From: Candidatus Methylomirabilis sp.
Lineage (GTDB): Bacteria; Methylomirabilota; Methylomirabilia; Methylomirabilales; Methylomirabilaceae
Assembly: GCA_041498975.1 (NCBI GenBank)
Contig: JBGQJI010000039.1
Span: 1 to 17,280, forward strand
Direction: 5' to 3'
DNA: 17,280 bases
Position 1 is the stretch's first letter. Every line of letters starts with the position of its first letter. Made by a program: the position numbers and the translations under genes. The notes beneath the pieces are model-generated. The model made no database searches, was not told the origin of the DNA, and worked only from the letters and a program-made list of their open reading frames with translations. This document shows positions 1 to 17,280 of the stretch, one piece after another.

Positions 1-77
1 CGGCTTATTTGGTCGCTCGCGATGACAATGTAACCCCATGTAATGCGTTTGCCATAGTACCATTCCGCATCGCCAAA

Positions 78-476
78 TCATTCCTTCTTCGTGAATATAA
101 GGGCAACTGAATTGATACAATAACGCAGACGTGTCGGCTCCGGGCCGTCATGAAAGACGTGACCCAGGTGAGCGTCACACTTGTTGCAGAGCACCTCACT
201 TCGTCTCATGCCGAAGCTGTGATCAGTTTCAGTTCTGACAGCCCCGCTTCCGTTTGCTGCCCAGAAGCTCGGCCATCCTGTGCCGGAGTCGAACTTTGTT
301 TCTGAGCTGAATACGTCATTTCCACAACAGACGCACTGGAATGTTCCTTTTTCATGAAGGTCATAGTATTCGCCTGTGAAGGCCCTTTCTGTTCCCTTCT
401 TTCGAGTCACAGAGAACTGATCCTCGGTGAGTTGCTGTCTCCATTCTTCCTCAGTCTTGACAACTTTTTCGGCCAT
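78..476 (-). CDS. msrB: Peptide-methionine (R)-S-oxide reductase MsrB
   Basis: GTERAFTGEY, KFDSGTGWPSF, HLGHVF and catalytic RYCINS motifs; Zn ligands CVCC and CNKC; AAGGA RBS overlaps the upstream gene's stop codon. Confidence 0.97.
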   Translation of the reverse strand: MAEKVVKTEEEWRQQLTEDQFSVTRKKGTERAFTGEYYDLHEKGTFQCVCCGNDVFSSETKFDSGTGWPSFWAANGSGAVRTETDHSFGMRRSEVLCNKCDAHLGHVFHDGPEPTRLRYCINSVALIFTKKE

Positions 477-479
477 TCT

Positions 480-1325
480 TCATCCTTTCCATGCGCCTGA
501 CGTCGGGGTTGGCGGGTGATTTGCAGGTTGCTTGACACTCCTTTTGATGCCTGGGTCTCCGCAAAAGATGCAACGTTTCGAATTCTGATGATGCAGTTTG
601 GCGCAGAAGACCCTCTGAGCGCCTTCTGCCCGTAGGTACGCCTCAGCGGCTAACAGCATCCCGAGCGGCGGGGCGATGAAGTAGATCCACAGCGCGGTCC
701 AGACCTGCGCCGGTATGGCAGACCCAAGCGTTCGCGCCGGGTTCATGCTCATTCCAGAGAGCGGCGCTTCCAGGCTGATGTAGGTCGCGACAAGGACTCC
801 GGCGAAGAGCCCTGTGAAGCGGGCCAGGCGATCAGCATTAGAGGCGATCAGCACCACCGACATGAGGCCGAACGAGATGAAGAGCTCAGCTAGGAAGGCG
901 ATGCCGGGCCCGGCCGAACCGGGGACGGTGGCGGAGTAGTTGACGGAGGGGTGGGCGATCGAAGGCCCGAGCGCAGCTCCCGCCACCAATACCCCGGCAA
1001 TCCCCCCAGCGAATTGAGCTACGACGTAGAAGAAGGCGTCGCAGATCTTCACCTTTCCGAGCCGCAAGAAGGTCAACGTTACAGAGGGGTTGATATGCGC
1101 CCCTGATTGCTTCCCCCAAGGGGAGTAGATGATCCCGACAGCCGTCAGGCCCATCGCCAAACCTATGAGCATGCGCCGGAGCAGGGGATCCGAGATGGCC
1201 TGCCGGACGGGCGAGGAGGGGTGTTCGAGGATCACGACAAAGACGCAGGCGGAGATCATGAAGATACCAAGCCCGGCGCCTTCCATCAGATACTCGGGCC
1301 AATGCCGCTTCAACATCTCTAGCAT
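480..1325 (-). CDS. MIP/aquaporin family channel with a C-terminal Cys/His tail
   Basis: SGAHINPSVT (NPS variant) and SMNPART boxes; about 6 hydrophobic segments; tail CAKLHHQNSKRCIFCG. Confidence 0.93.
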   Translation of the reverse strand: MLEMLKRHWPEYLMEGAGLGIFMISACVFVVILEHPSSPVRQAISDPLLRRMLIGLAMGLTAVGIIYSPWGKQSGAHINPSVTLTFLRLGKVKICDAFFYVVAQFAGGIAGVLVAGAALGPSIAHPSVNYSATVPGSAGPGIAFLAELFISFGLMSVVLIASNADRLARFTGLFAGVLVATYISLEAPLSGMSMNPARTLGSAIPAQVWTALWIYFIAPPLGMLLAAEAYLRAEGAQRVFCAKLHHQNSKRCIFCGDPGIKRSVKQPANHPPTPTSGAWKG

Positions 1326-1363
1326 AATTGAGGGATTGCCGTCGCCTCCATCGGCTGGAGAGC

Positions 1364-3436
1364 CTATTGTTTCCTCCCTTTCCTTCCTTGATGGCGAGGC
1401 GGGTTTCCCTGCAGGCGCGCCGTTGCATCGAGCGTCGATGGGTCCAGATCATACACGTCCTCGACGGCGGAGCGAAGCAATTCCGCTACACTCCAGGCCT
1501 GGGCGATGCAGCCACGCGGCTTGTGCGGGGCGTCTCCGTCGAAGATCTCCGAGACCTGGCCGAGTCCGGCGTCGCGTACGTGTTCGCGGAATCCTGCCAG
1601 CCAGTTCATTGCCTTTTGGCGACCTTCACTGGTCCGGCCGTATAGGTTCATGTAGGCGGTGATGAAGGGTCCCATCAGCCACGCCCAAACCGTACCCTGG
1701 TGGTACGCCCCATCTCGGCTCCACTGGTTTCCCTCGTAGCGTCCACGGTACTGCGGATCGCCGGGCGCAAGAGTTCGCAGCCCGTAGGGCGTGAGAAGAT
1801 CGCGCTCCACCACGTCAACCACGCGTGTCGCCTTCTCGCCGGAAAGCATCGTATGGGGCAAGCTGACGGCGAAGATCTGGTTGGGCCGGATGGAGGCGTC
1901 GCGCGCCTCTCCGCTGACCACGTCATAAAGACACCCGGCCGCTTCGTTCCAGAATACGCGGTTGAAACTCCCGTTGGCGAGGGCCGCCATCTCGCCGTAA
2001 CGTTTCTCCCCTGGCTTGTCGCCGAACTTATCCGCCAGGCGCTCCATCACGCGCAGCGCGTTGTACCAGAGCGCTTGAATCTCGACGGCCTTGCCATACC
2101 GGGGTGTCACGACCCAGTCGCCGACCTTGGCGTCCATCCAGGTCAGTTGGACGCCGGCTTCGCCCGAGGCGAGCAGTCCATCCTCCTCCATGCGAATGGC
2201 GTACCGCGTCCCACCGACGTGCCAGCCGATGATGTCGGTCAGCACGTCATACAGGTTCGTGTGGACGAACTTGTAATCGCCAGTGTAGTGGAGAAGTGCC
2301 CGCACGGCCTCGAAGAACCACAGCGTGGCATCCACGGTGTTGTATTCGGGCTGCTCGCCCGCGTCCGGGAATCGATTCGGGAGCATTCCGCGGTCCACGT
2401 GGCGGGCGAAGGCCAGCAGGATGCTCTTGGCCACATCCGCGCGGCCCGTGACAAGCGTCAAACCGGGGAGCGCGATCATCGTGTCGCGACCCCAATCGCC
2501 GAACCAGTGGTAGCCGGCGATCACCGTCCGCTGATCGCCCCGTGCGACGATGTATTGATCGGCCGCCGCCACGAGCGTCCGGACAAACTCATCGTCAATG
2601 GCGGATGCGGTAAGCACTGCCTTTCGCCGATCGATCTCTGCCTGCCGGTATTCGGAGACGCGCCTGACATCTCGGCGCTCCGTCGAAGCGATGACGGTCG
2701 CCCTTGTGCGATGCGTCAGGTCGAACCTCAGCGCGAAGGGGCTGAAGAGATCTTCGGCGAAGTCGAGCCCGCGCTCTCGTTCCACCGTGTACTCAAAGTT
2801 GCGAAACCAGTAGTGCGTCGTATCTAGCTCATCGGCATCGTGGGCGAGGTGCAGGGCGGGGAGCCCCTGGTAAGGCGCCACGGTGGCCGCACCCGGGTCA
2901 GACTGGACATGGGGGTCGAGGGCGTCGTTTTCGTGGGTCGTCCCGTGATAATCGCGAAACGCAATGAGCGGTCGGACCTCAAGCTGCAAGCTTCCGGAGG
3001 CTGGACGTGACGGCGAGGTCGACCCCTTCCCGTTGGCGCGAAGCTCGTACTGCACGATTGTGGTGTTCTCGCCGTGGATCATGAACACGGACTTCTCAAT
3101 CTCCAACCCGTCGATCTCATACGTGAACACGGGGAAGGGATCGAGCCGGAACCGCTTGAGGTAGTGGTAGCCCTGCGGATGGACGACGCCCGGATACTGG
3201 TTGGCCGAAAGCTCGAATCGCTGCCCATCGATGATGACGGTCTCTTCCAGCTTCGAGAGCAGGACCAGGCGGCCGACCGGCGGCTTGGTGGCGGCGATGA
3301 GCAGCCCGTGATAGCGCCGCGTGTTGAGTCCCACGATGGTGGAGGAGGCAAATCCGCCAAGCCCGTTTGTCTCGAGCCACTCACGCTTCGACGCGGCGGC
3401 CAGGTCGCCGCACATCTCTTGAGAGAACTGGATCAT
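1364..3436 (-). CDS. Glycogen debranching enzyme / amylo-alpha-1,6-glucosidase, archaeal type (GDE_N + GDE_C), about 690 aa
   Basis: Motifs [69 protein letters not shown]. Start moved from TTG 3517 to ATG 3436, which follows a purine-rich RBS (GAGGGGAAGG). Confidence 0.92.
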
Positions 3437-3458
3437 CGTCCAAGCCTTCCCCTCTTGC

Positions 3459-3491
3459 CTATCTTTGACGGCGCCTAGGGGAGAAAGATGC
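3459..3491 (-). promoter_or_regulatory. Putative ECF-sigma promoter upstream of the debranching enzyme (GCATC-N16-CGTC)
   Basis: Minus strand GCATCTTTCTCCCCTAGGCGCCGTCAAAGATAG; 23/33 identical, with the same spacing, to the motif at 3814-3846. CGTC is a common ECF -10 core. Confidence 0.65.
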
Positions 3492-3513
3492 AGGGAATCG
3501 AGGGTGAGGGTGC

Positions 3514-3759
3514 TCAATGGACAAGAGTCAAGCGTTTGATCCGTCTTTCCAGGAATCGTTGAATCCGATTCCGCGCGTCAGGGGAGATCTCCTTACAGGG
3601 CAGAGTTCGGAGGGCCTCGATGCTCTTCCGGTATGTCTCAAAGAAGGCCACGCAATCTCTGCAATCGAGGAGGTGCCTGCCCCAGGCCAACTTCGTCTGG
3701 GAGTCAAGCGATCCGGATAGATACTCGACGATCAGGGCGGTCACCCCTCGACAATTCAT
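3514..3759 (-). CDS. Soluble zinc-finger (zf-HC2/ZAS) anti-sigma factor, copy 2
   Basis: C-x25-HLLDCRDC (Cx25HxxxCxxC); no transmembrane segment; GAGG RBS. Confidence 0.88.
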
Positions 3760-3813
3760 TCCGATTCCTCAAGTGGCGTTCGGTGAACGATGAACGTGCC
3801 ACTCTTATCTCAT

Positions 3814-3846
3814 CTAGTTTAGACGTTGCAAAGGACAGAAGGATGC
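3814..3846 (-). promoter_or_regulatory. Putative ECF-sigma promoter upstream of anti-sigma copy 2
   Basis: Minus strand GCATCCTTCTGTCCTTTGCAACGTCTAAACTAG; intergenic; matches 3459-3491. Confidence 0.65.
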
Positions 3847-3880
3847 GCGCTGGTGAGGAAAGCGAGGAGAGTCGAGGGGG

Positions 3881-4189
3881 TTAACCGCCGCTCGGGTATC
3901 CCTGGATTCTGGAACGGAGGAACTGTCGGAGCCGTGTCCGCATTTCCGGAGGGATAGACCGATACGCCAAAAATCGGGTCGCCTGGATCGTTTTCTGGTA
4001 GGTGCTCAAGAAGGCGATGCAGTCCGGGCACTTCCGCAAATGCGCCTTGAACGCCAGGGTCGTCTCGGTGGCCAGTTCCCCGGTCACATAGTCCACGATC
4101 AAGCCGGTGACTTGTTGACAGGTGATATCTGTCCTTCTCGGGGTGGGGCGCTGCGCCGAATTTCGCGTGACCATCCTGCGAGGCTTCAT
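3881..4189 (-). CDS. Soluble zinc-finger (zf-HC2/ZAS) anti-sigma factor, copy 1
   Basis: C-x25-HLRKCPDC; directly downstream of the ECF sigma gene. Start uncertain (TTG 4195, ATG 4189 or a later ATG). Confidence 0.88.
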   Translation of the reverse strand: MKPRRMVTRNSAQRPTPRRTDITCQQVTGLIVDYVTGELATETTLAFKAHLRKCPDCIAFLSTYQKTIQATRFLAYRSIPPEMRTRLRQFLRSRIQGYPSGG

Positions 4190-4197
4190 CAACAAGG

Positions 4198-4923
4198 TTA
4201 GGAGGGTGAGTAGCCGAGAGAGACCGCTAACCTCCCCCGAAGGAAAAGGCGAGCGCGGTGGAGCCGCGCCTTGACCGCCGGAATGCTCAGCCCTAAGCCC
4301 TCACAGATCTCGCGATTCGAGAGCCCTTCAAGGTCGCTCATGACGATCACGGCCTTATCCACATGCGGGAGTTGATCGAGAGCCTCGCGGAGGAGCCGCT
4401 GCAGCTCTTTTTTCTCGAGCCGCTGGTCGAGCTCGTCCTCCCAATTGACCACCGGCCTCACCTTATGGTGTCCATCCTGCTGGAAACGGGGCAGATAATC
4501 GTCCAGGTAGACCTCGTTTCTCCTCTTTCTCTTGCGAAGCCTGGTAAGGGCCACATTCATCGTGAGGCGGTAGAGCCATGTCGAGAAGGCTGAGTCGCCT
4601 CGGAACGTCCTGATCTTCTCGTAGATCGCCAGGAAGACGTCCTGAACGACCTCTTCCGTCTCCGCCTCGTTTCCGATGAGCCTGAACACCTGCCGGTGGA
4701 CCTGGGCGACATACCGGCGGAAGATCGCATCGAAGGCCTCGTATTCGCCAGCCTTCACCCGGTCGATCAGAAGCCGCTCTTCCTCGTGGGAAATCTGGCT
4801 ACTTGCTCTGGTTGCTCTGGAAGGAAGGACTCCTGTCGATCCTCTCTGGCCCACTGTTGCCACCCTCGCGCCTTTGTCCTGCGGACGCGACCCGATAGCA
4901 CCTACTTCTCGAGAGTTTGGCAT
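4198..4923 (-). CDS. ECF RNA polymerase sigma-70 factor (RpoE/SigW-like)
   Basis: Region 2 EEVVQDVFL..FRGDSAFSTWLYRLTMN; region 4 LDQLP..DLEGLSNREICEGLGLSIPAVKARLHRAR. The start of the ~45-aa N-terminal extension is uncertain. Confidence 0.95.
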   Translation of the reverse strand: MPNSREVGAIGSRPQDKGARVATVGQRGSTGVLPSRATRASSQISHEEERLLIDRVKAGEYEAFDAIFRRYVAQVHRQVFRLIGNEAETEEVVQDVFLAIYEKIRTFRGDSAFSTWLYRLTMNVALTRLRKRKRRNEVYLDDYLPRFQQDGHHKVRPVVNWEDELDQRLEKKELQRLLREALDQLPHVDKAVIVMSDLEGLSNREICEGLGLSIPAVKARLHRARLFLRGRLAVSLGYSPS

Positions 4924-5009
4924 TCCCCTGCTCGTATGTCCTCTTCGATCTTCCTTCGTATGGCCCTAGCCATGTCGCCTTGATGGTTCTCCTCTTTCCC
5001 CTTCGTCTC

Positions 5010-5045
5010 GAGCAGAGGGCCGGACGCGCTACCGGCCCTCTGCTC
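5010..5045. terminator. Perfect 14-bp GC-rich stem-loop (terminator-like or mRNA-stabilising; no U-tract)
   Basis: GAGCAGAGGGCCGG (5010-5023), 8-nt loop, CCGGCCCTCTGCTC (5032-5045); 25 nt downstream of the stop at 5071. Confidence 0.6.
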
Positions 5046-5070
5046 TGACGGCATTACCTCTACGAGCCAC

Positions 5071-5376
5071 TTACTTGCAGAGACCAGGGGCGAATCCGCT
5101 CACGAGCAGCGCGTCAGGGACGCTCGCGCAGTAGTCGCTTGTGGCTTTGTCCATCATCTTGGTCATGGCACCGGCTCTGGCGGAAAGCCTCTGTAGTTCG
5201 GCCTGGATAGACGTGATCTCCGCCTTGAGGGCCATGAGGTCGACCGCAGTCGCCTTCATCATGCCCATGTCGGCGTCCATCTTTTCCGCATTCGCCGGGG
5301 CGACGGAGAATCCGGGCCCCCCGACGGTCAGAACGAGCGCGGCGATCAGTCCTACAATCACCATGGTGCTTGTCAT
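5071..5376 (-). CDS. Small secreted Met-rich hypothetical protein (101 aa)
   Basis: Strong RBS AGGAGGTG before ATG 5376; hydrophobic leader ending A-N-A; mature part has 8 Met in 71 aa, a short coiled-coil-like stretch and 2 C-terminal Cys. Confidence 0.8.
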   Translation of the reverse strand: MTSTMVIVGLIAALVLTVGGPGFSVAPANAEKMDADMGMMKATAVDLMALKAEITSIQAELQRLSARAGAMTKMMDKATSDYCASVPDALLVSGFAPGLCK

Positions 5377-5413
5377 CTTTCTCTCACCTCCTCTCAAGTA
5401 ACATTCTTGGTCC

Positions 5414-5794
5414 TCAGGCGTCAGAGGTACCGGGATGGCGTGAGGCGCACGCCTCGCGAATGGCAGCCAGCAGGGTCTCTCGTGCCAGGGGCTTTTCCAG
5501 GACCCTGAAGGCGCCAGCTTGCAACAACTGATGGGTAGAGTACGCAGAAGCCTGGCTGGCCAGCAGCATGATCGGGGTGTGAGGCGCGACTTCGTTGAGA
5601 AGGGAGAGGGCCGTCACACCGTTGAAGCCGGGCAGGTGCATATCCAGCAAGAGGAGATCATACTCCTCGGCCATGAGGATTCGGACGGCATCTGTCAGGT
5701 TGTCCAGCACTCGCACTTCTATCCCTTCCTTCCTGGCAAAGGAGCTGACTTGCTCGCCATCGTGATAATCGTCGTCCACTACAAGAATCCGCAT
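5414..5794 (-). CDS. Stand-alone response regulator receiver (CheY-like) protein, 126 aa
   Basis: MRILVVDDD, DLLLLDMHLPGFNG (phospho-acceptor Asp), LEKP; GAGG RBS before ATG 5794. Confidence 0.9.
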   Translation of the reverse strand: MRILVVDDDYHDGEQVSSFARKEGIEVRVLDNLTDAVRILMAEEYDLLLLDMHLPGFNGVTALSLLNEVAPHTPIMLLASQASAYSTHQLLQAGAFRVLEKPLARETLLAAIREACASRHPGTSDA

Positions 5795-5844
5795 CGATTC
5801 CTCTTCTGGTCCTCTTCTCGCTGTAAGCAACCGCGACCAGGAGG

Positions 5845-5860
5845 AGCAAGGGGAGTGCCA
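5845..5860 (-). promoter_or_regulatory. Sigma54 (-24/-12) promoter
   Basis: Minus strand TGGCAC-TCCCC-TTGCT matches TGGCAC-N5-TTGCW; about 50 nt upstream of ATG 5794 and next to a sigma54 activator gene. Confidence 0.85.
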
Positions 5861-5935
5861 GGAGGGCTCCGCTATGGAAGTGCCGAATTCCAATGAGTCG
5901 TCCTGCGACGGCGGTAAAACGGGAGGGCCGCCCAG

Positions 5936-5984
5936 TCGGGTGATTAGCCCGAACTTGGCCTTTGCGATCGGGCATGTTGCCGGG
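5936..5984. promoter_or_regulatory. Candidate tandem enhancer (UAS) for the adjacent sigma54 activator
   Basis: Palindrome TCGGG-N7-CCCGA (5936-5952) and related TCGGGCATGTTGCCGGG (5968-5984); centres 32 bp apart and about 85-115 bp upstream of the -24 box. Confidence 0.5.
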
Positions 5985-5993
5985 CCGGTCTGC

Positions 5994-7349
5994 CTAGGCG
6001 AGGTATTCTTCGGGGCGTATCTGGTAGGCGAGAACCTTGCGGTAGAGGGTCTTGGGGTCGATGCCGAGGATGGCGGCGGCCTTTCCCCGATGGCCTTTCA
6101 CCTGCTGAAGAACGTCCACGATATGCTTCCGTTCCAATGCGTCAAGTCGGCGGGGCGTCGGTCCCCCCGTCTGGATGCCGGCCTGGATGTCGAGAGGCAG
6201 ATCTTGTCCCTCGATTGCCTCTCCGGGTGCCAGCATCAGGGCGCGCTGGATCACGTGCTTGAGTTCCCGAACATTGCCCGGCCAGCTATACTGCACCAGG
6301 GCGTTGGCCGCTTCCTCAGACAGTCGCATCGGCGAAAAAGGCGGGCGATCGGCGAGAAAGTGGTCGGCAAGCAACAGGATATCCTCAGGCCGCTCCCGCA
6401 AGGGCGGAAGGGTGATGGAGACTGAATTGATCCGATAGAAAAGATCCTGTCGGAACTGTCCCTGGCGGACCGCTTCGGCCAGGTCCTTATTCGTCGCGCT
6501 CACGACCCGGACATCCACCTGCCGGGGCTGGGTTCCCCCCACGCGATAGAACGACTGGGTTTCAAGCGCCCTGAGCAGTTTCACCTGGCTTTCGAGCGGC
6601 ATCTCGCCGATCTCGTCCAGAAAGACTGTCCCCTTATCGGCCATCTCGAAGAGGCCCGGCTTTGTGGCGTGCGCGCCGGTGAAGGCGCCCCGCTCGTGGC
6701 CGAAGAGCTCGCTTTCCAGGATTTCCCGGTGGAGCCCCCCGCAGTGGATGGCGACGAACGGGCCAGCCTTCCTGGGCGACCGTCCATGCAGGGCCCTGGC
6801 CACCAGTTCCTTGCCGGTGCCGCTCTCTCCGAGAATCAGGACCGAGGAGTCGGTCGGGGCGGCGCGGTTGATCAGCTTCAGCACCTCTAACATCTTGGGG
6901 CTTTGAGTGATCAGGCCGGACCACTCCTCGGTCGTCTGCAGCTTCGCACGGAGAAGGAGATTCTCACTGGAGAGACGCCGCTTTTCGAACGCCTTTCGGA
7001 CGAGGAGGTCCAGCTTCTCGATCTTGCACGGTTTGGTCACGTAATCGTACGCTCCCAGCTTGACCGCCTCGATGGCTGTGGGGACGCTGCCGAACCCGGT
7101 CATGACGATGATCTCCGGTGAATCAGGCCGTTCCTTCAACCGGCGCATCACCTCGATGCCGTCCAGGCCCGGCATCTTGAGATCGAGCAGGACGATATCT
7201 GCTACGTTGTCCTGCAAGAGCTCCAGCGCCTCTGCACCGTCTTTGGCGGCGCCGGTCTGGTGCCCACGTCGCTCCAACTCGCGGACCAGCACCTTCCGAA
7301 AGTTCGGTTCATCGTCAACCACCAGCACTCGGATCGGATGTGGCTCCAT
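5994..7349 (-). CDS. NtrC/ZraR/AtoC-family sigma54-dependent response regulator (REC-AAA+-HTH), 451 aa
   Basis: RVLVVDDE...LLDLKMP receiver; GESGTGKE, ESELFGHERGAFTGA, FLDEIGE, FRQDLFYR, WPGNVREL; Fis-type HTH AAAILGIDPKTLYRK. Start ATG 7349 follows a GAGGAG RBS. Confidence 0.96.
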   Translation of the reverse strand: MEPHPIRVLVVDDEPNFRKVLVRELERRGHQTGAAKDGAEALELLQDNVADIVLLDLKMPGLDGIEVMRRLKERPDSPEIIVMTGFGSVPTAIEAVKLGAYDYVTKPCKIEKLDLLVRKAFEKRRLSSENLLLRAKLQTTEEWSGLITQSPKMLEVLKLINRAAPTDSSVLILGESGTGKELVARALHGRSPRKAGPFVAIHCGGLHREILESELFGHERGAFTGAHATKPGLFEMADKGTVFLDEIGEMPLESQVKLLRALETQSFYRVGGTQPRQVDVRVVSATNKDLAEAVRQGQFRQDLFYRINSVSITLPPLRERPEDILLLADHFLADRPPFSPMRLSEEAANALVQYSWPGNVRELKHVIQRALMLAPGEAIEGQDLPLDIQAGIQTGGPTPRRLDALERKHIVDVLQQVKGHRGKAAAILGIDPKTLYRKVLAYQIRPEEYLA

Positions 7350-7357
7350 GCGGCTCC

Positions 7358-10300
7358 TCAGGCAACCTCGTGGGACATGGGGAGGATCACTCGGAATAGG
7401 GTTCCCCGTCCCACCTCTGATTCGACCTCGATCCGCCCCCCATGCTCTGTCACAATCCCCTGGCAGATGGCCAGCCCCAGCCCGGTCCCACGCTGTTCGC
7501 CCTTGGTAGTGAAGAACGGCTCGAAGATCTTTCCGAGGAGTTCCGGAGGAATGCCACAGCCCTGGTCCTCGAACTCGATGATGACCTCGCTGCCCGTCTG
7601 GGTGGGACGCTCCCGCGTCCGCACCGTCAGACTGCCCTTCCCGCCACACGCCTCCAGCGCGTTGACTGCCAGGGCCAGGAAGACCTGGCGCAATCTGTTC
7701 AGGTTGGCCCGGAGCATTGGGAGGTCAGGGGTTAGGTCGAGCTGGAGCTCGAGACCGCTGAATCGGGACTGGTGGGAGGTTAGCTCCAACGATTTTTGCA
7801 GGAGATGATTGATGTCGGTTGGCTCACGATCGGCGGTCTCGGCGCGAACGAACTGGAGAAGTCCCCCGGTGATTTCTTTACACCGGTACGCCTCTTCCTC
7901 GATCACGGCGAGGTATTCGGGAAAGTCCTGGAACTCCGGCTTGGCTCGAAGCGATGGGTGGGAAGCCCTATCCAACAGGCCCTCGGCACAGCCGGCGATC
8001 GTGGCCACGGGATTGTTGATTTCGTGCGCGACTCCGGCGGCGAGTTGCCCCAGTGCGGCCAGCTTCTCGGCCTGCAGGAGCTGCCGCTGGATCTTCGCCC
8101 GTTCATCCTCTGCTCGCTGCCGATCTGTGATGTCCCGCGCGATGCTCACGATGACGCGACGTCCACTGAACTCCGCAAGGCGAGCGCTGATACTTAGGGG
8201 GATCAACCGCCCATCCCGGGTACGAAGATTCGTTCCCTCGAAGCTCATGATCGCCACTTTTTCCAAAATCTCCCTGACGATCCCATTGACCTTCGCCCGT
8301 TCTTCTGGAGGGTGGATATCGGGTATCACCATGCTGCGGAGTTCCTCAGCCGAGTACCCCGAGGTGGCGATAGCCTGTCGGTTCGCGTCAAGGATGGCCC
8401 CCGTCTCAGGCTCGATCAGGAAGATCGGATCGTTGGCGCTTTCGAACAGAGTTCGGTATTTCTCCTCGGACGCCTGCAAGGCGCGCTCGAACTGCTTCCG
8501 CTGGGTGATATCCCGGAGGATGGCCATAGAGCCAATCAACGCCCCGTGGACTCCGAGGAGGGGAGAGAGCGTGAGACTGACATCGATGGTCCGACCATCC
8601 TTGTGTCGCCTGACCGTCTCATAGTAGACGGCCTGTCTGCTCTCCATGGCCCGTTCCACCATTGTTCTTGCCTCTTCCCAGAGATCCTCAGGGACGAACG
8701 GCGCCTGCTGCCCGATGACCTCTTCCCTGGACCAGCCCAATATCTGCTCTGCTCCCCGGCTCCACGTCCTGATGGTCAGGTCGGGATCTACGGTGATGAT
8801 GCCGTCGTGGGAGCTTTCGATGACCTGTTCCAGGTACGTCTTCGACTCCATCATCTGGTTATGCAGGCGCGCGTTATCAATCACCACTCCAACCTGACTG
8901 CCGATGGTGGCCAGCAGCTCGATCTCGTCGGGGGAATACTCCCGGGCCCTCTTGCTGGCCAGGATCATCACCCCCAGGATCCGAGATTCAGCGATGAGTG
9001 GGGTGCCCGCGATGGTCTCGATCTGCTCTTGGGAAAGGAATGGGATCAGAAAAGGGATGGGGTGCTCGTGAGCGCGAACGACCACAGGGCGTTTCATCTG
9101 TGCGAGCTGACCCGCTACGCCTTCGCCGGGCTTCAGAGTCTTGATCTGCTCGGCAAGGCTGTCGGAGATGCCCTGATGGTGTTTGACGGTGAGCTGGCCG
9201 TCGGGCCCAATGAGCGAAATGGCGCCTGCCTCGACATCGAAGACCTCGCGCACCTTGGACAGGGTCTCTCGCATCACCTCCTCGAGGTCGAGCGAGCGGC
9301 TCATCGCTTCGGCAATGGCGTTCAGCGTGGCAAGTTGAGCAGTTCGACGCTCTCGTTGGGCGCGGGCCGTCTGGAGACTATCCGCCATCTGGTTGAACGC
9401 GTCGGTGAGCTGGCCGATCTCGTCGGTGGAGGTTCTCTCAATCCGCGCATCGAGTTCTCCCTCACCAATCGCCCTGGCCCCTTTCGCCAAACGCCGTACT
9501 GGCTCGGCAATCCACCTGGAGAGGAGCGCCCCGAGAATGAAGGCGATGCTCAAGGCGGCGGCGATTAAGGACGCGGCCTTTCTGACCTGCACCATGAAGC
9601 TGGCGTGAATGCGAGAGGTCGGAATGCTGACAAGGATCGACCACGGCACCTTCCCCGTAGCGGCAAAGGCGTTGAGCTGAACGGTGCCATCGAAGGAGGG
9701 ACCTTCGACAAAACCGCGATCGCTTCTAACCACCTCCTGAAACAGGGGCAGATCGCGTACCTGCCGGCCGATCCAATCCACGTTGGGCGGGAAGCGCATG
9801 AGAACCGTACCGCGCCGGTCGAGGACGACCATCACTGCGTCGGTCGGCAGCATCAGCCTGCCGAAGGCGTTTTGGAGCCCCTTGAGATCGATCGGCGCAA
9901 CGACGGCGCCAAGGAACCGATCCTCGTTGTCCCGAATAGGATATGCGAGTGCGACGTTCTTGAGGCCGGTCAGTCGTCCGGTGATCAGCTCGCTGATCAC
10001 CAAGCGATGACTGAGCGAGACCTCCTGGAACCAGCGCCGGTCTACGAAAGAGACCCGCCGTCCTTGTTGCGGGCCGATGGCCGCAGCGACCAGCTCACCC
10101 CGGTCATCGACGATAGCCAAGTTCATGAAGTGGGGGAGCTTCGGCTTGAGCCTCTTGACGAGCGGATCGAGCCGTTGTCGATCTTTGGCCTTGACGGCAG
10201 GGGCCTCGGCAAGGGTCATAAGCACGTGCTCGGAGGTGGTGACGAACTCATCGGCGACCGTTGCGCCCGAGGTGGCGAAGCGGAGGGTCTCGAGCTGGAT

Positions 10301-10420
10301 CTTGCTCCGCTCCGCCTGCAACTCGCGGTACGACCAGAAGAGACTCAGGACGAGGAACGGAATCAGGGTCGCCATCATCGAGGCGATCAGTTTTCCTCGG
10401 ATTCCCCAGCGGACCTTCAC
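7358..10420 (-). CDS. Membrane sensor histidine kinase: TM-Cache-TM-HAMP-GAF-PAS-PAS-HisKA-HATPase, about 1020 aa
   Basis: Two hydrophobic segments flank a Cache-like region (DRRWFQEV, GRLTG); HAMP (PVRRLA..DEIGQL); GAF; two PAS domains ending RDIT; H-box AAGVAHEINNP; G boxes DQGCGI, FEPFFTTK, GTGLGL. GTG start at 10420 after GGGAGG. Confidence 0.94.
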   Translation of the reverse strand: MKVRWGIRGKLIASMMATLIPFLVLSLFWSYRELQAERSKIQLETLRFATSGATVADEFVTTSEHVLMTLAEAPAVKAKDRQRLDPLVKRLKPKLPHFMNLAIVDDRGELVAAAIGPQQGRRVSFVDRRWFQEVSLSHRLVISELITGRLTGLKNVALAYPIRDNEDRFLGAVVAPIDLKGLQNAFGRLMLPTDAVMVVLDRRGTVLMRFPPNVDWIGRQVRDLPLFQEVVRSDRGFVEGPSFDGTVQLNAFAATGKVPWSILVSIPTSRIHASFMVQVRKAASLIAAALSIAFILGALLSRWIAEPVRRLAKGARAIGEGELDARIERTSTDEIGQLTDAFNQMADSLQTARAQRERRTAQLATLNAIAEAMSRSLDLEEVMRETLSKVREVFDVEAGAISLIGPDGQLTVKHHQGISDSLAEQIKTLKPGEGVAGQLAQMKRPVVVRAHEHPIPFLIPFLSQEQIETIAGTPLIAESRILGVMILASKRAREYSPDEIELLATIGSQVGVVIDNARLHNQMMESKTYLEQVIESSHDGIITVDPDLTIRTWSRGAEQILGWSREEVIGQQAPFVPEDLWEEARTMVERAMESRQAVYYETVRRHKDGRTIDVSLTLSPLLGVHGALIGSMAILRDITQRKQFERALQASEEKYRTLFESANDPIFLIEPETGAILDANRQAIATSGYSAEELRSMVIPDIHPPEERAKVNGIVREILEKVAIMSFEGTNLRTRDGRLIPLSISARLAEFSGRRVIVSIARDITDRQRAEDERAKIQRQLLQAEKLAALGQLAAGVAHEINNPVATIAGCAEGLLDRASHPSLRAKPEFQDFPEYLAVIEEEAYRCKEITGGLLQFVRAETADREPTDINHLLQKSLELTSHQSRFSGLELQLDLTPDLPMLRANLNRLRQVFLALAVNALEACGGKGSLTVRTRERPTQTGSEVIIEFEDQGCGIPPELLGKIFEPFFTTKGEQRGTGLGLAICQGIVTEHGGRIEVESEVGRGTLFRVILPMSHEVA

Positions 10421-10457
10421 GGCGCGTGATTCCTCCCGTCCGTTTCGACTGCAGGCC

Positions 10458-10486
10458 GCGTCCATCATGCCACAAGGCCCATGCCA
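10458..10486 (-). promoter_or_regulatory. Possible sigma54-type promoter(s) of the kinase operon
   Basis: Minus strand TGGCATGGGCCTTGT (10486-10472, GT at -12) and TGGCATGATGGACGC (10472-10458, GG-N10-GC); both imperfect. Confidence 0.35.
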
Positions 10487-10558
10487 AGGCAAGCGGAAGG
10501 CCCTGGAAGCCAGCGGCATCCGCGGGTTCCGGGGCTTCGAACGGGCAAGGTAAAGGAC

Positions 10559-10587
10559 TTGACGATTGCGCGCGGTGATGGTATAAG
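10559..10587 (+). promoter_or_regulatory. Sigma70-type promoter of the tol-pal operon
   Basis: TTGACG (10559-10564), 17-nt spacer, TATAAG (10582-10587), preceded by TG (extended -10). Confidence 0.7.
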
Positions 10588-10608
10588 CTGAACTCAAGGA
10601 CCTATGAC

Positions 10609-11328
10609 ATGAATGTCGTGAGCCTGATTGCACAAGCGGGGATCATCGCTAAAGGGGTGCTGCTCATCCTGCTCTTCTTCTCCTTGATGAGCTGGACGCT
10701 CATCTTCATGAAGTTCCGGACGTTCCGGCGAGGCCAACAGGAGTCGGCTCGCTTTCTGCAGATCTTCCGATCGGCAAAAAACCTCTATACGACCTTTGAA
10801 GAGTCGAAGCGATTTGGCAAAAGTCCCATCGCCGTCGTGTTTCAGGAAGGCTACCGAGAGCTCAGCCACCTTGTGAAGGGAAACCCGGGGCCGGGCAACC
10901 CTGGGCCGGTCGCCCAGGAGCCATCGGCGAGGGCGCCCGAAATGGCCATTCATAAGGAGCCGCTCGAACTCATCAGCCGAACGCTGCGCCATGCCAGCAT
11001 GAAGGAGGTCTCCCAGCAGGAACGCAACCTGATCTTCCTGGCGACCACAGGCAACGTGACGCCATTCATCGGTCTCTTCGGGACGGTGTGGGGAATCATG
11101 GATGCCTTCGCGAGCATTGGCCAAGCGGGCTCCGCGAACCTGGGCGCGGTGGCCCCGGGTATCTCGGAGGCCCTGATCACCACCGCGGCCGGGCTGGGTG
11201 CCGCCATCCCTGCGGTCATCGCGTACAACTACTTCGTGAACAAGATCAAGCGGCAGGTCACTGAAATGGAATTGTTCGGTCTCGAGTTTCTCGCCTTGGC
11301 CGAGCGGATCCTGGCGAGGAGTCGGTGA
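10609..11328 (+). CDS. tolQ: TolQ (MotA/TolQ/ExbB proton channel)
   Basis: PFIGLFGTVWGIM, VAPGISEALITTAAGL, AIPAVIAYN; first gene of the tol-pal cluster. Confidence 0.93.
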   Translation: MNVVSLIAQAGIIAKGVLLILLFFSLMSWTLIFMKFRTFRRGQQESARFLQIFRSAKNLYTTFEESKRFGKSPIAVVFQEGYRELSHLVKGNPGPGNPGPVAQEPSARAPEMAIHKEPLELISRTLRHASMKEVSQQERNLIFLATTGNVTPFIGLFGTVWGIMDAFASIGQAGSANLGAVAPGISEALITTAAGLGAAIPAVIAYNYFVNKIKRQVTEMELFGLEFLALAERILARSR

Positions 11329-11771
11329 TGGCGATGGCCTCGTTCAGCGTGGGATCGGATCAGCGCCCCGGAGGCACCGCGCTTTCCGAGATCAATGTGA
11401 CCCCGTTCGTGGATGTGGTATTGGTGCTCCTTATCATCTTCCTCATCACGGCGCCGATGATGCTCAGGGGGATCGATGTCAAGGTCCCAAAGACGGAAAC
11501 GAAGAACGTCGGGCCTGAGGAGCGGTTAATGCTGACGGTCACCAAGGACAGAGCCATCTACCTGGATGATCAACCGATCACCATGGCGCGACTGGAGCGG
11601 GTCCTGACGGGGCTTCGGCAGCGCAACCCGAAGGCCGCCGTCTTCCTTCGGGCGGATGAGGGGGTAGCCTACGGCGTTGTCGTGAAGGTCATGGACGCGG
11701 TGAAGAAGGCCGGCATCGAGCGTCTGGGAATGGTGACCGAACCGATCGTCCCCGGGGCGGAGGGGAGATAG
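11328..11771 (+). CDS. tolR: TolR (ExbD/TolR family)
   Basis: SEINVTPFVDVVLVLLIIF, LRADEGVAYGVVVKVM; start overlaps the tolQ stop. Confidence 0.93.
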   Translation: MAMASFSVGSDQRPGGTALSEINVTPFVDVVLVLLIIFLITAPMMLRGIDVKVPKTETKNVGPEERLMLTVTKDRAIYLDDQPITMARLERVLTGLRQRNPKAAVFLRADEGVAYGVVVKVMDAVKKAGIERLGMVTEPIVPGAEGR

Positions 11772-11775
11772 CGGC

Positions 11776-12939
11776 TTGGTGGGAGCGATCGAGCGGCGCC
11801 TTCCATGGCCGGACGTGTCGTACCCGGCCGGTCTCTCATTTCTGCTCCATGGACTCTTGATGGTTGCCGTCATGTATGCCCCCCAGTGGCTTCGCCACAC
11901 GCCCTTCAAAGTGCCGGTCAGTTACGAAGTGACGCTCGTGGCTCCACCCGGGGGAGGCGGCCAGGCAAGGGCGCGCCTTTCTCCTCCCGCAGGGGCAAAG
12001 GCGGCTGCTCCGGCTCCCCAGGCGGCGCAGCCCAGGGACCTGCTTACGCTGCCGTCGACATCACGGCCCGTCATCCCGCAGACGCCGGTTGCCTCGCAGA
12101 CGCCCGTCATCCCGCAAGCCCCGTCCATCCCTCAGACGGTGGTGAGACCCCTGTCTCCTCCGACTCGAACCGATGAGATGACCCTGTCAACCAAGCGCCC
12201 ATTGCCCGAGCGCCGGGCCCCCGCCCCGCTGGTGCCACCGCCTGCCCCTCCGGCGATCGTCGCGCCGAAGTCAGCCCCGCCCATCGCCCAGATCGTTCCG
12301 CCCGCCGTCGCGCTGCCTCCACCATTGTCCGTCGTGAAACCCGCGCCCCTGCGGAGCGTCCAGCCTGCCCCGCCGGCTCCCATCCTCACCACGCCGGTTG
12401 TCGTGGCGCCCCGGGTTGCTCCGCCGCCCGCCATCTCCCAGCCTGTGATCAGGCCGCCCGCCTTGACGCTTCCGAAAGTGACGCTTGGAACAGGCAAAGA
12501 GGCTCGACTTGAAGCCAAGGCCGTGAAGCCCGCTGCTGTGGCTCCTCCGGCGATCACCGCGCCTGCAATCGAGACCGAGGGCCAATCTGGTGCCGGTGTA
12601 GGGATCGGGGTGGGCACGGAGACCGGAGTGACAGTTGGGAATACCGATCCGGCGCTGGCGTATTATATCGTCCTGATCCAGGATAAGATCGAAGGGAACT
12701 GGACCCCTCCAAAGATGAGCCCCGGCACCATGGCCAGCGTCGTCCTCTCTCTCAGGATTTTCCGCTCCGGGCAGGTTCGGGACATGGCCGTCGATTCGTC
12801 ATCGGAGGACCGGCTGCTTGACGACTCGGCCCTTCGGGCTGTCCGCCTCTCGACCCCGCTCCCGCCGCTGCCTCCGCTGTATAAGGCCGAGACGCTCTTT
12901 CTGAGAATCCGTTTCAACTTTGAGGGAGTCAAGAGTTGA
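11776..12939 (+). CDS. tolA: TolA/TonB-family energy transducer with a Pro-rich linker
   Basis: N-terminal TM with SxxxH (LSFLLHGLL); long Pro/Ala/Val linker; C-terminal TolA/TonB-like domain (YY..IQDKIEGNWTPP..LLDDSALRAV); lies between tolR and tolB. Confidence 0.82.
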   Translation: MVGAIERRLPWPDVSYPAGLSFLLHGLLMVAVMYAPQWLRHTPFKVPVSYEVTLVAPPGGGGQARARLSPPAGAKAAAPAPQAAQPRDLLTLPSTSRPVIPQTPVASQTPVIPQAPSIPQTVVRPLSPPTRTDEMTLSTKRPLPERRAPAPLVPPPAPPAIVAPKSAPPIAQIVPPAVALPPPLSVVKPAPLRSVQPAPPAPILTTPVVVAPRVAPPPAISQPVIRPPALTLPKVTLGTGKEARLEAKAVKPAAVAPPAITAPAIETEGQSGAGVGIGVGTETGVTVGNTDPALAYYIVLIQDKIEGNWTPPKMSPGTMASVVLSLRIFRSGQVRDMAVDSSSEDRLLDDSALRAVRLSTPLPPLPPLYKAETLFLRIRFNFEGVKS

Positions 12940-14270
12940 TGCGATCGGGCCGTCGCGGCAGTGGCGCCAGCGTTCTGCTCGCCCTGGTCCTGACCCTCAC
13001 TGCCTTCCCCCTCGGAGCCGAGTCTGCCGAGGAAAAATTTACGATAGACATCTATAGGAAGGAAGCGCAGAAGATCGCGATCGCGGTCGTGGGCTTTCCG
13101 TCCTTCAGATTCGGCCTCAAGGCCGAGGACCTCGGTATGCAGGCAGGCGGCATTCTGAGCGATGATCTGAAGAATTCCGGGATCTTCGATGTCATCGAAC
13201 CGTCGTTCCTCCCGTTCGAGGCGACGCAGGTTGGGCTTGGCCAGGAAAAGGGGATACTGCCGGCACTGAATTCCCTCAAGGTCCAGGCCCTGGTGGTCGG
13301 CAAGCTCTCGCCCCGTGGGAGCGAGCTCATGTTGGAAGGCCAGCTCTTCGAGGTCAAGCGCGGCGAGATGCTTTCGGGAAAGCGATACGTGGGGGATGTC
13401 CGCACCCTGCGGACGATGGTGCACCGCCTGGCGGACGAGATCGTCTACCGGCTTACGGGGGACAAGGGGGTCGCGTCGTCAAGGATCGCCTACGTCTCCT
13501 CTGTGGATGGCGCGAAAGAGATCTACGTCATGGACTACGACGGGTACAACCCGGTCCTCATCACCGGGAACCGTTCGATCAACCTCTCCCCACGATGGTC
13601 TCCTGACGGCAAGAAGATCGCCTATACGTCCTATCGCGATCAGAACCCGGATCTCTTCGTGGTCAATCTGGAGACCGGGCGGCGTCAGAAGATCTCGTCC
13701 AGCCCTGGCCTCAACATTGCCCCCGGCTGGTCTCCGGACGGGCAATGGCTCGCCTTTTCCATGAGCAGCGGCATGGGCACCAACCTCTTTCTCACCAATC
13801 CAGACGGGACCGGTCTCCGTCCGCTCACGGTCGGCCCGAATATCAATGTCTCCCCGTCCTTCTCTCCGAACGGGCGGCAAATCGCGTTCAACTCGGACCG
13901 CGGTGGCACGCCCCAGATCTATGTGATGGACGTCGAGGGGGCCAACCTCCGTCGCCTCACCTTCGGCGTGGGAGACTACAGCGTCTCGCCCCGATGGTCC
14001 CCGCGCGGGGACAAGATCGCCTTCGTCGGGAGGCTGCGCGGGAACTTCGATATCTTCTTGATCAACCCTGACGGCACGGGGCTGGTGCAGTTGACGTCGA
14101 ACTCAGGCAATAACGAGGAGCCATCATGGTCTCCTGACGGTCGCCACCTCGTCTTCACATCGACGCGAAACGGGCGCCGCAGCCTGTATGTGATGAAGGC
14201 TGATGGGACGAATATGCGACAAGTGACCAAGAACGGAAAGGAAAATTACCTCGCCGACTGGTCGCCGTAG
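12939..14270 (+). CDS. tolB: TolB beta-propeller protein
   Basis: Signal peptide; TolB_N (VHRLADEI); repeated PD40 blades (SPRWSPDGKKIAY, PGWSPDG, PSFSPNG, PSWSPDG); ends in WSP. Confidence 0.96.
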   Translation: MRSGRRGSGASVLLALVLTLTAFPLGAESAEEKFTIDIYRKEAQKIAIAVVGFPSFRFGLKAEDLGMQAGGILSDDLKNSGIFDVIEPSFLPFEATQVGLGQEKGILPALNSLKVQALVVGKLSPRGSELMLEGQLFEVKRGEMLSGKRYVGDVRTLRTMVHRLADEIVYRLTGDKGVASSRIAYVSSVDGAKEIYVMDYDGYNPVLITGNRSINLSPRWSPDGKKIAYTSYRDQNPDLFVVNLETGRRQKISSSPGLNIAPGWSPDGQWLAFSMSSGMGTNLFLTNPDGTGLRPLTVGPNINVSPSFSPNGRQIAFNSDRGGTPQIYVMDVEGANLRRLTFGVGDYSVSPRWSPRGDKIAFVGRLRGNFDIFLINPDGTGLVQLTSNSGNNEEPSWSPDGRHLVFTSTRNGRRSLYVMKADGTNMRQVTKNGKENYLADWSP

Positions 14271-14375
14271 TGCAGGCACGCCAGCAGTCCCCTGGCGACA
14301 TGCCGAAGGCAACAGCGGCGAGGTTAGCGGGATGTTGTGGGAGGCATCATTGGGGAGGATAAGGAGGAATTGGAG

Positions 14376-15482
14376 ATGAAGCAGGTGTGGCGGCCATGGA
14401 CCGGTTCCACCATCACACTACTACTCGTGTCAGTGTTTCTGACTGGGTGCCCGAAGCGGCCGGAGATTGCGGAGACCGCTCCGAAGGCGATCGGACCGCA
14501 GGGTGCGATTTCGATGCCGGCGCCCCCACCCTCTCCGCCAACGGTGAGCGCTGTCCCGCCGACGGTTCCAGCTCCGGAAGAGAAGTCCCCCGCTGAGGTC
14601 ACCGCCCAGCCTGGTGAATCCGAGGCTGCTCTGGAGGGAAAGGTCCAGGAGGCGGAGACGCCGCCCGCTGGCGGACAGGCCTACCAGGAACCCATGACGC
14701 CGCCCACCCAGGAGGCTCAAGCTGCGCCAGAGGCCGGTGCGGCGCCGGAACCTCAAGCCCCCCAACCAACGGAGGGTGAGATAAAGCCGCAGAGGCAGGT
14801 CGGAGAGGGCGAGGTCAAGCCTGAAGGCCAGGCCAAGGAGGCTGGGGCGAAGCCTGAAACATCCGCGGCTGTGACTGAACCCGAGGTGAAGCCGGAGCCG
14901 CCGGCGCCGATCGCCGAGGCTGAGGTGAAACCGGAGACACCGCCAGCGGTCAAGGAGGCGGAGGCCACACCCGGAGCCGAGGTGGGGGCTCCTCCAGAAG
15001 TCGTTTCTCCCCCCGCAGGCCAGCCTTCCGCAGAAGCCGTGTCACCCGCTGCTCCTGCCGAGCCTGTCGCTCCTGCCCCGGTCCCCACGCCTCAATCGCC
15101 GCCACCTGCGCCGCCCGCGGTAGCAGAAGCGCCCAAGGCGGTCGAGCTGACCGTCAAAGATATCTACTTCGACTTCGATCAGGCCGCTATCCGAGACGAC
15201 TCGAGGAAAACATTGGCCGATAACATCCAGTGGTTCAAGGCGAACCCAGCAGCCAAAGTGACGCTCGAGGGTCACTGCGACGAGCGTGGGTCCAGTGAGT
15301 ACAACCTTGCGCTTGGGGAGCGTCGCGCCAGGGTGACGCGGGATTTCCTGGTGGTTGCCGGAATCGAGGCGAGCCGAATCAACACCATCAGTTTCGGGAA
15401 GGAACGCCCGTTCGTTCTCGGGCACGACGAATCGGCGTGGAAGTGGAATCGGCGGGCCCATTTCGTCGTGAGCCCGAAATAG
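14376..15482 (+). CDS. pal: Peptidoglycan-associated lipoprotein Pal with a ~230-aa Pro/Glu/Ala-rich linker (368 aa)
   Basis: AAGGAGG RBS; lipobox FLTG-C at residue 25; C-terminal OmpA domain [38 protein letters not shown]. Confidence 0.93.
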
Positions 15483-15558
15483 CGGTAGCCAACTGGTGTC
15501 CTGAGTCGGAAAATCGCGCGAGAAGATTCCCCCGCCCCCTTGACTCCGGTCTATACAG

Positions 15559-15624
15559 CGGGAGAGAGGGTGCGGGTGAGGGGGTCTTCGCGCAAACAGC
15601 GCCCTCACCCAGAGGGAGAGGGGT
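15559..15624. repeat. Degenerate BoxC/REP-like purine-pyrimidine palindromic element
   Basis: GGGAGAGAGGG..GGGTGAGGG (15574-15582) pairs with CCCTCACCC (15602-15610), followed by GAGGGAGAGGGG; single copy in the window. Confidence 0.5.
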
Positions 15625-15664
15625 CAGGATGAGACGAGGTCCGTGTACAGCGTAGAGAGGTGGG

Positions 15665-17280
15665 ATGGCTGACTATTGGGAAAAGGTCGTAAGCGTTGGC
15701 TCCTCCATCGCGGTTGCCGCCACCCTGGCTGTCTTGACGATGGGGTGTGAGGGGGACAGGCCCATTCGCCTGGTCCAGCGCGATGTCGATTCGGTGAAGA
15801 GCGAGGTGGCGGCAGTCTCCAGGACAAGCGAAGGCTCACGGGTGTTCGCTGAGGAGAAGATCAACAAGCTCGAAGCGGAGCTCAAGGGTCGGCTGGAGCG
15901 GAGCGAGAATGCCCGGATCGCCCTCCTTGGCCGGGTGGAACGGGAGGAGCGCTCGCGGGCGGCCCTGGAAGAGAGGCTCGGAAAGACCGAGGCCGACCTC
16001 AAGGGCCGGCTGGACCGGAGTGAGAGCGCCAGGATCACCCTCCAGGAGAGGTTGGAACGCAGCGAGCGCGCGCGGGCGGCCCTTGAGGAAAGGCTTGCGA
16101 AGACGGAGTCGGACCTCAAGAGCCAGGTAGCGAAGACGGACACCGACCTGAAGAGCCGCCAGGAGAAGGCAGAAACCGAACTCAAGAACCAGGTCGCGAA
16201 GGCGGACGCAGATCTCAAAGGCCAGTTGGCAAAGATGGATCAGGATTTCAAAGGCCAGGTCGCGAAGGCGGCTCAGGAAAGGAAGGCCGACGTCCAGGGG
16301 TTCCTTTCATCGCAGGCCAATCTGGACACGAAGCTGGACGAGCTGACCACTGAGATGCGCTTGGTGCAAGGGCGATCCGAGGAGATAGGTCACGGCATCT
16401 CGGAGCTGAACAGACATGTCGATGGCCTGGGCGATCAAGTCAGTCAGTTCGGACGGCGATTGGATGGATTTGAGAAGCAGGTCGCTCAGGCCGTGGCAGC
16501 GGCGCAGGAGGCGAAGGTCACGGCCCAGGAGGCAAAGGGCACAAGCGAGAGGGCTGCTGCAGCCGCCCAGGATGCTACAGCCGTATCCCAGCAGGCGGCC
16601 GCCGCCTCGCAGCAGACGGCTCAGCAGGTGTCAGCCACTGGCCAGCAGACCGCGCAGCAAGTGACGGCCGCCCTCCAGCAGACGGCCCAGCAGGCGTCCG
16701 CCGCCACCCAGCAAACCGCGGAGCAGATGACGGCCGCCCTCCAGCAGACGGCCGATCAGACCAATGCCGCAATTCAGCAGCTTCACAAGGCTGTCGAACA
16801 GGCATTGGCCGAGGCCGCGAAGGCGACCACCACGGCGCAGCAGGCGGGGTCCACCGCTCAACAGGCCGTGGATATGGCCCAGCAGGGAGTGGCGGCGTCT
16901 CAGCAGACGGCCCGGCAGGTGACGGCTGCTCTGCAGCAGACGGCCCAGCAGACCAACACCGCGATCCAGCAGGTCAACACGACTGCACAGCTTGCCCTGA
17001 CTGAGGCCCGAAAGGCGGCCAGCATCAGGCCCGCGCAAGCCGCTCCACCGACCCCCGCGGCGACGCAGGCTCCGCCGCCCGCGGCCCAGATCGTGCCTCC
17101 CAAGGTGGTCGCGCCAGCGTCGCCGGCGCCTCCGCCAGCTCCGGCTCCCGCGGAACCGGCGTCGTCCTCTCCTCCGACGTCCCTCCCGCCCGCGGCCCAG
17201 ATCGTGCCTCCCAAGGTGGTCGCGCCAGCGTCGCCGGCGCCTCCGCCAGCTCCGGCTCCCGCGGAACCGACGGCATCTTC
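15665..17280 (+). CDS. cpoB: Probable CpoB/YbgF-like lipoprotein with a very long repeat coiled coil (at least 538 aa, 3' end outside the window)
   Basis: Manually translated open frame from ATG 15665 to the window end with no stop: MADYWEKVVSVGSSIAVAATLAVLTMG-C lipobox-like leader; LDELTTEMRLVQGRSEE resembles the YbgF trimerisation segment; immediately follows pal. The TPR domain is not visible, so the symbol rests largely on synteny. Confidence 0.7.
   Translation, partial: MADYWEKVVSVGSSIAVAATLAVLTMGCEGDRPIRLVQRDVDSVKSEVAAVSRTSEGSRVFAEEKINKLEAELKGRLERSENARIALLGRVEREERSRAALEERLGKTEADLKGRLDRSESARITLQERLERSERARAALEERLAKTESDLKSQVAKTDTDLKSRQEKAETELKNQVAKADADLKGQLAKMDQDFKGQVAKAAQERKADVQGFLSSQANLDTKLDELTTEMRLVQGRSEEIGHGISELNRHVDGLGDQVSQFGRRLDGFEKQVAQAVAAAQEAKVTAQEAKGTSERAAAAAQDATAVSQQAAAASQQTAQQVSATGQQTAQQVTAALQQTAQQASAATQQTAEQMTAALQQTADQTNAAIQQLHKAVEQALAEAAKATTTAQQAGSTAQQAVDMAQQGVAASQQTARQVTAALQQTAQQTNTAIQQVNTTAQLALTEARKAASIRPAQAAPPTPAATQAPPPAAQIVPPKVVAPASPAPPPAPAPAEPASSSPPTSLPPAAQIVPPKVVAPASPAPPPAPAPAEPTAS
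17075..17269 (+). repeat. Intragenic direct repeat, 2 x 84 bp identical, period 111 bp
   Basis: 17075-17158 equals 17186-17269, encoding PPAAQIVPPKVVAPASPAPPPAPAPAEP. Confidence 0.95.

Follow-up and report, generated by a model that had tools for sequence, protein, structure and literature searches.

The open reading frame at positions 15665 to 17280 of the window (the whole 17,280-nucleotide stretch of DNA analysed here) is probably cpoB (ybgF) of a Methylomirabilota tol-pal operon, in a repeat-expanded form that belongs to one subclade; we put the probability of this assignment at roughly 80%. The helical stalk of the encoded protein is about doubled by internal repeats. What is new is this expanded stalk together with the co-expansion of three Tol-Pal parts.

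The tol-pal locus and the family of the encoded protein

The open reading frame lies directly downstream of tolQ-tolR-tolA-tolB-pal, contains no stop codon and has its 3' end open at the window end. It had been described as missed by the ORF track, and it was indeed skipped there because it lacks a 3' end, being called only once open-ended ORFs were allowed. The locus reads as follows.

10609 to 11328, + strand: tolQ, 239 aa; PF01618, 5e-37; TIGR02796, 212.7 bits, slightly under the cut-off of 221
11325 to 11771, + strand: tolR, 148 aa; PF02472, 4e-31; TIGR02801, 116.6 bits against a cut-off of 127.3
11776 to 12939, + strand: tolA, 387 aa; TonB_2 / TonB_C C-terminal domain; proline-rich domain II
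12936 to 14270, + strand: tolB, 444 aa; TIGR02800, 413.6 bits against a cut-off of 343
14337 to 15482, + strand: pal; TIGR02802 (Pal_lipo), 134.4 bits against a cut-off of 125.35, residues 276-377
15483 to 15664, no strand: pal-cpoB spacer; G-rich 14-nt tandem repeat at 15558-15585 and Shine-Dalgarno-like GAGAGGTGGG ahead of the ATG
15665 to 17280, + strand: probable cpoB/ybgF in the long lipoprotein form, truncated at the window end after 538 of about 690-720 expected aa

The length of tolQ was equal in the window and its relatives. We named tolA from its operon position, as its TIGR02794 (tolA_full) score of 32.6 bits lies below the cut-off of 59.45. The true start of pal is probably the ATG at 14376. 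Pal carries the lipobox FLTGC, and its mature form of 344 aa contains a P/E/A/K-rich linker of about 235-240 aa N-terminal of the OmpA-like domain. A promoter and terminator scan of the pal-cpoB spacer returned no promoter-like site and no + strand terminator-like site, and Rfam, tRNA, promoter and terminator scans of the window gave nothing relevant.

The family consists of CpoB/YbgF lipoproteins, found here almost only in Methylomirabilota (NC10) and usually 380-450 aa long. From 8000 scored candidates we retained 48 homologues, all of 298-453 aa; TPR Pfam families were present in 47 of them, and ten of the twelve that bear a name are called YbgF. The family profile matched the solved YbgF/CpoB TPR structures 2xev (1.6e-27) and 6g5s (8.9e-24). 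Among 13 related loci, 11 have a match to pal immediately before the one to cpoB. Of the 13 loci, 11 are labelled Methylomirabilis or Methylomirabilota, in line with an earlier guess at Methylomirabilis.

Three complete long orthologues occupy the same operon position, with ORFs of 694 aa (L001), 689 aa (L002) and 643 aa (L005). They share 56-66% identity with the window protein, and two further orthologues that are both cut (L003 and L004) share 76%. Orthologues that align over window residues 9-532 then run on into the YbgF TPR domain, the complete ones ending in a C-terminal three-TPR domain of YbgF type. L002 and L005 scored 109.3 and 103.6 bits with TIGR02795 (tol_pal_ybgF, cut-off 90.1); L001 has the same C-terminal TPR sequence by reading of the sequence. 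The original prediction of a CpoB-like product of the tol-pal operon was thus borne out by the position directly after pal, by the YbgF names in the family and by orthologues that pass TIGR02795.

As had been noticed, no TPR occurs within the 538 aa, in which no Pfam family was found at E<=0.01. A search of the same residues against NCBIfam returned only a spurious SMC coiled-coil match (19.3 bits against 567). Since the window ends before any TPR, the C-terminal domain of its gene has to be taken from the orthologues, and because three complete orthologues end in the YbgF TPR domain, the absent 3' end very probably encodes one too.

All sequence features noticed earlier are there at their given positions, the weakest being the YbgF-like segment proposed within the stalk. 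PF16331 (TolA_bind_tri) gave a weak match at window residues 215-250 (15.5 bits, E 0.019) and 14.7 bits with the short-form protein P0046; however, both lie under the cut-off of 30.1, and homology to the trimerisation domain is not established. The structure matches at E<=1 or E<=10 included no solved YbgF coiled coil, and comparison of the core segment with the PDB by phmmer yielded only chance-level coiled-coil matches (E >=0.18).

The long form was absent from two protein collections (5.8 billion sequences and 1.84 billion representatives), and no paper in the library searched names Methylomirabilis or Methylomirabilota together with Tol-Pal. The window stops inside cpoB, as do contigs L003 and L004. 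From all three stopping inside the gene we infer that short-read assemblies probably break in long-form cpoB and that the gene is likely under-annotated.

Predicted lipid anchor, stalk repeats and lengthened Tol-Pal partners

The part of the protein encoded in the window is divided as follows.

15665 to 15748, + strand: signal peptide and lipobox, residues 1-28, LTMG-C28
15749 to 15871, + strand: conserved head, residues 29-69, CEGD..VQRDVDS.., with columns invariant or nearly so
15872 to 16105, + strand: two E/R-rich 39-aa repeats, residues 70-147, part of the first insertion relative to short forms
16106 to 16270, + strand: five 11-aa repeats, residues 148-202, DLKxQVAKxDx type
16271 to 16534, + strand: conserved core, residues 203-290, the stalk's most conserved part, Gly-rich around IGHG, heptad periodicity
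16535 to 17014, + strand: C-terminal helical half, residues 291-450, rich in Q, A and T and carrying 11-aa repeats, second insertion
17015 to 17280, + strand: linker rich in Pro and Ala (31 P and 26 A in the 88 residues seen), residues 451-538, predicted disordered

In PROSITE-style terms, a bacterial lipoprotein (signal peptidase II substrate) has a hydrophobic signal sequence whose end is a lipobox, [LVI]-x-[GAS]-C. The N-terminus, MADYWEKVVSVGSSIAVAATLAVLTMG-C28, fits this pattern within the first 35 residues as judged by eye. The lipobox-like TMG-C of the original prediction corresponds to L-T-M-G-C at Cys28, a cysteine that all 54 aligned family members share; L24, G27, E29, G30 and D31 are at least 90% conserved in the same alignment. 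The n-region of the signal peptide (MADYWEK) is weakly charged. The conserved C-E-G-D past the cleavage site could be a sorting signal for either membrane. A lipid anchor is neither unusual nor new, since CpoB outside Proteobacteria has already been described as normally lipidated: according to the available text of a 2025 Mol Biol Evol survey, 28 of 34 non-proteobacterial CpoBs have a lipidation signal, and the survey proposes that the ancestral CpoB was an outer-membrane lipoprotein (PMC12204202).

The proline-free helical region spans approximately residues 35-453 (about 415 residues; residues 35-450 contain 0 prolines) and is partly built of 39-aa and 11-aa repeats. The reported 39-aa duplication was recovered by TRF as a 117-nt period at 15881-16124 (2.1 copies, 78% matches, score 297), the repeat peptides starting at residues 73 and 112. 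By motif matching, two 39-mer heads are present in five of six long-form loci and one in L005. Translation reproduced the five 11-mers exactly as quoted (LKSQVAKTDTD, LKSRQEKAETE, LKNQVAKADAD, LKGQLAKMDQD and FKGQVAKAAQE), and TRF placed a period of 33 at 16097-16239 (4.3 copies) and 16189-16278. The second 11-mer family, of the QQTAQQVTAAL type, was likewise found again as arrays of period 33/66 at 16589-16770 and 16876-16951. At the DNA level, copies of the helical repeats are 62-83% identical. The announced Pro-rich repeats lie at 17075-17169 and 17186-17280 and are 96% identical, so this pair must be recent.

The stalk had been described as hendecad. This holds for the inserted repeats, which form 33-nt tandem arrays and show a hydrophobicity spectrum peak of 3.68 (11/3) over residues 148-203. 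The stalk as a whole, however, is mixed in periodicity, because the conserved core, whose invariant columns run from F213 to Q275, peaks at 3.50 (heptad) and residues 291-450 peak at 3.59 (mixed).

Compared with CpoB of the usual 380-450 aa, the long form has two insertions of similar size that flank the conserved core, plus a longer proline linker. The first, in the N-terminal half, is made up of the 39-aa and 11-aa repeats and the second, in the C-terminal half, of Q/A/T-rich 11-aa repeats. We measured both stalk halves between motifs, which could be matched in 62 of 73 sequences (the other 11 were dropped). In short forms the first half comprises 81-101 residues (n=56) and the second 74-103 (n=53 measurable); the long forms gave 170/159, 181/195, 181/199 and 203/206.

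The expansion of Pal alongside CpoB, suggested earlier, was confirmed and extends to TolA. Mature Pal measures 304-344 aa in the long clade against 181-192 aa in the short, and TolA 364-387 aa against 273-285 aa. In alignments, the six-locus long clade exceeds the short-form clade by about 110-160 aa in the Pal linker and by about 80-110 aa in TolA domain II. The lengths of TolQ, TolR, TolB, DUF2127 and LeuB are unchanged between clades. Within the long clade, CpoB, TolA and Pal lengths rise together (L005 < L002 < window). In the tree the long forms group together; the two halves of the group are supported at 93/93 and 100/98, and the group as such at 82/64. As they are essentially one clade, the co-expansion represents one or a few evolutionary events.

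Because TolA and Pal of the same operon are also lengthened, the Tol-Pal machine in its entirety may be scaled to envelope layers that lie farther apart. In the two MAGs nearest to the window, a further family member of the short kind is encoded apart from tol-pal (L010 and L011). This short paralogue sits awkwardly with a simple reading in which everything must be longer.

Explanations of the long stalk

The protein would be exported, carry a lipid on Cys28 and be anchored in a membrane, probably in the inner leaflet of the outer one, and its helical stalk would act as a spacer. By analogy with E. coli CpoB, the flexible linker might bring the TPR domain into contact with TolA domain II and a peptidoglycan synthase, which would couple septal wall synthesis to outer-membrane constriction. 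AF2 modelled the window protein as helices 37-252, 270-391 and 397-453 with a disordered tail. The pLDDT was >=90 at approximately residues 61-190 and low at 241-270, and overall model confidence was low (pTM 0.27). A Foldseek search of this model against the PDB returned one meaningless match (E 7.1), and the best ESM Atlas scores for residues 29-453 (0.83) were under the meaningful level.

A tentative alternative to an extended spacer, compatible with the CpoB assignment and concerning geometry only, is that the stalk is an antiparallel helical hairpin with the Gly-rich core (residues ~236-270) as its distal tip. The lipid anchor and the Pro-linker-TPR part would then lie at the same membrane-proximal end, and the tip would contact a far-side partner at a reach of about 30 nm (~200 residues per arm). 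Such a fold would account for two insertions of different sequence families and similar size flanking the most conserved segment. It would also account for the joint growth of the halves in the four complete or near-complete long forms (170/159 to 203/206) and for length steps that keep the helix phase (74, 81, 88, 95 and 102 in one half of short forms; 170, 181 and 203 in the other half of long forms). Chemoreceptor hairpins have symmetric insertions on both arms, which is the same pattern. The drop of AF2 confidence at 241-270 points in this direction as well, but the modelled helix break falls after the IGHG motif (253-269), and the helices of P0046 then become unequal (49-149 and 160-212). 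Moreover, pTM values were 0.27 and 0.40, Foldseek gave no antiparallel coiled-coil match, and the half-length correlation rests on four long forms that are all related. Complex prediction of the stalk halves (35-241 with 245-453) scored 0.00 against a mark of 0.32, a value obtained without controls that speaks neither for nor against a hairpin.

For the co-expansion itself, neutral repeat growth has to be weighed. Slippage or unequal recombination in helical and proline-rich stretches of low complexity would simply be tolerated, and CpoB, TolA and Pal would have lengthened through a mutational tendency shared by the lineage and unlinked to envelope dimensions. Copy number does vary among close relatives, from 4 to 7 11-mer cores in the N-terminal half; every expanded segment is of low complexity, the long forms make up one clade, and the Pro-rich pair at the window end is recent. 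However, the growth is confined to three proteins of one machine and, in these, to spanning or linker parts, with TolQ, TolR, TolB, DUF2127 and LeuB constant, and the three lengths co-vary even inside the long clade. The helical repeats are old, as their DNA identity indicates, and retained in six assemblies, and the insertions keep the helical phase and are balanced around the core. We consider neutral growth rather unlikely.

The most far-reaching explanation, which we regard as unlikely in this full form, is that in this subclade the whole Tol-Pal machine (TolA domain II, Pal linker, CpoB stalk and CpoB linker) about doubled its periplasmic reach because the outer membrane lies much farther from the wall and inner membrane, or at a more variable distance. 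The CpoB stalk, folded as a hairpin with two balanced arms, would serve as a ruler whose conserved tip senses or contacts the far side. An envelope-shaping strut role for CpoB, raised in the original prediction, is not supported. M. lanthanidiphila carries the short form (P0046, 401 aa), and its polygonal shape is attributed in the available text of a study of this species to the S-layer, which the outer membrane follows and the wall and inner membrane do not (PMC8671808).

The spacing between diderm envelope layers has been studied mainly via artificially lengthened Lpp in E. coli, according to the available text of PMC8824477. The loci described here provide a natural contrast among close relatives, with TolA, Pal and CpoB all short or all lengthened and the globular parts constant. 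If envelope spacing differs to match, the comparison would directly attest that a trans-envelope machine is matched in length to its envelope. If both scaling and the ruler are true, the subclade would represent a natural experiment on the re-scaling of such a machine under changed envelope spacing.

It is very improbable that the protein is something other than CpoB, namely a separate Lpp/OprI alanine-zipper stalk lipoprotein or an apolipoprotein/LEA-like 11-mer membrane binder encoded after pal. Alanine_zipper PF11839 (19.7 bits against 23.1), LPP and NF040598 (18.8 bits on L010 and 26.6 bits on the short form P0002, against 43) all matched under their cut-offs, a 'murein lipoprotein' cluster appeared in the ESM Atlas (score 0.75), and the window itself has no TPR. 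We rejected an Lpp-like identity, given these sub-cut-off scores and the continuation of orthologues aligned over 9-532 into the YbgF TPR domain; furthermore, the 11-mers are embedded in a single unbroken helix, as predicted, which has heptad segments too.

We also rejected, as extremely improbable, the suspicion that the extra length is an assembly artefact of collapsed or duplicated repeats in a short-read metagenome: the window does end 11 nt past a near-perfect repeat of 111-nt spacing, contigs L003 and L004 end inside cpoB and L001 begins 60 nt before it, but assembler loops cannot produce helical repeats whose copies have diverged (62-83% identity), and five other assemblies show this architecture too, with 56-76% protein identity and three genes complete. 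Among the repeats, only the Pro-rich pair that closes the window, with its near-identical copies, could be an artefact.

Comparison with known systems

A close counterpart is E. coli CpoB (YbgF), which coordinates PBP1B activity and Tol-driven constriction in the periplasm. It is likewise the last gene of a tol-pal operon and composed of an N-terminal helical coiled coil and a C-terminal three-TPR domain, the latter seen here in the orthologues. According to the available text of PMC7391070, E. coli CpoB, with its coiled coil and TPR parts, binds TolA domain II and PBP1B and is a soluble protein of 28 kDa; binding of the TPR domain to such partners is known from E. coli alone. The window protein, in contrast, has a lipoprotein signal. 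Instead of the short trimerisation domain of E. coli CpoB, it has about 415 helical residues and a proline linker of at least 88 aa, and it does not reach the cut-off of the trimerisation domain model PF16331. The partner domain UB2H of E. coli and LpoB are described, in the available text of PMC4458516, as restricted to enterobacteria and Vibrionaceae.

Short-form P0046 of M. lanthanidiphila, annotated as 'BamD', shares the lipobox, head, core, Q-rich helix, Pro linker, TPR and operon position. It differs in having neither insertion (stalk halves 98/81 against 203/206). Its Pro linker counts 69 residues, where the window has at least 88 and complete long forms have 117-126, and the neighbouring TolA and Pal are shorter than those of the long forms.

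Lpp/OprI alanine-zipper lipoproteins are comparable as lipid-anchored periplasmic coiled-coil spacer stalks with a weak sequence resemblance. The window protein is far longer, its orthologues carry a TPR effector domain, and they have no consistent C-terminal Lys (...QVR or ...QVK). The CpoB-like predatory vesicle lipoprotein of Bdellovibrio (NF053852, Bd0635) also combines a lipoprotein signal with a CpoB-like TPR end. The orthologues scored 33.7 and 30.7 bits with NF053852, far under its 250-bit cut-off, and the context and role of Bd0635 reportedly differ from those of the window protein.

Non-proteobacterial diderms (PMC12204202) likewise have a lipidated CpoB whose gene neighbours tol-pal. 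The survey's main text, as available, contains no mention of Methylomirabilota, NC10 or coiled coils and no discussion of stalk length or repeat expansion. The long form described here shares the predicted anchor and the gene neighbourhood with these proteins.

The cpoB gene and its operon

Family profile scans showed that the Tol-Pal operon fills the right-hand third of the window on the + strand. Divergent from tolQ, a regulatory block occupies 3514-10633 on the minus strand, with a glycogen debranching enzyme, an aquaporin and MsrB to its left. The window shows no ybgC upstream of tolQ.

Features of the window (coordinates, strand, assignment)
3514-3759 and 3881-4195, -, two zf-HC2 anti-sigma-like ORFs
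4198-4923, -, ECF sigma factor
5414-5893, -, lone receiver
5994-7649, -, sigma-54 activator with receiver domain
7358-10633, -, histidine kinase, dCache-HAMP-GAF-PAS-PAS, 1091 aa
10609-11328, +, tolQ (profile scan)
11325-11771, +, tolR (profile scan)
11776-12939, +, tolA (profile scan)
12936-14270, +, tolB (TIGR02800, 413.6 bits; cut-off 343)
14337-15482, +, pal (TIGR02802, 134.4 bits; cut-off 125.35)
15558-15585, two copies of the G-rich 14-nt tandem GCGGGAGAGAGGGT in the 182-nt pal-cpoB spacer

The cpoB frame starts with ATG at 15665, preceded by the Shine-Dalgarno-like GAGAGGTGGG, and has no stop up to the window end at 17280, leaving 538 aa visible. The ORF track used for the original prediction missed the gene because such a frame is listed only if open-ended ORFs are requested. 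In a single scan of GTDB species genomes, 97 stretches matched and 13 were confirmed as loci, titled Methylomirabilis or Methylomirabilota (11), 'uncultured bacterium' (1) and 'Patescibacteria group' (1). The gene order in related loci is tolQRAB-pal-cpoB-DUF2127-leuB(-), and the pal match lies directly upstream of the cpoB match in 11 of the 13. The locus titled 'Patescibacteria group bacterium' (L012, DATMXF010000210.1) is a Methylomirabilis-type tolB-pal-cpoB-DUF2127-leuB locus with a TolB 84% identical to that of the window; its contig is probably mis-binned.

Lipobox, stalk and repeats

The translation contains the proposed lipobox (LTMG-C28), which is conserved in the family. In the family alignment the residues following the lipobox Cys (C-E-G-D; residues 29-31) are at least 90% conserved. 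Such conservation is uncommon for a simple tether and may reflect a signal for membrane sorting or recognition.

The repeats described in the original prediction were recovered. A tandem-repeat search found the 39-aa duplication as a 117-nt period at 15881-16124 (2.1 copies, 78% matches, score 297), the five 11-mers are exact as quoted (33-nt arrays at 16097-16278), the second 11-mer family forms 33/66-nt arrays at 16589-16770 and 16876-16951, and the Pro-rich repeats are a 96% identical pair (17075-17169 and 17186-17280), which may be an assembly artefact. The helical copies share only 62-83% DNA identity; they are old duplications and were not produced by the assembler. The proposed hendecad periodicity holds for the inserted repeats (hydrophobic peak at 3.68, or 11/3, in residues 148-203) but not for the whole stalk, where the conserved core (residues 204-290) peaks at 3.50 and residues 291-450 peak at 3.59.

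Proline is absent from residues 35-450, and the last 88 residues contain 31 P and 26 A. The stalk is predicted to be helical, with a disordered linker behind it: AF2 with a 54-row alignment (mean pLDDT 69.1, pTM 0.27) gave helices at 37-252, 270-391 and 397-453 and a disordered tail, with pLDDT of at least 90 at ~61-190 and low confidence at 241-270. The model of the 401-aa short-form CpoB of M. lanthanidiphila (pTM 0.40) has two helices (49-149 and 160-212) together with a disordered linker and a confidently predicted TPR domain (pLDDT 94-98). With the usual helical rise of 0.15 nm per residue, the window stalk would measure ~60 nm as a straight rod and ~30 nm if it turned back on itself at the core.

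Alignment with short forms revealed three insertions, namely residues ~70-203 (39-aa and 11-aa repeats), ~290-410 (Q/A/T-rich 11-mers) and the proline linker. The two stalk insertions are balanced: each is built from its own, unrelated repeat family, their sizes are similar, and the best-conserved stretch of the stalk, with invariant columns from F213 to Q275, lies between them. We measured the stalk halves from motif to motif (QRDVD to IGHG, IGHG to EARK) in the 62 of 73 sequences that matched, the other 11 being dropped. Short forms have 81-101 residues in the first half (n=56) and 74-103 in the second (n=53 measurable). First and second halves of the long forms comprise 170/159 residues in L005, 181/195 in L001, 181/199 in L002 and 203/206 in the window; in L003 and L004 the first half comprises 181 and 203. 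Repeat copy number varies among orthologues, and length variants differ in steps of 7 (74, 81, 88, 95, 102) or 11 (170, 181, 203), so helical phase is kept.

The TPR end and the distribution of long forms

The long-form loci L001-L005 encode proteins with 56-76% identity to the window protein over most of its length. Complete genes are present in L002 (689 aa), L001 (694 aa) and L005 (643 aa); counted from the lipobox Cys, they encode 630, 635 and 584 aa. All three end in the same TPR region (ELYKNALNDY...RLSQVR), and L002 (109.3 bits) and L005 (103.6 bits) pass the tol_pal_ybgF model TIGR02795 (cut-off 90.1). By comparison with these sequences, the full window gene should encode ~690-720 aa, of which ~150-180 residues are missing. 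The window stops inside cpoB; the contigs of the nearest relatives (76% identity) end inside it (L003 at 3614, L004 at 4838), and that of L001 starts 60 nt upstream of it. The repeats probably break short-read assemblies, and long cpoB genes are therefore likely under-annotated.

The protein belongs to the CpoB family, whose profile matches solved YbgF/CpoB TPR domains (2xev, 1.6e-27; 6g5s, 8.9e-24). In a word-indexed search covering 5.8 billion proteins, 8000 candidates were scored and 48 homologues of 298-453 aa emerged, 47 of them with TPR Pfams; the search of this collection turned up no complete long form. Source names are given for twelve of the homologues: ten are annotated 'tol-pal system protein YbgF' and come from Methylomirabilis or NC10, and the other two are a 'tetratricopeptide repeat protein' and the 'BamD' of M. 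lanthanidiphila. With the L002 TPR region as query, 61 proteins were obtained (best 53 of 61: 381-501 aa), and neither a long form nor L002's own protein was among the matches. An exhaustive HMMER search of 1.84 billion representatives gave only 30 clusters at E<=0.001 and no complete long form among them, which identifies the stalk as a narrow, lineage-restricted module; the three matches above 500 aa were weak (E 1e-6 to 5e-5, 26-30% identity).

The MAGs holding L003 and L004 each carry a second, unlinked family member of 421 aa (L010:4223-5488 and L011:4236-5519), which has a DEAD-box helicase and zinc dehydrogenases as neighbours instead of tol-pal and scores 117.3 bits with TIGR02795 (cut-off 90.1). 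In the CpoB tree its clade (100/99) and the long forms are sister groups (100/100). The same pair in two independent MAGs favours true paralogy rather than bin contamination. The original prediction would have assigned the gene to a different protein if a normal cpoB existed elsewhere and no TPR followed downstream; a short member does exist, but the long form keeps its TPR.

Lengthening of TolA and Pal

Two further operon products are expanded: TolA and Pal of the window exceed their counterparts in short-form relatives by ~80-160 aa. TolA lengths are 387 aa (window), 375 aa (L002) and 364 aa (L005), compared with 285, 273 and 273 aa in L006, L009 and L013, and the alignment places the extra length in proline-rich sequence of domain II. 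In the window this domain (tolA, 11776-12939) is proline-rich, not helical, with the short tandem IPQTPVASQTPVIPQAPSIPQ. Mature Pal has 344 aa in the window and 332, 325, 318 and 304 in L004, L003, L002 and L005, compared with 181-192 at six short-form loci; the additional residues form a P/E/A/K-rich linker, and the OmpA-like domain behind it is unchanged. EVKPE-like repeats occur in the Pal linker (pal, 14337-15482). For TolQ (239 aa), TolR (148 aa), TolB (~444 aa), DUF2127 and LeuB, the alignments run from one end to the other at constant length.

Inside the long clade, length ranks agree among the three proteins: TolA, Pal and both stalk halves are all shorter in L005 than in L002, Pal increases from L003 to L004 to the window, and the first stalk half is shorter in L003 (181) than in L004 and the window (both 203). 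All long forms fall into a single clade of the CpoB tree (support 93/93 and 100/98 for its halves, only 82/64 for their union), and the lengthening thus represents few evolutionary events rather than many independent ones.

We propose that the window protein is exported by Sec, lipidated at Cys28 and tethered to a membrane. On its flexible linker the TPR domain would engage TolA domain II and a wall synthase, as in E. coli (PMC7391070 and PMC4458516), and these contacts could couple wall synthesis to outer-membrane constriction. With TolA, Pal and CpoB lengthened in parallel, the reach of the machine might further be adapted to a larger or more variable spacing of envelope layers. According to PMC8671808, the polygonal outline of M. 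lanthanidiphila is that of its outer membrane and S-layer and is not shared by its wall and inner membrane, so in that species at least the gap bridged by Tol-Pal varies around the cell. M. lanthanidiphila itself has a short-form CpoB, and the unlinked short member complicates a simple 'wider periplasm' reading.

Lipidated CpoB is already known. PMC12204202 reports a lipidation signal in 28 of 34 non-proteobacterial CpoBs and in 20% of 70 proteobacterial ones. It relies on SignalP in calling such proteins outer-membrane lipoproteins, and this evidence does not by itself decide the membrane. The main text of that paper does not mention Methylomirabilota, NC10 or coiled coils, and our literature search found no paper joining 'Methylomirabil' and 'Tol-Pal'. 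The window stalk is, as a rough figure, six times the length of the coiled coil in E. coli CpoB and twice that of its own short-form relatives; what is new is a long-stalked CpoB whose operon also encodes lengthened versions of the other spanning parts.
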